From an uncultured virus (IMG/VR IMGVR_UViG_3300025286_000007) (lineage: Duplodnaviria; Heunggongvirae; Uroviricota; Caudoviricetes): a stretch of DNA of 64,000 bases. Each line of letters opens with the position of its first letter. Positions within the stretch are counted from its first letter, which is position 1. The stretch lies in the IMG/VR virus record IMGVR_UViG_3300025286_000007; one strand, given 5' to 3'. A model generated the notes under the pieces. The model was not told where the DNA came from, ran no database searches, and worked only from the letters and a program-made list of their open reading frames with translations. The position numbers and the translations under genes are program-made. This document shows positions 1-64,000 of this stretch, one piece after another.

Positions 1-14
1 ACGGCACGGGCGTT

Positions 15-1124
15 GTGGTCGGTCACACGGCGCAGGTTTCTAGTGGTGGCGGTGGGGACGCTCCAGAGGTGCAGATCCTGGGCACGGCTGGGCCGGACTC
101 CTCCTTGCAGATAGGCAGGTGGAGTGCCAACGCATCAGGCCCATCGTTGAGGTTCGTCAAGAGCCGTGACCCAGCAATCGCTGATGGCTCTTTTGCCATC
201 GTCGCTGATGGTGACGATTGTGGGCAAATCGCCTTCCTCGCTGATGATGGCACCGATTTTGGCTCTACCGTAGCGGACATTCTGGCTGAGATAGACGGGA
301 CGCCAGGGGAGAATGACACCCCTGGACGTATACTTTTCCGCACAACTTCGGATGGGCAGCAGGGAGTCACCGAGCGGATGCGTCTCGACAACGGCGGTGT
401 CCTGCTACTTAACGATACAGCCACAGCAGACGTAACCACCGGTATCTGCATCAACCAGGCAAGCGCCGACGATGGGATGCTCGTCTTTAAGTCTTCCGAT
501 ATCAACCATGCGTTCACCGATTTAGTAGAAGCCGATACCGCAGGGATCATTACTAAGGCAAACGCAGCCGAGGGCGGCATCCTCATTGATGGATTCACTG
601 AGGTTGGTGCCCGGGACGCGGTGCATATCCGCGGATCGGTTACCAGCGAAGATACCTCGAAATCCATATCTAGGTTCGGCCCGATTGTTCTCAGCGGTGC
701 TTATCTGGACGGTAATACTAGAGGGGATTTGCCTAGCGATGCCAATATCGTGGCTATCAGGAACAACGGTACGACTAGGTTTCTATTCGATGCTGAGGGG
801 GACAGCCATCAGGATGTTGGGACGGCCTGGACAAATTTCGATGACTACGATGACGTTGGTCTACTCCACGCGTTGGCTGCAGGGGTCAGCCAAGAAGTTG
901 ATCCTATTCGTGCCCAGTTCGGCCAGTTGCTCGATGATCACCGAGAGTTTCTGGAGGAGCATAAGCTCGTCACCTTTAACGATGACGGCCATCATTTCAT
1001 TAACTGGAGTCGCACCAACATGCTGGTCATCGGCGCAGTTCGGCAACAGGCAGAATATCTTGCGGAGTTAGGGGCAAAGCTTGAAATTGCAGAGCGGAAG
1101 CTTGCAGCCCTGGGAGTAGCATAA
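15..1124 (+). CDS. Tail fibre/spike protein, C-terminal part (probably 5'-truncated by the window edge)
   Basis: G/D/T-rich beta-repeat sequence typical of phage fibres (GRILFRTTSDG..TERMRLD), coiled-coil C-terminus; visibly GC-richer than the rest of the window. Confidence 0.65.
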   Translation: MVGHTAQVSSGGGGDAPEVQILGTAGPDSSLQIGRWSANASGPSLRFVKSRDPAIADGSFAIVADGDDCGQIAFLADDGTDFGSTVADILAEIDGTPGENDTPGRILFRTTSDGQQGVTERMRLDNGGVLLLNDTATADVTTGICINQASADDGMLVFKSSDINHAFTDLVEADTAGIITKANAAEGGILIDGFTEVGARDAVHIRGSVTSEDTSKSISRFGPIVLSGAYLDGNTRGDLPSDANIVAIRNNGTTRFLFDAEGDSHQDVGTAWTNFDDYDDVGLLHALAAGVSQEVDPIRAQFGQLLDDHREFLEEHKLVTFNDDGHHFINWSRTNMLVIGAVRQQAEYLAELGAKLEIAERKLAALGVA

Positions 1125-1393
1125 TGGCAGGTATTACGGCTCCACTAACGACCGCTATGAAAGTCGATGCGAAGGCGGCTCTTGCGGCTCTTGGGCGCAC
1201 GGGCACCTCGTATTCAGCCCGTGAACTGCGTCACTTTGTAATCCAATGGCTCGTCAGTACTGGCTTGAGCAAGAACCAAGCAATTGCGTCATCCACAGGG
1301 CAACGGTGGTTCACGGTCGGGGCGAACGTGATCGATGGTGTTTTTGCCAGTGTGACCAACGCTCAAATCAACGTGGAAACTGGATTGGATTAG
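1124..1393 (+). CDS. Small hypothetical protein, possibly fibre-associated
   Basis: TAATG stop/start overlap with the fibre gene; same high-GC block. Confidence 0.6.
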   Translation: MAGITAPLTTAMKVDAKAALAALGRTGTSYSARELRHFVIQWLVSTGLSKNQAIASSTGQRWFTVGANVIDGVFASVTNAQINVETGLD

Positions 1394-1508
1394 TATGGCC
1401 GAACAACTATTGATAGGTGTTGGTCTGGCTGAAATATTTAGAAATGTACAAAATGTGGTATAATATAGAGGGCTCAAAGTAAGACTAAGTATAGTTAAGG
1501 AGGAAAGT

Positions 1509-1766
1509 ATGGTAGAGGTGGATATACAAGCCGATTTGAATATAATAAATGATCAAATAACAAAGATGGTGGAGGAACTAAATAAAATAACAGTGACTAG
1601 GGATCAAATGATTCAACAGATTCAAAATATAAATGGTGTAGCTATGTATCTAAGAGGAAAACTTCCCCAAGAACAACAAAAACAAGGTGTTGCGGAGGTA
1701 GAGACCTCTGTTAAAGATACTAGTGTGGAAGAGGATAACATTACTCGAAAAGTTGAATATCCTTAA
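1509..1766 (+). CDS. Hypothetical coiled-coil protein
   Basis: AAGGAGG RBS; heptad pattern. Confidence 0.7.
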   Translation: MVEVDIQADLNIINDQITKMVEELNKITVTRDQMIQQIQNINGVAMYLRGKLPQEQQKQGVAEVETSVKDTSVEEDNITRKVEYP

Positions 1767-1782
1767 GTAATGGAGAATATAA

Positions 1783-2910
1783 ATGGCAGGAATAGGCTGG
1801 GAATTTAAAAAAATATTTAATTGGGATGGCGTAGGCACATCTAGTAGTGATTATACTGATGTAACTTTCGAGGCACAAACTCCAGCAGGAACACCCTTTA
1901 CACTTTTTAATAGTAGTGCCCATTATCTCTATTTAGGACATAGCCAAAAATTTGATATGGCTATGTTTGATGTAGATACGGCTGGAAGTTTGGGTGCCTT
2001 AACATGGGAATATAGTAATGGTAGTAATTTCACAGAATTTATACCAGCCTCAGCTAGATTTGCTATAGACCCAGATGATAATGAGGGTACGCAATACGCA
2101 TTCGATAAAGATGGGGCTGAAATATTTCCAATGAATTTGTTAGAGGATTGGGCAACATTAACTATAAATAGTTCAAACATATATTGGATTAGAGTTACAG
2201 CAGCTAGTGTGTCAACTGCACCTACAATTAAAAGAATTCAATGTAGACCTTTTGCGATATATACTACGAGTAAACTTGTCTTTGAATTATTGCAATTAAA
2301 AAATGTAACAGGAACTACGGATTTTACAACTAGTACGATTCCTTCTAAAGAAACAGTAGATTTCTTTATCAATGAATCGCAAGCTTATATTGATATGAAT
2401 ACTCGCAAATCGTGGAGACCAAATATAGTCTATGATGAGTATCACGAATTTAATTTGAATGGATTTAAACTTGAGATGCCAAATGCTCAACGTGTTCTAA
2501 GTGTAAAAGTTTGGAATGGAGCAAGTTGGGACGCAAAAGAACAAGGAAGAGCGAAAGATTTTTTCTTAGTACCAACTACAGGAATGGTTCAATTTAGTCG
2601 GTACTTTCTTTTACCAGCTAGATTTACAAGTTACAATGCACCAGTGTGGAGATGGGGTGGGGGAGAATTTACAATGCCGGTTAAAGTAACGTATTTAGCT
2701 GGACGAGATATTAATACAGATATTGTACAGGCTGGTATAATTCAGGAAGTCTGTAAAAAGATGGTTGCTATAGATGTGATGCGAAATGCAGATTTCGGAA
2801 ACACAGTTGTTAGTGGTATGGATAGAGTTAGTATGGAATCTAGAATTCAAGGCTGGCAGGAAGAAATTGAGGATAGATTGGACTTCTTGACAGCGTTTGA
2901 GGTATTTTAA
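1783..2910 (+). CDS. Virion structural protein, probable head-tail adaptor/connector with an N-terminal beta domain
   Basis: GGAG RBS; C-terminal half resembles connector proteins (FINESQAYID..., VKVTYLAG, IQEVCKKMVA); sits at the start of the tail module. Confidence 0.55.
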   Translation: MAGIGWEFKKIFNWDGVGTSSSDYTDVTFEAQTPAGTPFTLFNSSAHYLYLGHSQKFDMAMFDVDTAGSLGALTWEYSNGSNFTEFIPASARFAIDPDDNEGTQYAFDKDGAEIFPMNLLEDWATLTINSSNIYWIRVTAASVSTAPTIKRIQCRPFAIYTTSKLVFELLQLKNVTGTTDFTTSTIPSKETVDFFINESQAYIDMNTRKSWRPNIVYDEYHEFNLNGFKLEMPNAQRVLSVKVWNGASWDAKEQGRAKDFFLVPTTGMVQFSRYFLLPARFTSYNAPVWRWGGGEFTMPVKVTYLAGRDINTDIVQAGIIQEVCKKMVAIDVMRNADFGNTVVSGMDRVSMESRIQGWQEEIEDRLDFLTAFEVF

Positions 2911-3360
2911 ATGCCTACTGAGCCAGTTCCTATAAATGAATTTATTGTAGAATTGGAAGATCAGTGGACATACTCAAATGTTTCTGGCACCTCTGCAAAA
3001 CCGGCTTTTGTAGAAGTTACAGGTGCTAGTGAACCTATGAGATTTGATTTAAATTATAATGATCATTTTGTGGGTAGGGCCGGAAGTCCAGCAATAGAGG
3101 AAGAGCCTATAGGAAACTGGAAATATGGGAATAGAACATATAATTTAGATATAGAGGTGTATACATTAACTAGTAGACAGAGACTGTATGATTTAGTAAG
3201 AGAATTACGCCGTATTTGTCATAGTAGAATACATTCTTTGACTAATTTTCAACGGCAAAGGTTTGTCAATTTTCAAGAATTAACACAGGAACAAGCTAAT
3301 GTCTGGGCAGGAACCATAACTGTAACATTAGAAAATAATGCGATTTTATTAGAAACTTAG
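2911..3360 (+). CDS. Probable tail terminator/completion protein
   Basis: 149 aa, directly upstream of the tail tube gene (synteny). Confidence 0.5.
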   Translation: MPTEPVPINEFIVELEDQWTYSNVSGTSAKPAFVEVTGASEPMRFDLNYNDHFVGRAGSPAIEEEPIGNWKYGNRTYNLDIEVYTLTSRQRLYDLVRELRRICHSRIHSLTNFQRQRFVNFQELTQEQANVWAGTITVTLENNAILLET

Positions 3361-3368
3361 TTGTTTAA

Positions 3369-3377
3369 TAGTATAAT
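3369..3377 (+). promoter_or_regulatory. Putative late promoter TAGTATAAT without a -35 box
   Basis: The same 9-mer recurs upstream of many operons (see findings). Confidence 0.6.
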
Positions 3378-3409
3378 ATATAAGAAGGTCTTTATGAGGG
3401 AGGGCAATC

Positions 3410-5263
3410 ATGGCAATTTATAGGTCTGATCAGGCAACAGTCACCTTTGCACCAGAAGTGGGGCAGGGTGGCTATATGGAAGCGGGAGACTCTGCTTCGT
3501 TTGCAAGTACTGGTCTTGGCATTTCTACGGCAGTAAAGCCTGGAGACAGGACAGTTACTTTAACTGGTGCGTTTAATCCAAGCAGCGGAGCCAATCTTAA
3601 AACATTTATAATAATAGGAAACGATACTTATCTCAGTGGCCCTAAAGAGATGCGTCGAGTCGTTGCAGGATTTAACACGGCTACAGTAACTGTGGATACT
3701 CCATTTGGTTTCCCCCATCCAGCAATTAGTGCTGCAGCGAACTTGGTCGAATATCTGAATACTGCAGCCGATGCTACAGCAGACACTGTTACGACTGACG
3801 ATAAAGGTAAATTTATTACGTGGCTACCGGGTGTCTACGAGTCAGTTGATTGCCCTGACCCAGAACAAGCCTTTGAGCCGCGTTATATTCTAGGAAATCT
3901 AACGAATCGAAACTTCTACCAGATGTATGCAGGACAGGAAACTCTGTCTGGGTCTATTGGTGGAATGATAATGCTCAATGGTTTTCCTCTACGGTTTCCT
4001 GTTGGTAGAGTTGTAACAACTCCTGTAACCGGAGGTTCTGACACAGGATTTCAGCTAGACGGGGCTGCTAAAGCTGGAGATACTTTTATACATGTTGATC
4101 GAGGGGCTGGAGCCGCTTCTATAGCGGCAGGGAGTTATGTATTGCTTGGTGTTCCCGATGGTAAAACAGCACCTAGTGGAAGTTCCCATGATCAAGCTGG
4201 AGCTAACGGTATTCATTCGGGTACGACGTTTGGCGTTGCTGCGGGTGACAAAGTAGTGTATGAAATTAAACAGGTTGTAACTGCAATTAGTAGTTCTGCT
4301 GACGCTACTCTGCATATTTGGCCCCCACTAACATATGATCATGTAGATGACGAGGATGTATATGCTGTTACGGTAAGTGCTTCTACAGAGTTCTTACATT
4401 CGATTTATGAACAGGTCGCATTGACTCCTGTTACTTGGAACGTATCTATTGTAGATGATGCCAATACTAATATATGGCAACGAAGATATGTAGGTGGGAA
4501 GATTGGTAGTATGACTCTATCGGCTGAGGCCGGAGGACTTTTAACAGGCGGTTGGGACGGAGTGAACTTCCTAGATATGGTACATAATGTAAAATCTCAT
4601 CCATCATTGCCAGCAAACCAACCAATGCCTAGATATACATCAATGCAAAGTATTACGTCTAGTAAAGTAGGAAAATATAATAGTAGTGGGACATTTGACA
4701 GACCTTCCACGGCACCATATTATTTCTCGCAGGGAGAAATAAGGATGTTTAATGTAGCCGCTGCTAGTGGAACAGCACTGGCTAGATTACAAAGCTTTAA
4801 TTTATCTATTAGTAATAGTCCTGAACCTAAATATTATGTAGGGGCACAATATGACGGTAGAAGGGCACCTAAAGAGCAGTTTGAAGGAAACCGAGAGTAT
4901 ACTATGTCTGCTACTCTAGCAACCAATGATTCTGTTAATAAGGGCACTGAAGATGTTGCTGATCTATTTAGAGAGTTGTTATTGGCTGGTGATTATCGAG
5001 GTGGTACTGCCTTTAAAGGCTTTGGTATAGAATTAACATTTATACGAGACTTAGCTACTCTTAATGAATCCACAGAAAAAGATTATATCAAGATTACTAT
5101 ACCAAATGATGGTACGGCTGCCCAAGGAGGAAACGAACAAGGAGCGTTTATCAGAACTGCTCCACATCATTTAGGTGATACAAATCCAATTTCGGCAGAT
5201 GCGGATATTGTATTTAGGAGTATGAAAATAGACATTAGGGATTACGAACCGATATATCCATAG
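3410..5263 (+). CDS. Major tail tube protein with inserted beta domains
   Basis: Tube-like motifs (FEPRYILG, ETLSGSI, SFNLSISNS, GNREYTMSATL); followed by chaperone and tape measure genes. Confidence 0.7.
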   Translation: MAIYRSDQATVTFAPEVGQGGYMEAGDSASFASTGLGISTAVKPGDRTVTLTGAFNPSSGANLKTFIIIGNDTYLSGPKEMRRVVAGFNTATVTVDTPFGFPHPAISAAANLVEYLNTAADATADTVTTDDKGKFITWLPGVYESVDCPDPEQAFEPRYILGNLTNRNFYQMYAGQETLSGSIGGMIMLNGFPLRFPVGRVVTTPVTGGSDTGFQLDGAAKAGDTFIHVDRGAGAASIAAGSYVLLGVPDGKTAPSGSSHDQAGANGIHSGTTFGVAAGDKVVYEIKQVVTAISSSADATLHIWPPLTYDHVDDEDVYAVTVSASTEFLHSIYEQVALTPVTWNVSIVDDANTNIWQRRYVGGKIGSMTLSAEAGGLLTGGWDGVNFLDMVHNVKSHPSLPANQPMPRYTSMQSITSSKVGKYNSSGTFDRPSTAPYYFSQGEIRMFNVAAASGTALARLQSFNLSISNSPEPKYYVGAQYDGRRAPKEQFEGNREYTMSATLATNDSVNKGTEDVADLFRELLLAGDYRGGTAFKGFGIELTFIRDLATLNESTEKDYIKITIPNDGTAAQGGNEQGAFIRTAPHHLGDTNPISADADIVFRSMKIDIRDYEPIYP

Positions 5264-5274
5264 AAGGAGGACAT

Positions 5275-5670
5275 ATGACAGTAAGTAGTGAAAGTAAAGT
5301 AAAGGCGGTATTCGATTATAACAAATATTTAATATCACATGATCCAGAAATACGAACTCTTGAAATTTCCGGAACTGGCGAATCCTTTGAAGTGTCAGTA
5401 AAACAAATTTCGTGGAGTAAACGAAATCAGATAATTTCTAAGAATCTTCATTGGGATAGTACAGGAAATACAAGTTTTAGTGCTGATGGTTATGTAAGAG
5501 ATTGTTTGAAGGAGATTATAGTAGAGGCTCCATGGGGACGAACCACGGAAACTCTTCTTCTTTCTTTTGATGATCGGTTGGGAACGGCTTTAGAAACTCT
5601 CGTTCCTAAAGCTTTTGGTGAAGGTGTGGATGATACAATAGACTCAGGAGTAATAAAAAAAGAGCAATGA
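5275..5670 (+). CDS. Tail assembly chaperone (gpG-like)
   Basis: Between tube and TMP genes; ends in slippery A AAA AAA G. Confidence 0.65.
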   Translation: MTVSSESKVKAVFDYNKYLISHDPEIRTLEISGTGESFEVSVKQISWSKRNQIISKNLHWDSTGNTSFSADGYVRDCLKEIIVEAPWGRTTETLLLSFDDRLGTALETLVPKAFGEGVDDTIDSGVIKKEQ

Positions 5671-5885
5671 CATATTTGAGGGGAGTGGCGAACCCTCATG
5701 ATCCAACAGAAGCCCTGGTGTTTTCATATTGGATAGTTGTAGTACAATTATTAAAACAGGGGATTCCGTGGGAGGCTATACAAAAATTTTCTGAAGAAGA
5801 GATTATTTTTCTTTTGGGGGTGCTTGCGGCATTTAGTCAAAAGGACGAAGAAGATCAACAGAGAGCCATGGCTGCAGCCCATTAA
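5667..5885 (+). CDS. Tail assembly chaperone frameshift extension (gpT-like)
   Basis: In the -1 frame of the upstream ORF and open from the slippery site at 5655-5661. Confidence 0.6.
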   Translation: MTYLRGVANPHDPTEALVFSYWIVVVQLLKQGIPWEAIQKFSEEEIIFLLGVLAAFSQKDEEDQQRAMAAAH

Positions 5886-5897
5886 AAGGAGTAAATT

Positions 5898-7421
5898 ATG
5901 CCAGCAGCAACACAAGTAGACGTTTTATTAAAATGGAACGGTGGCGGGGGCAGGTCTGGCCCAGACGCATCCGGTACCGGTTCTAAACCTGCTGCCAAAG
6001 ATACTGACAAGGGAGAAAAACCATCTGTCGATACTCCCATATTCAAGAAACTGCTTGGTGGTGTCGGGAAGTTTGTTAAAGGTCAACTAGGATTAAACTT
6101 TGGTGTTGGAGCCTTGCTTAAGCAGTCTCAGATATTCACTAGCACAATTGGTGTTATCTTCCAGCTACTTGGCGCATTAATTGACGTTATGTTAGCTCCC
6201 TTGCTTCCTATGGTTATGCCTCTAATACGTTGGTTAGCTAAGGGAATTCCATTAATGCAGCGGCTTATGCAGAACTGGATTGTTCCCCTAATAACGGGTA
6301 TTTCTGAGGTACTGAAGTCAGTGTGGGCGTGGGTCGACGGCTTTTTGTCTACGTGGGATGGAAGTCTAGAGATGCTTCTTGGGCCAGAAGGTATAGGTGG
6401 TTTAACAGATAAGTTTAGGGATTGGTGGAAGAGTACGGCTTCTCCGTGGCTTGGAGAGACACTTATAGATGTAAGGGATTCTATAGGACAAAAAATAGTC
6501 GATATATGGGAGTGGTTTAAAGGAACTGATACAAGAGTTAAAGGATGGATTATAGCATTCTTTATTACTCAAACTGGTAGATTATTAAAATGGTTGGTGA
6601 CGCTGCCGGTCTTTTTGCTTAAACTACTATTTAAGATACCGGGTTTCTTAGTTAAGATGACAAGTGGGCTAATCAAAATGATGTTTCCTTTTTTTGGTGG
6701 TATATTTGTAAGAGCTATTGGGGCGGTAAGTGGTTTCTTTACGAGTCTTGGTGGAAGGATAATAACTCCTATAAAGAAACTTCCGGAACTTATTTATAAG
6801 GGAGCCTTAAGTTTAATTTCGCTGATAATGAAGGGTCTAGGTGGAGTATTAGGAAAACTACCCTTTATTGGTGGTAAACTTGAAAAGATGCTTGGTGGTG
6901 TCTCGAAACTAGTTACTGCTGCTAAAAATCCTAAAGTATTAGCAAGTTCTATAGGTAAAGTATTGGGTGGAGGTAAACTTCTTACTGCACTAGGGGGAGT
7001 TGCTAAACTGACTAAAGCTATTCCAGTAGTAGGAGCCGTGGCTACAGCAGGATTTGGAGCGTATGAAGTTAGTAAAGCAGTTGCTTCTGGTGAATATGCA
7101 AAAGCAGGGGCACTAGCAACTAAGACGGTAATCGCTACAGGATTAACAGGTGTTGGCTTGTCTGGGTTAGGGTTAGCAACAGATGTTATAGGAACTCTGG
7201 CAGCGAGTCAGATAGGTAAGAAAACTAATGGAGCCGTACAAGCTATTAATGGGGGTGGTCTTCCAGGCTCTCCCCCCGTAGCTGGAGGAGACCTTACAGT
7301 AGCCTTGACTATAAATAACAATAGTGCTGCGGGGGTTACCCAAGAGCAAGTAACTCATGACCTGAAGGTGAAGGTTGCGGAAGGGGCAAGAATCGAAAAT
7401 GAATTTGGCAATGAACTTTAG
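5898..7421 (+). CDS. Tape measure protein (short, 507 aa)
   Basis: G/L/K-rich amphipathic helices with periodic W/F; follows the chaperone genes. Confidence 0.7.
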   Translation: MPAATQVDVLLKWNGGGGRSGPDASGTGSKPAAKDTDKGEKPSVDTPIFKKLLGGVGKFVKGQLGLNFGVGALLKQSQIFTSTIGVIFQLLGALIDVMLAPLLPMVMPLIRWLAKGIPLMQRLMQNWIVPLITGISEVLKSVWAWVDGFLSTWDGSLEMLLGPEGIGGLTDKFRDWWKSTASPWLGETLIDVRDSIGQKIVDIWEWFKGTDTRVKGWIIAFFITQTGRLLKWLVTLPVFLLKLLFKIPGFLVKMTSGLIKMMFPFFGGIFVRAIGAVSGFFTSLGGRIITPIKKLPELIYKGALSLISLIMKGLGGVLGKLPFIGGKLEKMLGGVSKLVTAAKNPKVLASSIGKVLGGGKLLTALGGVAKLTKAIPVVGAVATAGFGAYEVSKAVASGEYAKAGALATKTVIATGLTGVGLSGLGLATDVIGTLAASQIGKKTNGAVQAINGGGLPGSPPVAGGDLTVALTINNNSAAGVTQEQVTHDLKVKVAEGARIENEFGNEL

Positions 7422-7431
7422 GAGATAAGAA

Positions 7432-8007
7432 ATGGCCGAACCAGAAATTTCAGTATTATTAAGAACATGTAGTCATGAAGATATACCTAGTACTCCTACT
7501 ACTACTCTATTTGGATATGCTTTGAAATGTGACAATGTGTCTATTAGCTATACGAAAACGCCTATTCAAATTCCTATCCCTCAATCATCACCACAATTGA
7601 TTGATATTGGGGTATATAGACCATCTGTCAGTTTATCTGGTGTGATAGATACTATCGGTGGAAATACCTCTGAGACTACTTCGGGTTTTGAAGGAATGTC
7701 TTCATTCACGTATACTAGAGTATCAGGTTATGGAACTCAGAGTGATACTCCTGCTAAAAAATATTTTATACCATATAAAAATAAGATAGAGGATTTTGTA
7801 ACAGGAAAGATATACAGTGAGGAAAGTCCCTTAGAGTTAGAATGGGGAGATGCTTCCTTTCCTGTTTATGCGTCTTCAACCCATTCAACAGGGGGAGCAG
7901 TATATGAAGTAGCATTACAACAGTGTAGATTACAGGTTGATGCAACAAAAGAAGATAGATATACTTTTAGTATGCAGTTTGTTGTGACGAGCCGAAAGGA
8001 TAGTTAA
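7432..8007 (+). CDS. Probable distal tail (Dit-like) protein
   Basis: Follows TMP; beta-rich. Confidence 0.5.
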   Translation: MAEPEISVLLRTCSHEDIPSTPTTTLFGYALKCDNVSISYTKTPIQIPIPQSSPQLIDIGVYRPSVSLSGVIDTIGGNTSETTSGFEGMSSFTYTRVSGYGTQSDTPAKKYFIPYKNKIEDFVTGKIYSEESPLELEWGDASFPVYASSTHSTGGAVYEVALQQCRLQVDATKEDRYTFSMQFVVTSRKDS

Positions 8008-8009
8008 TC

Positions 8010-11000
8010 ATGGCAGTATCTATAGTTGAGTATTGGGATGGTGATTCTTGGGAACAAGCAAACACTAATGCTAGTGTAAGTGCGACTATTAGAGTAGATA
8101 TTGTTGATAAGTTAGGCAATCCAAGAGTTGCGAATATTACGTTAATGAATCCATCTGCCGAGCCTTTTGGTTCTGGTTCTGATAGATATGGCCCATTAAC
8201 TGGCGTGTTTTCAGATTTTACTCCTGTAAGAATTATTGAAAGTAATTCTAAAGTAGTGCTTTTTGCTGGTAAAGTATATTCATCTAACCAAGAGTATGAT
8301 AAAGCTTTTGGACAGGTTATTAAAGTCTATGCTAGGGATAATCTTGCTGAATTAGCGGATATACCTACAGACGATAAAACGAAGTTTATAAGTAGTGATA
8401 GTACTGTTAATACAAGAAGCGAAATGATTCAGAAAATAATCCGTGATTCAGCTTCTGATCCACACAGTTCTTCATTAATGATTAGTACAGCTAATATTCT
8501 TACCAATGACACACAAAAATTTGAGACTAGTGGAAAAACATTATCTACAGGAACAAAATTTGATGTTTCTTCTATGGGAAAACAGGGCTTAAAAGTTATA
8601 GCTGAAATAGCTAACAATGATGCACATGAAACTTCTAGTCCTGTGAAAGATTTTGGATATGATTATTATGTAGATACTCAATTTGAATATCCAGGTGGAT
8701 CAGATAATCCAGCAGCAGACTTTAACTATTTTAAACGAGGGACTAGAACAACTTTTGAAAGTACTGCATCTAATTTTAAAGGATTAACAATTGAATATCC
8801 AGTAGTTGCTTTTACAAAAACAGGTATTAAAGTACCCATGCTTCCAGATTATGATTTTAATAAACCCTCAAGCGATATGTATACCGGCGCAATTGTAGTT
8901 TTGAGAAGTGATATTAAAGATGCTGATGGAGCAACCTTTGATCATAACACTGCTCTTGAATTCGAGGTTCTAGAAGGTACACCTAGTGCTGCTTTTATTC
9001 ATGCCGATCCTACTATTAGTACATCTGCATGGGAAGGGAAAAAATTCGCACGAGTTGGAGATGTATCTACTCCTGCCCTTAAGTTCGCTGATTATCTATG
9101 GAAATTAGGGGTGAACACAGATACAACTGCAAATCTAAATGGTGCTATTAATGACAGTGTTACAACACTAACTATTGAGGAAACCGGGACTGCTGGTGAT
9201 GCTGCCTTTAAAACTGGTCAAATAATAATGATAACTACTGGCGGCAACTCAGAAAATATGTATGTTACTGCTGTAAATAGTAATACTGAAATAGAAGTTA
9301 TTAGAGGATGGGGAAGTACTCATTCTGATTATTCAGTAGCAGTGGCACATGATGACGATGATACTATATATAGACATCCTATAGTAGGTAGGCTACAATA
9401 TCAAAGCACAAATTCTGGTGCTGGGTATATTCTTATTTCTTTTGAAAGAGATACAGTTAGTGATGTTTCGATTAATACACAGAAAAAAGAGTTTGAGAGC
9501 ATTGCTACCGGGAGTAGTGAGATTACTTTAACGAATGGTAATCAACATTTTGACTTTACTCCATCTACTGGTAGACCCAAGGTAAACTACGGAATAAATA
9601 GACCTTTAAGAATTACCGGTAATGATATTAAAAATGTGGATGCTGCACGAGAACGAATAGCGTCATCTTTATCTAGAGTTAAATTGACACGGACTGAATG
9701 CGTAGTAAGTACGCTACCTCCTCCGTTTACCTATCTTGCCACTGGCGTTGCTTCTATCACTTCTGGTACTGTTGTAGTATTGGATGATAATGCATATTTA
9801 TATGGGGCACGAATAGGAATGACAATAGCTAAGGTAAATTCTGCTGGTGTTGTAACAGCTTATGGTTATATAACAACTATTAGTGGGGCAACTGTTACGA
9901 CAGCACGGGGATTAAATACTGGAAGTTGGTCAGGTTATGACGGAGATATTAGAGTTTATATTCCTGTTAGAGCAGGACATTATATACGGGTTAACAACAT
10001 ATTAGTTAATTTTGAAGGATATATGTTTGTTCAGGAAATAACCTATACAGAACAAGCTGGGGCGCAATTAACTATGTATAAAGGTACAGGAGTTAATACT
10101 GCTGGAACTAATTCTATAGGGATTGGTACTACCTATTCAATAGTAACCGCTATTGAAGGAGAGGCACAGAAATATCCTAGAATTACGAATGTGCCTATGG
10201 GAGGGTTGGGCTGGACGTTTAGACCCACTTCTACTACTGATACAGCATCCTTCTCACCTACGGATAGAATTACCATTGCATGGACAGGTGGGGAGTTTAT
10301 TATTGGAGGAATGAAGAGGTATAAAATAGTTGCCGGTAATAGTGGTGGTCTGGTTACCACAGAGGATTCTAATACAACTTTTCCATATCTCCATAAAATT
10401 GTTTTTGATCCAGATCAAACACCAGATTCTAATGGAGCTTTTACATTTGAAGTATTTACAGAGCAAGCTGGTGTTACATCTGGAGTAACTACTTTTTATC
10501 CTGATATGGATTATATAATCTTAGGCCATTGTAGGGCAGCGAAAACTTCTACTGGTTTGGCAACCCTAATTTTTGATGGTACAGGCACAGGAATGTTTGG
10601 TGGTAAAAGTGGAACTGGTGAGGATGCTTTTTCCGCAGCCTTATTTAAGAAGAGTTTACAACCATATACAACCAATATGAATCTTTTTGTGGGTAATAGT
10701 TCTGCAGCTAATAAACAAAGATATATTCATGCGACTGCTGGTGTTGCTGGGACTAGTACAAGCGGAACCATTAGTTTTGCTGATAATACGACTATTGCTC
10801 TAGAATATAATAATTCACTTGATTTAGGTACGGTAGATAATACTGTTTATTATATATATTATAAATTAGTTAATTCAGGTAATACTGAAACGTCGGATTT
10901 TACTGATGTTGATGCTGCTGAAATAGAACGTACTACTACTTATAGTGATGCTACCTCTGATTCTAGAGGACTATTAGCTATTTGTAGTACTGGTGATGTA

Positions 11001-12407
11001 TCTGAACTGGATGAAATAGCTATTCAAGCATTCCACGGTAAAGGACAGAATATTACTGCTGATGTTATTGCAGCTAATGCTATAACTGCTGAGGCTATTA
11101 AAACCGGTTCATTAAACTCACATACAATAACTTTAACAGGTAGTGATGGTCTGATTAAAACTAGTCCTACAGTTAATGACGGTAGTGGTACAGACCAAAA
11201 CGGTCTTATAATCAGTAGTGCAGGAGGTATTGTGGGGTATGCAGCAGATGGTACTGTGAAATTAAATATTGCCGCTGGCACTGGATTAATAACTGCCACA
11301 GATGTAACTCTTACTGGAGCTATTACTGCTACCAGTGGAAGTTTTCTTAATTCTACTGGGAGTACCGGTAATAATAAATCTGTAACGATTGACTCTGGAT
11401 TTATCATACTCAATAACGATACTAATACCGTAGGGTCGGGTATTCGATTTGACGGACAGGATACCGGCGATACCACTGTACTACAACGTGGTTATATATA
11501 CTATGATTCTTCACAAGACAGGCTTGAGATTCAAACTACAAATGATACTTACCTCTTGTTCAATGGTATATTGCCGGTACAGTCAGCAACACCCCTAGTG
11601 TTAAGCGTTGACTCTGATCAACCCACAGGCAGTTACGGTATGTTTAGATATGCAACAGATGGTGGGGGAGGTTCGTCTAGTGTATTAGCGTTTACTTCAG
11701 ACCAACAAACCTCATCTCCAGCAACAGATACGGATCGGTCAGCGTTTTGGGTAATGCAATCTGAGGCTAATAGATTAATTTTTGAACCTATTGTTGATTA
11801 TGCCGGTTCCAATAATAATGCTTGGATTGGATATCATAATCCATTAGTTGGAATCAATTCATGGTGGCATAGTGGTGGTGCTGGAACCGAAGCCCTTCCC
11901 ACATTTACTTTTTATACAGACCTAGATACTGGTATGTATACCAGTGCCTCAAACGTACTTAGTTTTTCTACTGGAGCCGAAGAGAGGGTAAGAATTGCCT
12001 CTTCTGGTTTATATCCTGCTGACGATGATACATATGATTTAGGAGTTAGTGGTACTCGTAGGTGGGACGACATTTATGCAACGAATACGACAGTTAGTAC
12101 TTCAGATAGACGAGAAAAAACAAATATTACTCCTACGCTCTTAGGATTAGATTTTATTAATGCTTTAAACCCTGTTTCATATAAATGGAAAAAGAAGCCA
12201 GAACGACCTACGTATTATGGGTTAATCGCTCAAGAAGTTATTGAAACTTTAAAAGAACATGGTATAGAGTCTAGAGATGGGTTTGGGGGAATTACAGGAA
12301 CTGAAGATTCTAGCTATGGAGCAAGATACGAAGAATTTATAGCTATTTTAATAAAAGCTGTACAGGAGTTATCAGAAAAAATTAAAAAATTAGAGGAGGA
12401 AAGATAA
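8010..12407 (+). CDS. Tail hub/central fibre with C-terminal intramolecular chaperone (peptidase S74-like)
   Basis: 1465 aa; C-terminal SDRREKTNI..LGLDFINALNPVSYKW..YGLIAQEV..LIKAVQEL chaperone signature. Confidence 0.8.
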   Translation: MAVSIVEYWDGDSWEQANTNASVSATIRVDIVDKLGNPRVANITLMNPSAEPFGSGSDRYGPLTGVFSDFTPVRIIESNSKVVLFAGKVYSSNQEYDKAFGQVIKVYARDNLAELADIPTDDKTKFISSDSTVNTRSEMIQKIIRDSASDPHSSSLMISTANILTNDTQKFETSGKTLSTGTKFDVSSMGKQGLKVIAEIANNDAHETSSPVKDFGYDYYVDTQFEYPGGSDNPAADFNYFKRGTRTTFESTASNFKGLTIEYPVVAFTKTGIKVPMLPDYDFNKPSSDMYTGAIVVLRSDIKDADGATFDHNTALEFEVLEGTPSAAFIHADPTISTSAWEGKKFARVGDVSTPALKFADYLWKLGVNTDTTANLNGAINDSVTTLTIEETGTAGDAAFKTGQIIMITTGGNSENMYVTAVNSNTEIEVIRGWGSTHSDYSVAVAHDDDDTIYRHPIVGRLQYQSTNSGAGYILISFERDTVSDVSINTQKKEFESIATGSSEITLTNGNQHFDFTPSTGRPKVNYGINRPLRITGNDIKNVDAARERIASSLSRVKLTRTECVVSTLPPPFTYLATGVASITSGTVVVLDDNAYLYGARIGMTIAKVNSAGVVTAYGYITTISGATVTTARGLNTGSWSGYDGDIRVYIPVRAGHYIRVNNILVNFEGYMFVQEITYTEQAGAQLTMYKGTGVNTAGTNSIGIGTTYSIVTAIEGEAQKYPRITNVPMGGLGWTFRPTSTTDTASFSPTDRITIAWTGGEFIIGGMKRYKIVAGNSGGLVTTEDSNTTFPYLHKIVFDPDQTPDSNGAFTFEVFTEQAGVTSGVTTFYPDMDYIILGHCRAAKTSTGLATLIFDGTGTGMFGGKSGTGEDAFSAALFKKSLQPYTTNMNLFVGNSSAANKQRYIHATAGVAGTSTSGTISFADNTTIALEYNNSLDLGTVDNTVYYIYYKLVNSGNTETSDFTDVDAAEIERTTTYSDATSDSRGLLAICSTGDVSELDEIAIQAFHGKGQNITADVIAANAITAEAIKTGSLNSHTITLTGSDGLIKTSPTVNDGSGTDQNGLIISSAGGIVGYAADGTVKLNIAAGTGLITATDVTLTGAITATSGSFLNSTGSTGNNKSVTIDSGFIILNNDTNTVGSGIRFDGQDTGDTTVLQRGYIYYDSSQDRLEIQTTNDTYLLFNGILPVQSATPLVLSVDSDQPTGSYGMFRYATDGGGGSSSVLAFTSDQQTSSPATDTDRSAFWVMQSEANRLIFEPIVDYAGSNNNAWIGYHNPLVGINSWWHSGGAGTEALPTFTFYTDLDTGMYTSASNVLSFSTGAEERVRIASSGLYPADDDTYDLGVSGTRRWDDIYATNTTVSTSDRREKTNITPTLLGLDFINALNPVSYKWKKKPERPTYYGLIAQEVIETLKEHGIESRDGFGGITGTEDSSYGARYEEFIAILIKAVQELSEKIKKLEEER

Positions 12408-12598
12408 TGCCAGATGTAACAATAAGTTTTACAGACGCACAATGGACTAGGATTGTAGCTGCTTCAGCATCTATTAAAGGCCCACATGGGTCTGGAGATG
12501 TGGATGCTGCTTATCTACAGGAAAAATTGAAAGAACTTGTATCTAGTTGGGTACAAGGACATGAAAAAGCGGCTGCTAGTACGGATGCGTGGGAATAA
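12407..12598 (+). CDS. Small tail-associated hypothetical protein
   Basis: GAGGAGG RBS, TAATG coupling. Confidence 0.65.
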   Translation: MPDVTISFTDAQWTRIVAASASIKGPHGSGDVDAAYLQEKLKELVSSWVQGHEKAAASTDAWE

Positions 12599-12611
12599 TA
12601 ATTGAATAGCT

Positions 12612-12989
12612 ATGAGGGCAAAAAAGAAGGTTGTTCGTTTACGAAATCAACATCCATTGATGTCGAATGCGGAAATTGGAAGAAAAATAGGGGTTTCTAG
12701 AGCATATGTCTTTAATGTATTAAAGAAAAATGATCTAGTAACCAATGTTCCCCATAAATTAGATATATTATACTGTGTTATATGTGGTAATGTCATGAAA
12801 GGTAAGAGATTTAGTCTTACTTGTTCTCCACGTTGCCGCTTTTTGTACAATCGAATTAAAGTTAAATGTTCTTATTGTACTGTTGAATTTTATTTAAGGC
12901 GCAGTGAAATCTCTCAGAGATATAAACGCGGATATAAAAATATTTATTGCTCTCGTTTATGTTATAATAGAGGTCGACGTGATGTTTAA
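12612..12989 (+). CDS. HTH plus Cys-rich zinc-finger DNA-binding protein
   Basis: SNAEIGRKIGVSRAYV HTH; two CxxC...CSxxC pairs. Confidence 0.7.
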   Translation: MRAKKKVVRLRNQHPLMSNAEIGRKIGVSRAYVFNVLKKNDLVTNVPHKLDILYCVICGNVMKGKRFSLTCSPRCRFLYNRIKVKCSYCTVEFYLRRSEISQRYKRGYKNIYCSRLCYNRGRRDV

Positions 12990-13033
12990 GGGATAAAAAG
13001 AGGTATTTATAGGAAATTTTAGCCCTTTTTTGA

Positions 13034-13094
13034 AGCTAGAACGCTCTAGGAAGCCCATAGAGCAACGTTTGGGGGTCTCCGTGACCTAAACCAT
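13034..13094 (+). repeat. Bipartite intergenic element, copy A
   Basis: AGCTAGAACGCTCTAGGAAGCCCATAGAG-N19-TGACCTAAACCAT; inverted copy at 47597-47657. Confidence 0.75.
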
Positions 13095-13141
13095 GGGTTA
13101 GGGTCTTAGAGGGGTCTCTATGAACATCGATTTTTTCAAAT

Positions 13142-13170
13142 TTGACACCAAGTCTCTTATGTGCTACACT
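13142..13170 (+). promoter_or_regulatory. Sigma70-type promoter for the sigma/replication operon
   Basis: TTGACA-N17-TACACT with extended -10 TG. Confidence 0.7.
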
Positions 13171-13207
13171 TTGATCATCGTCGTAGTTCGGAAATAATGA
13201 AAAAGAG

Positions 13208-13405
13208 GTGAAGTACATGAAACGACTCTTTGCTATATCTGCTGTAATTACGACAGCGCATTTTTCAGAAGATGTAGCTTTAGTAATTCTTGGCAGATAT
13301 ACGGAGATCAATATATTTTTTATTATTTCAGGAGTGTTAATATCAGGTTTACTTTTAGGCGCACTTAGTAGACATCCAAAAGTAAAAAAATTTTTAGGAG
13401 AGTAG
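13208..13405 (+). CDS. Small membrane protein
   Basis: GAGGTG RBS; hydrophobic segments. Confidence 0.55.
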   Translation: MKYMKRLFAISAVITTAHFSEDVALVILGRYTEINIFFIISGVLISGLLLGALSRHPKVKKFLGE

Positions 13406-13930
13406 ATGGAAATTAATAATGATTTAATTAAACAGTGGGAGCCTAAAATTCAAAAACTTTTAGCTAATACTTTTGTCATTGGAATGGGTAGGGATGATCT
13501 TGCACAAGAACTCCGTATAGCCATTATTAAAGCAGCTAAAGGATTTGATGAAGATAGAGGTGTTATTTTTCATACTTATTTACATACAGCTATGGTTAAT
13601 ACATTACGCACCTTAATTTCTAGAGGTCAGAGACAACCAATAGGTTTAAGTTTAGAAACAGTTGTTTCTAGTCCCTTCACTGAAGAAGAAATTATACCAT
13701 TGGCTATACTTAAAGCATTAGAAGACCCGGTAAATATTTTTGAAGAACTTGAGTTTAACGATTTATTAGATGGTTTTGATCTAACTTTTGTAGAACGTTC
13801 TTTTATAGTATTACGTCTTGAAGGATTAACTATGGATGAGATTTCAGAAGATTTACAAACATCTGCATATAAATTGCGATCCACTCTTAGAGAGAAACTA
13901 GGAGGATTGTTTGAGCAAAAAATTTTTTAG
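13406..13930 (+). CDS. Phage RNA polymerase sigma factor (sigma70/ECF-like, regions 2 and 4)
   Basis: DDLAQELRIAIIKAAKGFDEDRG..FHTYL (region 2); C-terminal HTH (GLTMDEISEDL). Confidence 0.85.
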   Translation: MEINNDLIKQWEPKIQKLLANTFVIGMGRDDLAQELRIAIIKAAKGFDEDRGVIFHTYLHTAMVNTLRTLISRGQRQPIGLSLETVVSSPFTEEEIIPLAILKALEDPVNIFEELEFNDLLDGFDLTFVERSFIVLRLEGLTMDEISEDLQTSAYKLRSTLREKLGGLFEQKIF

Positions 13931-14174
13931 GGGTAGACGTATAAGAAGAAAAGGAGAACTTTTAAAACAACCTAACTCGAATTTGACAAAAAACGAAGGG
14001 GGATATACACTTATACATATAAAAGATGGTACGTTAACCCTAACGAATTTGGGAGTGTATGCGTCTTTTCAAGAAGCACAGGAAGTCTTACAGCAAAGCG
14101 TAGTAGAAGCAGGAGTGTTACATATATTTACAGAAAATAGTAGAGTTTTATATTCGGAGAAAAGGGAGGTATAG
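13911..14174 (+). CDS. Hypothetical protein
   Basis: AGGAGG RBS before a TTG start; fills the gap to the helicase. Confidence 0.55.
   Translation: MSKKFFRGRRIRRKGELLKQPNSNLTKNEGGYTLIHIKDGTLTLTNLGVYASFQEAQEVLQQSVVEAGVLHIFTENSRVLYSEKREV
13983..14011 (+). promoter_or_regulatory. Internal sigma70-type promoter upstream of the helicase
   Basis: TTGACA-N17-TACACT. Confidence 0.5.
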
Positions 14175-15425
14175 ATGCAAAGTAGCGATTTTATTGAATC
14201 AGGAATTGTTTTTAACTTAAATACACGAGCATGTCTAGGAAAGTTTAAGTATTCTAGGTCAGATTTTCAAAAACATGGGGATGCTTATAAGTTCGTAGTT
14301 GATTATTTTGATGTGTATGGAGAGTTTCCATCTGTAGAAACCTTATGTGAGAACTATCCTACACTTGATCCATCCGCACAAAGTCTTAATTTAGATTACG
14401 CTATAGACGCATTTCAAAATCAGGTCTTGTTTAGGCAGATAGTTGGAGCGTTTCAGTCAAATAAGGAACTAGTTAGTACAGAACCTAAACAAGCACTGTC
14501 TAAAATAATGACGGCCTTGGGAGATATTGAATTAGTCTATGATGAGGATGTAGTTGAATATAGTACAAAGGCTGATAAACGCTTAGATTTATGGAAAGAT
14601 CGTAAAAAGAGACGTAAACTTGGCGGTGGTTTACTTGGAATACCTACATCATTCGCATCCCTTAATTCTACAGGTGTTGGATGGATGCCAGGAGAACTTA
14701 TTTCTCTATATGCAAGACCTACAGTAGGTAAAACATGGTTATGTGTACATGCAGCAGCCACTGCAGTACTGAATGGCTTCAGAACTCTTTTGATTTCTAC
14801 AGAAATGCCTGTAGAATCTATTAGTTTAAGAACAGATGTAGTCTTAGCTAATATGATGGGCTACAATTTATCACACAGAGCCTTGAGAAACGGGGATGAA
14901 ATGGATGAAGAAGAGTATAAAATCTTTCTTGAAGCTGTGGAAGAACAACAATTACTAGTTTGTGACCACATAGAGGGGGCTTCTAGCATAACAATTGATA
15001 GTATTGCTAGTCTTATTAGAAAACATTCACCTGATTTTGTGGTTTTAGACGGTATTTATCTTATAAGTACTGGAATTAATATGAAAAAAGCTATGTGGGA
15101 ACAGTCTCATGCAGTATTCTACGGTATGAAGAACCTATGTTTGTCCACAAATACACCTATTTTCGTGTCTACCCAGGCTACGAGAGACGCTGCCGCTAAT
15201 ATGTATGCTCCTCCTAGACCTGATCAGGTGGCCTTTGGCGATGCTTTGATTAGAGCATCTGATGTAGCGATGGCAATGGCGATGGTAGAAGGAGACGATC
15301 AAAAAAGATTAGTTCAATATCAGAAATATAGAGATGGTCAGTTACATTTAGATGCTACTATGTTAACATGGGATGTAAATAAGGGAAATATTAAAGAAAT
15401 CCCTTATGAAGATCAAAAATTTTAG
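14175..15425 (+). CDS. dnaB: Replicative DnaB-like (SF4) helicase
   Basis: Walker A ARPTVGKT, ISTEM, VVLDGIYL, STQATR, QKYRDG. Confidence 0.9.
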   Translation: MQSSDFIESGIVFNLNTRACLGKFKYSRSDFQKHGDAYKFVVDYFDVYGEFPSVETLCENYPTLDPSAQSLNLDYAIDAFQNQVLFRQIVGAFQSNKELVSTEPKQALSKIMTALGDIELVYDEDVVEYSTKADKRLDLWKDRKKRRKLGGGLLGIPTSFASLNSTGVGWMPGELISLYARPTVGKTWLCVHAAATAVLNGFRTLLISTEMPVESISLRTDVVLANMMGYNLSHRALRNGDEMDEEEYKIFLEAVEEQQLLVCDHIEGASSITIDSIASLIRKHSPDFVVLDGIYLISTGINMKKAMWEQSHAVFYGMKNLCLSTNTPIFVSTQATRDAAANMYAPPRPDQVAFGDALIRASDVAMAMAMVEGDDQKRLVQYQKYRDGQLHLDATMLTWDVNKGNIKEIPYEDQKF

Positions 15426-15440
15426 AGGAGGTGAGCGAGT

Positions 15441-15635
15441 ATGTTTAATTGGTTGTTTAGTAACAATGTAGATAAGTCAAATAGGACAGTTGTAAAAACT
15501 CTTAAGAGTAAAGGTTCCACTAAAACGGCTGTTCCAATTACTATTGGAGACATAAAGAGCGGCATTGCGATAGATGCATACGGTTATAAGAATGAAGTTG
15601 TTCTATTTCTTCGTAAAAATAAAAAGGATAGGTAA
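15441..15635 (+). CDS. Hypothetical protein
   Basis: GAGGAGGTG RBS. Confidence 0.6.
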   Translation: MFNWLFSNNVDKSNRTVVKTLKSKGSTKTAVPITIGDIKSGIAIDAYGYKNEVVLFLRKNKKDR

Positions 15636-15637
15636 GA

Positions 15638-16498
15638 ATGGATTGGACACAACTGTTACTTGAGGCAGGGTTTGATATACCATTAGAAAATCCTCAATTT
15701 ATCTTAAAATGTCCTTTTCACGACGATGTTCATGCCTCATGTTCCATAAATGTCGATAAAGGCATGTGGATTTGTTTTAGAGGGTGTGGACAAGGGAGTT
15801 TAAGGTCATTTATACAAAAGTTTTTCGGGTTTGATAACTCTGCTTTAAGTAAATATTTAAATGAACGTGAGTTTTTCTTTGATATAAACATGTTTGATAA
15901 AGAATTACCGTTGGAAACAGGGACTCTACCTGAAGTTGAGTTCCCTTTTACAAATGGGTATGTTCCAGAGTGGGTTTTTGACAGAGGTTTTACTAAAAGA
16001 GCCTTAAAACGGTGGGATTGTGGTATGGATAGTAATAATAACCTAATCATCCCTATTAAAGACAGAGAATCTAGGTTAGTGGGGTGGGTTACTCGTCAAT
16101 ATGATAGAGAACCCAAGTATTTATATTCAAAAGGATTAAAAAAGTCTAAGGTCTTGTTCGGAGAATTCAATATTGAGCCTTGTTCCTTTGTATGTGTAAC
16201 TGAAGGAACATTAGACGCTATTTGGTTGGCTCAACATGGCTATAATGCCGTAGCAATTCTAGGAGCTAATATGTCTACTAGTCAACAAGAGGCGGTTTTA
16301 AAGTTACCAACAGATGAATTGGTATTGTGTTTAGATAATGATGATGCAGGGAAGATAGGAACGGATAGAATCATGAGTTGCATTGCTAAACGATTTGTGG
16401 TAAGCTATATACAACTACCAAATGGGTACAAAGATGTACAAGACATTCGAGACAAAACATTATTAAATGAAATAATTAAAGAAAGAACTTTTTGGTAA
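15638..16498 (+). CDS. dnaG: DNA primase (CHC2 zinc finger + TOPRIM)
   Basis: CPFH..C..C zinc finger; PKYL; TEGTLDA; LDNDDAG; KDVQD. Confidence 0.9.
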   Translation: MDWTQLLLEAGFDIPLENPQFILKCPFHDDVHASCSINVDKGMWICFRGCGQGSLRSFIQKFFGFDNSALSKYLNEREFFFDINMFDKELPLETGTLPEVEFPFTNGYVPEWVFDRGFTKRALKRWDCGMDSNNNLIIPIKDRESRLVGWVTRQYDREPKYLYSKGLKKSKVLFGEFNIEPCSFVCVTEGTLDAIWLAQHGYNAVAILGANMSTSQQEAVLKLPTDELVLCLDNDDAGKIGTDRIMSCIAKRFVVSYIQLPNGYKDVQDIRDKTLLNEIIKERTFW

Positions 16499-16514
16499 GA
16501 AAAGGAGGAAAAAA

Positions 16515-17210
16515 ATGAGTGGTATAAACAGAATAGCGACGAAGAGAGAGCAAAGTAGGAATCCAGTGTCAGATAGACCAACCAATAAAGAGGTGTGGTT
16601 TAAGGATGGAGATCAGGCTTTTATATCTCCTGTGGCAACAGGTGATGAGAATGATAATAAGCTTGATGAAATTTACATGTACACATTTAAGAATTCTGAA
16701 TCTAGATGGACTAATAGGCTTATTGATGATTCCATAGATAATAGCGATGTTCCTTCAAATATGCGTCCTTCGCATAAGTTTGCTTTTTGGGCGTATGTTC
16801 ACGAGATAGTTCATCCAGAGAAAAGGAATGACGCATGGGAAGAGATAGCCGGTCCCGGTGGGCGTAAGGTATTTAAAGAGAATGTAGAAGATTTTCGTAT
16901 CATAGCATTAACTTTTGGTAGAAGTGATTATATATGGAACCAGTTAGTTGATATCTATAATGATTGGGGTAGTTTGAATAAAGGAGTAATGAGAATTAAA
17001 CGTACTGGAACAGGTATGTATGATACTTCCTATACTCTAGCAGCAACTGCTAGAAATGCGATGATACCAGATGAACGAGCAAATGAAATTAATGAGCTTC
17101 CACCTGTACGAGCATATTTTCTTGAAAGGTACGGAAATGCTCCATCTGTTAATGGAATTGGAGCAGTGTCTTTAGACAATGAAGAGAAGTCTAATGATAG
17201 ATTATTTTAG
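16515..17210 (+). CDS. Single-stranded DNA-binding protein (gp32-like)
   Basis: IKRTGTGMYDTSY motif; position between primase and polymerase. Confidence 0.65.
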   Translation: MSGINRIATKREQSRNPVSDRPTNKEVWFKDGDQAFISPVATGDENDNKLDEIYMYTFKNSESRWTNRLIDDSIDNSDVPSNMRPSHKFAFWAYVHEIVHPEKRNDAWEEIAGPGGRKVFKENVEDFRIIALTFGRSDYIWNQLVDIYNDWGSLNKGVMRIKRTGTGMYDTSYTLAATARNAMIPDERANEINELPPVRAYFLERYGNAPSVNGIGAVSLDNEEKSNDRLF

Positions 17211-17646
17211 ACTTGAAATAGATGATTACTTTTCACAGATTGCTACTCTCGTAGGTGAACGGAGTACTTGTAGGCGACGTAAAGTGGGATGTGTTTTAGT
17301 AGATTCTAAAAAACATATTGTAGCTACAGGCTATAATGGAGTTCCATCTGGATTTACGCATTGTTTAGATCAGCCCTGTGAGGGAGCTTTCGCTCTTTCT
17401 GGGGTTGACCTAGATAAGTGTCTAGCAGTACATGCTGAAGTTAATGCCTTTTTACAACTAATTTCAGAAGATAAGTTAACGGCATATTTGCCAGCAACTC
17501 CATGTTTTTCTTGCGCTAAGATGATCTGTAATAGCAATGTTGTTAGAATAGTAGCTCAGGAGTGGTATCCCCACCCTACAGTTAGAGAGATATTTGAAAA
17601 AGCTAATATAGAGTTAGTCGTAAGGAATGAGGATAATGTTAGTTAA
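17179..17646 (+). CDS. dCMP deaminase
   Basis: RSTC.RRKVG, ATGYNG, HAEVNA, PCFSC. Confidence 0.92.
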   Translation: MKRSLMIDYFRLEIDDYFSQIATLVGERSTCRRRKVGCVLVDSKKHIVATGYNGVPSGFTHCLDQPCEGAFALSGVDLDKCLAVHAEVNAFLQLISEDKLTAYLPATPCFSCAKMICNSNVVRIVAQEWYPHPTVREIFEKANIELVVRNEDNVS

Positions 17647-19603
17647 TGTAGAAAATTATGATACTATTAAAAATAAATTAAAACTTTTCAATAGTTTAGT
17701 AGTTGATGTTGAAACAAATGGTTTAAATCCATTTACTAAAAATCAAATATGTGGTATTGGATTAGGGACGCTAGAAGGAGACACATATTATTTTCCGTTT
17801 CTTCATCAACAGGGAGGAAATCTTCCACAAACTTGTAAGGTTGATTTTATAAAGTTTCTTAATACAGTTGATAGTTTAATTGGTTATAATATTAAGTTTG
17901 ATTTACACTTCTTAGCTAGGGAAGGTTTAATAATAGAAGATCAAGATTTAGTAGATGTTATTGTTATGGTGAGACTTACAGAATCATCTGAAGAAAATGA
18001 TCTTTCTTTAACAAAAACTATCATTCGTAGCTATGGTGCGGAAGCAGCACAGTATGATATAGAGACAAAGAAATATCTAAAAACAAATAAGTGGCATAAA
18101 GATTTCTCTCAAGCCCCAGTAGATGTACTAGGGCCGTATTGTGAACAAGATGTGAAATGGACAGCTACTCTATATAGAGATAGATTAGAGCAGATACGGC
18201 ATACTAAGCAGGAAAGCATATTTAAATTAGAGTGTGAGCTTACCAAAGTGCTATATGCTATGGAACATGAAGGTATTTCTATTGATACAAAATATGCTAA
18301 CGAGATTGCAAAAAAAATTCAAATAAGACAAGAACAAATTATGCAGCAGATATTTGCCGAAGTAGGTGATTTTAATATTAATAGTACTCAACAATTAAGT
18401 GAAGTTTTGAATAACAATGGGATTTTTTCGCCTAGACAGACTCCCAAAGGAGCGCAATCTTGGGATGAAGCAGCCTTAATCCAGATTAATAATCCATTAG
18501 CTGGTCTTATTAGACAATATAGAGCATTAGGAAAACTCTTTTCTACATACTTAGAACCTTATTTGGAAAGTGCTGTTCAACATACATCTTTTTGTAATTG
18601 GGGAACATTAACTGGACGATTATCGTCTCGTGAACCTAATCTGCAAAACATTCCTAGAAACCATTTTAAATTGACAACTGTTGATTTAAATGATGCGGAA
18701 AGACAGATAGTTAGAGGAAGGGTGAATGCCTTAATAGCTTCTAAAGGTGGATTAACTAACCTAGATTTAGATGATGATGTTGTAGATACGTGGAGTTTTA
18801 TTGGAGATGAGTCCTTTGATGAAGCCGATGAGGCTCAAATAGCCATAAGAAGACTTTTCATACCTAGAAAAGATTATTCTTTAGTTGCTTTTGACTATGC
18901 TCAGATGGAAGTACGAGTTTTTCTAAGCTATTTTCAGAACGAGGAGATTAAGCAATTACTGTCTAGATCAGATATAGATTTTCATGGAGAGGCTGCTAGA
19001 CTAGCCTTTAACATTAAGGAAGACGATAACGAATTTAAGTTTTATAGACAAATGGCTAAGGCTATAACTTTTGGAACTATATATGGAATTGGAAGTAACA
19101 AATTGGCTCTTCAACTAGGAACATCGGCAAAACAAGCTTTAGAGTATAAACGAAAATATTTTGAGGGGTTGAAAGGGTCTAAAAACTTCTTTGATAGTGT
19201 TGTTCAAGCAGTGATAGTTCGTGGATGGATTAAAAATCGTTATGGCAGAGTATATAAAATACCTAAAAATTTTGGGTATAAAGGAGTTAATTATTTAGTT
19301 CAGGGAACATCTGCTGATATTTTAAATGAGCGGATAATAGAAATATACAAATATTTAAAAGGAACTAGAAGTAATGTGTTGTTGCAAGTGCATGATGAAA
19401 TTATTTGTGAGATACATAAAGATGAGTTAACTATGGTTCCATATGAAATTAAAAAACTAATGGAAACTAATAGCTTAGATATTCCTTTATATGTCGATAT
19501 GGAGGTTTGTACGCCATCATGGGCTACTAAAATAGGTTTTAGTCGAAATTTGCTTTCTAAGGCAAAAGATGATATAATAGACTATATAGATTGGGAACAT
19601 TAA
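17627..19603 (+). CDS. polA: DNA polymerase family A with 3'-5' exonuclease domain
   Basis: DVET, NIKFD, YCEQD exo motifs; TGRLSSREPNLQNIP, DYAQMEVR (A), RQMAKAITFGTIYG (B), VHDE (C). Confidence 0.95.
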   Translation: MRIMLVNVENYDTIKNKLKLFNSLVVDVETNGLNPFTKNQICGIGLGTLEGDTYYFPFLHQQGGNLPQTCKVDFIKFLNTVDSLIGYNIKFDLHFLAREGLIIEDQDLVDVIVMVRLTESSEENDLSLTKTIIRSYGAEAAQYDIETKKYLKTNKWHKDFSQAPVDVLGPYCEQDVKWTATLYRDRLEQIRHTKQESIFKLECELTKVLYAMEHEGISIDTKYANEIAKKIQIRQEQIMQQIFAEVGDFNINSTQQLSEVLNNNGIFSPRQTPKGAQSWDEAALIQINNPLAGLIRQYRALGKLFSTYLEPYLESAVQHTSFCNWGTLTGRLSSREPNLQNIPRNHFKLTTVDLNDAERQIVRGRVNALIASKGGLTNLDLDDDVVDTWSFIGDESFDEADEAQIAIRRLFIPRKDYSLVAFDYAQMEVRVFLSYFQNEEIKQLLSRSDIDFHGEAARLAFNIKEDDNEFKFYRQMAKAITFGTIYGIGSNKLALQLGTSAKQALEYKRKYFEGLKGSKNFFDSVVQAVIVRGWIKNRYGRVYKIPKNFGYKGVNYLVQGTSADILNERIIEIYKYLKGTRSNVLLQVHDEIICEIHKDELTMVPYEIKKLMETNSLDIPLYVDMEVCTPSWATKIGFSRNLLSKAKDDIIDYIDWEH

Positions 19604-19617
19604 AAAAGGAGGAAGTG

Positions 19618-19791
19618 ATGAAACCACTTATTGCGATAGGAATATTAGTTGGTATTGTAACTGAAGTAGCAAAAATATATGCCTGTTGTAAACATTTTCA
19701 ACTAGAAATTATAGGGCTTAAACAAGAATCTAGTAAGTGGCAGAGTTTATACTACGATAAACTTACTACAGACGATATAGCGTGGGGATAA
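19618..19791 (+). CDS. Small hypothetical protein with a hydrophobic N-terminus
   Basis: AAGGAGG RBS before ATG 19618; TTGCTT-N17-TATAAT promoter at 19550-19578. Confidence 0.55.
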   Translation: MKPLIAIGILVGIVTEVAKIYACCKHFQLEIIGLKQESSKWQSLYYDKLTTDDIAWG

Positions 19792-19792
19792 T

Positions 19793-20017
19793 ATGCTAAT
19801 TAAATGTATATTTCCAAATGAGCTTATTCGTCAACCCATTATTCATAAGTTAGGAACCCAGTTTTCAATTATAACCAATATTCAACAAGCAAGTATAACA
19901 CCCGAAATTGGTTGGGTTGTAGTAGAAATTACAGGGGAAAATCAAGAAATATCTAGTGGAATAGAATGGCTTAAAAAGATTGGTGTAAAAGTCGAGTTAA
20001 TAGAAAAGGGGGATTAA
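19793..20017 (+). CDS. NIL-domain protein
   Basis: FPNELIRQPII..LG..F.IITNI..A.I....GWVVVE..G pattern of stand-alone NIL (ACT-like) domains. Confidence 0.8.
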   Translation: MLIKCIFPNELIRQPIIHKLGTQFSIITNIQQASITPEIGWVVVEITGENQEISSGIEWLKKIGVKVELIEKGD

Positions 20018-20019
20018 AT

Positions 20020-20238
20020 ATGGCTAAAGTCAGTGTACATTTAGGATTTACGTTTAGGGTTGGTGATTTATCTACTAATCAATATGGACGTATGGATTTA
20101 TCGGTAGATCAAATTGATACTGAGTTACCTATAAATGAGCAATTAGAAGGATCAAAACAAGCAGCGGAACAGGTATGGGAGTTTGTTAAAGGAAAACTTG
20201 ATTCCCAGATTGATGAGGTATTAGATGAGTCAGAATAA
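20020..20238 (+). CDS. Hypothetical phage protein
   Basis: RBS; operon packing. Confidence 0.7.
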   Translation: MAKVSVHLGFTFRVGDLSTNQYGRMDLSVDQIDTELPINEQLEGSKQAAEQVWEFVKGKLDSQIDEVLDESE

Positions 20239-20482
20239 CGTAGAAACTACAAGAATGAGTGTTTTAGAAGCTGTACTAGCTGAACGAGAGCGTCAAGATA
20301 GTTTATGGGGAGATCAATCAGGGCATTCTGATCCGTGGTGGCATGTTATTGCAGCCGAAGAAAATGGGGAAGTAGCTAGGGCAGTGTATGAACAGAATGT
20401 TCCTCAAACTTATTTAGAAATTATTCAGGCTTGTGCAGTATATTTTGCGTGGGCTGAGGCGATTTTAAGGAGGGTTAAATGA
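20225..20482 (+). CDS. MazG-like/NTP pyrophosphatase-fold protein
   Basis: ERERQD..WG.Q and EENGEVA..E..Q acidic helical motif. Confidence 0.6.
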   Translation: MSQNNVETTRMSVLEAVLAERERQDSLWGDQSGHSDPWWHVIAAEENGEVARAVYEQNVPQTYLEIIQACAVYFAWAEAILRRVK

Positions 20483-21423
20483 AGCATTCTGCAGAAGAAG
20501 TTATTGAAGATTTACTAAAAAGTACGAAGTTAAATTTTCATAGGGGGTCTGATGATTCTTTTTTATATAGTCGTATTCCGTTTGGTATACCATCCTTAGA
20601 TAAACTTACAGGTGGAGGAATACCTAAGAAGCGAATGACGATTTTATACGGCCCTACAAATGTGGGAAAGTCTTATTTAGCATCTCAAATTGTTGTTAAT
20701 GCTCAGAAAGCTGGTGGAACGGCTGCATGGATCGATACTGAACTCTCATGGGATAGTGTTTGGTACGCTAAATGTGGCGTAGATGTTAATAATATTCTAG
20801 TCTCACAGCCAGTAAATGGTGAAGAGGCTATGGATATGATCAGAGAATTAATGCAGGTGGGAGTCGATGTAATTGTTTTAGATAGTGTTGCAGGATTAGT
20901 TCCTACAGCAGTAGTTGAAGAAGAATTTTCGTATAATCCTATGGCATGGCAAGCCAGATTTGTAAATTCTGCTTTACCTAAACTATTACCTAATTTAAAG
21001 AAGGGATCGGCTTTTGTTGCTATTAACCAAGTTAGAAGTAGTATAGGCCCAGTAGCTCTAGATAATATGCCGGGAGGTCTAGCACAGTCTTTCTTTGCCC
21101 ATTTCTTATTACAAGTACGTAGGCATGGTTGGATTGAAGATAAAAATAAAGCTAAGGTGGGGTTTGATATGGAGATACGGTTGAGAAAGACTAAGGTTGG
21201 TGGAGAGAATTGGGATTCCGCTATAATTCCATTTAGAGTGGAAGGTGGAATAGATATTTTAGAAAGTTTTATTCGAGAAGGCATTGAAAAGAAAGTAATC
21301 TCTCAAGCTGGCCCATGGTACAGTTATAATGGAAAAAAGGCTATGGGTTTGAATGGGATTAAAACTTTGTTTACAGATACAGAAGAGCTTTTTGCTAAGT
21401 TAAAAGAGGATGTAGCAGTATGA
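20479..21423 (+). CDS. recA: RecA/UvsX-like recombinase
   Basis: LD..TGGGIP, GPTNVGKS, WIDTE, VLDSVAGL, INQVR. Confidence 0.92.
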   Translation: MKHSAEEVIEDLLKSTKLNFHRGSDDSFLYSRIPFGIPSLDKLTGGGIPKKRMTILYGPTNVGKSYLASQIVVNAQKAGGTAAWIDTELSWDSVWYAKCGVDVNNILVSQPVNGEEAMDMIRELMQVGVDVIVLDSVAGLVPTAVVEEEFSYNPMAWQARFVNSALPKLLPNLKKGSAFVAINQVRSSIGPVALDNMPGGLAQSFFAHFLLQVRRHGWIEDKNKAKVGFDMEIRLRKTKVGGENWDSAIIPFRVEGGIDILESFIREGIEKKVISQAGPWYSYNGKKAMGLNGIKTLFTDTEELFAKLKEDVAV

Positions 21424-21620
21424 GTGAAGACAACTATATATTAATTAGAAAAGAAAAAAATATGTGGATAGGATATCTAGAAGTAGCTTCAGTAGAAGAA
21501 CCTAGTTATACTGTACCGGTATTTAAGGTTAAAAAGGTTGAAGATGCTATATTACACGCTCAGAATTCTGATACAGAATATGGGTATAAATTTGAGGGGT
21601 TGAGTATAGATGCGTCTTAG
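21420..21620 (+). CDS. Hypothetical protein
   Basis: Overlapping operon packing. Confidence 0.55.
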   Translation: MSEDNYILIRKEKNMWIGYLEVASVEEPSYTVPVFKVKKVEDAILHAQNSDTEYGYKFEGLSIDAS

Positions 21621-21948
21621 AGATTACACTAGACAAGAAAATATAATTGCGGAATATTTATCTGAATTTGGAATACGTTATACGCAACAGTATGAATTTT
21701 TTCCTTATACCGTTGACTTTTATATTCCAGACCTCAAGATGGTTGTCGAGGCAGATGGAAAATATGGGCATTTTCAGAAACGAGAGGTTGGGCGAGATAG
21801 AGAGTTAGTTGATTGGTATGGAATAGAGTATGTTTTGCATATTAAAGAAACTACTAAAGAGGAGATTAAAAAGATATTATGGCAGGAATTAAACAAATTA
21901 ACAGAAAAGCGGTTAAATCGGTCAAAGCTCCCAGAAAACCTAGAGTAA
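21610..21948 (+). CDS. Vsr/DUF559-like endonuclease
   Basis: Q..F.PYTVDF...MVVEADG.YGH....RD. Confidence 0.75.
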   Translation: MRLRDYTRQENIIAEYLSEFGIRYTQQYEFFPYTVDFYIPDLKMVVEADGKYGHFQKREVGRDRELVDWYGIEYVLHIKETTKEEIKKILWQELNKLTEKRLNRSKLPENLE

Positions 21949-22574
21949 AGAATCAGGATACGTGGTTGCTTAAACACTTAGAAAGTAATTTAAAATATAC
22001 TAAGAAGTGGACAACTAAAGACATATTCTATCCTTCTATGTTAGGTAATCTATGTGATAGATATTTGTATTTGGCTTATAATGGAAAGTTAGGAGATCAG
22101 GTTATTGGAGCAAAGACAGCTAGGATTTTTGATCATGGTGGGTCACTAGAAGTTAGAATGAAGAAATACTTTGAGAGAACAGGAATCTTTCTTGCTTCAG
22201 AACAGTCAGTTAGAGTGAATAATCCCCCTATTTCAGGACGCTATGATTTTTTGTTAAAACATGAGGAATATGGAAGAGTAATATTAGAGTTGAAATCTAT
22301 TAATGATAAAGGTTTTAAAGCATTGATTGATATTCCTAAGCCTGAACATCTAATTCAGTTACAGATTTATTTAAACTTAGCTGGTGTGGAAAATGGTGTG
22401 GTGTTGTATGAGAACAAAAATGATCAGGAATTGAAAGCATTTAAAGTGTTTAAAAATGTAGATACATGGAATTTTATTTTAGAACGATGTATACGTATAC
22501 AATCTATGGTTTCTTTGAATATACCTACACAGTGTACTGGAGAATTTTTCTGTGGGTGTGGGGGTATAAAATAA
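21879..22574 (+). CDS. Cas4-like PD-(D/E)XK exonuclease
   Basis: YPS...CDR, SGRYD, ELKS, QLQIY, C-terminal Cys cluster. Confidence 0.8.
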   Translation: MAGIKQINRKAVKSVKAPRKPRVKNQDTWLLKHLESNLKYTKKWTTKDIFYPSMLGNLCDRYLYLAYNGKLGDQVIGAKTARIFDHGGSLEVRMKKYFERTGIFLASEQSVRVNNPPISGRYDFLLKHEEYGRVILELKSINDKGFKALIDIPKPEHLIQLQIYLNLAGVENGVVLYENKNDQELKAFKVFKNVDTWNFILERCIRIQSMVSLNIPTQCTGEFFCGCGGIK

Positions 22575-23089
22575 TGGAAACAAGGGAAACACAATGGACA
22601 CCTATAAAAGCATTAGGTAGGGCACAACAACAAATAGACGATTTAACTATTCCTCCTTTAGGTAAGGAGATTATTAAAGAGTATCAATTGAATTTTACTA
22701 ATCTTATGAATGAAGATAACCGTAAATTAGAGGAATATTTAACGGCGTATGGAGGTTATAAAGCATATCTAGAAACTCAGTTAGCTGATATATCCTCCAA
22801 GAAAAATGCATTAGAAGCAGCCTTTGATGAGGGCTATGCTACAGCTATTTTTCGTTTGGCTGAGGAACGAGAAGAGGGGGGTAAGAAGAAGCTAACTCGT
22901 GAAGAGGTACGAGGTGCAGCCATGTCTAAGTATGATCAGCTTAAAGAACTTAGGCGAGAAGTAATTGAACAAGATATTGTACATACTAGAGTGGCTGGTT
23001 TACTTAGTGCATATAAAGCAGCATATGACGCTGTTTCACGAATAGTGACTTTGAGGACATATGGAAATGATAATATCAAATATGGATAA
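22574..23089 (+). CDS. Helical recombination-mediator-like protein (UvsY-like, tentative)
   Basis: Likely start is ATG 22574 (TAATG overlap); coiled coil ending ..VSRIVTLR; located between nucleases. Confidence 0.45.
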   Translation: METRETQWTPIKALGRAQQQIDDLTIPPLGKEIIKEYQLNFTNLMNEDNRKLEEYLTAYGGYKAYLETQLADISSKKNALEAAFDEGYATAIFRLAEEREEGGKKKLTREEVRGAAMSKYDQLKELRREVIEQDIVHTRVAGLLSAYKAAYDAVSRIVTLRTYGNDNIKYG

Positions 23090-23600
23090 TATAGAAACCC
23101 CTATTTATGGAAATTTGTATATGGGCATAGATTGTTCAAGTAAAGCTATTCATAGCGTGTGGATAGATGAGCAGGAACGTCTTATAGCTCAATGTAAATG
23201 GGGGAGCAAAAAGAAAAATTTTGAGGAGAGATTCCTAGATTTTGGGCTAGATTTTTGGGAGTCACTTAGTAAAATAAAAGTAATACTGAATGAGAAAGTT
23301 ACAGTACAAGCTGCTGTTGAAGCAGCTATTTATATACAAAATCCTAAAGCAACTATAGCTATAGCATCAGTGTCTGGATTAGCTCGTTTTACGTGTTTTG
23401 TAAACGGATTTGATTGTGAATTCATTGATAATACCAAATGGAAAAGAGATATATTAGGTAAAGGAAACGCCTCTAAAGTAGAAATTAAAGAATTTGCCAT
23501 AGACAAATGGGGTGATGAGAAGTTTCCAGAACAGGACTTTGCTGATGCGGCTTGTATAGCATTATGTAAGAAAAGGAGGAATGAGAATGACAGGACTTAG
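23061..23600 (+). CDS. RuvC-like Holliday junction resolvase
   Basis: MGIDCSS, VE, WKR.ILGKGNASK, DFADAACIA. Confidence 0.8.
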   Translation: MEMIISNMDNIETPIYGNLYMGIDCSSKAIHSVWIDEQERLIAQCKWGSKKKNFEERFLDFGLDFWESLSKIKVILNEKVTVQAAVEAAIYIQNPKATIAIASVSGLARFTCFVNGFDCEFIDNTKWKRDILGKGNASKVEIKEFAIDKWGDEKFPEQDFADAACIALCKKRRNENDRT

Positions 23601-24054
23601 AAAGGTTAATGAAGGACAAATTAAAATTAGTTTTAATGCTCCAGTTGAACAAGAGCATAAAGAATATGAAGATCGTTTTCCAGATGATCTTCCCACAATA
23701 GAGGAGGTTAAAGAAAAATATGGGAAGGTCGTATGGTGTCAATATACTAAATGTCTGTATAATGAAACTATCCAAGGTTTACAGCGAACTACTGGAACGC
23801 TATTAAAGAATAAAACATATAAGCCTATCAATGAACAAGAAAATATATGGGCCAATATATGTACCAGAGATGAAATAGGGATTAGATTTGATACTGTGCT
23901 TACTGCTAACGGTTCTAAGATTAAGGTGCCGTCTTGTTTCACCGCCGTATCTGGCGTATCGGGGCATAAGGATTGGAGTAGTTTACTTCAGGGGGATGGA
24001 TCACCCCTTGGCGGTAATATTGAGTCGCAGAATAGTATAAATAGTGGTTATTAA
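23581..24054 (+). CDS. Hypothetical protein
   Basis: AGGAGG RBS. Confidence 0.7.
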   Translation: MRMTGLRKVNEGQIKISFNAPVEQEHKEYEDRFPDDLPTIEEVKEKYGKVVWCQYTKCLYNETIQGLQRTTGTLLKNKTYKPINEQENIWANICTRDEIGIRFDTVLTANGSKIKVPSCFTAVSGVSGHKDWSSLLQGDGSPLGGNIESQNSINSGY

Positions 24055-24074
24055 TAATATAGGAGTGTTAAAAG

Positions 24075-24584
24075 ATGCCTAAAAAGTTTCCAGAAAAAGT
24101 TAGATTAAGCGCAATGGAACTGTATTTGAAGGGAGATCAGCCCGCAAAGGATATAGCTGCAACTATTTCTAAGACTTATAAGGTTAATGTAACTCCTTCT
24201 ACTATTTATTCGTGGGCACGATCTGCAAACTGGAAGAATACGCAGGTTGAAGCCCGAACAGAGGCCATGATTGCTGTACAGGAAAGAGAAAGTGTTCGCT
24301 TTTCTAGACTTCAAGATGAGCATTTAGATACATATGAACGGATAAGGCATCAGGCAGCGCATGAATTAGGGAATTTAAATTATACAAGAGCTTTTGATGC
24401 AGCTAAAGCGGTTGATTTAGGTATTCAAGGAGAAAGAAAAGTTATGGAGGGTTTAATAAATCTCCAGTTTGTACAGGATATTTTAGGGGTGTTGGTAGAA
24501 GAGATTAATGATCAAGAAGTTCTTAAGCGGATTTCCTTAAGAATGAAAGGTTTGATGCAAAATAGGTCAGATAATGGCAATTAA
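24075..24584 (+). CDS. Terminase small subunit (HTH)
   Basis: N-terminal HTH (KDIAATIS...STIYSW); overlaps the terminase large subunit; TAGTATAAA upstream at 24033. Confidence 0.7.
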   Translation: MPKKFPEKVRLSAMELYLKGDQPAKDIAATISKTYKVNVTPSTIYSWARSANWKNTQVEARTEAMIAVQERESVRFSRLQDEHLDTYERIRHQAAHELGNLNYTRAFDAAKAVDLGIQGERKVMEGLINLQFVQDILGVLVEEINDQEVLKRISLRMKGLMQNRSDNGN

Positions 24585-26274
24585 AGATGGTGTAACTACT
24601 TTTGCAAAAGCATTTGATGTGTTAGCACAAGGATTGCAAACTTATCAGCATATACGGATGGGAAGTTTCTGGGAATTTTTAAGAGATGTATGGTCTCAGG
24701 GATTTGATCATCCAGAATATTTTCAAGCGTGGCATATCGGAATTTTAGCAGAAGATATTGAAAAAGCTTTGGAAGAGGGTAAACATTATGTTGCAGTATT
24801 GCCTCGCTTTCATTTTAAATCGACTATATTGGGTCATGCATTTAGTATTTGGCAAATATTACGATCAACCAGAAATTGTTCTATTTTATATTTATCATAC
24901 AGTGATGGAATGGCTAAATACCATATTAATGAGATTAATAAAACGATTGCGAGAAATTTTACATTAAAGGAGATGTTTGTAAGTAAAAATCCAAAAGCGG
25001 ATTTTTCTTTTAGATATACCGTAAATAATAAGCCAGTAGAGATTATGCATGGGGGTCTTTTTTCATTTAAAAGAGGTATGCACGTTAATGGCGCTTTAAT
25101 TGCGGATGACGTATTACGTGATCCAGAAAATCCGTTGAATCCTGCGCAGCTTACTAAAGTTGAAGATCATTTTTTAACAGAGAGTTTGTTTATTCCATTA
25201 AAAGATGTACCAATAATAGTACTGGGAACTCCTATGATGCCCGGTGATTTATTAACAAAATTACAACATGATGAGAGATTTAATAGTAGGGTTCTTCCCG
25301 CTCTTGATCCTACACCGACTCGTAGGGTACTTATGCCGGAATTATATAGTGAGAAGTGGTTATTACAACAGAAAGAAGCTAGACCTAAGTCATTTGCTTC
25401 AGAGTTTATGTTGATTCCGCATTTTTCAACGGAATCATATTTTGAAGCTGAGGATATAGAGAAGTGTGAAGATAAGACTTTAAGAAACTTACCTGCAACA
25501 AAGGCTTATGAACCTGATGGACATGAAGATATTTTTGCTGGGTTTGATGTGGGAAAGAAAAGACACCCATCGCATTTAGTTATCTTTAGGCAAGTAGGAT
25601 CAAAAGTTGAACAGCTACATCAATCATGGTTAGATGGCTGGTCTTATACTGATCAGATTGAATATTTGAATGAGGTTGCAAAAAATTTTAACATTTTAAG
25701 GGGGTATATTGATAATACAAGAGGTGAACTAGAAGATAGGGGTTTAGCCAAGTCGTGGTATCCTATACATTTCACAACGAAGTCTAAAAATACTATGGCA
25801 CAGATTTTTGAACAGTATGTTCATTCAGGAAATTTGGCTTTACTTAAAGATGAAAGACAAAGACAACAGATTTTATCGGTAAATAATGAATTAAAAGCTC
25901 CAGAAACACCTTTGGGACATGGAGATGCATTCTTTTCGATTGCTATGGCTCTTCAAGCTGTTTATGAAACCAGTAATGGTAAATATGTATCACTAGGAAG
26001 TTTAACTGATTGGCAAGCAGCACTTTCTCCAGATACAGAGACTAATGAAAAAGCTATAAATATATCCATTGCGGATAATGTACGTCGAAAAGCGACAGTG
26101 GCAGAAAACGCAGATGTAGAAACTTCAAGATTTACTTTATCTTGGTTTGCTAATGATAGTAACGAAGAGGTTCAAGCTCCGAATCCCCATTGTGAAGAGG
26201 CAGTATGTATGGAGTCGTTTTGGGTTCCAGAACGAGGTTTATGTCTATATTGTGGATACAGAAGAAAGAATTAA
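24574..26274 (+). CDS. terL: Terminase large subunit
   Basis: ATPase PRFHFKST, IADD, LGTP; nuclease AGFDVG, IDNT, HGDAF; C-terminal Cys finger. Confidence 0.88.
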   Translation: MAIKDGVTTFAKAFDVLAQGLQTYQHIRMGSFWEFLRDVWSQGFDHPEYFQAWHIGILAEDIEKALEEGKHYVAVLPRFHFKSTILGHAFSIWQILRSTRNCSILYLSYSDGMAKYHINEINKTIARNFTLKEMFVSKNPKADFSFRYTVNNKPVEIMHGGLFSFKRGMHVNGALIADDVLRDPENPLNPAQLTKVEDHFLTESLFIPLKDVPIIVLGTPMMPGDLLTKLQHDERFNSRVLPALDPTPTRRVLMPELYSEKWLLQQKEARPKSFASEFMLIPHFSTESYFEAEDIEKCEDKTLRNLPATKAYEPDGHEDIFAGFDVGKKRHPSHLVIFRQVGSKVEQLHQSWLDGWSYTDQIEYLNEVAKNFNILRGYIDNTRGELEDRGLAKSWYPIHFTTKSKNTMAQIFEQYVHSGNLALLKDERQRQQILSVNNELKAPETPLGHGDAFFSIAMALQAVYETSNGKYVSLGSLTDWQAALSPDTETNEKAINISIADNVRRKATVAENADVETSRFTLSWFANDSNEEVQAPNPHCEEAVCMESFWVPERGLCLYCGYRRKN

Positions 26275-26298
26275 ATATAATATTGGGGAGGAATATCA

Positions 26299-28185
26299 AT
26301 GATCACGGCGCAAGAACTTTTAGTTAAGTCCAATCCTGTTAGTATGCTATCAGAACAAGCGAAAATAGTATTGGGACACAGGTATTTTTTGAAGAATCAA
26401 GATAATACTATTATTGAAGATGGGGATGAACTTTTTAGGAGAGTCGCAAAAGCAATTTCTGTTATAGATATTGAGTATTATGCGTTGTCGGTTGAAGCAG
26501 AACTGTTAGAAAACGACTTTTTTACTATGATGAGTAAGTTAGAATTTCTTCCTAATTCACCAACATTAATGAATGCTGGAACAGAACAGGGCACATTATC
26601 GGCATGTTTTGTTTTGCCCTTGGACGATTCTATGCAAGATATTATGAAGGCTGCAACCGACACAGCTATGGTTCAGAAATTTGGGGGTGGTACTGGCTTC
26701 GCTTTGTCTCAGATTCGACCTCGTGGAGATAAGATAAAGACAACTCATGGCATGGCTTGTGGCCCTATAGAGGTATTAAAAACCCTGTCACGAGTATCTT
26801 CCATGATTACACAAGGGGGAAAAAGAGATGGGGCAAATATGGCGGTCATGTCGGTTTATCATCCCGACATTCTTAATTTTATTAGTTGTAAGTCTGTTGA
26901 AGGTGAAATTCATAATTTCAATATTTCCGTGGGCGTGGACTCAAGGTGGATGGACTATGTATTAACTAATAGTGAGTATCCGTTAATTAATCCTGCTACT
27001 AAGGAACTAGTTGGGTATTTAAATGCACGAGAAGTTTTTAACACTATAGTAGCTGGTGCATGGAAAAACGGTGAACCGGGTATGATTTTCTTAGATCAAG
27101 TTAATAAAGATAATCATGTTATTGATACTTATGGAGAAATGCTTGCTACAAATCCTTGTGGTGAACAACCTTTGTTAGGTAATGAGTCTTGTAATTTAGG
27201 GTCTCTAAATTTGGCTAAATTCTTTGAGCCTGAACCAATAAGTGGTGCATGGTATAATAAAATCAACTGGCGGACATTAGAAAAGGTAACTAGATTAGCA
27301 ACACACTTTTTGGATAATGTAATTGATGCTAATTATTATGCTACCCCTGATATTGAGGAGATGACTAAGGCTACTCGTAAGATTGGTCTTGGTGTTATGG
27401 GCTTTGCTGATTTACTTATTCAGATGAAGATTCCATATGACTCAGAGTTAGCACGAAAAGTTGGGCAGCGTGTAATGAAAGATATTAGAAAATGGTCTGA
27501 TAATGAATCCTTAAAATTAGGAGTATTACGAGGAACATTTCCTGCATGGAACAATAGTAATTATGATAAAATAACTGAAGCTTTTAGGAATCATTGTCGT
27601 TTGACAGTTGCTCCTACTGGAACTATTTCTATGATTGCTGATACTTCTAGCGGTATCGAGCCTACTTTTGCTTTGGCCTGGCAAAAGCAAAATATTCTCG
27701 AAGGTAAAACCTTGACTTATGTGAATAAGTATTTTGAAGTGGATGCTAGAAATTACGGTTTTTATTCTGAGGAATTAATGGGTTATCTAGCTGAAGGAGG
27801 TTCTCTCCAAGAGCGTAAAGATGTTCCTCAATGGATTAAGAAGGTTTATGTTACGGCCCCCGAGATTTCTCCTAGTAATCATGTTTTGATGCAAGCAGCA
27901 TTTCAGGAGTCTGTCGATTCAGGGATATCTAAAACAATTAATTTTGCAAATAGTGCGACTCATAAAGATGTTGAGGATGCATATATGTTAGCGTGGACTA
28001 CAGGATGTAAAGGCATTACTGTTTACAGGGCTGGTAGTAGAGATAAGGAAGTCTTAGTTAAAGGTAATCGTGATTCTATTTCTAATAAGATAGAGGAAGC
28101 TTGTTGTGAAAATCCGTACATTGTTATGGAATCTGGATGCCAAGTATGTAAGACTTGTGGATGGAGCGCATGTTTAGTAGCTTAA
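26299..28185 (+). CDS. nrdJ: Class II (B12-dependent) ribonucleotide reductase
   Basis: PNSPTLMNAG, SACFV, GGGTG, TNPCGEQ, CNLGS, APTGT, SKTIN; C-terminal Cys pairs; no beta subunit in the window. Confidence 0.93.
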   Translation: MITAQELLVKSNPVSMLSEQAKIVLGHRYFLKNQDNTIIEDGDELFRRVAKAISVIDIEYYALSVEAELLENDFFTMMSKLEFLPNSPTLMNAGTEQGTLSACFVLPLDDSMQDIMKAATDTAMVQKFGGGTGFALSQIRPRGDKIKTTHGMACGPIEVLKTLSRVSSMITQGGKRDGANMAVMSVYHPDILNFISCKSVEGEIHNFNISVGVDSRWMDYVLTNSEYPLINPATKELVGYLNAREVFNTIVAGAWKNGEPGMIFLDQVNKDNHVIDTYGEMLATNPCGEQPLLGNESCNLGSLNLAKFFEPEPISGAWYNKINWRTLEKVTRLATHFLDNVIDANYYATPDIEEMTKATRKIGLGVMGFADLLIQMKIPYDSELARKVGQRVMKDIRKWSDNESLKLGVLRGTFPAWNNSNYDKITEAFRNHCRLTVAPTGTISMIADTSSGIEPTFALAWQKQNILEGKTLTYVNKYFEVDARNYGFYSEELMGYLAEGGSLQERKDVPQWIKKVYVTAPEISPSNHVLMQAAFQESVDSGISKTINFANSATHKDVEDAYMLAWTTGCKGITVYRAGSRDKEVLVKGNRDSISNKIEEACCENPYIVMESGCQVCKTCGWSACLVA

Positions 28186-28187
28186 TA

Positions 28188-28196
28188 TAGTATAAT
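28188..28196 (+). promoter_or_regulatory. Putative late promoter TAGTATAAT
   Basis: Recurrent motif, intergenic. Confidence 0.6.
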
Positions 28197-28240
28197 ATAT
28201 TAGAGGCTGTATCTATACAACTAGCTAGGAGGTAAAAATT

Positions 28241-29539
28241 ATGCGTAAATGGCTTCAGAAGTTGTTTAATTGGAAAGCTATAGCAACAGGTTTGCGAAGA
28301 ACTGTAGGTACTTTATCCTTGCTTATAGGTCTTGTAGTTTTAGTAGCGGTCTTTTTTAACCCTATGCCTTTAGTGGCTCCATTATTTCCCCTCTATATAG
28401 AAGGGTGGTTGTATATTGATCAGACTTATGTTCAGAATTTACTTACTATTCTTTGGACACAGTTAGTGATTTCTGTTAGCATCTCTTCTGTAGTCCTATT
28501 ATTGGGAGTGATAACACTTAGGAAAGGCTTCAAAACAGGCATCTTAGCGTTTTGGCGAGGTTTAAAAACTTCCCCAAGAGCGACGTTGGAAGCACCAGTA
28601 CGTATATACCGTAGGATTAATATTTGGCGTGATTGGCTCCTAGCAAAAATAGATTATCTGCAAACAGAAAGTATGAAGTGGAAACGAACTTTCCAAGTGA
28701 TGAAGAGTCCCTACAGTTTGTTAAGGGCCATGGGGTTTAGTCCACAAATGGCGGTGGGTCTTTTGTTTGCTGGTTCAGCGGTTGGGGGTGGTGTCGTGGT
28801 AAACGAAACAGTGTTTTCTGAAAGGTCGTTTACCCGTGGAGATAGTGGTATTTATGCGGCATCGGTTATAGGAGAAAATGCTAACTTAGACATTCCTACA
28901 TCCTACATTGAAGGGTCAAACACGTTAAGGATCGACTTAGGTAGTACACCTGTTCGGGAAATTACCATAGAGAATGTGTCGGTAGGTACGGTTTTCACAG
29001 GGTCTGCATTACCATCTGGAGAGGCCAATGTGGTGCAGGTATCGGGTAATGTCGTGTCTGGTGGAACAAACACACGGCTTGAAGTAGGACATTTTATACT
29101 TGAAAATTCTCGTTGTAAAAAGTTAACTCTTACTGATATACAGGCTCATACTCTTATAGTGCGTGGAAATGCTAGTGATGGTCAAAGTTTGGCCCCATCA
29201 CCCGGAACTTCTAGAATGAGGGCCATAGGAGGGGGGCATCAACAGGCCGATGCAATGGTCACTAATGGTGGCACTTATGACCGTATCTGGATACAGGCTC
29301 CTGCAAGCGGTGTTAATGGTAAAATAGGTACTTTAAAACTGTCTAATTTATACACAAAGGGTGGTGATTGTGTCATCTCAAAAATGAATGTGGGAACTAT
29401 GGAGATTGTCTTAAACGAGATAGGTATGGGTAATGGATTTGCAACTAAAGAATTTACGATTGCAACAAGTGTCACGGCTGCTAATATAACAATGGAAGAC
29501 AATGTTGAAGTAACTATAGCTGAACCTGCAACATCATAA
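28241..29539 (+). CDS. Membrane protein with about 3 TM segments and a beta-rich C-terminal domain, function unknown
   Basis: AGGAGG RBS; hydrophobic stretches, then a G/T/V/N-rich domain. Confidence 0.7.
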   Translation: MRKWLQKLFNWKAIATGLRRTVGTLSLLIGLVVLVAVFFNPMPLVAPLFPLYIEGWLYIDQTYVQNLLTILWTQLVISVSISSVVLLLGVITLRKGFKTGILAFWRGLKTSPRATLEAPVRIYRRINIWRDWLLAKIDYLQTESMKWKRTFQVMKSPYSLLRAMGFSPQMAVGLLFAGSAVGGGVVVNETVFSERSFTRGDSGIYAASVIGENANLDIPTSYIEGSNTLRIDLGSTPVREITIENVSVGTVFTGSALPSGEANVVQVSGNVVSGGTNTRLEVGHFILENSRCKKLTLTDIQAHTLIVRGNASDGQSLAPSPGTSRMRAIGGGHQQADAMVTNGGTYDRIWIQAPASGVNGKIGTLKLSNLYTKGGDCVISKMNVGTMEIVLNEIGMGNGFATKEFTIATSVTAANITMEDNVEVTIAEPATS

Positions 29540-29546
29540 GGAAACC

Positions 29547-29927
29547 ATGTTCGAGTACAGAAGTAATTTGATAAAAATTATAGATGGTGATACAATAGAT
29601 GTAGACCTTGATCTGGGTTTTGCAGTTATCTTAAAGAAACAACGGATTCGCCTTTACGGAATTAATACTCCAGAGTCAAGGACACGAGACTTAGAAGAAA
29701 AACGATATGGATTAGCAGCGAAAGCAAGATTAAGAGAATTGTTAGAAGATGCGGATACGATTACAGTTAAAACAGCAATTGATAAAAAAGCGAGAGGAAA
29801 ATATGGTCGTATCTTAGGCACGATTTATGCTGATGATATTAATGTTAATGAAAAATTGCTTGAAGAAGGTCATGCAATTGAGTATTTTGGAGGAAAGAAA
29901 CAAACTAATAAATGGTGGAGGGAGTAA
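29547..29927 (+). CDS. Thermonuclease (SNase)-family nuclease
   Basis: IDGDTID.D.DLGF, RIRLYGINTPE, KYGRIL. Confidence 0.88.
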   Translation: MFEYRSNLIKIIDGDTIDVDLDLGFAVILKKQRIRLYGINTPESRTRDLEEKRYGLAAKARLRELLEDADTITVKTAIDKKARGKYGRILGTIYADDINVNEKLLEEGHAIEYFGGKKQTNKWWRE

Positions 29928-29930
29928 ATT

Positions 29931-30173
29931 ATGGCAGCAGTAACGGTATATACATCATTTGGTTGAGGCCCATGCATAATGGCCAAGTCTTGGTTAAATA
30001 AAAATAATGTATCTTTCACAGAAAAAAATGTTGGACAAGCAGGTGTAATAGATGAATTAATGGCGTTAGGATATCACGGAAGTACTCCAGTGATTATGGT
30101 AGACGAAACAGTAATAGTTGGATATAGTCCAAGTAAATTATCGGAAGTGTTAAAGATAAAGGCAAGTTTTTAG
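29931..30173 (+). CDS. Selenocysteine-containing glutaredoxin/NrdH-like redoxin (UxxC), 80 aa
   Basis: GGAG RBS and ATG 29931; MAAVTVYTSFG-TGA(29964-66)-GPC in frame with ORF 29979; STPVIMVD cis-Pro motif; SECIS-like hairpin downstream. Confidence 0.85.
29980..29996 (+). promoter_or_regulatory. Putative bacterial SECIS hairpin
   Basis: UGGCCA-AGUCU-UGGUUA; apical GU 21-22 nt after the UGA. Confidence 0.65.
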
Positions 30174-30188
30174 ATAGGAGGAAATTAG

Positions 30189-30614
30189 ATGACACTAGGA
30201 AATATTTTAAGAGAACGAGATGTACAGTATACAGCACTTAAAGATGAGGTTACCAATACATGGAGAATTTTAAACACATGGCATGATGAGTTGAAGAACT
30301 TAAGTCCTGATGACGACATTCCTGATGATAGTAAAGCAGTAACAATCTTAACTGAAGGAGGGTTTTTAGCGTTGATTCGAGAGGCGGCACGATTAGGAGT
30401 GTTAGATAACGTGTCTTTTACTGATAGTACAGGGGAGGGATATGAAGAAGAGCGTCAAGAAATGCAGGATAAAATAGTAAAATATGAAAAAGAGGTGGCT
30501 TCATTACAAGTTCGTCATAATGAAAGTGAATCCTTTAGATTGAAAGAAAAGGCGTTAGGAGCGATTCTTAAATTAGCAGCTATGTCCGATGCGACCTTAT
30601 TGAGTGAGGAATAA
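30189..30614 (+). CDS. Hypothetical protein
   Basis: AGGAGG RBS. Confidence 0.75.
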   Translation: MTLGNILRERDVQYTALKDEVTNTWRILNTWHDELKNLSPDDDIPDDSKAVTILTEGGFLALIREAARLGVLDNVSFTDSTGEGYEEERQEMQDKIVKYEKEVASLQVRHNESESFRLKEKALGAILKLAAMSDATLLSEE

Positions 30615-30616
30615 AT

Positions 30617-32329
30617 ATGAAATTATCAGATTATCTACCTGAAGTTCCAGCATTTGCTCAACAAATGAGTGCTTTAAGTAATCAAATTAACCAGTTTCAG
30701 TTAATGAAAGCTGCTGGGGATACAGGACAAGCCCCAACAATTGGTCTAGACCATGTAGTTAATACATGGGTTCGTCATCAAATGGCGTATAGACAGCAAT
30801 TGGTTATGGACTTACAGACTATTTGCATGACGGTAGAGGAAATACGCTCTCCATTAAGTCATATAACGAATGAAGTATTCAGGAGAGGCTTACAATGGAA
30901 ACCTTTGATAGCCGATCCAGATGAAAGTCAACTAGAAGTTTTTAGTAAATTTCTAAAAGACTGTAATGTCTTTGATCAAAGTTTGGAAGAAGTTATGAGA
31001 CAATTTCACTTTGATGTAAATTCTATAGATGATGGTTTTATATATCTTGCTAAAGAATATTATAGTTCTGGAGATGGTTTATTACGGTCTAAGGTTAAAG
31101 AGATTCGTAGACTGAACCCATCTTTGGTAGAATTTGACTTAGATGTTTCCGGTTTGCCTAAGAACGCTCATTTCCTTTGTCCTATACATAGAGAGCAAGT
31201 TAAAGATACGCCTCAAAGCTGTGATCAACACGGCTGTGTTAGACAATGTCAACCAGTTATGTATAAATACTATCATCGTAATCAACAAATTTATTTATTT
31301 GATTCTGAAGTAATCCATATGACTAAGTTCTCTCCTTCCGAAACGTATGGCTGGTCGCCAATATTAACAATCTTTGAAAAAGCACTAACGTTGATTGGAA
31401 TGGATAAGAATCTTTATAGGTATTTCTTTGAGAGAAAGATGCCAGCTTCTATGGTTATGGTAACGACTGATGATCCTGAGAGTTTGAGAAGGGAACGAGC
31501 TAACATAGCGGCTCAGACACGGCTTGACCCTAACTATATTCCTATGATTGCTGTTTCAGCTAGGAATCAGCGAGGTAGAGTAGATATGGTACGCCTCTTC
31601 CACACTCTACAAGAAATGGACTATCTACCAGTTAGGGAGGAAATTAGGGAAAGGGTTGCAGCTATGTGGGGAGTTACTCCTGCATGGCAAGGCGCACCAG
31701 ATGCTTTTGGTGGGTTGTCTAGTCAAACACAGCAACTAGTCGTTATGAGTCGTGTGGTTGAAGCAGATCAACGATTATTTCATGAAAAAGTATTTCCTGT
31801 TCTATTAGACGCTTTTGGAATTACAGATTGGGCCTTAGTTCTTCCTAATCCAGAGGAGAAGGCTGAAGCAACTAAAATTAGTTTTGCTCAACAGAAGGTT
31901 CAAGTTGCTAATGCGTTAGCTCAATTAGGATTTACTATTACCTTAAAACAACAAGGAAGTGATTTAGGAGACGTAGATTTTTCTATAAGTGGTGAATATG
32001 TACCTACGGCTCAGATGCAAGGAGAACAAATGGGTATGCAAATTGCACAACAAGAACAGCAATTCCAGATGCAACAGCAGCAACAGGAACAACAACAGCA
32101 GCAAATAGCGGCTGCTCAAGAGCAAGCTAATCAAACAGGTGAACCTGTGGAGGTTGATGTTGGCGGTGGTGGCGAAGGCGGTGGTGGTGAAGCTGAGATA
32201 CAGGCCATGCTTAAGGCTGATGATGATTCCCATAACTCAGATAAACTTTCTGAATCTGAAAAGATGCGAAAACTTAGTGACGCCTTAATGCATGAGGAAA
32301 TGTATCCTGATCAAGACGAGGAAGAATAA
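30617..32329 (+). CDS. Portal protein (HK97-like) with a Cys/His insertion and a Q/E-rich tail
   Basis: EVIH...YGWSPI, YRYFFERKMP, DYL..REEI..RVAAMWGVTP. Confidence 0.8.
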   Translation: MKLSDYLPEVPAFAQQMSALSNQINQFQLMKAAGDTGQAPTIGLDHVVNTWVRHQMAYRQQLVMDLQTICMTVEEIRSPLSHITNEVFRRGLQWKPLIADPDESQLEVFSKFLKDCNVFDQSLEEVMRQFHFDVNSIDDGFIYLAKEYYSSGDGLLRSKVKEIRRLNPSLVEFDLDVSGLPKNAHFLCPIHREQVKDTPQSCDQHGCVRQCQPVMYKYYHRNQQIYLFDSEVIHMTKFSPSETYGWSPILTIFEKALTLIGMDKNLYRYFFERKMPASMVMVTTDDPESLRRERANIAAQTRLDPNYIPMIAVSARNQRGRVDMVRLFHTLQEMDYLPVREEIRERVAAMWGVTPAWQGAPDAFGGLSSQTQQLVVMSRVVEADQRLFHEKVFPVLLDAFGITDWALVLPNPEEKAEATKISFAQQKVQVANALAQLGFTITLKQQGSDLGDVDFSISGEYVPTAQMQGEQMGMQIAQQEQQFQMQQQQQEQQQQQIAAAQEQANQTGEPVEVDVGGGGEGGGGEAEIQAMLKADDDSHNSDKLSESEKMRKLSDALMHEEMYPDQDEEE

Positions 32330-35300
32330 TGACTACTTTTAATGAGGAGGTAAGTGGAGAATATCAACAAGAAGAAAAACCAATTGTAACCATTACTGAC
32401 GAGAGTCTACAACTTCCTAAAGATCAACGTTTATATATTAATTCTAATGAGCTTCGTGACTATGCTGGAATGGGGTTGGCAATCTATGAAGGGCCAAGAA
32501 AAGGAGAGTATGTAGATAGAAGTTTATTGGATGATAAAGGGAAACCTACAAAAGTGCCAATTGACTATGAGCAATATCATTATGTAGATACTCGTAGGCA
32601 TTGGCTTAAACAGCATATCAACCAATATCCACCTAAAGCTACTGGGCCTCTTATATTTAGAAATCAAGAAACAGGAAGTATGGAGACTATTGACTTAGAG
32701 ACGTTACATCCTGTTCCTAATCATACTCCTAATTTATATCGGTATACTCAAGATGGTAAAGTAGTAGAGCTTCCTGCTGGTATCGCTCATTATGATAGTG
32801 AAGGTAATAAATTATCTCCCCATAAAGATGAACGTGATCGCCCTATTATTATTCAACAGACTCAAGCTCTTATTCTAAATGCTTATCGTGATCAGAAAGT
32901 ACCTAACAATGCCACCAATGTGTTTGTGGCTGGAAATGAAACTTCTGAAATACAAGCAATCTATCGGAATGTACAAGGAAAACAACAGGTAATCTTTTCT
33001 CCAGAAGAGGCTAAGAGAAGAAAAGATGTTCATTGGAAGAACCAACTTGAGGCTAGGAAAAGTGCAGATGACTTAATAGATACCTTATCTGCGGATATTG
33101 ACAATATAGATACTTGGTCGGAAAATGATCAAGTTATTTTATTAATTGGTCGGATGGGTTTTCGTCATGGAGGGGATACTATTAGTTTTCTTGCAGCCAA
33201 TGAGGAAGAGCAAAAAAAGAATGGGGCAACAAGCCCTCAAAATACAGGAGAACGTACTGGAATAGGTGCATCATCCTTAATAGCTAAGGAAGTATCTATT
33301 CAAGACGATGGTTCCGTAAGGTTCCAGTTTTTAGGGAAGAGTAAAATTCCTCACGATCATGTATCAACTGATCCCTTAGTTAAACGAATTGTACAACAGG
33401 CGTTGCGTGGGAAACAGTCAGGAGAGCAACTCTTTCCAAGAGCTAACACGAAACAAAATCTAAATAGATTACGAAAACTTACTGGCAATAAGCGCATGGA
33501 AATAAAAGACATTAGAACTTATATTGGAACTTCTATTGCTAGGGATTTAGTTAAACAAGAAATCGCTAATCGTGGAGGTAGGACTACGACTACGGAGGAG
33601 TTTAAGGAAGCATTAAAACGAATTTCTATAGAAGTAGGTAAAGCATTAGGACATAAAAGTGGGAGTAGAGATAAAGACACTGGAGAAATGATGTATGAAG
33701 ATATAGGAACAACGGCTCTTAAGTATTATATTGATCCTGTAGTTTGGCAAGATTTAGCTCCCGAAGGTACAGTCGAAAAACTTATGAAAATGGTAAAGAA
33801 TTTACAGACTCTCTCTAAAACTCTTCCTCCAAATGCAATATACTCTTCAACTGAAGCCCCTCCTAAAGGAGCTATGACATTTGTAACAGAAGAGCGAGAA
33901 GCAGAGTATTGGTTACAACCTACAGAAGTCTTTCCTCAAACTCCAAATGTACAAGAGGTAATTGATGCTAATCCACAAGCACAACAGATTTTACAGGACT
34001 TAGGACAACAAGGAACACCGTATGTAGTAGGTGGTGGTGTACGAGATATTTTGCTAGGTAAACCTAGTAAAGATATAGATATTGAAATGCATGGAGTTCC
34101 TATGGATAAATTAGGCCAGCTTATGGAAAAACATGGGGGGAAATCAGAACAAGTAGGTAAACAGTTTGGAGTGTTTAAAGTGGGTGATGTAGATGTCTCA
34201 TTACCTAGAACAGAGACTAAAACAGGGACTAAACATACAGATTTTGATGTTCAAGTACATACATCATTGCCATTAAAACAAGCAGCACGTAGAAGGGACT
34301 TTACTATGAATGCTTTGATGTATGATGTAAAGAATCATAAGGTCATAGACTTTTTTGGTGGGCATGATGATATCGTAGCTAAAAAAATTAAACATGTTGA
34401 CGATAAAACCTTTGTAGAAGACCCATTGCGTGTTTATAGAGCGGCACAATTTGCAGGAAGATTTGGTTTTTCAATTGATGATTCGACCAAAAAGTTAGCT
34501 CAGTCTATGGATTTATCAGATTTACCAAAAGAAAGAATTTTTGATGAGATGTCAAAACTGTTATTAAAATCTCCATCACCTTCGGTAGGTTTGCAAGCGT
34601 TAGAAGATATGGGAGTTTTTAATCAACAAATGACAGAATTAAAGGATTTACGAGATACAATACAACGAGATGATTTTCACGCTGAAGGAGATGTATTTAC
34701 TCATACAAAAATGGTTATCGATGAAGCCGCACGAGTTAGTAAGCGATTTGAACGAGAAAAAGATCGACATATCATTATGTTATCTGCCTTACTCCATGAT
34801 ATAGGTAAGCCAGCGACTACTAATGAACGTGGTTTATCGCATGGACATTCCGAAGCTGGCACGGAACCCGCGAGGCAATTTTTAGAGAGATTAACTACAG
34901 ATAAAGAAATTATAGATACTGTTGTACAGATAGTAGAACTTCATTTAGTTCCATTACAGTACCATCATCAGAGAGAAGAACTAAAAGATTCCACTTTAAG
35001 AAGGATGATTAATAAACACGGAACGCATTTCCTTAATCTACTATCAGCCGTTTCCGAAGCAGATGCTCTTGGTAGACGCCATAGACAACCTGATGGTAGT
35101 ACAATAAAACCTACGAATGAGGCTAATGAATGGTTTAGAGCGAATATTAAACGAGTGTCTGAAGAAAGTGGTAGTACACCAGAAGGAAGAATTAAACCGT
35201 TAGTGACTGGTAATGACCTACTTGATTTAGGTTTTGTACAAGGCAGACGAATTGGGGAAGTACTACAAGATATTAAGAGACAGCAAGAAGAAGGTAAATT

Positions 35301-35829
35301 GACGGATAAGAAAGAAGCCCTTGATTATATTCAGGGTATCCATAAATCTTATGTCAGTGAATATTTCTTGAAGGCTAAAGGTAAATATAAGGGACGAACA
35401 GGTGGAATAACACCTGATTGGACAATGAAATTACCCGGTGAGGAAAGAGATATAGATGAATGGACAGAAGCTCGTAGAAAGAAAGCAGAGGAACGCCAGT
35501 GGGGAATTAAACCTGTAGGTGGACAGCCGATGGCTAAAACATGGATAGGTTCACTAGCTGATAAAGGATTTATATATCCGTTAATTAAGCAGGTTCTAGG
35601 TTCTCAGATGTGGTTTGCGCAAGATGGAATTGACTATATAGCTAATTTAGGAACGAATGAAGATGAGTTAGTCACTTCTGTAGATAAAGCAATATTTACC
35701 TATAATAAACCTAGTGTATCTTATGCGCCTTCTGGACGAAATAATCAGAATACAAAGAGGAAAAGTTCAGGTAAGCAAGGAGAGAGATATCAAGGAGATA
35801 TTATAGACGATGAGGAGGACGATTATTAA
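32329..35829 (+). CDS. Multidomain fusion: DNA topoisomerase IB + CCA-adding tRNA nucleotidyltransferase with HD domain
   Basis: TopoIB pentad GFR, LGK, KDIRT, LGH, KYYIDP (about 32890-33760); VVGGGVRD, DID, RRDFTMNAL, EDPLR, HAEGDVFTH, LLHDIGK, TGNDL (about 33970-35340). Confidence 0.88.
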   Translation: MTTFNEEVSGEYQQEEKPIVTITDESLQLPKDQRLYINSNELRDYAGMGLAIYEGPRKGEYVDRSLLDDKGKPTKVPIDYEQYHYVDTRRHWLKQHINQYPPKATGPLIFRNQETGSMETIDLETLHPVPNHTPNLYRYTQDGKVVELPAGIAHYDSEGNKLSPHKDERDRPIIIQQTQALILNAYRDQKVPNNATNVFVAGNETSEIQAIYRNVQGKQQVIFSPEEAKRRKDVHWKNQLEARKSADDLIDTLSADIDNIDTWSENDQVILLIGRMGFRHGGDTISFLAANEEEQKKNGATSPQNTGERTGIGASSLIAKEVSIQDDGSVRFQFLGKSKIPHDHVSTDPLVKRIVQQALRGKQSGEQLFPRANTKQNLNRLRKLTGNKRMEIKDIRTYIGTSIARDLVKQEIANRGGRTTTTEEFKEALKRISIEVGKALGHKSGSRDKDTGEMMYEDIGTTALKYYIDPVVWQDLAPEGTVEKLMKMVKNLQTLSKTLPPNAIYSSTEAPPKGAMTFVTEEREAEYWLQPTEVFPQTPNVQEVIDANPQAQQILQDLGQQGTPYVVGGGVRDILLGKPSKDIDIEMHGVPMDKLGQLMEKHGGKSEQVGKQFGVFKVGDVDVSLPRTETKTGTKHTDFDVQVHTSLPLKQAARRRDFTMNALMYDVKNHKVIDFFGGHDDIVAKKIKHVDDKTFVEDPLRVYRAAQFAGRFGFSIDDSTKKLAQSMDLSDLPKERIFDEMSKLLLKSPSPSVGLQALEDMGVFNQQMTELKDLRDTIQRDDFHAEGDVFTHTKMVIDEAARVSKRFEREKDRHIIMLSALLHDIGKPATTNERGLSHGHSEAGTEPARQFLERLTTDKEIIDTVVQIVELHLVPLQYHHQREELKDSTLRRMINKHGTHFLNLLSAVSEADALGRRHRQPDGSTIKPTNEANEWFRANIKRVSEESGSTPEGRIKPLVTGNDLLDLGFVQGRRIGEVLQDIKRQQEEGKLTDKKEALDYIQGIHKSYVSEYFLKAKGKYKGRTGGITPDWTMKLPGEERDIDEWTEARRKKAEERQWGIKPVGGQPMAKTWIGSLADKGFIYPLIKQVLGSQMWFAQDGIDYIANLGTNEDELVTSVDKAIFTYNKPSVSYAPSGRNNQNTKRKSSGKQGERYQGDIIDDEEDDY

Positions 35830-36698
35830 TGACTAAAAAAATTAAGAAAGTTGAAACAGGGGCTAATATGGACGGCTCTAATCTGGGAGGAACTAAACCT
35901 AATATAAAGAGGGTTAGGCAGAGACAGCCTAATGCTCCAGAATACCCCCCTACTCATGGAGGGCTATTAGGGCCAAAACGACTAGATTGGGGAAAGAAAG
36001 GAAAGACTCCCACAAGTAAGGGTGGGTCTGGTTCCCATAACCAAGTTAATAGGAAAACCAGAATTATTGAAGATATGATTAAAGAAGGCGAGGGTGGAGG
36101 AGGTGATACCACAGGGCTAGGAGCAACTGTATTTACTTCTACTAATGCAGGTATTTTTACTCCTACATATGGAGGAAATGGTAGGAAGCGTAGGGTAAAG
36201 TCGAAAAAGAAGCGAACAGGTATTGAACGATTAGGGGTATTTCTTACAGACGGATCACCAGAAAAGAAAATGAGAAAGACAACCGTCTTAAAAAATTGGG
36301 TTCAAAAGCAGGGAGTAGATGACCCACCTAAAGTTGTTGAACGAAAAGGACATCTTGATCAACAAGCCGCAGTTAAACAGAAGGATATGGAGCAACGAAT
36401 TGCTAATTTAGATGCGGCTGCTAAACGATCTGGAGAACAGAAAGAATTTCCGTATGGACATATAGCTCCACATATAGAAGATGTTAAATTATCTAAACAG
36501 CCTATGGCTTTTGGCAATCCTCAAGATGATGAATTAAAGAGAGGAAGTAAAAAAGATAATTCCAAATGGGCAGAATCAGTAGAATTAGAATTGAAGAAGT
36601 TTCTTGATGAGCTTACTTATAATAATCAACAGACTCTTTTAAATGAGATCAATATTTATAAGAGTGATACAGTTGACTCTTTATTAAGGAGAATTTGA
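35829..36698 (+). CDS. Basic, low-complexity hypothetical protein, possible internal head protein
   Basis: TAATG coupling; K/G/R-rich. Confidence 0.65.
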   Translation: MTKKIKKVETGANMDGSNLGGTKPNIKRVRQRQPNAPEYPPTHGGLLGPKRLDWGKKGKTPTSKGGSGSHNQVNRKTRIIEDMIKEGEGGGGDTTGLGATVFTSTNAGIFTPTYGGNGRKRRVKSKKKRTGIERLGVFLTDGSPEKKMRKTTVLKNWVQKQGVDDPPKVVERKGHLDQQAAVKQKDMEQRIANLDAAAKRSGEQKEFPYGHIAPHIEDVKLSKQPMAFGNPQDDELKRGSKKDNSKWAESVELELKKFLDELTYNNQQTLLNEINIYKSDTVDSLLRRI

Positions 36699-36724
36699 CA
36701 GGTGGCAAACTCATCGGTTATACT
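36695..36724 (+). promoter_or_regulatory. Sigma70-type promoter
   Basis: TTGACA-N18-TATACT. Confidence 0.55.
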
Positions 36725-36983
36725 GTGTCCAAAATGTAATGGGTGGATGGACGTTAATTTAGATCAGGATTTACATTGTATACAATGTGGAAAAGTTATT
36801 GTCTTACAGATAAGGAGGAAGTATGATTCCAGAACAGGCAAAATTAGAGATAAAAAGAAAGAAGGCGACAGGACAGAGTTGGACGAGTATAGCACAGTGG
36901 CTAGAAAAAGAATACGGAATAGATATTCACCGCACAACAATTCAGCGATGGCACGACAAGGAGGTTTATTCAAACGATCTTGA
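36702..36983 (+). CDS. Zinc-ribbon hypothetical protein
   Basis: CPKC...CIQC; 3' part overlaps the next gene. Confidence 0.5.
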   Translation: MANSSVILCPKCNGWMDVNLDQDLHCIQCGKVIVLQIRRKYDSRTGKIRDKKKEGDRTELDEYSTVARKRIRNRYSPHNNSAMARQGGLFKRS

Positions 36984-38166
36984 GTTCGATGATTTGGAAG
37001 ATGATTACATAATGGATATGGAAGAGCGTATTAAACTTGATAAGAAAGTTGCTACTCACAAAGCAGAAGCAGTATTCTTTAAGAAGTTATATGAAAATGT
37101 TATAAAGAATGAAGCTAAAAAAGAAATTATTATTGAGGCAATCAAAAATAATGCACCGGCATTTCCAGCGTTGACTTCTGTTCAAACAAGTCCAAAGAGT
37201 TCAGACTTATATAAAAAAAGAGGAAGTACGCCTCAAGTCGTAGTGGCTCCGTTAAACGATTTACATATAGGTGATAATGTAAATTTAGAACAGATGGCTG
37301 GTTTAAATAGCTATGATATTGATATCTTTAATAGACGTTTATATGGGTGGGCAACGCAGTTATTAAAGCTTGTAGAGTTACGGAGAAACGTCGCCCCAAT
37401 TGATGAACTAGTTATTCCTTTATTAGGTGATATGGTTAGTGGGGATATCCATGAGGAATTAGCCAGAACAAACATAGATAATTGTATGAACCAAATGATT
37501 AGGGGTGCAAATTTAATTGCACAAGCGATTATGTTTCTGGCTCCCCATTTTTCTAAAATTAGAATTCCTTGTGTGGTTGGTAATCATGGTAGAATGACAC
37601 GTAAACCCCCAATGAAAGATAAGTATATGGATTGGGATTATATGGTTTATCAATGGGTTGCTGCCTATTTGCGAAATCAGAAACATATAACGTTTAGTAT
37701 TCCTAAAGCTTTTCTTAATTCTTTTGAAGTAGGGAATAGAAATATTTTGATTATGCATGGTGATTCTATTTCAGGGGCTGGAAGCACGATGGCTATTACT
37801 AGAGGCGTTACAGGATTAAGAGGCTTCCTTCAATATAGGACAACTTTAGAAGATGCTGTGCTTACTTCTGATGCTATGCTAACCAGTAAATTTGATTCAG
37901 TGTTAATGGGCCATTTCCATCGTATAGAGGAAATAGATATTGGAACAGGGGCGATTCATATTTGCGGAACAATGAAAGGTGGAGATGAATTTGCTGCTCA
38001 GAGAATGCATTCAATTAGTAAGCCTAAGCAACTAGTTACTTATTGGCATCCTAAATACGGTAATGTAGGTAAAGAAGTTATTTATTTGAATAGATATGAT
38101 ACTTCTACTAATATGTTTAAGGATATAATACCGGATTTATGGATTACTGGGGTTGAATATGATTGA
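36823..38166 (+). CDS. Metallophosphoesterase (calcineurin-like) with N-terminal HTH
   Basis: DLHIG, GDMV, GNHG, HGD, GHFH. Confidence 0.85.
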   Translation: MIPEQAKLEIKRKKATGQSWTSIAQWLEKEYGIDIHRTTIQRWHDKEVYSNDLEFDDLEDDYIMDMEERIKLDKKVATHKAEAVFFKKLYENVIKNEAKKEIIIEAIKNNAPAFPALTSVQTSPKSSDLYKKRGSTPQVVVAPLNDLHIGDNVNLEQMAGLNSYDIDIFNRRLYGWATQLLKLVELRRNVAPIDELVIPLLGDMVSGDIHEELARTNIDNCMNQMIRGANLIAQAIMFLAPHFSKIRIPCVVGNHGRMTRKPPMKDKYMDWDYMVYQWVAAYLRNQKHITFSIPKAFLNSFEVGNRNILIMHGDSISGAGSTMAITRGVTGLRGFLQYRTTLEDAVLTSDAMLTSKFDSVLMGHFHRIEEIDIGTGAIHICGTMKGGDEFAAQRMHSISKPKQLVTYWHPKYGNVGKEVIYLNRYDTSTNMFKDIIPDLWITGVEYD

Positions 38167-38455
38167 AATTGTTGTACAAAAGATACCTTGGCCTTTTCCT
38201 AAGTATGTTCATGCTGTAACACTGTGGCCCTTTATTTTTTATGAATGGGGGATTAAAGATGATCCAGCTATTCAAGCACATGAGAGATATCATTGGAATG
38301 ATCAGAAGAAATGGTTGGTTGTGCCTTGGTTTATAGCGTATATATGTTTACTGCCTTTTTATGGAGGAAGTAGAAGACACCCAATGGAAAAACCAGCATA
38401 CGAATTACAAGATAAAATTAATAGTTATAAGAAAGAAGAGAAGAGTTATGGTTGA
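38159..38455 (+). CDS. Small HExxH metallopeptidase-like protein
   Basis: AVTLWPFIF..HERYH..Q...PMEKPAY. Confidence 0.55.
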   Translation: MIEIVVQKIPWPFPKYVHAVTLWPFIFYEWGIKDDPAIQAHERYHWNDQKKWLVVPWFIAYICLLPFYGGSRRHPMEKPAYELQDKINSYKKEEKSYG

Positions 38456-38765
38456 TATAGTTAATGTTACTCGTGAAGACGTTATTGAGGCATTGAAGGA
38501 CGTTTATGACCCAGAGATACCTGTCAACGTAGTAGACCTTGGCCTTATATACGAGGTTCATGTGACCCCTGAAAATTCTGTGTATGTTATGATGACCCTT
38601 ACTGCCGCTGGCTGCGGCATGGGGCCATACATAGCCCAGCAAGCTGAGTGGCGCATAACTGAAGTGGAGGGTGTAGAGAATGTATATGTTGATATGGTTT
38701 TTGATCCTCCATGGAACCCAGGAAAGATTACTGAAGACGGAAAAATGCTGCTTGGTATTGATTAG
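38448..38765 (+). CDS. SufT/DUF59 Fe-S cluster assembly protein
   Basis: ALKDVYDPEIPVNVVDLGLIY, MTLTAAGC, FDPPW; likely start ATG 38448. Confidence 0.9.
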   Translation: MVDIVNVTREDVIEALKDVYDPEIPVNVVDLGLIYEVHVTPENSVYVMMTLTAAGCGMGPYIAQQAEWRITEVEGVENVYVDMVFDPPWNPGKITEDGKMLLGID

Positions 38766-38782
38766 AAGGAGAAAAAAGTGTA

Positions 38783-39427
38783 ATGAATGTTGAATTAATA
38801 GATAGTATGGGATCAGATTTAACTGTAGTAAATGCTGCTAGAGTATCATTCGATAAACATCATGAGGGGGTGACGGCTGGAGATGAAAAACTTATTGCAT
38901 ATCTTGCGAATCATAGTCATTGGACACCATTCGGACATCCCCAATTATAGTTCCGAATCTCTGCTCCTATATTTGTCGCTAGGCAACTAGTCAAACACCA
39001 AGTTGGCCTAGTATGGAATGAAATAAGTAGGCGGTATGTAGACTATACTCCTACTTTTGATATACCTTCTAAGTGGAGAGACCGCCCTAAAAATCGTAAA
39101 CAAGGGTCAGGAATAAATTTTATACAATTGGATGAAAAAAATGTTACCGATATAGAACTTCTTCATGCTAAAAGTGTTGAATTGTATTTTAAATTAATTG
39201 AACAGGGGGTAGCACCAGAACAAGCAAGAGCTATTCTTCCTCAAGATATGATCACAGAATGGTATTGGACAGGAAGTTTAGCGGCTTTTGCTAGAGTGTG
39301 TATATTAAGATTATCTGAAGATTCTCAAGATGAAACTAGACAAGTAGCGCAAAAAATATCAAATTTTATTTTAGAACTATTTCCAGTTAGTTGGAAATAC
39401 TTACTGGAAAAACGGATGCTTCATTGA
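38783..39427 (+). pseudogene. thyX: Flavin-dependent thymidylate synthase ThyX with one in-frame TAG at codon 56
   Basis: MGSDLTVVNAARVSF..HWTPFGHPQL*FRISAPIFVARQLVKH..WNEISRRY..APEQARAILPQ..WYWTGSL; TAG at 38948-38950. Confidence 0.85.
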
Positions 39428-39496
39428 TATGGCTTAGATTGCAATTTTTATTTTTGGACTCGTTAAAAACTGGCGATCATTAAGGGGAGGAATTAT

Positions 39497-39781
39497 ATGA
39501 TGTCTACTAAAAAACCAAATGTACATGCTCCTGAAACAACAGCTATATTTGACGTAAGAGAAGATGGGAAGAGTTGGGTATATAAGAACATTCTCATAAA
39601 GCATGATGGAGCTTCTAGTTGGCTAGTCTATATAAAGGGGGATGAGGACGGATGGGAAACACAAGATACGATAACTTGTCATGTGCCTCATCTGATCTCC
39701 TTGTTCGATTTGTTATGGTATCTTGTTCAAGGCCGACAGCCGCTGTTTTCTTCTGTTGCGGAGTTTACTCCTCTAGACTGA
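39497..39781 (+). CDS. Hypothetical protein, paralog of 57733-57987
   Basis: Shared W..NI.I.HDG.S, GWE, C.VPH and PLF motifs. Confidence 0.75.
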   Translation: MMSTKKPNVHAPETTAIFDVREDGKSWVYKNILIKHDGASSWLVYIKGDEDGWETQDTITCHVPHLISLFDLLWYLVQGRQPLFSSVAEFTPLD

Positions 39782-39826
39782 AAATATTAAAAAATGAATG
39801 TTATATAGTATAATATAATAGTACTA

Positions 39827-40324
39827 GTGAGGAGTATGATTATGCCTCGAAAAAAACGAAATATAGGACAAGACATTTACAATGCTATTTTAGATGGGCT
39901 TGAACAAGATGCTTCTGAATGGGCAGTTGAGACGGAATTGAAATATCCTAAATTGAGGGGATCAAGTATTTTAACCAGAACCAACAATAAAATAACAGTT
40001 GGTTTTAAGAGTGGGAAAGCGCTTGCGCAACTTGAAGAGGACATACCTGCTAGACCTATAATTGGGAAATATTTTCAAAAAGTTAAGCGCCATCAACGAA
40101 AAGGGACGGGGAAAAATAAACGAGGAAAAACCAGTGTCGCGGCTCATACGAAAACATTTAAGAATTATAAACCAATACAATTACGGTCAGGTGTGTGGAG
40201 AATGATGAATACAATACCAAAGGTAGAGGCTAAAAAACCTATTTCAAAAGCATTGAGGAGTCGGTATAGAGGAAAAAGTATGGAAAAAATTCTTAAGACC
40301 GCTATTGAAAATGGGATGAATTAA
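39827..40324 (+). CDS. Basic hypothetical protein (late)
   Basis: TAGTATAAT at 39806; GAGGAG RBS before ATG 39836/39842. Confidence 0.65.
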   Translation: MRSMIMPRKKRNIGQDIYNAILDGLEQDASEWAVETELKYPKLRGSSILTRTNNKITVGFKSGKALAQLEEDIPARPIIGKYFQKVKRHQRKGTGKNKRGKTSVAAHTKTFKNYKPIQLRSGVWRMMNTIPKVEAKKPISKALRSRYRGKSMEKILKTAIENGMN

Positions 40325-40358
40325 TTAGAGACTAAGAAAAGTTTAGAAGGAGGTTGTA

Positions 40359-40568
40359 ATGACTAATTTGCAAGTAACGAGGGATCAAGAATATATCATA
40401 GCGAGGCATTCTCGTATGGTAGGTAAAGTATTAGATTTAGTAGAAGCTACCATACCTGAAGGAAATCAATGTGAACGCTTTAAAAAGTTGATTCAAATAC
40501 CATTATACGATTTTAGAAATGAGGTTTTACGGTTAACAACCGGTGATTTAGTAGAATTGGATGAATAG
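40359..40568 (+). CDS. Hypothetical protein
   Basis: AAGGAGG RBS. Confidence 0.7.
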   Translation: MTNLQVTRDQEYIIARHSRMVGKVLDLVEATIPEGNQCERFKKLIQIPLYDFRNEVLRLTTGDLVELDE

Positions 40569-40590
40569 AGTTAGGATTTTACTCTACAGA

Positions 40591-40644
40591 TAGTATAATA
40601 AATTAGGGCAAAATTATAATATATTGCCTAAATTATAGTATAAT
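40591..40644 (+). promoter_or_regulatory. Tandem putative late promoters (TAGTATAAT x2) upstream of scaffold/capsid
   Basis: Copies at 40591 and 40636 separated by a TTAGGGCAA/TTGCCTAA inverted repeat. Confidence 0.65.
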
Positions 40645-40710
40645 TCCCAAATAGTCGGCGGTGGCTTAGACCAACTGTTAGGGGCATATCATAAATAGGG
40701 GGTAACAATT

Positions 40711-41559
40711 ATGGCAGATGAGCTTATGACAAAGGTCGAAAAGCAAATGGAGGGTACGAATCTTGCACTAGCTGCCGTTGCTGAAGTTTTGCAAAAGATG
40801 GATGCTCGATTTTCTAATGACGAGGAAGCAGAGATTAGAAAGGAAGAGGAACAGATAGCCTTTTCTGAGAGAACCGCTCTTGTAAAGGATATTGCCTCAG
40901 AGGTGGTAGGCATTTTGAAGCAGGGTGGTTTGGATGTAGATGGGACTAAGGTACGTAGTGCTGCGAAGACGGGTAAGGGCGGCAGTGCAGATGATTCTGA
41001 AAAGCCGGCCAATATTTCAAGCAATATTGCGGATCAGCAAGCTACTATTCAGGCTATGAAGAAACAGAAGGATAATGGAGATGGGGAAGAAGAAGAGGAC
41101 GAAGATGTACTCCCGCCCAAGGGTGGATACATGAAGACTCATGTTCCTGGTCATGAAGATGACGATGAGGAAGATGTAGAAAAAGAGGGTGCCGACGAGT
41201 ACCCAGCAGAAGAGGACGAGCCAGAGAATGAGGAAGATGAGATGAAGTCTATGAAGAAAGAACTAAAGGCCCTGAGAAAGCAGATACGAACTGTTAATAG
41301 TTCTATGGAGAAGGCGATTTCTAAGGAAGCTGAGAGCCGCCTTCGCAAGATGGGCTTTAGGGAAGAGAATGGACTACAGAGACCTCAGCGTATTGAGACT
41401 CCTCTAGGCGTTGACGGTTCTACTCCTATTGTGAAAACTGGTAGTAGTACCGATACTGTTGAACAGCTAGTAGGATTGTCTTATAAACAGCTTCGTGATC
41501 TACAAGCCCAAATTGAAATGGGTAACACTGAGGGAGTTCCAAGGGAACTTCTTGGGTAG
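40711..41559 (+). CDS. Capsid scaffolding protein
   Basis: Acidic coiled coil immediately upstream of the MCP gene. Confidence 0.7.
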   Translation: MADELMTKVEKQMEGTNLALAAVAEVLQKMDARFSNDEEAEIRKEEEQIAFSERTALVKDIASEVVGILKQGGLDVDGTKVRSAAKTGKGGSADDSEKPANISSNIADQQATIQAMKKQKDNGDGEEEEDEDVLPPKGGYMKTHVPGHEDDDEEDVEKEGADEYPAEEDEPENEEDEMKSMKKELKALRKQIRTVNSSMEKAISKEAESRLRKMGFREENGLQRPQRIETPLGVDGSTPIVKTGSSTDTVEQLVGLSYKQLRDLQAQIEMGNTEGVPRELLG

Positions 41560-41585
41560 TTTAAAATTAATTAGGAGGAAATATC

Positions 41586-42923
41586 ATGGCTAATCCATCC
41601 CTAGCGGAATATTTAGCCCAATCGCAACGTGGACTGTATCAGTCAGTCTTCGGCCCAGAGTACTTGATGAAGCAGACGTACTTCACGGTTGATACTGCTA
41701 CTGGTATTTTTAACACTACGTATGGGCGTAAGGTGTGGCAAGCCCTGAATAACCAAACACGCTTTTTCAATGCCATTCCCAGAACGGTCTGGGGTAACAC
41801 GGCTGGTTGGCGTGTAAGGACGGACAGGGGTTCGGGACGATCCCGACCTGTGACAGAGACCGGCTCTCTTCCGACAGTTGATATTTCCAACATTGAGACC
41901 GTATCGAGCTTGCCTCGTGTAGTCTCTACGACTTTTGGTGCCTCCGTGAAGTCAGTATTCACGGCGCAGCTAGAAGGCGGTGTTGGGGATGTGCTGGCGT
42001 TGGAGAACGAGAATGCACAGCTTGACCATGTCAAGGAAATTAACGAGGAACTTCTTGCAGGTTCCGCATATCTAGTATCTGCTGGTGCATCGACAACGTT
42101 TACCGTTCCAGCAGCTATTGCAAAACATTTTAAAATCGGTGATGCAGTTGGAATGAATAACGTTGGTACTGGATTCGACAGGACTTCTGGTTCTGCTGTT
42201 TCCGCAGTTAACACTTCTACTGGTGTAGTAACTGTTGCTAGCGGTACTGCCTATGCCGATGGTGACGTAGCATTCATCTACAGTCGGGCTGGCCTAACTT
42301 CCATTGATGACATCGTTATGGAAGACGGAGCGGTTGTGGGTGGTGGTTCTGGTGGGGCCAACGTTAGGGCTTATGACTTAACTCAGGCTGGCAGGACGGC
42401 GGGTGATTGGAATGCTGGTGCTAGTGTTTCATATAACTCAGGTACGGGACGAGACTTGTCTCTAAACCTACTTGACACAGCTATTCAGAAGATTAGGGAG
42501 AATGGTGGAGAGCCGAAACTGATTCTTCTTGGGCATGACCAGTACTTTAAGCTAGAGAGGCTTTTGAACTCTAACCAGAGGTACATGGGACAGGAGGAGT
42601 ATCAGGTAGGTATCGGTTCAGAGCGAACTTTCCCCGGCACTCGAACTGGTCTTGTGTTAGCTACGTATCAGGGAATTCCAATTCTTCCAGATGCTGATGT
42701 GCCGAAGTCGGTTTCGACTGCGGATGCGGTGTTGGGAAGTAACGTCTATGTTTTAGATACAGACTATCTTGAAATTGCAGTTGCTCAACCTACTCAGTAT
42801 GTTGAGAACCGTGACTACTTCGCAGCCAATGCGCTAGTGGTTCGTGGTTTGCTATATACCATGGCAGAAATGCGATGCAAGAACATCTTTGTTCAAGCTA
42901 AGATTGCAGACTTGAACACTTAA
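41586..42923 (+). CDS. Major capsid protein (HK97 fold, with an inserted domain)
   Basis: Strong RBS and high-expression codon bias; ETGSLP, YQGIPILPD, YVLDTDYL motifs; followed by a hairpin. Confidence 0.8.
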   Translation: MANPSLAEYLAQSQRGLYQSVFGPEYLMKQTYFTVDTATGIFNTTYGRKVWQALNNQTRFFNAIPRTVWGNTAGWRVRTDRGSGRSRPVTETGSLPTVDISNIETVSSLPRVVSTTFGASVKSVFTAQLEGGVGDVLALENENAQLDHVKEINEELLAGSAYLVSAGASTTFTVPAAIAKHFKIGDAVGMNNVGTGFDRTSGSAVSAVNTSTGVVTVASGTAYADGDVAFIYSRAGLTSIDDIVMEDGAVVGGGSGGANVRAYDLTQAGRTAGDWNAGASVSYNSGTGRDLSLNLLDTAIQKIRENGGEPKLILLGHDQYFKLERLLNSNQRYMGQEEYQVGIGSERTFPGTRTGLVLATYQGIPILPDADVPKSVSTADAVLGSNVYVLDTDYLEIAVAQPTQYVENRDYFAANALVVRGLLYTMAEMRCKNIFVQAKIADLNT

Positions 42924-42940
42924 TAGACTCTAGGTATAAT

Positions 42941-42968
42941 GGGGCGTAAGCTATAAATCTTACGCCCC
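42941..42968 (+). terminator. Stem-loop after MCP (terminator or mRNA stabiliser)
   Basis: GGGGCGTAAG/CTTACGCCCC 10-bp stem; weak U-tract. Confidence 0.6.
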
Positions 42969-43006
42969 TAATACCTTTAATAATTTTTGTAATGGAGGAT
43001 AACAAT

Positions 43007-43642
43007 ATGGCAAAGCATACATTTAATATGGCCGATGTAACGGGCGATACTAAAGTTATTGCACGATCTTCATACGGTTACGATTGGAATTATTTGGCCG
43101 ATGATGAAACCCTTCTTTTTGGTAGTACGGACGAAACTGCTTTCAGTGTCAAAAATATGATTCCGGGTACTGGTATTTCTACTGGGTCTGGTACTGTTTG
43201 TAAAGGTTCCGTCTTGCGAATGGGGGATGTCATCGAAACAACTATTATTATAGATTTAACAGGTCTAAACTCAGGTGATGCTGACGGTGATATTATTGGT
43301 GTAGCAGCAACGGCAAACTGTCATATTGGACAGATTACCGCTGCTAAGAATGGCACCATTACTCACGGCTATATGCAATGTGTGGAAACCCCAGCAGGTG
43401 GGGAGCCTGATATTGATTTGTTTTCTGCTACCGAAGCTACTGGTACGGAGGAAGCACTTGTCACTGGTTTGACCGAAACAGCTTTGTTGGCTACTGCGGT
43501 AGATTGGACAGGCATTCTAGCTCCTAAAGGAATTACTGCTGTTCCCGCTGCTAACGAGTATTTGTATCTAGCCGCCTCTGGTGGGTCTACAAATGCAACT
43601 TATACGGCTGGTAAATTTATCATTAAACTTTATGGGTCTTAA
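43007..43642 (+). CDS. Probable capsid decoration/minor structural protein
   Basis: Follows MCP; T/G/A-rich; ends YTAGKFIIKLYG. Confidence 0.55.
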   Translation: MAKHTFNMADVTGDTKVIARSSYGYDWNYLADDETLLFGSTDETAFSVKNMIPGTGISTGSGTVCKGSVLRMGDVIETTIIIDLTGLNSGDADGDIIGVAATANCHIGQITAAKNGTITHGYMQCVETPAGGEPDIDLFSATEATGTEEALVTGLTETALLATAVDWTGILAPKGITAVPAANEYLYLAASGGSTNATYTAGKFIIKLYGS

Positions 43643-43648
43643 GTCATT

Positions 43649-43683
43649 AGGTAGCCATTTTCAGATAGGGGTGGCTACCTTTT
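43649..43683 (+). terminator. Intrinsic terminator
   Basis: AGGTAGCCATT/GGTGGCTACCT stem followed by TTT. Confidence 0.7.
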
Positions 43684-43735
43684 AATGATGGAAACGAGGT
43701 TTATATAATGTAAATTTAGAGGAAGGTGTGTATTT

Positions 43736-44008
43736 ATGGCCTCTAGAAAACAACAAGAGTCTCTTTCTATAGATTTAGCAGTTTATATGGAACGATTAGA
43801 CACTTATATTTCAACGCAAAGTACTTTAAATGAAACGTTATGTAGAAGTTTAGATAAGGTTAATGATGAGCTAGACGATTTAAGGTCATGGAGAAACAAG
43901 ATGTATGGCGCTAAAGCTGTAGCAATATTTGCAGGAATTCTTTTCGCTCATGCTACAGTAGTTTTAGGAGCGATATTAGGAATAATACGATTAAGATGGG
44001 GAGTGTAA
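43736..44008 (+). CDS. Coiled coil plus C-terminal TM protein (holin-like, tentative)
   Basis: Hydrophobic C-terminus. Confidence 0.5.
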   Translation: MASRKQQESLSIDLAVYMERLDTYISTQSTLNETLCRSLDKVNDELDDLRSWRNKMYGAKAVAIFAGILFAHATVVLGAILGIIRLRWGV

Positions 44009-44011
44009 TTT

Positions 44012-44938
44012 ATGGCAAATGAACGACATACCGATGCGAGGGGTTGGGAAATAGACTTTTCTACTAGGCAATCTGTCCATCCATATACAAGATACTCACC
44101 GTTTAGAGCAGCTACTTCAACTACAGTATCTACCTTATTTACTGTATCTAGAGGAGAAACCGCTACTAACTGGGTAACAAATCCTAGAGTTGAGGCTGCA
44201 GATGTTACTATGTTCACGGCAACTGGTTCAGCGATATCCAGAGATACTGGGCAAGCTTCATTAGGAACAGCTTCTTTACTTGTGAACCCAGCGAACTCCG
44301 ACGCCGATGAAGGAGTTTATTGGGACTCTCCTTTAATACCTTTCAATATTAATCCTCAACATCTAACAGTTCAGGTCGAACATCGAGGCGCATCAGCTTC
44401 AGGAGCAGTGACTCTTGAACTAATGGATTCGTCAGGTACAGTTCTTGCAACATCAGGAACAGATAGTTTAGCAACTTCTTGGAGACGATTAACAGCACAA
44501 TATACAGTTGCTGGCAGTACTGCAGCCGCGGCCTATAGATTATCTATAACTACTACTGCTCAACATAATATAAATTTTTATGTAGATAAGATTATGTTTG
44601 AGGTCAGAGAAGATACTACAGCAGTTTCTACTTATATAGATGGTGATAACGGAATTAATTATGAGTGGACAGGAACAGCTAACGCTTCTACGTCAATTAA
44701 GAAACCGGGATTAGCTCTTATTAAAGGAATATTCTTAAAGAATGAATCAGGAACTGCGGCTGATATCGTCTATGTAGCTTTTGATACAATAGCTACTTCT
44801 ACTACTGGCATACCAATATTGGGTGGTGGTACGTTAGATACAAATTGGCCTTTAGGATTTACTAATAAGATTACCGTAATAGCTGCCCAAAATACTCCAA
44901 CAGTTAGCGGAGTTGTTTGGGGAACTCATTACGCCTAG
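44012..44938 (+). CDS. Virion structural protein with a carbohydrate-binding-like domain
   Basis: NWVTNPRVE..., FYVDKIMFE, YIDGD..WTGTANAS. Confidence 0.6.
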   Translation: MANERHTDARGWEIDFSTRQSVHPYTRYSPFRAATSTTVSTLFTVSRGETATNWVTNPRVEAADVTMFTATGSAISRDTGQASLGTASLLVNPANSDADEGVYWDSPLIPFNINPQHLTVQVEHRGASASGAVTLELMDSSGTVLATSGTDSLATSWRRLTAQYTVAGSTAAAAYRLSITTTAQHNINFYVDKIMFEVREDTTAVSTYIDGDNGINYEWTGTANASTSIKKPGLALIKGIFLKNESGTAADIVYVAFDTIATSTTGIPILGGGTLDTNWPLGFTNKITVIAAQNTPTVSGVVWGTHYA

Positions 44939-44950
44939 GAAGAGAATATA

Positions 44951-46573
44951 ATGAGTATTGATCTCTATTCATGGGCATCAGATGATGCTGAAATAATGCT
45001 ATTAGAAAAAGCTCAAAACGGTAGAACTACTGTTGAGGATATTCAAGGTGCATTAGAGGAATATCAAAAATTGTGGAAAGCTGGAATAGCTTCTAAAGCT
45101 GAGGTTTTAACACTCTCTCGTGCCTTTCCCGATGCTCCTGAATATACAGAAGCTGCTCAAGAATTTAATATTTCTGAACCATTAGTTATCGGTGGCCCAG
45201 CCTCTGTAGAATTAATTGATAGAGAAGGTCATATGATAACAACCGATGCTTTGGAACGGGCCTTTAAACGCTATATGGCTAACTTTCGTACTCGTAATGC
45301 TATGGTACTCCATAGTGATGTTCAAGTAGGTTGGGCATTACCAGCTTATATAAGTAAAGGTGGACAGATTTTTAAGTCTGGTGTAGACGATAAAGGACTA
45401 TATTTTATTTGTGAAATCAGAGATGACACTCGTATAGCGCAAAGAGTTATAGATCAAATAAATGACGGTAAGCTTAAAAGTTATTCTATTGCTGGATCAG
45501 CCACTAAGACTCAAAACATGCAGAAAGGCTTAATGCCTTATATGCAAGTAGATGAAATGGAACTTGCAGAAGTAACTGTATGTGAAAAGGGAGTCAATCA
45601 GGGGGCTGGGTTTGACTTATTAAAGAGTCTGTCTACACCACAAGGTTCTTGTATTGATGGAAGTTGTTTGATTAAACTGGAGAAACGTGATGGTCAACTC
45701 AGTCCCGTAGAAGCAGGATTACGACAAGCCACTCCACCAGAATTAGAGGTTGGTATTAAATGTGAATCATGTCAGTATTTTATACGAACCGCTGAGGATG
45801 AGGTTGGAACGTGTGAATTGGTCATGGGTGATATACATTCTGAGGATTGGTGTAAATTGTATAGTCCTAATTTATCTTCTGAAGGAGGTGATCCAACATC
45901 TAGCGTAGGAAATAAACTTAATGTATTGGAGATAGTACTTATGGAAAATAAAAAAGGAAACATAGATTTTATTAAATCATTTGGTAAATGGCAGGAATTA
46001 CAAAAATCTGAGGATTGTGCATGTATTGTAGTTGGTCATGATACTATATCTGTCTTTACAGATATATTAGCTAAAGCAGATAAAGACCCCTTGAATAATG
46101 GCAAATCTTTCAATACCTTACATAACTATGCTGCACGAGATGCGGAACATCATCAACTACTAAGAGAATATGGTTTTCCTTCGGAGCAACCCCTTGAAGG
46201 AATGAGGTATACACCTGTTGTAGAAGTGGAAACTAATGATTGGGGAATACCAATAAATCATAAACCTCCATGGACAGTTAATGAAGCTGGTCAAGAACTA
46301 GGAGATAAGTTAGATGAAGACTCTCCTGATTATCATAAGTCTGCAGCAGCTAAGGCTAGAAAGGCTGCAGCAGAATCTGATCATCCATGGTATTCACCAG
46401 AGATAAGTATAACTAAACAATTTCTAAACTATATGGATTTATTTAAAGCGGAGAATAATCCGTTTGCGATAGCTACTTCCCAAGCTAAAAAGCAGGGACA
46501 TAGCAATTTTAAAGAAGGAAGTGTTGGGGATTCCCAAAGGAAGAAAATTGCTGAAGCAATAAAAAGAAATTAA
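44951..46573 (+). CDS. Prohead maturation protease (HK97-type) with an internal HiPIP-like domain
   Basis: GPASVELIDREGH, HSD..VG, SYSIAG, LAEVTVC..G.N; CESCQYF..C.LV.G.I..EDWC. Confidence 0.75.
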   Translation: MSIDLYSWASDDAEIMLLEKAQNGRTTVEDIQGALEEYQKLWKAGIASKAEVLTLSRAFPDAPEYTEAAQEFNISEPLVIGGPASVELIDREGHMITTDALERAFKRYMANFRTRNAMVLHSDVQVGWALPAYISKGGQIFKSGVDDKGLYFICEIRDDTRIAQRVIDQINDGKLKSYSIAGSATKTQNMQKGLMPYMQVDEMELAEVTVCEKGVNQGAGFDLLKSLSTPQGSCIDGSCLIKLEKRDGQLSPVEAGLRQATPPELEVGIKCESCQYFIRTAEDEVGTCELVMGDIHSEDWCKLYSPNLSSEGGDPTSSVGNKLNVLEIVLMENKKGNIDFIKSFGKWQELQKSEDCACIVVGHDTISVFTDILAKADKDPLNNGKSFNTLHNYAARDAEHHQLLREYGFPSEQPLEGMRYTPVVEVETNDWGIPINHKPPWTVNEAGQELGDKLDEDSPDYHKSAAAKARKAAAESDHPWYSPEISITKQFLNYMDLFKAENNPFAIATSQAKKQGHSNFKEGSVGDSQRKKIAEAIKRN

Positions 46574-46591
46574 GAACTAGAGGAGGTTTAT

Positions 46592-46834
46592 ATGTTTGGT
46601 TTTATATCGAACTTTCTAAGAGCGTTGGCACATCGGGAAGAGAATACTAGAGCTTTAGATAATTATTATCGCATAGAATACGCAAATGAGCTTGATAAAC
46701 TTCCTCCATCTGTTAAATTGCTCAGGATTCAAGACCTGTGGGGAAACTATACTTATGAATATAAAATCATAAGTAATCAGCATATTAAGAAATACAGCAC
46801 AGCCTTAAAAAATTATAGGGGGTTGAAAAGATAA
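46592..46834 (+). CDS. Hypothetical protein
   Basis: GAGGAGG RBS. Confidence 0.6.
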   Translation: MFGFISNFLRALAHREENTRALDNYYRIEYANELDKLPPSVKLLRIQDLWGNYTYEYKIISNQHIKKYSTALKNYRGLKR

Positions 46835-46983
46835 TGGGTAAAGTAAGACCGCAAATATTTTTAGCGATTCTTGTGCTAGGAATTTTAGCTGGAATAGGCG
46901 CTATGAATGGAGTACCTGAGCTTGCAACCGCAACAATTGGTGGAATCATAGCTTTGGGTATGAAAGTACTAGAAAATGAGTAA
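46834..46983 (+). CDS. 49-aa two-TM membrane peptide (not in the ORF track)
   Basis: MGKVRPQIFLAILVLGILAGIGAMNGVPELATATIGGIIALGMKVLENE; TAATG coupling. Confidence 0.65.
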   Translation: MGKVRPQIFLAILVLGILAGIGAMNGVPELATATIGGIIALGMKVLENE

Positions 46984-46998
46984 AGGGGGATCATATTC

Positions 46999-47220
46999 AT
47001 GGTATATGTATACGAAGCTGAATTAACTAGTTGTTCTTGTATAGAAACAGGAAATTGTAGTTGTCTTGAAAATTATGGAGCAGAATGTGATTGTGAGTGT
47101 GATTGTGTTCTATGCATAATGAACGAGAACAAAGAATATAATAGTTGTGGTTGTGGTGGAAATTGTTCTTGTGGAAAATATTCTGAAGAGAATTATTTAA
47201 ATGAACTTGGTGATGATTAA
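46999..47220 (+). CDS. Metallothionein-like Cys-rich protein
   Basis: 13 Cys in 73 aa, mostly CxC. Confidence 0.6.
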   Translation: MVYVYEAELTSCSCIETGNCSCLENYGAECDCECDCVLCIMNENKEYNSCGCGGNCSCGKYSEENYLNELGDD

Positions 47221-47257
47221 TGAGCGGTTTCCATAGTCATTTAAGGACTAAAACACT

Positions 47258-47551
47258 ATGACTTATATAGTTACTTCAACTTGTGTAGATGTATTAGATA
47301 AAGCATGTTTAGATGTTTGTCCAGTGGACTGTATTTACCTTGAGGAGGGTGTAGACCGTATGGTGTACATTGCTCCTGATGAATGTATAGATTGTGCTGC
47401 ATGTGAGCCTGTATGCCCAGTAAATTCAATTTTTGCTGAAGATAGTGTACCCGAAGCTGAAAAAGCTTATATTCCCCTCAATTATGATTACTTTGAAAAA
47501 GATAAAGATACAGTAAGAGCAACACTAAATGAAATGGTTCCTGTAAAATAA
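47258..47551 (+). CDS. 7Fe ([3Fe-4S][4Fe-4S]) ferredoxin, FdxA-type
   Basis: CVDVLDKACLDVCPVDC and CIDCAACEPVCP. Confidence 0.9.
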   Translation: MTYIVTSTCVDVLDKACLDVCPVDCIYLEEGVDRMVYIAPDECIDCAACEPVCPVNSIFAEDSVPEAEKAYIPLNYDYFEKDKDTVRATLNEMVPVK

Positions 47552-47596
47552 AAGGAGATTATGCCTTTCAAAACAGGGCTTTTAAACTCTTGGGTA

Positions 47597-47657
47597 ATGG
47601 TATAGGTCATCTTTTATCTTTAAAGCCCCTCTACGGGCTTCCTAGAGCGCCTTAGCT
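47597..47657 (-). repeat. Bipartite intergenic element, copy B (inverted)
   Basis: Reverse complement reads AGCTAAGGCGCTCTAGGAAGCCCGTAGAG-N19-TGACCTATACCAT. Confidence 0.75.
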
Positions 47658-47722
47658 TTGGCAAAACATGTAGAAATTAGGAAAAACGCCTAAAAACTCC
47701 TTATTTAGTATAAAAATAGCAA

Positions 47723-48079
47723 ATGACTACAGAAATAATAATCGACTTACCATACTCCCCATTACCTAATCAAGTCGAAATTAAAAATTCGTCGATACAT
47801 GGTTTAGGTTTGTTTTCTGTGAAAGACATTCCACAAGGAATAGAGCTTGGAATAACACATATTAAACATAAGTTATTTCCAAATGGATGGATAAGAACTC
47901 CGTTAGGTGGATTTTACAATCATTATGAAAAACCTAACTGTTTTATCACAGATAAATTATTAATAGATAATACAGCAGTCAAAATATTGGTAACACTAGA
48001 ACACATTCCAACGGATACAGAATTAACTTGTAAGTATTCTTTGTGGAATATTGATGTTTTATTAAAGCATATAGTTTAG
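47723..48079 (+). CDS. SET-domain protein
   Basis: SSIHGLGLFS..DIPQG, FYNH..PNC, ELTCKY. Confidence 0.85.
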   Translation: MTTEIIIDLPYSPLPNQVEIKNSSIHGLGLFSVKDIPQGIELGITHIKHKLFPNGWIRTPLGGFYNHYEKPNCFITDKLLIDNTAVKILVTLEHIPTDTELTCKYSLWNIDVLLKHIV

Positions 48080-48555
48080 TTATAATATTTTACATGCTTT
48101 CTATCAAAAGAATCTTGAAGGTCTTGTCTCGCTTTCTCATTAATAAACTTTCCAACTAGTTGTAAATAAGTTTTAGTGAAATTTGGCCCATGATGATCTG
48201 CTGGGCCTTTCTGATAATTAATTACATGAGCCATCTCATGACAGATAAATGGAATCCTTTTTACTACATTAGATGGAATGGCTACATAAGTGGGGGTAGC
48301 ATAAGCAATATGTTTTGCAAGCCTTCTTCTAATGCTAGTTGGAATGGTTTTCTTGTTACCGGTATAGAGAATAGGCTTCTCAATATTTGCCCATGTAGAA
48401 ACAGAATGAATTAGTTGTTCTGCCTTTGTTTGAGATGTCTGAGGATGTATATGCCAGAACATACATTGTTCTTCCGCATCATACACTTTCTGTCTTTGAA
48501 AATCTCTTATATGGATGTTTGGAATAGAATCACTATCTATAGCTCTCATCAACAT
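48076..48555 (-). CDS. SprT-like zinc metallopeptidase
   Basis: RDFQRQKVY.AE, HEMAH, HGPNF. Confidence 0.7.
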   Translation of the reverse strand: MLMRAIDSDSIPNIHIRDFQRQKVYDAEEQCMFWHIHPQTSQTKAEQLIHSVSTWANIEKPILYTGNKKTIPTSIRRRLAKHIAYATPTYVAIPSNVVKRIPFICHEMAHVINYQKGPADHHGPNFTKTYLQLVGKFINEKARQDLQDSFDRKHVKYYN

Positions 48556-48567
48556 ATTTCCTGCTGT

Positions 48568-49404
48568 TTAAGCATTTTCGGACTGTGGAGATAATCCTTC
48601 CCCTTCCAACAAAACAGATTTAAGAGCGTCCTTTCGTCTAGCATCCCTACGTTCCATAGCAGAATAATAATTATCTGAATCATCGTAAAGGAACTTTAAT
48701 TCCTGATGGTCTATAAATTCATAGATACGTTCTGGATGTGTAGAAAAGCCCATCCAAGTCATTACATCTACCCCGAAACCTAATTGAATGGCTGTGATAC
48801 GGCTAGTTAACCCAAGTAAATATCCACTACCGTGGAACAATCCACCCCCCGAATTACCAAAAATACTGGGAGCGTTGGTCATAAGATAGGACTTTTGCTC
48901 AATCATCTCTCGTAGATATGTTAAAGAACCTTGAGAAGAGAATGGGTCATGGAGCAATGAACATCCAGATACCCATACATCATCAAACAGCTTTAAATTC
49001 TCAAGTTCGCCTTTAGGATAGAGAGTTGCTACATAAGGCATCTGTCTAGGATTATTTAATCTAATAGCCGCTACATCATGATTTTTATCATAGGCAATAA
49101 TCTTTCCTGTAGTCGAATTTGCAGATACTACTTTAGAACCTTCATAATCAAATACTTCTACAGTAACTTCTTCAAGAATATCTTTCTTGACTTGACGTTT
49201 TAATACTGCATCCCACTCATCAATTATTTTAATATTCCCATCTATAACATGCTCACAGGTTAGAGCAATATTTATAAAGTTACCCTCATGTTTAAGGTCT
49301 GGAGCAGAATAAATTAATACTCCACTTCCACCTGCTTGTCCAGCCCTAACTCTTGTAACTGGATATAAAATACGTTCGTGTAGTTCTTGTTGTGTTAAGC
49401 TCAT
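48568..49404 (-). CDS. Trypsin-like serine protease
   Basis: GSGV, LTCEHV (His), HDVA (Asp), GNSGGG (Ser). Confidence 0.85.
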   Translation of the reverse strand: MSLTQQELHERILYPVTRVRAGQAGGSGVLIYSAPDLKHEGNFINIALTCEHVIDGNIKIIDEWDAVLKRQVKKDILEEVTVEVFDYEGSKVVSANSTTGKIIAYDKNHDVAAIRLNNPRQMPYVATLYPKGELENLKLFDDVWVSGCSLLHDPFSSQGSLTYLREMIEQKSYLMTNAPSIFGNSGGGLFHGSGYLLGLTSRITAIQLGFGVDVMTWMGFSTHPERIYEFIDHQELKFLYDDSDNYYSAMERRDARRKDALKSVLLEGEGLSPQSENA

Positions 49405-49414
49405 TTCAAGCCCC

Positions 49415-49648
49415 CTATTCGGGAATGATAAGGTTGTCCAATGCTTTAATTGTAGCAGTACTGAACTCTTTGAGTTCTTTGACCAATGCTTTCTTTTCAG
49501 CCATAGTAATTTTTTTGTCTTTCATGGCTTTTCCAAGAGATTGTACCACATCAAGGGCTTCCTTAATAATGTTTTTAGCTGCAGCCGACTGTCCCGCATT
49601 TAATTGGATAAATGTTATGGCTAGGTTTATAATTGCCAGTGGATTCAT
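49415..49648 (-). CDS. Small helical hypothetical protein
   Basis: AAGGAG RBS on the minus strand. Confidence 0.6.
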   Translation of the reverse strand: MNPLAIINLAITFIQLNAGQSAAAKNIIKEALDVVQSLGKAMKDKKITMAEKKALVKELKEFSTATIKALDNLIIPE

Positions 49649-49698
49649 GTTTTTTTTCTCCTTACTTTTAGACTTGATAAGAACCTTATTGAAATGGA

Positions 49699-50118
49699 TT
49701 ATGCTCTATTGGAGTCTTCTTTATCCTTATTGGAATAAGTTTCTCCCTTAAACTCATCTTTCAATCTGTATTGAGGTGTCTGTGCATGACAGTTAGGACA
49801 TAAGAGTCTTAGATTATTTAATCTATTATCCTCATTGTTTCCATTAATGTGATCTAACTGTAACGGAATGGTTTCTCCTACCCAGAACACACGTAAACAA
49901 ATAGCACATTGTGGTTCCAAATAACCTTCATTTAGTAGACGTACCTTAAGTTTATCTGATTGCATAGGCACTTTATTATTCAAGTACTCTTTCATCTCTC
50001 TAGTTTTCAGTAACATCTGAGGATAGATGTCTAGCTCACTAGTCTTCATGGCTTTCTGAACATCCCATTTAGTTCTAAATGGTCGTACACCCTCTGCTAT
50101 AAATCGTTTACGAATCAT
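49699..50118 (-). CDS. HNH endonuclease
   Basis: CAIC..LQLDHING...DNRL.NLRLLCPNCH. Confidence 0.9.
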   Translation of the reverse strand: MIRKRFIAEGVRPFRTKWDVQKAMKTSELDIYPQMLLKTREMKEYLNNKVPMQSDKLKVRLLNEGYLEPQCAICLRVFWVGETIPLQLDHINGNNEDNRLNNLRLLCPNCHAQTPQYRLKDEFKGETYSNKDKEDSNRA

Positions 50119-50136
50119 AAGTATACCTCCTATTTT

Positions 50137-50145
50137 ATTATACTA
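50137..50145 (-). promoter_or_regulatory. Putative late promoter TAGTATAAT driving the minus-strand island
   Basis: ATTATACTA on the + strand, just upstream of the AGGAGG RBS of the HNH gene. Confidence 0.6.
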
Positions 50146-50165
50146 TATTGAGATAAAAAGTCGAG

Positions 50166-50194
50166 TTGCGTCCAAACGAAAATTGTGCTAAACT
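50166..50194 (+). promoter_or_regulatory. Early sigma70-type promoter
   Basis: TTGCGT-N17-TAAACT, extended TG. Confidence 0.6.
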
Positions 50195-50231
50195 TGAAAA
50201 CATCCAACGAAAAAGGAGGCACGAAACGCTT

Positions 50232-50312
50232 ATGATGATAGTTAACCCAATAAAGTTTTGGTTATTTTTGATGGTGGGAGGTATGTTTTCAATGGCATTT
50301 TGCGGAATGTGA
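50232..50312 (+). CDS. 26-aa hydrophobic peptide (not in the ORF track)
   Basis: MMIVNPIKFWLFLMVGGMFSMAFCGM; AGGAGG RBS. Confidence 0.45.
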   Translation: MMIVNPIKFWLFLMVGGMFSMAFCGM

Positions 50313-50335
50313 TTAGTTTAGAGAGAGGAGGAAAG

Positions 50336-50620
50336 GTGCTAATAGATAAAGAAACGGCTATTCAAATGATTAAATATAGTAAAGGAAAGATTTTTGGAGT
50401 GACCTTTGTAAAGCGTACCACAGGAGATATAAGAAACATGTCAGCAAGGCTAGGAGTTTCTAAAAGTGTTACTGGTGAAGGACTAAGATATGACCCTGAA
50501 AGTAAACAACTTATGACTGTGTATGATATGCACAAGAAACAATATAGAATGTTAAATACAGAAACTCTGTACAAATTGAATATGAAAGGTCATGAATACT
50601 CTATAGCTCAAGTAGTATAG
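50336..50620 (+). CDS. Conserved phage SH3/WYL-like beta-barrel protein
   Basis: GTG start after GAGGAGG; F.VTFVKR.TG..R.M.ARLGV..VYDM...YR. Confidence 0.6.
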   Translation: MLIDKETAIQMIKYSKGKIFGVTFVKRTTGDIRNMSARLGVSKSVTGEGLRYDPESKQLMTVYDMHKKQYRMLNTETLYKLNMKGHEYSIAQVV

Positions 50621-50627
50621 AGAAAAT

Positions 50628-50657
50628 TTGACAAAGTATCAAGTTTTGTGGTAAACT
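50628..50657 (+). promoter_or_regulatory. Early sigma70-type promoter
   Basis: TTGACA-N18-TAAACT. Confidence 0.7.
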
Positions 50658-50698
50658 TGAATCAAGCGAAAACGCTACATTTTAGGAGGTTACATATT

Positions 50699-50986
50699 AT
50701 GCAGATACAGAATGAATCCAAAGAGAAGTTTGTGTTGAGGGTGGAGAATACTTTCAAGGGTAATCAGTTTATTAAGAGTTTGAAGAAGCATCTTAATAAG
50801 AATACTTATGATATACGAGTTCGTTATTCTGGTAAGCGTCCAAAGGGTACTCCCCAAGCGTCTACTCGTAAAGAGAATGCTACTTCTATGCGAGTATACA
50901 TTACTGATACTGAGCGTGAACAAGATACACAGATTCGATATTATGACTTACTTAGGGCTTACAAAGACCTAGCTAAGTTAGTATAA
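50699..50986 (+). CDS. Hypothetical protein
   Basis: AGGAGG RBS before ATG 50699. Confidence 0.65.
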   Translation: MQIQNESKEKFVLRVENTFKGNQFIKSLKKHLNKNTYDIRVRYSGKRPKGTPQASTRKENATSMRVYITDTEREQDTQIRYYDLLRAYKDLAKLV

Positions 50987-50992
50987 TAGAAT

Positions 50993-51042
50993 AAACCTAC
51001 ACTGAAGTAGACCTGAGCATGTCTTTAAACTGCTCAATTTTT
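50993..51042 (+). ncRNA. H-type pseudoknot small RNA, copy 1
   Basis: AGAC-CUGAGCAU-GUCU-UUAAAC-UGCUC, preceded by TAGTATAAT at 50979. Confidence 0.7.
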
Positions 51043-51062
51043 ATTATGTAAGGATGTGAATA

Positions 51063-51248
51063 ATGCCAATCTTTGAAATCGTTTCTCTAGAAGAGGCTTT
51101 GGAGGCAACTAAAGTTGATAGGTGGTTGTCCGAAAAGTTTGGGGACGAATATGAATATGAGCTACCTCACTGTCCAGAATGTAATGGCACTAATCTGAAT
51201 GATGCAGTAACCCTATGTTGGGATTGTCTTGCATCAGACTATCAATAA
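51063..51248 (+). CDS. Small zinc-ribbon protein
   Basis: CPEC...CWDC. Confidence 0.6.
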   Translation: MPIFEIVSLEEALEATKVDRWLSEKFGDEYEYELPHCPECNGTNLNDAVTLCWDCLASDYQ

Positions 51249-51262
51249 GGAGGACAATACGC

Positions 51263-51505
51263 ATGGATCATGAAATGCAATGGACAGACATGGATTTATT
51301 GTTGCAAACAAATGAAGAACATAGAAAGTTAAATGGTGAACTAAGAGTAGAGAATAAGTTACTTAGAGAAACTGTAGAAGAACTTTATGATGTAATGTCT
51401 AATATAGATTTTTCTAGCCAACCTCTCTTAAAGTATAACGATATGCCATGGAAGAAATGGGAAGCTGTAGTTGAGAAAGAACCTGTTCAATTAAAGTTAT
51501 TTTAA
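51263..51505 (+). CDS. Hypothetical coiled-coil protein
   Basis: AAGGAGG RBS before ATG 51263. Confidence 0.6.
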   Translation: MDHEMQWTDMDLLLQTNEEHRKLNGELRVENKLLRETVEELYDVMSNIDFSSQPLLKYNDMPWKKWEAVVEKEPVQLKLF

Positions 51506-51729
51506 TGACTATAGATATATGGAGCTTAACAGTATGGGATTCAGATACAGGACAGATTTATACACTAGGTGCTGACTTTGATGTTAGTCACATTGCTGAT
51601 ATCCTAAATGATATGATCCATATAATAGGTTTGGAGATAGCCATTAAAAATGGATTATTGATAAAAAGTGTATTAAATGATGGGAAGCCTGTGGCAAATA
51701 AAGATTGGTTAAACTGGAGAAAGAGGTAG
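51505..51729 (+). CDS. Hypothetical protein
   Basis: TAATG coupling. Confidence 0.55.
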   Translation: MTIDIWSLTVWDSDTGQIYTLGADFDVSHIADILNDMIHIIGLEIAIKNGLLIKSVLNDGKPVANKDWLNWRKR

Positions 51730-51841
51730 TTATAGAGAAAAGAACCTGAAGTATACCAATGTGGAAACTAGTTACAGGGAAGGTTTCAAAACGAAAAAAA
51801 TAAAGTAGGTCAGTTTTAAATAGTATAATAAGGAGAGAGAA

Positions 51842-52015
51842 ATGAGTGGCGTAACAGAACAGATGTTGATTCATACACAGGAGTTTAATATAAGATTAGA
51901 CAGTACTGAAAGACTCATGCATGAAACACATCAGGAGGTAATGCAAAAATTGATAGACATTCAAGATAAGATTGATTTACTAGAGTTTCGACTAAAAGAA
52001 AAGAATTATGGATAA
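51842..52015 (+). CDS. 57-aa coiled-coil protein (not in the ORF track)
   Basis: TAGTATAAT at 51821 and AAGGAG RBS; MSGVTEQMLIH... Confidence 0.55.
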   Translation: MSGVTEQMLIHTQEFNIRLDSTERLMHETHQEVMQKLIDIQDKIDLLEFRLKEKNYG

Positions 52016-52187
52016 TCATAATTGGTCAAGTCGAGAGAGAAAAACAACATCTAAACGGTATCTGAAAAACTTAAGTAAGCCGTTTCGTAAAACCCTTCAA
52101 AAAGATTCTAAACAATCTCGTGAGTGGTCTAAACTAAAAAAGAAGTTGCGAAGGCTTGAAGACTACGAAGCTGAGGAAGTAACTTAA
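52008..52187 (+). CDS. 59-aa basic protein (not in the ORF track)
   Basis: MDNHNWSSRERK...; overlaps the previous stop. Confidence 0.45.
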   Translation: MDNHNWSSRERKTTSKRYLKNLSKPFRKTLQKDSKQSREWSKLKKKLRRLEDYEAEEVT

Positions 52188-52189
52188 TA

Positions 52190-52321
52190 ATGCGTATGTT
52201 AAAGAAATTTATATGTAGACGAAGGGGTCATTCAAATAATGTATTAGAAGTATATATACTTAAAGATATTATTAGATGTTCCCGCTGTAATCAAATACAG
52301 GAGACCTTTTATAAAAGGTAA
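52190..52321 (+). CDS. 43-aa C/H zinc-binding peptide (not in the ORF track)
   Basis: C....GH...RCSRC. Confidence 0.5.
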   Translation: MRMLKKFICRRRGHSNNVLEVYILKDIIRCSRCNQIQETFYKR

Positions 52322-52845
52322 TGAAGGAGGAGTATATGGTAGAAGAAAATAATACTCCCTTAGAGGAACATGATTATGAAGAACTGGAAAAAGAATTATC
52401 GTTCAGTTTATCTAGAAATGAAGCATTGTTTTTAGATGATAGTCTGACTTTAATGGTTGAACGAGAAGGAGATGAACAGCGAGTATTTTCTATGCGACCT
52501 GTACAAATGACTGCAGGACTAGCCGTACCATTGGACTTAATGGACAAGATTGGTAAAGCTGTGGTCTATACTACAAAACAGGAAAATCAAGGTAAAGAGT
52601 ATACGTTTGAGATAGATATTACAGAACTCTTTATGATTAGGGAGGTAGCATCATCGTTTATTAAAATTGGAGATGAACCTGTAGGCTATAATTTAAAACG
52701 TAAAGTTTGTGCATTACTGTATGCTGATGAGCTTGAACAAGAGAGTAGAGATGTGCAGATAGATTACCTACTTAAAGATGTTCAAGTTAATTTTGATACG
52801 GTAATTTCGGATGAAATTGATATCACTATAGATGTAAATAAGTAA
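52321..52845 (+). CDS. Acidic hypothetical protein
   Basis: GGAGGAG RBS before ATG 52336. Confidence 0.7.
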   Translation: MKEEYMVEENNTPLEEHDYEELEKELSFSLSRNEALFLDDSLTLMVEREGDEQRVFSMRPVQMTAGLAVPLDLMDKIGKAVVYTTKQENQGKEYTFEIDITELFMIREVASSFIKIGDEPVGYNLKRKVCALLYADELEQESRDVQIDYLLKDVQVNFDTVISDEIDITIDVNK

Positions 52846-52877
52846 ATAATACACATCATTCGTAGGTATATATATAT

Positions 52878-52910
52878 GGGGGGGATATAAAAATCCCCCC
52901 CCTATTTTTT
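52878..52910 (+). terminator. Intrinsic terminator-like hairpin directly before the tRNA
   Basis: GGGGGGGAT/ATCCCCCCC stem plus TATTTTTT. Confidence 0.65.
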
Positions 52911-52913
52911 AAA

Positions 52914-52997
52914 GCCTCTGTGGTGGAACGGTAGACACGCTTGGTTTAAGCCCAAGTGCCAAAAGGCGTGAAGGTTCGATTCCTTCCAGAGGCACCA
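52914..52997 (+). tRNA. tRNA-Leu (anticodon TAA) with encoded CCA
   Basis: Acceptor GCCTCTG/CAGAGGC; anticodon arm CTTGG-TTTAAGC-CCAAG; long variable arm; GGTTCGATTCC T-arm; ACCA end. Confidence 0.95.
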
Positions 52998-53023
52998 AAA
53001 AGAAGTATAAGGGGGACATAGAT

Positions 53024-53308
53024 ATGAGTATAGATATTTACCATTATTCTCTACTACCTGAAGGTTTGCAGGGCAGTATGCAACAATATGTTGAAAGGGG
53101 TATTGAGGCAGGTGGCTTTCTTATGGCCTGTCTTGAAAATGATTTAGTGGGAGCTTTTGCCAGAGCAGATAGTAAGAACCTTCCACGTTTACAGGAAATT
53201 GTGAAATGGATTTACTGGGAAGCTCCAACTGGATGTTGGGGAAGTAAAGAGAAAGTTAATAGTTGGTGCAAAGTTGGGGGAATTCAGTCTCCTCTATATT
53301 TGCGCTAA
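53024..53308 (+). CDS. Conserved phage hypothetical protein
   Basis: Y..RGI..GGFL.A.LENDL..AF.RAD..APTGCWGS.EKV. Confidence 0.7.
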   Translation: MSIDIYHYSLLPEGLQGSMQQYVERGIEAGGFLMACLENDLVGAFARADSKNLPRLQEIVKWIYWEAPTGCWGSKEKVNSWCKVGGIQSPLYLR

Positions 53309-53321
53309 GGAGAGTATAACG

Positions 53322-53522
53322 ATGACAATTATAACTGGTGACCTAATTCCTTTATTTAGATTACATACATTGCTTAGTGGTTTAAAGTTAGAGTTAAAAG
53401 GTATACGAATGACTAATAAAGGACGTAGCTGTTATGCAATTATTAAATCTGAACTAGGTTTTACGGGAAGCAAACAAAATGTTTATAATCAACTAGAGAG
53501 CTACTTAAATGCCAAACTATAA
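53322..53522 (+). CDS. Hypothetical protein
   Basis: AAGGAG RBS; GLKLE.KG. Confidence 0.65.
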   Translation: MTIITGDLIPLFRLHTLLSGLKLELKGIRMTNKGRSCYAIIKSELGFTGSKQNVYNQLESYLNAKL

Positions 53523-53706
53523 AGTATATTGGAGCAAGAGATATCATGTTTCTGGTATTGCTAAAATAGAAGCAGATAGTGTTACAGAAGCCGAAGAAAT
53601 TGTACGAGAGCATATAGGAGACTATGAAGGCCCTATGCAATATGATCCTCATGGAGATACGGTGAGTACCTTATATGAGGTTGAAACCTATAAAAGAGGA
53701 GAGTAA
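53509..53706 (+). CDS. Hypothetical protein
   Basis: IEADSVTEAEE motif common in small phage proteins. Confidence 0.6.
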   Translation: MPNYKVYWSKRYHVSGIAKIEADSVTEAEEIVREHIGDYEGPMQYDPHGDTVSTLYEVETYKRGE

Positions 53707-53707
53707 G

Positions 53708-53929
53708 ATGAGACTTGTTTTAGACCCAAGAAGAAAAGAGGATACGGTACTAGGGTTCGAGTGGCTTGAGCCAGTGAGTTATGGATATGACAAAGAGGGC
53801 ATACTTCAAACCATACTGTGTAAAGGACTCATGTCTGACAATTCAGTAAGTCTGATTGATATCCAAGAGCCAGAACTTTCAGAAGACTTAATGATGAATT
53901 ACACTGTATGGGATAACACTAATGTGTAA
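53708..53929 (+). CDS. Hypothetical protein
   Basis: GAGGAG RBS. Confidence 0.55.
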   Translation: MRLVLDPRRKEDTVLGFEWLEPVSYGYDKEGILQTILCKGLMSDNSVSLIDIQEPELSEDLMMNYTVWDNTNV

Positions 53930-54587
53930 GCCTATAGTTAGAAAGATAACAAAGAAGGAAGCAGAATCATTACTTCATCCCTATCATTATTTGACAAAGG
54001 AAAGCAAAGGTTTTAGGACAGGCTATAATTATGGTGCATTCATTGATGATGTTTTACAGGCTGTCTGTATATTTCATAATCCTTCTGTTCCTGAGTTGGT
54101 GAAGGGGTGCTTCGGTTTGACACGAACCGATCAACGTGGTATACTTGAACTTGGGCGATTAGTAAAACATCCGTCTGCCAACGGCAGTTTAATACTGTCT
54201 CAATTTGTAGCAATGGCTATGAAAGAGGTACGTAAGGAACTGGACGTTAGAGCTATTCTTAGCTATGCAGATTCTCGCTACCACGCAGGGTATATATATC
54301 AATCTTTAAACTTTATGTATTATGGACTCACAGACCCTAAAAGCGATTGGTGGTTTGAACAAGAGGATGGCACTTTTCTTAAACATACTAGAGGCAAGGT
54401 AAAAGGTAGTAAAGGAGAATGGAGACACCGACCAAGAAAACATAGATATTTATTAGTTTTTGACAAGACTCTTCAAACGAAGTGGCTTCCAAAAGTCTAT
54501 CCTAAAAAAGATAATAAGGAGTATACGTATTATGATTGCAGTAAAGAACAAGTTGATTATCGAATCAAAATATCTAGCACAGTTTGA
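53922..54587 (+). CDS. Mom-like (GNAT-fold) DNA modification protein
   Basis: YHYL, ELGRL, ILSYAD..H.GYIYQ.LNF.Y.G, RPRKHRY. Confidence 0.75.
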   Translation: MCKPIVRKITKKEAESLLHPYHYLTKESKGFRTGYNYGAFIDDVLQAVCIFHNPSVPELVKGCFGLTRTDQRGILELGRLVKHPSANGSLILSQFVAMAMKEVRKELDVRAILSYADSRYHAGYIYQSLNFMYYGLTDPKSDWWFEQEDGTFLKHTRGKVKGSKGEWRHRPRKHRYLLVFDKTLQTKWLPKVYPKKDNKEYTYYDCSKEQVDYRIKISSTV

Positions 54588-54858
54588 AGAGTTGTGTAAT
54601 AAATTATCGCCGGAAAATCTTGCTTGTGATGGAGAATTTAATATGCTTGAAACTAGGAGAAAGGAAAAGAAACTTCTGAAAGTTTGGAAACGATTAGAAA
54701 AGAAAATTGGGCGTACTGTAACTGAACAGGAAATATGGGATACTGTTTTGGAAACATATAGACAGAATAGAATAGCTTCAATCCCTAAGAACAGAGTGTG
54801 GAAAAATTATGTAGAAGAACCAGATTTAGATGATTATGATTATGAGGCTAGAGACTAA
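54532..54858 (+). CDS. Hypothetical protein
   Basis: AAGGAG RBS before ATG 54532; LSPENLACDGE. Confidence 0.65.
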   Translation: MIAVKNKLIIESKYLAQFEELCNKLSPENLACDGEFNMLETRRKEKKLLKVWKRLEKKIGRTVTEQEIWDTVLETYRQNRIASIPKNRVWKNYVEEPDLDDYDYEARD

Positions 54859-55112
54859 TGACAATGGGATATTTTATAATTCTATCGGTTATAGGTATGG
54901 GAATTGTGGGTATACTTAATATCTATATTGCCTATCTTTCCTTTAGATTAGTAGGTTTAACTAAATCTATTCTACAGGAAACTATTACTATTAGGAACGA
55001 TACGAAAGGTATCTTAGCAGAAACTATTATTATTCGGAAAGATACAGAATGTATCAGAGATGAGAATATTCGTATACGAAAAATTAGTGAAGAAGTTAGA
55101 GATAAGTTATAG
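54858..55112 (+). CDS. Single-TM protein with 14-aa coiled-coil repeats
   Basis: ILQETITIRNDTKG/ILAETIIIRKDTEC/IRDENIRIRKISEE. Confidence 0.6.
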   Translation: MTMGYFIILSVIGMGIVGILNIYIAYLSFRLVGLTKSILQETITIRNDTKGILAETIIIRKDTECIRDENIRIRKISEEVRDKL

Positions 55113-55115
55113 AGA

Positions 55116-55373
55116 ATGGAGGGAAGGATAATGGACGTTTACACAACAACAGTTAAAACAGTAGGGAATGTAGATAAACAACAGTATACGCCTATCACAG
55201 ACCCTGAAGATTTTTGGGGAATTACAATAGATGAAGTCCGTGATAAGATTTCTAAGTGGCAAAGTTTCTGGATGGTTGGTGGCGGCAATTGGACAAATCC
55301 TGTACTCTATAGAAATGGTGAAGCCTTTGGTTATTTCTCATATAATCTACGATTATGGGATTCCCTGCTCTAG
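55116..55373 (+). CDS. Hypothetical protein
   Basis: GGGNW...GYFSYN.R.W; likely start ATG 55131. Confidence 0.65.
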   Translation: MEGRIMDVYTTTVKTVGNVDKQQYTPITDPEDFWGITIDEVRDKISKWQSFWMVGGGNWTNPVLYRNGEAFGYFSYNLRLWDSLL

Positions 55374-55377
55374 GGAT

Positions 55378-55407
55378 TTGACAAAAGTTTTACGCTTGTG
55401 TTAAACT
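55378..55407 (+). promoter_or_regulatory. Early sigma70-type promoter
   Basis: GGGAT-TTGACA-N18-TAAACT. Confidence 0.7.
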
Positions 55408-55440
55408 AAGGTTGCGTTGAAAAAACCGATTCGCTTTTGC

Positions 55441-55458
55441 GGAGGTGTAGATATGTAA
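55441..55458 (+). other. Start-stop minigene (GGAGGT RBS, ATG-TAA), copy 1
   Basis: GGAGGTGTAGAT-ATG-TAA. Confidence 0.55.
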
Positions 55459-55510
55459 TTATCGAGGATGTTCAATATCAAAGTATGTTTAGTACATAAA
55501 GGAGTAAATC

Positions 55511-55732
55511 GTGGGTATACAAGAAATAGTAAAAAGCATACAGGATAGTGTAAGCAACTTAGAGGACGTACAGCTAAAGGTTGAAGATATAATGGCTACG
55601 GCAGAGGATGTAAGAGATAGAGCCGTAAGCACACTAGAAGCTCTCCAAGAGGATATAGAACTTCTCTATAGAATAGAAACAAATCTATATGAAGCAGAGA
55701 GTATAGAAGACGACTCAAATAATATAATTTAG
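55511..55732 (+). CDS. Acidic coiled-coil protein
   Basis: AAGGAG RBS. Confidence 0.6.
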   Translation: MGIQEIVKSIQDSVSNLEDVQLKVEDIMATAEDVRDRAVSTLEALQEDIELLYRIETNLYEAESIEDDSNNII

Positions 55733-55750
55733 TATAAAGGAGCTAATATA

Positions 55751-56809
55751 ATGTCAGCATCGATTTTTGGTGATAGATTTCTAGGAAGGCGCACACCTGC
55801 ATGGCATAGGATTGGACAAGTATTTGAAGAGCCTATGTCTATGAGTCAGGCTATTCGTAAAGCAGGTATTGATTTTCATATTGCAAAACATCCTGTAGTA
55901 GTTCAGATAGATAAAGGAGAGACTATAGACCTTGTACCTACTAATAATTTTGCAGTTGTGCGAGAACCTGTAAAAGACGACGATGAATATAGAGTATTGT
56001 CTATAGTAGGAAAAGAGTGGACTCCTATTCAAGCTGTGGATTTGGGTAGGATGTTAGACCCTGTAACAGAAAAGTATCCTGTGGAAACCATAGGTGCAAT
56101 AGGTTATGGAGAGAAAATCTTCATGACCTTAGATGCAGGGGATAGTAAGATTTGTGGTGAAGACCATAAACTATACTTCCTCGTTACTGACCATCGTGAT
56201 GGTATGGGTGCATTGCAAATTGCTTTTACTCCTGTACGAGTTGTGTGTCAGAATACACTTACGGCGGGGTTGGCAAATGCTAAGATTTCAGTAAGGCTTA
56301 CCCATACTAGGAGAATTGAATCGGATACAGAGTGGTACATAGGATTGTTTAATCAAATGAGTTCAGCAAAGGATGAAGCTATTGCTGTTATGAACACTCT
56401 TAATACAACTACTATAGAGGACACAGATGTGGAGAGAGTTTTGAAGTCTGCATATCCTGACGCTTCTCAGCCCAGACGATTATCTCTTTCAAAGGATATC
56501 ACTGCTGATGATGTCCCTACTGGTGTGTGGATGAAACTTCTTGGTGACAAGAAAGAATTGCAAGAAGAATATGAGAAACGAGTAGAGAGAATAGAATTGA
56601 TTCGTAATGGAGCAAGGGAACGTTATACTGCTTTCAACGATGAGTTTAGTAATCTTGCTCGTACTCCTTGGGCTATATGGCAAGCGATTGTAGAAACAGA
56701 AGACTATAGGAAGGGCCACGCTAATTCTGCTACCGCATTGTTTGGCTCTAGGGCAGATGCTAAGGCTAGGGCTTTTTCAACTGCTAGACAATTAGTAACT
56801 AATAGTTAG
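55751..56809 (+). CDS. DUF932-family (LGT-associated phage/plasmid) protein
   Basis: PAWH.IG, ETIG.IG.G, HDG-like, TPVRVVCQNTL. Confidence 0.85.
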   Translation: MSASIFGDRFLGRRTPAWHRIGQVFEEPMSMSQAIRKAGIDFHIAKHPVVVQIDKGETIDLVPTNNFAVVREPVKDDDEYRVLSIVGKEWTPIQAVDLGRMLDPVTEKYPVETIGAIGYGEKIFMTLDAGDSKICGEDHKLYFLVTDHRDGMGALQIAFTPVRVVCQNTLTAGLANAKISVRLTHTRRIESDTEWYIGLFNQMSSAKDEAIAVMNTLNTTTIEDTDVERVLKSAYPDASQPRRLSLSKDITADDVPTGVWMKLLGDKKELQEEYEKRVERIELIRNGARERYTAFNDEFSNLARTPWAIWQAIVETEDYRKGHANSATALFGSRADAKARAFSTARQLVTNS

Positions 56810-56819
56810 TATAATAGAA

Positions 56820-56870
56820 AGAGCAAGGTGAGGGTGCTGTCCTGAGCATGACAGAAAACTGCTCTATTTT
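56820..56870 (+). ncRNA. H-type pseudoknot small RNA, copy 2
   Basis: CUGUC-CUGAGCAU-GACAG-AAAAC-UGCUC, preceded by TAGTATAAT at 56807. Confidence 0.7.
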
Positions 56871-56896
56871 ATAGACTATAAACGCTGCAGGAATAT

Positions 56897-57172
56897 ATGG
56901 ATACTAAGGACGCTGAACAATTGATGTTACCTTTTTTCCCTCATGATCCGTACTTAGCAGTACAGTCATTATCTAAAGCGATGTATGATTATGCGGGAGT
57001 GCTGTTACCTAATTGGATATGGGAAACGATAGTACAACAATACTTCACGTTCCTACACCTTCAAGTACTGCACATGAAACAAGAACATTTACGTGAGCAA
57101 ATAATATCTGAAGACCCTTTTCACATGAATACTATACCCTATCTTATACCCGACCATCCTCTATCGAATTAG
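56897..57172 (+). CDS. Hypothetical protein
   Basis: Weak AGGA RBS; fills the gap. Confidence 0.45.
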   Translation: MDTKDAEQLMLPFFPHDPYLAVQSLSKAMYDYAGVLLPNWIWETIVQQYFTFLHLQVLHMKQEHLREQIISEDPFHMNTIPYLIPDHPLSN

Positions 57173-57184
57173 AGCAGTGGGGAT

Positions 57185-57213
57185 TTGCCACAAACGTCGA
57201 AACATGCTAAACT
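57185..57213 (+). promoter_or_regulatory. Early sigma70-type promoter
   Basis: GGGGAT-TTGCCA-N17-TAAACT. Confidence 0.65.
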
Positions 57214-57242
57214 AATGAAGCGGTCGAAAAACGGCATTTTGT

Positions 57243-57259
57243 GGAGGTGTGAGATGTAA
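57243..57259 (+). other. Start-stop minigene (GGAGGT RBS, ATG-TAA), copy 2
   Basis: GGAGGTGTGAG-ATG-TAA. Confidence 0.55.
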
Positions 57260-57280
57260 TTATATATTCGTAATAAACCA

Positions 57281-57704
57281 GTATTGAGAGATAAGCTACT
57301 AGGCTAAGAACGTTATTAGAATAGTCGTAAAATCTAAACCTTGACGAAGGCAAGGATAAATGCTTACTCTCTAATAGCTAATACGTGAAAGCATAGCCTC
57401 CCTGCATAATCGAATATTATTTAGGTGCAGGGATAGGTTAGGGGGATGTATAGCTTGTGGATTGTATTATACCTATATCCATACTGATTTTACTACTGTT
57501 GTATCCAGTGTACCGTGCATACGTTGTATCACAAAGTACGAAGGACGGATAAATCTAGAACGCAGAACTGTTAATGTCTTAGGCAATTCTAGGTTCACGT
57601 TTACTTGCGTACCGCTTGTTGACCGTCAATCCGTCTGTATCCAGAGAGCCAGTATGAACAGTCCCTGTGCGGTTGTCAACCACAGGCTATGCATTCCCTG
57701 CTAA
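57281..57704 (+). ncRNA. Large structured non-coding RNA of unknown class
   Basis: 20-bp closing helix 57441-57460/57680-57699 with nested helices, plus two upstream hairpin domains. Confidence 0.65.
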
Positions 57705-57732
57705 TAAAATATAAAAGAGGAAACATCAACAC

Positions 57733-57987
57733 ATGGAAACTGAAGCAGTATTTATTGCACAGCCAAAGGGAACATGGACACACGACAACATTGTTATAGA
57801 GCATGATGGGTCTAGTGCCTACACAGTATATATTACATGGAAAGGTACTCAAGGGGGTTGGGAAGAGGCCAATACAACAGTCTGTAAAGTTCCACACCAG
57901 ATGGCTATGATATCCTTATTATCCGACCTAACTGGTAAGCGTCCTTTATTTACTACTCTTGCTGGTGAATCTATTTTATACCATTAG
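57733..57987 (+). CDS. Hypothetical protein, paralog of 39497-39781
   Basis: Shared motifs. Confidence 0.7.
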   Translation: METEAVFIAQPKGTWTHDNIVIEHDGSSAYTVYITWKGTQGGWEEANTTVCKVPHQMAMISLLSDLTGKRPLFTTLAGESILYH

Positions 57988-58003
57988 GAAAGAGGAAAGA
58001 GTA

Positions 58004-58192
58004 ATGGCTAGAAATGTAGAACATATCTGTGACATCAGGGATAAGTGGTGTCAAGAAGGAGCCAATCCTTATAGACATCCAGATCATAATAGTCATAAGG
58101 GTGGATGTATTTGTCCACTAGAAGAGGACGATTTGACGAATGTCATAAAATCTGCTAAACTTGAAGCAAGTCGAAAAATAATTAGATTGTAA
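58004..58192 (+). CDS. Small Cys/His-rich protein
   Basis: GAGG RBS before ATG 58004; 3' end overlaps a promoter. Confidence 0.5.
   Translation: MARNVEHICDIRDKWCQEGANPYRHPDHNSHKGGCICPLEEDDLTNVIKSAKLEASRKIIRL
58133..58161 (+). promoter_or_regulatory. Early sigma70-type promoter
   Basis: TTGACG-N17-TAAACT, then AAGTCGAAAAA. Confidence 0.65.
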
Positions 58193-58204
58193 AGGAGATT
58201 AACT

Positions 58205-58705
58205 ATGCCTAACTGGTGTCAGAATGAAGTAACTGTAACAGCAGATACTAAAGGGACATTACAGAATTTTATAAATTTTGTAAAAAGTTCGGATGTAGAG
58301 TTTTCTTTTCAGAGTATAATGCCCATGCCTTCTGAACTCACAGGTACTTGTTCTCCTGTGCAAATATGTACAGTGGAAGAATATCATGATTGGATTAGGA
58401 AACACCAACCTACATATGATTTTGAAGGTAGGCCCATTACTAAACAGATGAGTGTTAGATTCAAGAAACAGTATGGGACAGATAATTGGTACGATTGGTG
58501 TAATAATAATTGGGGAACTAAGTGGGACACAGCTTCTGTCTATGTAGACAAATTTGCTGATACAACAATACACTATAGTTTTGATACTGCTTGGTTGCCT
58601 CCTGTAGGAGTCTACTCAGCATTAGTAAAACTATTTCCTGATCTGCACTTTTCTTGGTTTTATAGAGAAGAGGGGATGGCAATTGCAGGATACTTACCTA
58701 ATTGA
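58205..58705 (+). CDS. DUF1281/YubB-like ferredoxin-fold protein
   Basis: MPNWC.N, WYDW..NNWGTKWD, FDTAW.PP. Confidence 0.8.
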   Translation: MPNWCQNEVTVTADTKGTLQNFINFVKSSDVEFSFQSIMPMPSELTGTCSPVQICTVEEYHDWIRKHQPTYDFEGRPITKQMSVRFKKQYGTDNWYDWCNNNWGTKWDTASVYVDKFADTTIHYSFDTAWLPPVGVYSALVKLFPDLHFSWFYREEGMAIAGYLPN

Positions 58706-58748
58706 CAAGCGAACTAAGTCGAGAGAAGTTGAAGTAGGAGAGTGAGAT

Positions 58749-58958
58749 ATGGCAAAGCACGAATGTAACTACTTGAGTAGCTGTTGTTATTATGGAGTAA
58801 TTTATGGCACAGAAATAGATTTTGATGAGAGTGGCGCATTTGGTGTTTGTAGTAGCTGTCATGACTATGTGCCTTTTTATGATGAAGGCCATTCCCCTTG
58901 GGATGATGATGTTTCTACAAAATCCTTTACGCCAGTTATAAATCATAATTATGATTAA
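58749..58958 (+). CDS. Small Cys-rich protein
   Basis: SCC...CSSC. Confidence 0.6.
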   Translation: MAKHECNYLSSCCYYGVIYGTEIDFDESGAFGVCSSCHDYVPFYDEGHSPWDDDVSTKSFTPVINHNYD

Positions 58959-59235
58959 TCCATCTAACATATTATGGACAGATTCTAATCAAACTATTCG
59001 TAAGTGGATAGACCAAAGAACTGGTTATGGTATGGAGCATGACCAATGGGCAGAAGACCACGGTATCCATGTAGGTTATTGTAATCGTCATAAGGTAAAG
59101 GTATGGGATGAAACTTGTGACGAATGTGAAAACGAAGATAATGGATGGTTGCTCTGTGGGGAATGTGAAGAGTATAGATATGAAGATGCTAGAGTAGAAG
59201 GTGGTCTGAAGTGCGGAGTGTGTGCTTATGGTTAA
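58951..59235 (+). CDS. Small Cys-rich zinc-binding protein
   Basis: C..H, CDEC, CGEC, CGVC. Confidence 0.6.
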   Translation: MINPSNILWTDSNQTIRKWIDQRTGYGMEHDQWAEDHGIHVGYCNRHKVKVWDETCDECENEDNGWLLCGECEEYRYEDARVEGGLKCGVCAYG

Positions 59236-59277
59236 GTTGATGATGTTGGAAAGTATAATTATTAGGAGAGGTATACT

Positions 59278-59553
59278 ATGACTAAAGAAGAGAATTTGGA
59301 AATAGCTGGAGAGTTTGCTTCCTCTATGAGAGGAAGGTTTATTATAGCCAAGGCATTACACTACGGTATACAGGAACTCGAAAAGGTTGAGGGGGTGCAT
59401 AAAGAAGTATCTGATATAGACGATATGCATTATCTAAAAGAGACTGTATTTAATTTTCCTGTAGAGGTACTAGCACCTAGAAAGGCTGCGTACCCTCGGA
59501 CTAAAAGTACACTAGAAGATTTGCGCTTATCGCAAAAAAGTGATAGACTTTAA
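59278..59553 (+). CDS. Hypothetical protein
   Basis: GAGG RBS. Confidence 0.65.
   Translation: MTKEENLEIAGEFASSMRGRFIIAKALHYGIQELEKVEGVHKEVSDIDDMHYLKETVFNFPVEVLAPRKAAYPRTKSTLEDLRLSQKSDRL
59521..59549 (+). promoter_or_regulatory. Early sigma70-type promoter
   Basis: TTGCGC-N17-TAGACT, then GAGTCGAAAAA. Confidence 0.55.
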
Positions 59554-59606
59554 GCGAGTCGAAAAATAACTCGTGACCTGAGCAGTAATTGCATTAGGAG
59601 TATATA

Positions 59607-59813
59607 ATGAAGTACGTTGTTTTAATGCCTGAGTATCATCTAGAGAAAGATTCAAAATGGAGTAGACGAGACTCTAAGAAGATCACTAAGAAACGGTTTA
59701 CTCCTGACAATAGAAGAAGTGTACGATGGCTCCTGAAAAAATCAGGGGAAGAAGCTAAAAGAATACAAAAAGCTAGAGAGCAAAAGGAGAAGGAGACATG
59801 GCAACAGAGTTGA
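59607..59813 (+). CDS. Basic hypothetical protein
   Basis: AGGAG RBS. Confidence 0.55.
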   Translation: MKYVVLMPEYHLEKDSKWSRRDSKKITKKRFTPDNRRSVRWLLKKSGEEAKRIQKAREQKEKETWQQS

Positions 59814-60142
59814 GCAGAAATGTGCTAGACCAAGCTCTTGTAGTTAGTGGACACCATTCTATAAATATTGGAGCGTATACTCAGGATATGCTTGGACAGT
59901 TAGATGGTGACCAGAGGAGGTGTTTAGGACTATTGGAAGCCATAGATTTTGGATGCTTTGAACGAACTTCAGCTAAAGACCCTAAAGGTATCTATTGCAT
60001 AGACTTAGGAATTAATACTACAGAGGATGTAGAGCAGTATCTTATAAAGCATATGACAACAGTGAATAGCTTACCTGTTGCTCCTTCTATGCTTGGCTTC
60101 TTCTCAGGAACCTTTGAGTTTTTATCTAACGGAGTTAAGTAA
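59798..60142 (+). CDS. Hypothetical protein
   Basis: AGGAG RBS. Confidence 0.6.
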   Translation: MATELSRNVLDQALVVSGHHSINIGAYTQDMLGQLDGDQRRCLGLLEAIDFGCFERTSAKDPKGIYCIDLGINTTEDVEQYLIKHMTTVNSLPVAPSMLGFFSGTFEFLSNGVK

Positions 60143-60585
60143 TGTCATTAAATTGGGATATAACAGCAGTACAAAATACTAAAGAATTATGTTGGTTTTC
60201 CTCTGAAGAGGAATCGGAAAAGGTAGAACTTCATCCTGTAACCCACACATTGATATGGGCTACAATGCTTATAGGTTTCAATAAGATCACAGGAAAGAAT
60301 TATAAAGACTTTTATCGTAGACTAATAGAGTTTGAAATTATTGTAGGGTATGGTATGCTTGATTATTTTGTAGATGGGAAAAGGGAAAGTAGGATGCCTT
60401 TTCTACAGGAAGTACAAAATCATATAGGTTTATTGACTAATGCTACTGTAATGGATAATAGAAAATGGACTAAAAATTTGGCTAGATTAGTTCATGAAAA
60501 GGCTGCCGATAGAATACGTTTTATGGCTGAACAAGAAACAGAGCAGACCAATGTAGAATCAGCCCTCTATAGGGTTGTTCTGTAA
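60142..60585 (+). CDS. Hypothetical phage protein
   Basis: MSLNWD..IT.KN..FY.R..HIGL.TN. Confidence 0.7.
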   Translation: MSLNWDITAVQNTKELCWFSSEEESEKVELHPVTHTLIWATMLIGFNKITGKNYKDFYRRLIEFEIIVGYGMLDYFVDGKRESRMPFLQEVQNHIGLLTNATVMDNRKWTKNLARLVHEKAADRIRFMAEQETEQTNVESALYRVVL

Positions 60586-60611
60586 GATGACAGTATAACT
60601 GCACTAGGGAT

Positions 60612-60640
60612 TTGACACCAACTTGTCGCCGTGGTAAACT
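60612..60640 (+). promoter_or_regulatory. Early sigma70-type promoter
   Basis: GGGAT-TTGACA-N17-TAAACT, then AAGTCGGAAAA. Confidence 0.75.
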
Positions 60641-60676
60641 TTAAGCAAGTCGGAAAACGAAGCAAAGGAGTGTACT

Positions 60677-60892
60677 ATGGTATCGAACAGCGACGTTATC
60701 CAAGCATGGCTCTCTGGGAGAGTCACCAAAGCTAGGCACTTATCTACTGATGGTTATAATCTTTATTCCTATGCTCTGTTGATTGGACAGGGTAGGGAAG
60801 TATATGATTATACTAGTAGAGGGTTGGGGTTCACATCTCAAACAACTAGTTGCCATGTTGGATTAGCAAAGGTAGGTATATCTAATGGCTAA
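60677..60892 (+). CDS. Hypothetical phage protein
   Basis: AAGGAG RBS; TDG..LYSY..LIG..S.TTS.H. Confidence 0.7.
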   Translation: MVSNSDVIQAWLSGRVTKARHLSTDGYNLYSYALLIGQGREVYDYTSRGLGFTSQTTSCHVGLAKVGISNG

Positions 60893-61499
60893 AGCAGAGA
60901 ATGTAGTCAAGGGTTCTTACCAGAATATAGTAGAGGCTTATAACAGGGCTTCAGCGGATAGTTTAGTTGAAGGGCAATACTGGTACACGGATGCTAATAA
61001 CATAGCAATGCAAGTAAGTAAACTGCTAGGCACTGAAGATATACGAGTAGGTGCAGGTATCTTAGCAGCCTTATCGCCTCAGACAGATTGGGGAGATAAT
61101 GTAGCTGAAGCATTGAAGTTTACTTCACTAGGCTACAGTACAAAGCAGACCAGTGCAAACAATGCAAAGGCTAAGAGGATTAGTGAAGGGGAAGACCCTG
61201 ACACTGTATTGGGTGGAAACAAAGTTGTTCCTTTCTACCATGCAATAGTAGAGCCTTATGGAAACTATCTACCTGTAGTAGACAGCCATGCTCAGACTAT
61301 ATATTATGGGAAGCCTGTTTCTAAGCGTGACAAAAGCAGAGCCTTTAGTAGTCCTAAAGTAATGAGAAGGATGCAGACTTCCTATAAACTAGCAAGCAAG
61401 AAACTTGGTGTACACTACAATGTAGTACAAGCAGTGACATGGGTACAGCATAGGAAAAATAAAGGCTATACTAAAGTGAGAGCATGGGAGGAACAATGA
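60885..61499 (+). CDS. Conserved phage protein with a possible HhH-glycosylase-like fold
   Basis: WY..A, AALSPQ..W..N, KV..FY..I, VVD.H, QAVTW. Confidence 0.55.
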   Translation: MAKAENVVKGSYQNIVEAYNRASADSLVEGQYWYTDANNIAMQVSKLLGTEDIRVGAGILAALSPQTDWGDNVAEALKFTSLGYSTKQTSANNAKAKRISEGEDPDTVLGGNKVVPFYHAIVEPYGNYLPVVDSHAQTIYYGKPVSKRDKSRAFSSPKVMRRMQTSYKLASKKLGVHYNVVQAVTWVQHRKNKGYTKVRAWEEQ

Positions 61500-61717
61500 G
61501 TACTAAAGAAAGTATGTATAATCGACCTAGTTATGTATACGTTATGTATAACAAACTGCTGACACATTCTGAATGTACTATAGAATTAGAGTCAACTATT
61601 CAGAGTAGTGCAATAGAGATTGCTAATTATGGCAATGGTGAAACTGTAGCTGTTGAGTGTGTGAAGTGTAATGAAGTAATTATAGACTTTGATAGACCTA
61701 TCTACGGAGGAGAGTAA
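61484..61717 (+). CDS. Hypothetical protein
   Basis: H...YG....VAVEC.KCNEV..D; likely start ATG 61496. Confidence 0.6.
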   Translation: MGGTMSTKESMYNRPSYVYVMYNKLLTHSECTIELESTIQSSAIEIANYGNGETVAVECVKCNEVIIDFDRPIYGGE

Positions 61718-61720
61718 CTA

Positions 61721-61930
61721 ATGGCAAGAGTACAGTATCAAGGATTACAGGAACTGTTCTCTCATGATGAGAGAGAAGATGTAGAATTTGCAATACTAAA
61801 TGCTTTACGGGAACAGGTAAATGTAACTACTACTGGTGATTTTGCTTATACGATTGATGTTTACTATGATAGTGAGGAGAGTACAGCAGAATCAGAGATT
61901 ACAGAAAAGAATCTTTCATGGTATCTGTAG
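61721..61930 (+). CDS. Acidic hypothetical protein
   Basis: GGAGGAG RBS. Confidence 0.6.
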   Translation: MARVQYQGLQELFSHDEREDVEFAILNALREQVNVTTTGDFAYTIDVYYDSEESTAESEITEKNLSWYL

Positions 61931-61937
61931 TAGGGAT

Positions 61938-61966
61938 TTGCCAAGCGATTTGTTTTGTGTTATGCT
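61938..61966 (+). promoter_or_regulatory. Early sigma70-type promoter
   Basis: GGGAT-TTGCCA-N17-TATGCT, then AAGTCGAAA. Confidence 0.65.
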
Positions 61967-61991
61967 TTAGCTAAGTCGAAACAAGTGAGGT

Positions 61992-62318
61992 ATGAAAATG
62001 AGCATATCCGTATATACACAATACATGGAGAACTATGGGGAAGCGGAAGGTGCTAACTACTGGAAGTTTAAGTTTGGAAGCAAGTATGTAGTAGAGGGAA
62101 CAGATGAAAGACCTGCCAATGCAGTAGCAACAGTAATGCACTACTTGGCAAGGTACAACACTAACCCTAACTATTCTATAGAGTATGTTCAAAGATGGGT
62201 TCATACTGCTGAGGAATATGGAGTAGACGATAATGATGATTTAGGACAGTACACTACACTACTGTACAATCGTTACTTTGATGATTCAAATGGTGCAAAA
62301 GTATTAGTTCCTGTTTAG
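61992..62318 (+). CDS. Conserved phage hypothetical protein
   Basis: TQYMENYG..YWKFKFG..Y. Confidence 0.7.
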   Translation: MKMSISVYTQYMENYGEAEGANYWKFKFGSKYVVEGTDERPANAVATVMHYLARYNTNPNYSIEYVQRWVHTAEEYGVDDNDDLGQYTTLLYNRYFDDSNGAKVLVPV

Positions 62319-62328
62319 TGCAGGGGAT

Positions 62329-62358
62329 TTGACAATAGTTTCGTTTTCATGTTATACT
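62329..62358 (+). promoter_or_regulatory. Early sigma70-type promoter
   Basis: GGGGAT-TTGACA-N18-TATACT. Confidence 0.75.
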
Positions 62359-62389
62359 TTTGAGGAAGTGAAAAAACGAAGGAGTTGTT

Positions 62390-62575
62390 ATGCTGTATGT
62401 GAATGGTAGTGATATTGATGAGGGGGAACTGCTAGAGTATTGGCATATGAGTAGAGCATTCAAAGTCAGTAGGTATGACAGAATGCTTTGGACAGCAGAG
62501 CGATACTCTAGTCGGTATTTTACAGTACCTAGTGTAAGAGTGTTCAAAGCATTGGATAGAGTCCTACAAGTATAG
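62390..62575 (+). CDS. Hypothetical protein
   Basis: AAGGAG RBS. Confidence 0.65.
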   Translation: MLYVNGSDIDEGELLEYWHMSRAFKVSRYDRMLWTAERYSSRYFTVPSVRVFKALDRVLQV

Positions 62576-62581
62576 AGGGAT

Positions 62582-62611
62582 TTGACACAAGTTTTGTTTT
62601 CGTGTTATACT
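62582..62611 (+). promoter_or_regulatory. Early sigma70-type promoter
   Basis: GGGAT-TTGACA-N18-TATACT. Confidence 0.75.
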
Positions 62612-62652
62612 ATTTGAAGTGAGGAAAAACGAATCACCAAGGAGATACTGAT

Positions 62653-62739
62653 ATGTGTAACTCATGTGGGATGGCCTACTCCTTCTATTTCAGAATCCAA
62701 TTCCATAAGCAAGACTGTCCTAGTCAGAAGGGGGGGTAA
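62653..62739 (+). CDS. 28-aa C2HC zinc-finger microprotein (not in the ORF track)
   Basis: AAGGAG RBS; MCNSCGMAYSFYFRIQFHKQDCPSQKGG = C-x2-C-x12-H-x3-C. Confidence 0.55.
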   Translation: MCNSCGMAYSFYFRIQFHKQDCPSQKGG

Positions 62740-62891
62740 TGGTAAACATATACAATGACTCTACAGGTGGAATTGCTACAGCCAAGTACAATGCAAAGTC
62801 AGTACAGAAAGCGATTGATAGAGATAAGACTATAGGAAGCAAGGAAGCGAAACTTATTCATGCCCTACTGAAGGGGTGGAGAAAAGAATGA
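62739..62891 (+). CDS. 50-aa small phage protein (not in the ORF track)
   Basis: TAATG coupling; YNAKSVQKAI...KEAKLIHALLKG. Confidence 0.6.
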   Translation: MVNIYNDSTGGIATAKYNAKSVQKAIDRDKTIGSKEAKLIHALLKGWRKE

Positions 62892-63049
62892 TATCTGAAC
62901 TGAAAGCATTCATAATAGAGTATCAAAAGTTCTATGACTTAGAGACTATAAAGGAAGCAAGGAAGTACATTAGGAAAGACCTAAAGTATATAGATGAACA
63001 GGAAATCAGAAGGAAGAAGTTATATTATAATCAAGACAGGAAAGAGTAA
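62888..63049 (+). CDS. 53-aa charged protein (not in the ORF track)
   Basis: ATGA overlap; GGAG RBS. Confidence 0.5.
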   Translation: MISELKAFIIEYQKFYDLETIKEARKYIRKDLKYIDEQEIRRKKLYYNQDRKE

Positions 63050-63173
63050 TAGCAGAACAGAACAGAGTATAACAGTACAGTAGAAATAGCTACTAGAGAT
63101 TTACAAAGATAAAAGAGTATAGTATATAACTATCACACACAGAGTAAGACAGTCTGTAAATGCTCTAGGAAAT

Positions 63174-63202
63174 TTGCTATTTGGTTTTAACGATGTTATA
63201 CT
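63174..63202 (+). promoter_or_regulatory. Early sigma70-type promoter
   Basis: TTGCTA-N17-TATACT, then AAGTCGAGAAAA. Confidence 0.65.
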
Positions 63203-63244
63203 TTTGGCAAGTCGAGAAAACGCCAAGCATAGAAGGAGTACAAC

Positions 63245-63718
63245 ATGAGTAGCTTTTGGGATAACATTCTCAAGTCTTACGAGACAGTAACAGATACTAT
63301 AGTGGTGAATGGTTGCGCTGTCGTAATTACATCGGACTTCTGGGCGAGTATAGGATTAGGTGTAGAGACTAAGCCTGTAAAGCAGAGCAAGCCTAAGGCA
63401 GTGAAGAAGACTGCTAAGAAGAGCAAAGCAGTAGCACAGGCTGAGAGAGTATACGAGACTATAGAGGGATTGGTAGTACCTGCAGAAGACTGTACGCACT
63501 ACTGGATAATACCTTCAGAGACTGCATGGGCTATAGGTGTATGCAAGAACTGTAGTGGAGAAAAGTGGTTCAGTAACAGATGGGATGAGCAGAGTATCTT
63601 CAATGCTACTCTAGTCCCACCCACAGTACAGACAGACTCTATTGCAGAGGACGCAGACATTCGAGATATTACGACAGTCTACAATGCAACACAGGACAGT
63701 ATAGAGGAGAGCGAATAA
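63245..63718 (+). CDS. Hypothetical protein with a C/H zinc motif
   Basis: AAGGAG RBS; CTHYW...CKNC. Confidence 0.7.
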   Translation: MSSFWDNILKSYETVTDTIVVNGCAVVITSDFWASIGLGVETKPVKQSKPKAVKKTAKKSKAVAQAERVYETIEGLVVPAEDCTHYWIIPSETAWAIGVCKNCSGEKWFSNRWDEQSIFNATLVPPTVQTDSIAEDADIRDITTVYNATQDSIEESE

Positions 63719-63925
63719 ATGAAACGCTATATAGTATCTGATAGACCTAGACTAGCACAGACAGGAGAGTATGTAAATATTGTGAGAAAGAGTAACAGAA
63801 AAGCAGTAAAGACTTGGAAGACAGTCTTGAAAGAGCATGTGAAGGGAAGAACCATAGCAGTACAGGAGAGAGCAATGCCTCTACCTGCAGAACTGATAAG
63901 GTGGGTACAGAGTATAACAGAGTAG
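63719..63925 (+). CDS. Hypothetical protein
   Basis: GAGGAG RBS. Confidence 0.55.
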   Translation: MKRYIVSDRPRLAQTGEYVNIVRKSNRKAVKTWKTVLKEHVKGRTIAVQERAMPLPAELIRWVQSITE

Positions 63926-64000
63926 GCCAATACCCTACAGAATAATGCAATACACTGCATAGCTCTACACTGTAGAGCATCACAGAGCAGGACAGACTCC

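Follow-up and report, generated by a model that had tools for sequence, protein, structure and literature searches.

The type IB topoisomerase of vaccinia virus is packaged in the virion core and aids early transcription. Among phages, PBECR, 2H and InPase domains have been described as fusions to portal or MuF proteins (Iyer, Burroughs, Anand, de Souza, Aravind 2017, PMC5512222); in the main text of that paper, the term 'CCA' does not occur and topoisomerase appears in a reference title only. Phage CCA enzymes have been interpreted as RNA-repair factors in a jumbo-phage survey (PMC7824862), and the bacterial topoisomerases IB have been proposed to derive from an undiscovered viral group (Forterre and Gadelle 2009, PMC2647321). 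At the level of abstracts, our literature search found no description of a phage-encoded topoisomerase IB, of a CCA enzyme in a polyvalent protein, of the pairing of topoisomerase IB with a CCA-type nucleotidyltransferase/HD part (CCA/HD), or of a split portal gene.

Here we analyze a 64,000-nt stretch of DNA from an uncultured marine phage (IMG/VR IMGVR_UViG_3300025286_000007), referred to below as the window, in which a single 1166-aa protein, denoted P0001, combines, in this order, an N-terminal domain (N-domain), a predicted topoisomerase IB, a short recurring tag, CCA/HD, and a C-terminal module (C-module). We argue that the enzymes are probably built into the virus head. The features of the locus are given in Table 1.

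Table 1. Predicted features of the portal locus and the tRNA gene of the window
Feature	Position	Strand	Basis
Portal gene, 570 aa	30617..32329	+	phrog_18178 portal, E 7e-39; weak Phage_portal match
Insert of 3158 nt relative to the unsplit portal of L007	32219..35376	+	DNA alignment of both flanks
Multi-enzyme ORF (P0001), 1166 aa	32329..35829	+	Open frame, Pfam, PHROG
N-domain, residues 1-180	32329..32868	+	Homologue alignment, structure model
Type IB topoisomerase, residues ~185-475	32881..33753	+	Pfam, profile alignment, AlphaFold/Foldseek
Recurring tag of ~35-40 aa, residues 497-536	33817..33936	+	Local jackhmmer, low pLDDT
CCA-type class II nucleotidyltransferase and HD phosphohydrolase, residues 541-1007	33949..35349	+	Pfam, PHROG, NCBIfam, motifs
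C-module, residues 1017-1166	35377..35826	+	BLAST/alignment to relatives' portal C-termini
Post-portal protein d289, 289 aa	35829..36698	+	TAATG coupling, relatives' loci
tRNA-Leu(taa) with genome-encoded CCA end (ACCA)	52914..52997	+	

An uninterrupted reading frame coupled to the portal gene

The ORF of P0001 is uninterrupted over its entire length and recurs on other contigs. Two IMG/VR contigs from other samples (L002 and L003) carry a full-length ORF identical or near-identical to it, and homologues at 59-87% identity retain the full architecture. In Logan contigs from four further runs, all 30 bins of P0001 were covered, with 0 indels and 0 joints, and the contigs span nt 32329, 35349 and 35829, that is, module borders of the protein. 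A word-based homologue search with residues 1-540 returned a single fragment. The original prediction had proposed to check that the frame is continuous, and on the contigs it is: as far as these show, P0001 is a real single protein and not an assembly chimera. The metagenomic source is all that speaks for an assembly artefact or a sequencing-frameshift fusion, and the recurrence of the ORF on independent contigs, its architecture in diverged homologues and the bridged module borders leave this explanation with a negligible probability.

The stop codon of the portal gene and the start codon of P0001 overlap as TAATG, as had been noted from the sequence, with GAGGA upstream. A second TAATG couples P0001 to the gene of the post-portal protein d289, whose family in relatives ranges from 246 to 763 aa and contains variable inserts. 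Fusion of the portal protein and P0001 by programmed frameshifting was ruled out, given that the P0001 frame has a stop codon 18 nt upstream of its ATG and that no slippery heptamer was seen at the junction. An intein in the portal gene was ruled out as well, by the stop codon and frame change at 32327-32331 and by the lack of a Pfam Hint domain.

Two predicted enzymes in one chain

The N-domain is beta-rich in the structure model and is found in every topoisomerase-bearing variant; its invariant residues in the homologue alignment include P30, R34, Y36, W92 and VPNH at 129-132. This region has no Pfam match and no usable ESM Atlas match. The topoisomerase that follows consists of a small N-terminal beta domain and a catalytic domain with R279, K337, R396, H442 and Y467, and Pfam Topoisom_I (PF01028) matches residues 309-446 (E 9e-15; 55 bits, above the gathering score of 23.7 bits). 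The original prediction had read a complete type IB catalytic set from the letters, and this reading held: the five residues match the positions of D. radiodurans TopIB (2f4q) in the profile alignment and are conserved in 12/12 complete homologues of 32-89% identity. In the profile sequence search, 2f4q was also the closest solved structure (E 1.9e-7), with both domains aligned.

When the AlphaFold model of residues 1-540 (pLDDT 66.6) was compared with known structures by Foldseek, the variola topoisomerase 2h7f came first (E 2e-11), ahead of bacterial and human topoisomerases IB, with 2f4q at E 1e-9; TM-scores against topoisomerase IB structures, normalized by target, are ~0.5. The top 22 matches are topoisomerases IB only, and recombinases begin at E 1e-2, which rules out a telomere resolvase or an integrase. 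The topoisomerase IB fold of P0001 is confirmed at the level of the predicted model. A search of 50,697 cultured-phage records with the topoisomerase part gave one weak match, in Burkholderia phage BCSR5 (E 2e-4).

In CCA/HD, the expected class II nucleotidyltransferase motifs and HD domain are intact, and Pfam and PHROG agree on the assignment. Pfam places the PolyA_pol head at residues 565-687 (E 5e-23), PolyA_pol_RNAbd at 713-771, HD (PF01966) at 789-879 (E 9e-10) and tRNA_NucTran2_2 at 846-998, and PHROG 2244 (tRNA nucleotidyltransferase) matches P0001 with E 7e-77. The nucleotidyltransferase motifs are GGGVRD at 568, DIDIE at 582, RRDF at 655 and EDPLR at 697; the HD motif is H784...HD823, and the HDIG model also matches. 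The best NCBIfam model is 'multifunctional CCA addition/repair protein' (NF008137), with a score of 192.7 bits against a cut-off of 451, so that the P0001 nucleotidyltransferase is, by its sequence, a member of the family without being called an equivalog of E. coli-type Cca, and it may be CCA-, CC- or A-adding. The top PDB sequence matches of this part are chains designated either poly(A) polymerase or CCA-adding enzyme; some of the former are presumably A- and CC-adding enzymes. With the catalytic pentad conserved, the topoisomerase fold matched and the nucleotidyltransferase/HD motifs intact, both enzymes look active.

The original prediction had also pointed to the tRNA-Leu, whose gene indeed ends in ACCA, as favoring tRNA repair over maturation; one CCA-encoding tRNA is a thin argument for this. 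The pairing of the two enzymes, which had not been recognized from any known protein, is likewise absent from the searched literature and from cultured phages, in which 469 of the 50,697 records match P0001 and 0/469 cover at least 80% of it, but it proved to be recurrent in metagenomic proteins, in both orders.

The tag opens the CCA/HD cassette and follows the pattern K.LPPNA.YSS.E.PPKG...TE...YW. It is mostly disordered in the model, with residues 499-540 at pLDDT <50. Local jackhmmer detected it in 22/429 proteins, and it is present twice in P0008, P0009, P0013 and the protein of locus L057. Its similarity to the start of the C-module is not significant (61/2000 shuffles reached the score). 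Elsewhere in the window, at 44951-46573, lies the gene of an S78-type protease.

The split portal gene and the exchange of its cargo

The portal protein of the window is shorter than the portals of relatives (641-676 aa), to which its core is 68-87% identical, and its BLAST alignments to the fused portals end near residues 467-515. Its last 36 codons (32219-32326) derive from the insert and provide a new acidic tail. The insert, with a GC content of 0.37 vs 0.38 in the window, is flanked on each side by AAGGCT (Leu-Lys-Ala). The C-module, that is, the last 150 residues of P0001, is homologous to the C-terminal domain of relatives' portals and ends in an acidic tail; BLAST gives 41-64% identity to the portal C-termini of eight relatives, and the alignment agrees. 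The break point lies precisely between ...IQAM.KA and KGKYKGRTGG, and all split lineages use this one junction. As judged from these alignments, the insertion has cut the portal gene in two, and its C-terminal module now belongs to the enzyme chain.

Across 54 related marine viral loci, the C-module is located on the portal itself in 43. It comes after topoisomerase alone in 4 loci and after both topoisomerase and CCA/HD in 5, and it forms a separate small ORF in 2; the free ORFs of L008 and L010 are ~205 aa long. Unsplit portals hold the C-module on a long Q/G/E-rich linker, so the module need not bind the portal core. A control-free complex prediction for the window portal and the C-module scored 0.00 and carries no weight on binding either way. 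Only residues ~1069-1128 of the C-module (71-130 of the 168 modelled) are confident in the structure model, and fold searches gave no match (best PDB Z 5.6, within noise; no BFVD match at E <= 0.001). The C-module has no match in cultured phages either.

Among relatives, the cargo at the same portal site is variable: some carry topoisomerase alone, some combine it with an unknown module, and some have a peptidase-like module. The C-module is joined to other cargo in P0007 and P0019 (unknown, ~500 aa) and in P0031 (peptidase-like, just under the Pfam cut-off); for the alternative insert of P0007, the ESM Atlas provided a weak lead (score 0.90, 144 shared features) to clusters, a minority of whose members carry a lethal-factor-type metallopeptidase family. 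Compared with locus L005, the P0001 locus shows identities of 87% in the portal, 29% in the N-domain, 39% in the topoisomerase, 77% in CCA/HD and 83% in the C-module, a mosaic that fits a cargo slot exchanged between conserved flanks. A scan for loci with the CCA/HD module returned 6 close relatives only. In L057, the same pair of enzymes resides on the post-portal protein, beside an unsplit portal and without the portal module, which is therefore dispensable for the pair; the topoisomerase of L057 has an HxxRH-like motif at the position of KDIRT in P0001.

Beyond this locus type, the CCA/HD cassette recurs in giant proteins together with MuF (P0023, P0044), ART-PolyVal (P0017, P0044), ADP-ribosyltransferase (P0021, P0024) or Acb1 (P0052) domains, and it is combined with topoisomerase IB in reverse order in P0009 and P0011. 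Among the best 150 representatives, 29 are at least 900 aa long. Ten long portal homologues are interrupted within the portal core, and four of them carry intein or homing-endonuclease domains; none of the ten joins portal and cargo in one polypeptide (0 cargo fusions), a weak argument for the absence of such fusions.

Several of these features would suit a selfish insertion cassette, in which the topoisomerase IB, whose chemistry is that of tyrosine recombinases, would itself mobilize the cassette and place it site-specifically in the portal linker: the duplication of AAGGCT/LKA at the insert flanks, the identical junction in all split lineages, the far greater divergence of the topoisomerase part compared to the flanks, and the HxxRH-like motif in place of KDIRT in L057. 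However, this duplication consists of portal coding sequence, and in L040 it extends further (IQKA), in line with recombination rather than with a short target duplication. Furthermore, the insert does not differ from the genome in composition, topoisomerases IB are the best structural matches with recombinases 9 orders of magnitude worse, and the cassette is fused in frame to a conserved module and carries a second enzyme. We know of no mobile element based on topoisomerase IB, and we consider this explanation highly improbable.

P0001 might instead be a late enzyme that acts in the cytoplasm and is not packaged, inserted into a tolerant, flexible portal linker. The detached C-module would then keep its usual job, dragging along enzymes for DNA topology, in replication or packaging, and for tRNA upkeep. 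Such a role would be compatible with the interleaving of metabolic and head genes in this genome (ribonucleotide reductase between terminase and portal, exonuclease and a ThyX fragment downstream), because of which gene position is a weak argument for a virion role. Stand-alone CCA enzymes are also common in phages, as the 469 matching records indicate, and the C-module occurs as a free ORF. We nevertheless regard an exclusively cytoplasmic enzyme as unlikely, given that either the portal module or the post-portal protein repeatedly bears enzyme cargo and that the cassette co-occurs with MuF and ART-PolyVal domains.

A putative virion cargo protein and its relation to known systems

In the original prediction, the route to the virion was a MuF/gp7-type slot after the portal gene. 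This part had to be abandoned, as P0001 contains no MuF/gp7 domain (PF04233) at Pfam E <= 0.1. The idea of virion cargo finds support elsewhere, in that P0001 ends in the portal domain of its relatives and its cassette recurs in MuF/ART polyvalent proteins. Encoded among head genes, P0001 joins two or more catalytic domains that are unrelated to each other, and it shares shuffled domains with polyvalent proteins (P0023, P0044, P0017, P0021, P0024, P0052). The reading that we favor, with slightly better than even confidence, is that P0001 is a phage polyvalent protein, a portal-linked virion cargo inserted into the portal gene.

In solved portal structures, the C-termini point into the capsid interior, so the inherited C-module would carry the enzymes to the portal vertex within the head. 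From there, they might exit together with the DNA upon infection, in the manner suggested for effectors fused to MuF or portal proteins. The topoisomerase IB could act on the phage genome as it enters the cell and relieve torsional strain in support of early transcription or replication, a step for which the virion topoisomerase of poxviruses offers a possible parallel. On tRNAs that host defences have damaged, the HD domain would clear blocking 3'-end phosphates, and the nucleotidyltransferase would restore the CCA ends.

A broader scheme can be put forward tentatively, and we are inclined to doubt it as a whole. Under this scheme, abundant uncultured marine phages would have a modular system for capsid loading, in which the C-module and the post-portal protein serve as general carriers for swapped, tag-delimited cassettes (topoisomerase IB, CCA/HD, PAP2, peptidase-like). 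Topoisomerase IB, the most constant passenger, would act at the portal vertex on the exiting phage DNA and may be a member of the undiscovered group of viruses proposed as the source of the bacterial topoisomerases IB.

If virion loading is borne out, these loci would offer a concrete, testable mechanism for packing arbitrary enzymes into phage heads, on a borrowed portal C-terminal module or on the post-portal protein, with tag-marked cassettes being swapped. Topoisomerase IB and CCA/HD tRNA-end repair would join the repertoire of injected counter-defence proteins, and tRNA-end repair would be at hand as soon as infection begins. A topoisomerase IB of the poxvirus/bacterial type would also be placed in tailed phages, which bears on the proposed origin of the bacterial enzymes (PMC2647321).

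Like the polyvalent proteins described in PMC5512222, P0001 appears to unite unrelated enzymes in one head-locus polypeptide of a portal/terminase phage, with cassettes that are shuffled. Unlike the fusions described there, it is devoid of MuF, and its cargo, which is not appended to a whole portal, is placed between the portal core and the C-terminal module, the gene being divided by a stop/start. The poxvirus topoisomerases IB (variola 2h7f, vaccinia 1a41) are the best structural matches and share the catalytic pentad; however, the enzyme of poxviruses, which infect eukaryotes, is a free protein of 314 aa, whereas the P0001 domain is embedded in a far longer chain, with an extra 180-aa N-domain and an insertion of ~30 aa after the first arginine. 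The bacterial topoisomerase IB (D. radiodurans, 2f4q/3m4a) is the closest by profile search, yet this 346-aa enzyme is cellular and stands alone. Similarly, CCA/HD shares the class II head, motifs A-D and the HD domain with E. coli-type Cca (NF008137) and phrog_2244, but differs from these stand-alone enzymes in scoring below the equivalog cut-off and in being fused into a virion-locus protein. In polymorphic toxins, pre-toxin motifs mark swappable C-terminal modules. The tag of P0001 would be analogous to these motifs in that a short conserved segment opens swappable modules between conserved carriers, although here head proteins act as the carriers and none of the modules is a toxin.

The topoisomerase IB-CCA/HD gene and its surroundings

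The ORF at 32329-35829 (+) translates without stops into 1166 residues. It starts within the portal stop, in a TAATG overlap with GAGGA upstream, and a second TAATG couples it to the following gene. Besides the Pfam domains listed in the table, the ORF matches the PHROGs family of tRNA nucleotidyltransferases (E 7e-77), and its topoisomerase part is covered by an unannotated family, phrog_23460. The top NCBIfam model, 'multifunctional CCA addition/repair protein', scores 192.7 bits, short of its equivalog cut-off of 451.

With a profile built from 13 homologues, the Deinococcus radiodurans topoisomerase IB (2f4q) aligns with residues 185-428 (E 1.9e-7), a stretch that takes in the small N-terminal domain and, of the five catalytic positions, three (motifs FR.G, GK, and KD.RT). 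All five catalytic residues (R279, K337, R396, H442, and Y467) are present and are kept in 12 of 12 complete homologues, at identities to the window down to 32%. When residues 1-540 as modelled by AlphaFold (mean pLDDT 66.6) are compared with the PDB, the variola topoisomerase 2h7f ranks first (E 2e-11), ahead of topoisomerases IB from bacteria, archaea, and humans; tyrosine recombinases score no better than E 1e-2. Also intact are the motifs of the nucleotidyltransferase (GGGVRD 568, DIDIE 582, RRDF 655, and EDPLR 697) and of the HD domain (H784...HD823). Thus, the original prediction of a complete topoisomerase IB residue set, followed by a complete class II CCA nucleotidyltransferase with an HD domain and starting on the portal stop, is borne out, as is its claim that the phage tRNA-Leu encodes CCA: tRNA-Leu(taa) has an encoded ACCA end. 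The domain identities are hardly in doubt.

The proposed check of ORF continuity also came out in its favor. The 90% cluster of the ORF protein represents 18 contigs; two IMG/VR contigs from other samples (L002 and L003) contain full-length ORFs identical or nearly identical to that of the window, and the entire architecture is kept in homologues at 87, 78, 63, and 59% identity. Logan contigs from four runs not flagged as a possible source covered 30 of 30 bins, bridged nucleotides 32329, 35349, and 35829, and contained no inserted or missing letters or joints across the ORF. An assembly chimera or frameshift artefact is excluded as far as contigs can show.

Genes of the head region and domains of the topoisomerase IB-CCA/HD protein
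Feature	Location	Evidence
Terminase	24574-26274	
Ribonucleotide reductase	26299-28185	
Portal	30617-32329	
SU10-like capsid protein	41586-42923	
Prohead protease, S78-type, 540 aa	44951-46573	
Topoisomerase I catalytic core	ORF residues 309-446	Pfam, E 9e-15
Poly(A) polymerase/CCA head domain	ORF residues 565-687	Pfam, E 5e-23
RNA-binding domain of poly(A) polymerase/CCA head	ORF residues 713-771	Pfam
HD domain	ORF residues 789-879	Pfam
tRNA nucleotidyltransferase domain 2	ORF residues 846-998	Pfam

The window is a tailed-phage genome of a marine, uncultured lineage, with nearly all genes on the + strand. It encodes tail fibre and tail assembly proteins, a sigma factor, DnaB, primase, DNA polymerase, UvsX-like recombinase, Cas4-like nuclease, RuvC, and an SNase-like nuclease. 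The nearest cultured-virus portals come from haloarchaeal tailed viruses (HVTV-1, HCTV-1/5; ~27% identity); the replication genes and sigma factor nevertheless look bacterial. Downstream of the ORF lie genes for a 289-aa protein (35829-36698) and an SbcD-like exonuclease, then those for the capsid protein and prohead protease. Metabolic genes are interleaved with the head genes, so the slot after the portal says little by itself. The region includes an Fe-S assembly protein gene (38361-38765), and the prohead protease weakly matches a high-potential iron-sulfur protein domain (E 1.3e-4). The similarity of a 99-aa ORF (39128-39427) to ThyX is confined to the C-terminal part (profile positions 117-191 of 191), as could result from truncation or splitting of a thymidylate synthase gene. 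A Mom-like DNA modification protein (53922-54587; phrog_1384, E 3.5e-29) suggests that the phage DNA is modified.

A portal split by an insertion

An IMG/VR scan with the last 168 residues of the ORF yielded 54 loci (denoted L), in which ORFs were called and searched with the window proteins; the patterns were drawn from the window, which biases this set towards relatives. In 43 of the 54, the portal protein itself ends in the C-module (ORF residues 1017-1166), with complete ORFs of 641-676 aa. It ends a topoisomerase-CCA/HD protein in five loci (L001-L005) and a topoisomerase-only protein behind a shortened portal in four (L006, L009, L040, and L054), and forms a separate ORF of ~205 aa in two (L008 and L010).

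This portal origin is directly visible at the junction. In the alignment, unsplit portals read ...GGGEA..IQAMEKA..(R)KFKGRTGG.TPDW..., the window portal reads ...GGGGEAEIQAMLKA followed by 36 new acidic residues, and the ORF picks the portal sequence up again at ...YFLKA-KGKYKGRTGGITPDW. At the DNA level, the match to L007 breaks off behind an AAGGCT on the left and returns behind another on the right, leaving an insert of 3158 nt (32219-35376). All split variants share this junction, and all shortened portals have acquired a new acidic tail. The flanking repeat and the fixed insertion site would fit a selfish cassette mobilised by the topoisomerase it carries, a very improbable explanation given that the base composition of the insert is that of the genome, the fusion is in frame, and the topoisomerase fold is clear.

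Several other irregularities were observed in and around portal genes. The separate C-module ORFs (L008:563-1177 and L010:7881-8501) overlap the portal end, which could be due to a frameshift or to genuine splitting of the gene; a stop interrupts the portal of L046 and the exonuclease of L047. One contig of run X9 leaves the window at 32186, just before the insert junction, and continues in the portal frame as ...EAIQAAILKA, which is L005-like; a related strain from the same water seems to part from the window sequence in the portal linker, a little upstream of the junction. Four portal homologues of this lineage, of 1040-1347 aa (P0176, P0177, P0178, and P0180), have insertions with intein or LAGLIDADG domains inside the portal core, near positions 135, 188, 252-277, and 370 of the window portal; these differ in kind from the cargo insert.

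Cargo exchange and a second carrier

The cassettes form a mosaic. Proteins of 656-716 aa, devoid of the CCA/HD part, join the N-domain (residues 1-180) and topoisomerase (28-36% identical) straight to the last ~150 residues (78-90%); P0007 and P0019 contain a different middle of ~500 aa; and the CCA/HD part alone (49-61%) is found in many other giant proteins. P0031 combines the same C-module with a peptidase-like module (Peptidase_Mx1, 25.1 bits, just below the Pfam cut-off of 25.6). Between the window and L005, identity is 87% in the portal, 29% in the N-domain, 39% in the topoisomerase, 77% in CCA/HD, and 83% in the C-module; for L006, which lacks CCA/HD, the corresponding values are 87, 31, 33, and 81%. 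The middle has therefore been exchanged, or evolves, independently of the conserved flanks, and its catalytic residues stay fixed.

In L057, the portal is unsplit (655 aa) and retains its own C-module at 44% identity. The next gene encodes a 1250-aa protein that combines a topoisomerase IB (26% identical) with the CCA/HD cassette (77%) and has the 289-aa post-portal protein of the window as its backbone: the cassette is flanked by counterparts of post-portal residues 100-150 and 170-195, and the last 160 residues align with the L038 post-portal homologue at 52%. The topoisomerase of this protein (L057:7135-10887) has HNFRH in place of the window's KDIRT, resembling the HxxR box of tyrosine recombinases; by Pfam it is still Topoisom_I (E 1.5e-13). 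Members of the post-portal family (246-763 aa) directly follow the portal in most relatives and follow one large ORF in some; those of L017, L023, and L028 contain a PAP2 phosphatase domain. This family may be a second cargo carrier. It shares the core motif TVFTSTN..F.PTYG...KKKRTGIERLG. ORFs of 1195-2091 aa lie behind unsplit portals in three loci (L023:8450-12940, L028:8459-12046, and L034:8717-14992), beginning on the portal stop codon in L023 and L028; none of the three matched Pfam, and those of L023 and L028 had no PHROG match either.

The CCA/HD cassette opens with a recurring tag (residues 497-536, K.LPPNA.YSS.E.PPKG...TE...YW), detected by local iterative search in 22 of 429 proteins. 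P0008, P0009, P0013, and the L057 protein each contain two copies, which in P0008 and P0013 enclose the cassette; in P0007, P0019, and P0031, the tag stands ahead of the other cargo. Most of it (residues 499-540) is disordered in the AlphaFold model. The tag might serve as a docking peptide or protease site, or mark a joint left by recombination.

Possible function and comparison with known phage effectors

The C-terminus of solved portals faces the capsid interior, and the C-module would bring the enzyme chain to the normal site of that portal domain. The chain would exit with the DNA, in analogy to polyvalent, MuF, and internal head proteins, and the topoisomerase might act on the entering genome, as suggested by the poxvirus virion topoisomerase. 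Restoration of tRNA 3' ends would fall to the HD and nucleotidyltransferase parts, judging from the known activities of E. coli-type Cca. Phage CCA enzymes are interpreted as repair factors in PMC7824862. We regard virion association of the protein as likely, and the whole chain of portal-linked cargo, packaging, ejection, and enzyme action as somewhat likely; ejection taken singly is a tentative proposal. The C-module sits on a long flexible linker in unsplit portals and also occurs as a free ORF, so it may bind a partner other than the portal; a fold search with it returned no structural match. The enzyme pair of L057 does without the portal C-module. That the protein is a purely cytoplasmic late enzyme appears unlikely.

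Portal-linked cargo is the reading we prefer, and relatives of the CCA/HD cassette connect it with polyvalent proteins. In an exhaustive homologue search, 29 of the best 150 representatives were at least 900 aa long. Among 38 homologues scanned with Pfam, the cassette is accompanied by MuF (P0023 and P0044; P0022 below the cut-off), ART-PolyVal (P0017 and P0044; P0052 just below), ADP-ribosyltransferase exoenzyme domains (P0021 and P0024), Acb1 (P0052), a methyltransferase (P0008), or DUF192 (P0020), and by topoisomerase IB in the reverse order in P0009 and P0011. Polyvalent proteins, as well as effector domains fused to portal and MuF domains, are described by Iyer et al. 2017 (PMC5512222), who argue for the packaging and injection of such proteins; 'CCA' is absent from the main text of that article, and topoisomerase occurs solely in a reference title.

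The original prediction did not recognise the pairing from any known protein. Our literature search, judged by listings and abstracts, found no description of it; the pairing itself recurs among homologues, in reverse order in the two named above. Polyvalent or portal-linked phage effectors are a known kind. New relative to the literature found are the two domain types and the fact that they are paired, an insertion that divides the portal and passes its C-terminal module on to the cargo, and the tag-marked exchange between two carriers. Bacterial topoisomerases IB have been proposed to descend from an as yet undiscovered group of viruses (Forterre and Gadelle 2009, PMC2647321), and phage enzymes of the present type are candidates for that source.

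What the first reader, a model, noticed from the sequence alone, without database searches (positions are those of the whole stretch)
57281..57704. Large structured non-coding RNA (~420 nt) under a strong early promoter
Seen: the only long gap in a gene-dense region. 57441-57460 (GGGGGATGTATAGCTTGTGG) pairs over 20 bp with 57680-57699 (CCACAGGCTATGCATTCCCT), and all four deviations are G-U wobbles, which points to RNA-level selection. Nested inside: an internal bubble, CATACTG/CAGTATG (57480/57650), GACGGAT/ATCCGTC (57544/57629), AATCTAGAA/TTCTAGGTT (57552/57587) and a GTGCATAC/GTATCAC hairpin; TGTATCCAG occurs twice (57500, 57636). Upstream are two more domains (57281-57296/57362-57376 enclosing CCTTG/CAAGG; 57394-57406/57426-57440). 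I see no tmRNA, RNase P, SRP or intron signatures. Inference: a new phage ncRNA; the closing stem plus bubble loosely recalls 6S RNA, an RNA polymerase decoy.
Basis: partly seen in the sequence, partly recalled or inferred. Interest (0 to 1): 0.8.

Follow-up and report, generated by a model that had tools for sequence, protein, structure and literature searches.

The report
Conserved structured RNA leader in marine phages
The long gap between two phage genes carries a folded, non-coding RNA element behind an early promoter that matches no RNA family in the Rfam library; two related uncultured marine phages also have it, and its function is unknown.

Summary
The 560-nt gap 57173-57732 has no credible gene. 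The 20-bp stem 57441-60/57680-99 with four G-U pairs is real and is the only such long-range helix in the 64-kb window.

Two diverged homologues turned up in marine metagenome contigs, L023 and L025/L026. All three lineages share one layout:
- a sigma-70-like early promoter;
- a strong Shine-Dalgarno site with a start-stop mini-ORF (ATGTAA or ATGTGA);
- a multi-helix RNA closed by long-range stems;
- the ribosome-binding site (RBS) of the next gene.

ORF 57462-57704 is not conserved, does not look coding, and has no protein relatives.

Of 35 consensus pairs in the core, 4 show compensatory changes, 5 change through G-U and 1 is broken. Rfam gives nothing, and there is no 6S likeness.

Verdict: a new structured phage RNA, physically a 5' leader of an early operon. 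Whether it acts in cis or as a stand-alone RNA is open. The evidence is thin: three lineages and no RNA data.

The parts
57176..57213 (+). Early promoter: GGGATTTGCCA with -35 TTGCCA (57185-90), 17-nt spacer with TG (57205-06), -10 TAAACT (57208-13). The start of transcription near 57220 is inferred.
   Evidence: 9 of 12 consensus matches, TG present; six exact + strand copies of GGATTTGMCA at 55374, 57181, 60608, 61934, 62325, 62578. L023 and L026 have an equivalent TTGACA / TG-extended -10 promoter at the same place.
57223..57259 (+). Leader: small hairpin GUCG-AAAAA-CGGC (57223-35), strong Shine-Dalgarno GGAGGTG (57243-49), start-stop mini-ORF ATG TAA (57254-59).
   Evidence: Read. The same SD plus ATGTAA sits behind promoter 55374 in this window. 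L023 has GGAGGTG...ATGTGA and L026 has GGGGGTG...ATGTGA, so the stop codon differs while the start-stop is kept.
57286..57371 (+). Variable 5' domain: helix 57286-96/57362-71 enclosing small hairpins, including CCUU-GACG-AAGG (57339-50).
Evidence: MFE. Not alignable with L023 or L026, which carry a different domain here (CCUCA/UGAGG).
57375..57395 (+). Conserved hairpin motif: stem UAGCU/AGC(A)UA with 10-nt loop AAUACGUGAA.
   Evidence: Pattern GCTAANNNNTNAAAGC is present in the window-type loci, in L023/L029/L040/L043, in L025/L026 and in L044. Stems read: GUGGCU/AGCCGC (L023), GUGGCU/AGCCAU (L026), UGUAGCU/AGCUACG (L044). The change G-C to A-U is compensatory.
57394..57440 (+). Hairpin CCUCCCUGCA...UGCAGGGAUAGG, specific to the window type.
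   Evidence: MFE. Absent from L023 and L026 (37-column gap). L044 has a different long hairpin at this place.
57441..57460 (+). 5' arm of the closing stem (P1 GGGGGA plus P2 UGUAUAGCUUGUGG).
   Evidence: L023 and L026 have their own complementary arms at the same place in the fold: outer GGGGGGGUGGAC/GUCCAC(C or U)CCCCC, and inner UCCUUCCUACA/UGUAGGA(U)AGGA (L023) or CCA(U)CCUACAG/CUGUAGGUGG (L026).
57494..57510 (+). Hairpin Pb: 5-bp stem with 7-nt loop UUGUAUC.
   Evidence: All 15 cells are paired. The third pair reads C-G (window), U-A (L023) and U-G (L026).
57515..57532 (+). Hairpin Pc: GUG(C)AUAC-GUU-GUAUCAC, an invariant 18-mer.
   Evidence: Identical in all three lineages. It therefore says nothing about pairing (helix 2).
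57533..57617 (+). Central domain Pd: stacked helices (CAA/UUG, GUA/UAC, AGG/CUU, CUAGAA/UUCUAG, GC/GC) around the conserved loop ACUGUUAAUG and GGCAA.
   Evidence: 18 pairs, all cells paired. Compensatory changes at 57533/57617, 57538/57610 and 57544/57604. G-U to G-C changes at 57543/57605 and 57554/57593. The same domain appears in L023's own MFE. It is not in the window's unconstrained MFE, which prefers GACGGAU/AUCCGUC.
57636..57666 (+). Second UGUAUCCAG copy and helix Pe (57643-47/57662-66).
   Evidence: Pe is AGUGA/UCACU in L023 and L026. The window has an A-C mismatch at 57645/57664, the one broken cell.
57680..57699 (+). 3' arm of the closing stem.
57462..57704 (+). 80-codon ORF (open over 108 codons from 57378). 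Judged not to be a gene.
57716..57735 (+). RBS AGAGGAAA (57716-23) and ATG (57733) of the first gene downstream (84 aa).
   Evidence: codon score +0.30. No terminator-like site on the + strand between 57220 and 57733.

Best explanation
Window 57220-57706 (+ strand) encodes a conserved, highly folded, non-coding RNA that forms the 5' leader of an early transcription unit of an uncultured marine phage.

Shown:
- It lies directly behind one of six near-identical sigma-70-type early promoters.
- It begins with a small hairpin, a strong Shine-Dalgarno site and a start-stop mini-ORF.
- It continues as a multi-domain fold whose core (57441-57699) is closed by a 20-bp stem, and it ends 17-33 nt before the RBS and start codon of the next gene with no terminator between.
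- The same layout, with a core 69-79% identical, is present in two other phage lineages.
- Helices are kept through compensatory and G-U changes.
- No reading frame is conserved.

Inferred:
- Host RNA polymerase makes it first in infection, as the head of the polycistronic early mRNA.
- A ribosome loading at the start-stop, together with the compact closed fold, protects the 5' end and sets how the downstream early genes are expressed (stability, or access to the first RBS).

My odds: a functional + strand RNA element, about 0.85. A leader acting mainly in cis at operon level, about 0.45. Mainly a self-standing RNA that binds a host or phage factor, about 0.35 (first rival).
For: 1. Not coding.
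- Codon-usage score is -0.31 for 57462-57704, against +0.04 to +0.30 for 21 of 21 small neighbouring genes.
- In L026 the same frame stops right after CIRCITK. L023 and L026 have stops in all three frames, and the indels are 1-2 nt long.
- Substitutions fall evenly on codon positions: 16/21/17 and 10/15/13.
- No PHROG hit, and only a sub-threshold Pfam hit.
- Only 3 weak hits, to repetitive proteins of 933-1173 aa, among 1.84 billion representatives. No candidate in the search for homologous proteins.

2. Homologues.
- A pattern scan of metagenome contigs gave L023, L025/L026 and L024, which is window-type.
- Local identity is 81% over 159 nt and 83.5% over 97 nt. A covariance model of the core scores 196-207 bits in the three lineages.
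- The core is better kept than the shared early protein: 39% aa identity between window and L023, 69% between L023 and L026.

3. Structure.
- 35 consensus pairs are 99% paired across 105 cells.
- Of the 10 pairs that vary, 4 are compensatory, 5 change on one side through G-U, and 1 is broken.
- Only 13 of 500 shuffles reach 4 compensatory pairs. Slid controls give 0-1 such pairs and 27-38% pairing.
- Closing stems exist in all three lineages with different sequences. Duplex z-scores are -6.2 and -3.2 in the window and L023.

4. Strand. Five G-U cells against one A-C cell in the core, and four G-U with no A-C in the closing stem. All lineages put a promoter upstream on this strand.

5. Position. 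Promoter, then element, then RBS, in 3 of 3 lineages. L044 has a short version carrying the same hairpin motif upstream of the same gene family.
Against: - Only three lineages, so covariation is thin. The consensus structure was derived from these same sequences, which inflates the counts.
- The MFE z-scores of the homologues are not significant: L023 -0.52, L026 +0.21. The L026 closing duplex is not better than shuffles (z -1.4, 24 of 300 reach it).
- The consensus model costs the window 13 kcal/mol against its own MFE: -123.1 versus -136.5.
- Against a gene-specific cis role: the first downstream gene differs between the window (84 aa) and L023/L026 (160 aa). SD sequestration is seen only in L023. 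No terminators in the operon point to antitermination.
- A conserved leader of 450-770 nt would be very large for a bacterial cis regulator (my own knowledge).
Confidence: 0.5

Rival explanations
1. The folded core is a self-standing functional RNA. It is made early as the head of the transcript and may be cut out. It would bind or sequester a host or phage factor as a decoy, sponge or scaffold, or act as a ribozyme or a large ornate RNA assembly. Its place in the leader would only serve early, strong expression.
For: - The core sequence is far better kept than the neighbouring protein.
- Long invariant unpaired stretches (ACUGUUAAUG, GGCAA, ACCGCU, ACCGU, UGUAUCCAG) suggest tertiary contacts or a binding partner.
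- Peripheral domains vary and hairpins carry insertions, including an extra 3' domain with GAAA loops in L026. This is how large functional RNAs usually evolve (my own knowledge).
- The downstream gene differs between lineages.
- TGTATC occurs 3 times in 519 nt, against 17 in 64 kb of + strand. It occurs 5 times each in L023 and L026.
- Size is 450-770 nt. A tRNA-Leu lies 2-4 kb upstream in the window and in L043. This loosely recalls ROOL and GOLLD, which are phage RNAs near tRNA islands (passages read).
Against: - No terminator or other defined 3' end, so processing would have to be assumed.
- The UGUAUC copies sit in mixed contexts (loop, stem strand, junction), so a repeated binding site is not established.
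- L044 keeps only the 5' hairpin motif and still sits as a leader of the same gene family.
- No Rfam family, ROOL, GOLLD, OLE and 6S included, scores even weakly.
Confidence: 0.35
2. A DNA-level element: a miniature inverted-repeat transposon, a replication origin or another protein-binding region with repeated TGTATC sites. The 20-bp arms would then be terminal inverted repeats.
For: - Inverted 20-nt arms 220 nt apart (one search does not list them as one pair; they were read).
- Repeated TGTATC.
- The related phage L006 lacks the element at the corresponding place, and the element sits in different gene neighbourhoods.
Against: - All 4 arm mismatches are G-U on one strand. By my own estimate that has a chance of about 0.001 to 0.01.
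- Compensatory changes occur inside the core.
- There is a single copy in the window and in each relative searched. No flanking direct repeat is seen.
- The spacing of TGTATC is irregular.
- A promoter always lies upstream on the same strand.
- Cumulative GC skew shows no turn here.
Confidence: 0.07
3. ORF 57462-57704 (or the 108-codon open frame from 57378) encodes a small Cys-rich protein with CxxC pairs.
For: - A 108-codon open frame is unusual in AT-rich non-coding DNA.
- The translation carries CIAC, CIRC and CIPC.
Against: - TTG start with no RBS at proper spacing.
- Codon score -0.31, outside the range of 21 of 21 neighbouring genes.
- The frame is broken in both homologues, and indels are 1-2 nt long.
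- No third-position bias.
- No relatives.
Confidence: 0.03
4. Decayed remnant of a gene or mobile element with no present function. The stems would be chance.
For: - L006 lacks the element.
- The homologues' MFE z-scores are ordinary.
Against: - The core is 69-82% identical across lineages whose shared early protein is only 39-69% identical.
- An invariant 18-mer and other invariant blocks.
- Pairing is kept in 104 of 105 cells.
Confidence: 0.05

Closest known systems
ROOL and GOLLD (large phage or prophage RNAs of unknown function)
   Same: - Hundreds of nucleotides long, many helices, phage-encoded, function unknown.
- A conserved part plus a variable part. [quoted passage not shown]
- Here the 3' core is conserved, the 5' domain varies, and a tRNA-Leu lies 2-4 kb upstream.
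   Different: - No sequence or structure match to either Rfam model, even at E<=10.
- This element sits as a 5' leader between an early promoter and a gene, and carries a start-stop mini-ORF.
- It is not adjacent to the tRNA.
6S RNA
   Same: A long closing stem, and possible abundance from a strong promoter.
   Different: - The core is multi-branched with at least four internal helices, not one irregular hairpin with a central bubble.
- The element is about 480 nt, against about 180-200 nt for 6S (recalled).
- No 6S family scores.
Structured 5' leaders of phage early operons (lambda N leader, HK022 put RNAs; recalled, not looked up)
   Same: Promoter-proximal, cis-located RNA at the head of an early operon. 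The position does not depend on which gene follows.
   Different: - Several times larger.
- No sequence relation was tested or is known.
- No terminators in the operon that would call for antitermination.
Promoter-containing regulatory cassettes of T4-type phages (PeSLs)
   Same: Repeated early-promoter cassettes lie at the borders of variable gene blocks. Here six near-identical promoters are present, the element lies in different neighbourhoods in different phages, and promoter 57181 shares its leader with promoter 55374 (73% over 64 nt).
   Different: PeSLs are short promoter-terminator motifs (search listing and opening lines of the abstracts of PMC2839356 and PMC4122927 only). They are not 450-nt conserved folds.
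Start-stop mini-ORFs
   Same: An SD followed by ATG and then a stop. Such sites bind ribosomes and can tune expression in E. coli (passages of bioRxiv 10.1101/520783).
   Different: Those sites lie inside genes. Here the start-stop is about 35 nt from the inferred 5' end of a leader and is conserved with either TAA or TGA.

Membership tests
6S RNA | Match to a 6S covariance model | tested here: not met
   Rfam 15 at gathering threshold over the whole window finds only the tRNA. At E<=10 on 57100-57800 it finds nothing.
6S RNA | A single long interrupted hairpin with a large central bubble, about 180-200 nt | tested here: not met
   The MFE and consensus show a multi-branched core of about 260 nt plus upstream domains. 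The 6S size is recalled.
6S RNA | Binds the sigma-70 holoenzyme and templates pRNA | not testable with these tools
   Needs biochemistry.
Group I / group II intron | Match to the intron covariance models | tested here: not met
   No match at E<=10 (window) or E<=5 (L023, L026).
Group I / group II intron | Interrupts a gene whose exons join to one frame | tested here: not met
   The flanks are complete separate genes. The element holds its own promoter. L023 and L026 have different flanking genes.
ROOL / GOLLD / OLE / raiA / HEARO large RNAs | Match to the family model | tested here: not met
   The tool searched all 4227 Rfam 15 models; that these five families are among them is recalled for all but ROOL, GOLLD and OLE.
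Riboswitch or other cis-regulatory leader | Lies in the 5' untranslated region of the regulated gene | tested here: met
   Promoter, element, then RBS in 3 of 3 lineages, with no terminator between.
Riboswitch or other cis-regulatory leader | Expression platform: a terminator, or an SD-sequestering helix that alternates with the aptamer fold | tested here: inconclusive
   In L023, CUCCUU just 5' of P1 pairs with the SD GAGGAG in the MFE. There is no equivalent in the window or L026. The window has an alternative partner for the 3' arm, 57387-99 with 57684-96, 92% complementary.
Riboswitch or other cis-regulatory leader | The same kind of gene downstream across members | tested here: not met
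   84-aa gene in the window, 160-aa gene in L023 and L026. The window's homologue of that gene lies 2.4 kb further on, before the next promoter of the family at 60608.
Miniature inverted-repeat transposon | Terminal inverted repeats, target-site duplication, several copies | tested here: not met
   The arms are present, but no flanking direct repeat is seen. There is one copy in the window and in each locus searched. The mismatches are G-U only.
Protein-coding gene | A reading frame conserved among homologues, with coding-type substitution and codon usage | tested here: not met

The most novel reading that the evidence does not exclude
The element is the first seen member of a new class of large, autonomously folding phage RNAs. 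It would be produced in the first minutes of infection from the head of the early transcript. Its conserved loops, including the duplicated UGUAUCCAGUG-ACC modules, would capture a host protein or complex, or it would assemble or catalyse on its own as the ornate RNAs ROOL and GOLLD do. The start-stop ribosome site would be part of the device.
Probability: 0.3. Interest if true: 0.8.

Novelty: new variant of a known kind. Interest (0 to 1): 0.6.

Why it matters
Conserved RNAs of several hundred nucleotides with complex folds are few. As far as I recall, most characterised ones are ribozymes, ribonucleoprotein cores or striking assemblies.

This one has three features that make it worth a look:
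- It sits at the very start of the early programme of a group of uncultured marine phages.
- It is kept better than the proteins around it.
- It comes with a conserved ribosome-loading start-stop, a combination I know no precedent for. This rests on recall and on two literature searches, neither aimed at this combination.

If it acts in cis, it would be an unusually large bacterial-type leader. If it acts in trans, it would be a new early phage RNA acting on the host. Either way it is a defined, testable RNA of about 480 nt.

Tried and rejected
Expression data
- No RNA holder was listed among the 18 sequencing runs. The one RNA run laid (X18) gave 0 contigs. This says nothing about expression.

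Searches for more homologues
- blastn of the window element and of the L026 element against 50,697 phage records: no match.
They returned only the four identical window-type contigs and the L023-type contig. The first gapped pattern missed the L023-type contig that a later pattern found.
- The genome contigs 18-mer scan gave 6 loci. Five share nothing beyond the 18-mer; L034 aligns over 31 nt at 84% (E 0.001). The count is near what I estimate by chance, and I discarded all six.
- nhmmer, blastn and the covariance model R1 on 8 more distant relatives' loci (L044, L050-L056), and R1 on five whole records: no core homologue. The best extra hit had E 0.5.
- L023 and L026 records are not held for whole-record search.

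Comparisons that did not hold up
- L006's own 363-nt gap is not notably structured (z -0.88).
- The 76-aa ORF of L006 that I took by eye for a homologue of the window's 84-aa gene (shared LT.KRPLF) gives no BLASTP alignment. The claim that the flanking genes are adjacent in L006 therefore rests only on the 91-aa homologue (22% identity, E 2e-4).

Readings considered and dropped
- tRNA-like or tmRNA-like: ARAGORN finds nothing in the elements.
- Antitermination: no convincing + strand terminator in 57.7-60.6 kb.
- UGUAUC as loop-displayed repeats: the contexts are mixed.

Tools not available
- The window's own assembly is not held.

Full report
**What the window is.** The 64-kb window is a lytic-type phage genome. 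PHROG matches identify a DnaB-like helicase, primase, family A DNA polymerase, UvsX-like recombinase, ribonucleotide reductase, terminase, portal, major head protein and tail fibres. There is one tRNA-Leu(UAA) at 52914-52997. Four IMG/VR contigs and one metagenome contig are 99.95-100% identical to the window around the finding. The best cultured relatives of the polymerase are at most 27% identical among the 15 records listed. The DNA-holding runs are labelled marine metagenomes.

**The observation.**
- Plus-strand genes end at 57172 and resume at 57733.
- The 20-bp pairing 57441-60/57680-99 is exact as described. It has 16 Watson-Crick pairs and 4 G-U pairs on the + strand, which would be A-C on the other strand.
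- It is the only helix of that quality (arms 50-400 nt apart) in the whole window on either strand. The duplex is 6 sd better than shuffles.
For the entire gap the score is only -1.59. The span was chosen on the stem, so I give these scores limited weight.
- The other helices and the two TGTATCCAG copies are present.

**Promoter and leader.**
- The site TTGCCA-17-(TG)c-TAAACT at 57185-57213 belongs to a family. GGATTTGMCA occurs exactly six times, always on the + strand, at 55374, 57181, 60608, 61934, 62325 and 62578. With one mismatch allowed it occurs 22 times, against 7.7 expected. Each exact copy is followed 17-18 nt later by a TG-extended -10 box. Four of the six are followed within about 40-60 nt by a gene.
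- The promoters at 57181 and 55374 share a leader with GGAGGTG, 4-5 nt, then ATG TAA.
- A start of transcription near 57220 is inferred.
- No + strand terminator lies between there and 57733.

**Coding is excluded as far as sequence can show.**
- The frame is open for 108 codons, which is unusual.
- Its codon score is -0.31, while all 21 small neighbouring genes score +0.04 to +0.30.
- It has no PHROG match and only a sub-threshold Pfam hit.
- A full HMMER pass over 1.84 billion representatives gives 3 weak hits, to repetitive proteins of 933-1173 aa. The word-indexed search finds no candidate.
- In the homologues the frame is broken (next section).

**Homologues.**
- Flanking-gene searches gave only identical contigs and one distant relative, L006. 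L006 has no trace of the element.
- Laying contigs of runs that hold only part of the stretch showed two diverged pieces. One covers 57288-57395 with 21 differences. The other covers the core, and its unaligned ends still contained recognisable blocks.
- A pattern built on two such blocks found four metagenome loci: L024 (window type), L023 (the same contig as IMG/VR L029, L040 and L043) and L025 = L026.
- L043 shares several early genes with the window at 42-70% amino-acid identity, and also the tRNA-Leu. These are related phages.
- Over the 183-nt core the window is 69% identical to L023 and 79% to L026. L023 and L026 are 82% identical to each other. The one shared neighbouring protein is 39% (window against L023) and 69% (L023 against L026) identical.
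- All three lineages have the same order of parts: TTGACA / TG-extended -10 promoter, hairpin, GG(A/G)GGTG, ATG plus stop (TAA in the window, TGA in the others), folded region, RBS, gene.
- The gene that follows differs. It is an 84-aa gene here and a 160-aa gene in L023 and L026. The window's homologue of that gene (60142-60585) lies 2.4 kb downstream, before the next promoter of the family at 60608.
- A fourth lineage, L044, has only a leader of about 180 nt upstream of its copy of that gene. It carries the hairpin motif GCUAA....U.AAAGC with a covarying stem.
- Relative to the window's ORF, L026 has a stop directly after CIRCITK. L023 and L026 have stops in all three frames, and the indels are 1 or 2 nt. 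Substitutions show no codon-position bias.

**Structure.** I aligned the core piecewise between invariant anchors and took the RNAalifold consensus. I then repeated the count on an independent MAFFT alignment, A4.
- 35 pairs in 8 helices are 99% paired over 105 cells.
- 25 pairs never vary. Of the 10 that vary, 4 change on both sides and stay paired, 5 change on one side through G-U, and 1 has a broken cell.
  - Both sides changed: 57496/57508, 57533/57617, 57538/57610, 57544/57604.
  - Broken: A-C in the window at 57645/57664.
- 13 of 500 shuffles reach 4 compensatory pairs. Sliding the partners by 1-3 columns gives 0-1 such pairs and 27-38% pairing.
- A fifth compensatory pair, 57545/57600, depends on gap placement and was left out.
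- The central domain also appears in L023's own MFE.
- The closing helices exist in each lineage with different sequences. The window has one 20-bp stem. L023 and L026 have an outer G-rich/C-rich stem and an inner 11-bp stem with one bulge, with an extra domain of about 75 nt between their 3' strands. L023 and L026 differ in the inner stem by an A-U to U-A exchange.
- One run contig changes 57342 and 57347 together, keeping a 4-bp hairpin.

**Weaknesses of the structural case.**
- There are three sequences only.
- The structure was derived from the same sequences that were counted.
- Homologue MFE z-scores are -0.52 and +0.21.
- The L026 closing duplex is not better than shuffles.
- The window's own MFE prefers GACGGAU/AUCCGUC and CAUACUG/CAGUAUG, which the homologues cannot form. 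It is 13 kcal/mol better than the consensus model.

**What it is not.**
- Rfam 15 (4227 families) gives nothing at gathering score, nothing at E<=10 on the gap, and nothing at E<=5 within the L023 or L026 elements. ARAGORN finds no tRNA- or tmRNA-like part.
- The fold is not 6S-like.
- It is not an intron: the flanks are separate genes and it has its own promoter.
- A transposon or origin reading is disfavoured by the one-strand G-U pattern, by internal covariation and by the single copy.

**How it most likely works.**
- Shown: a conserved + strand fold in the 5' leader of an early unit, preceded by a conserved SD and start-stop.
- Inferred: it is transcribed first by host polymerase. A ribosome parks at the start-stop; start-stops do bind ribosomes and tune expression in E. 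coli (passages of bioRxiv 10.1101/520783). The closed fold then protects or tunes the early mRNA.
- I put about 0.45 on a mainly cis, operon-level role. I put about 0.35 on a self-standing RNA that binds a partner. The points for the second reading are the strong sequence conservation, the invariant loops, the variable periphery, the changing downstream gene and the TGTATC enrichment.
- The closest known things in kind are ROOL and GOLLD, which are large phage RNAs near tRNA islands with unknown function (passages of bioRxiv 10.1101/2024.12.08.627333). Membership was tested and not met.
- The six-fold promoter family, and the element's different neighbourhoods in different phages, recall the promoter cassettes of T4-type phages (search listing and opening lines of the abstracts only).

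**Verdict.** This is a real RNA element that matches no Rfam family and nothing in the literature I searched, with modest but consistent comparative support. Its function is unknown, and no expression data are available.

Noticed in passing
window 55374, 57181, 60608, 61934, 62325, 62578 (+ strand): A family of six near-identical early promoters: GGGATTTGMCA, 17-18 nt, then a TG-extended TAAACT/TATACT/TATGCT box. Each is followed by an A-rich conserved leader (AAGTCGAAAAACGAAG-like). Further TG-extended promoter-like sites lie at 50628, 54117, 58133, 60332 and 63174.
   Followed up: partly
window 55441-55460 and 57243-57259; L023 about 1303-1319; L026 about 1778-1794 (- strand): A strong Shine-Dalgarno site followed by a start codon and an immediate stop (ATGTAA or ATGTGA) near the 5' end of early leaders. 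It occurs twice in the window and is conserved in two other phage lineages with a different stop codon.
   Followed up: partly
window 57387-57399 with 57684-57696: A second possible partner for the 3' arm of the closing stem, 12 of 13 complementary. It would compete with 57447-57456, so two conformations are possible. No clear equivalent in L023 or L026.
   Followed up: partly
L026 1290 down to about 1160 (- strand): L026 has a further domain of about 120 nt after the shared element. It is closed by GUAGCAAGG/CCUUGCUAC, carries two GAAA loops and another UUGUAUC, and is followed by about 110 nt more before the gene.
   Followed up: no
L023 1414-1419 with about 1755-1760: CUCCUU just 5' of the outer stem pairs with the Shine-Dalgarno GAGGAG of the downstream gene in the MFE. 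This could be an on/off link between the fold and translation, seen in this lineage only.
   Followed up: partly
window 32329-35829: A 1166-aa ORF whose middle (residues 565-926) matches tRNA nucleotidyltransferase (CCA-adding enzyme), fused to large unknown regions. The phage also carries tRNA-Leu(UAA) at 52914-52997, preceded by the only convincing + strand terminator of the region at 52878-52901.
   Followed up: no
window 1-1000: The first kilobase has 55.7% G+C, against 32-48% in every other kilobase bin of the window. It lies in a tail-fibre-like ORF that runs off the window's start.
   Followed up: no
L006 5341-5460 and 6320-6682: The related phage L006 has two non-coding gaps that share an AAAATAGTG.TAAGCC stretch. 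The larger gap (363 nt) is not notably structured (z -0.88) and has no Rfam match.
   Followed up: partly
window 57355-57339 (- strand): A terminator-like hairpin with a T run on the - strand inside the 5' domain. No - strand gene is nearby.
   Followed up: no
window 53922-54587 and 49699-50118 (-): A Mom-like DNA modification protein (PHROG 1384, E 3.5e-29) and an HNH endonuclease on the opposite strand, both in the early region.
   Followed up: no
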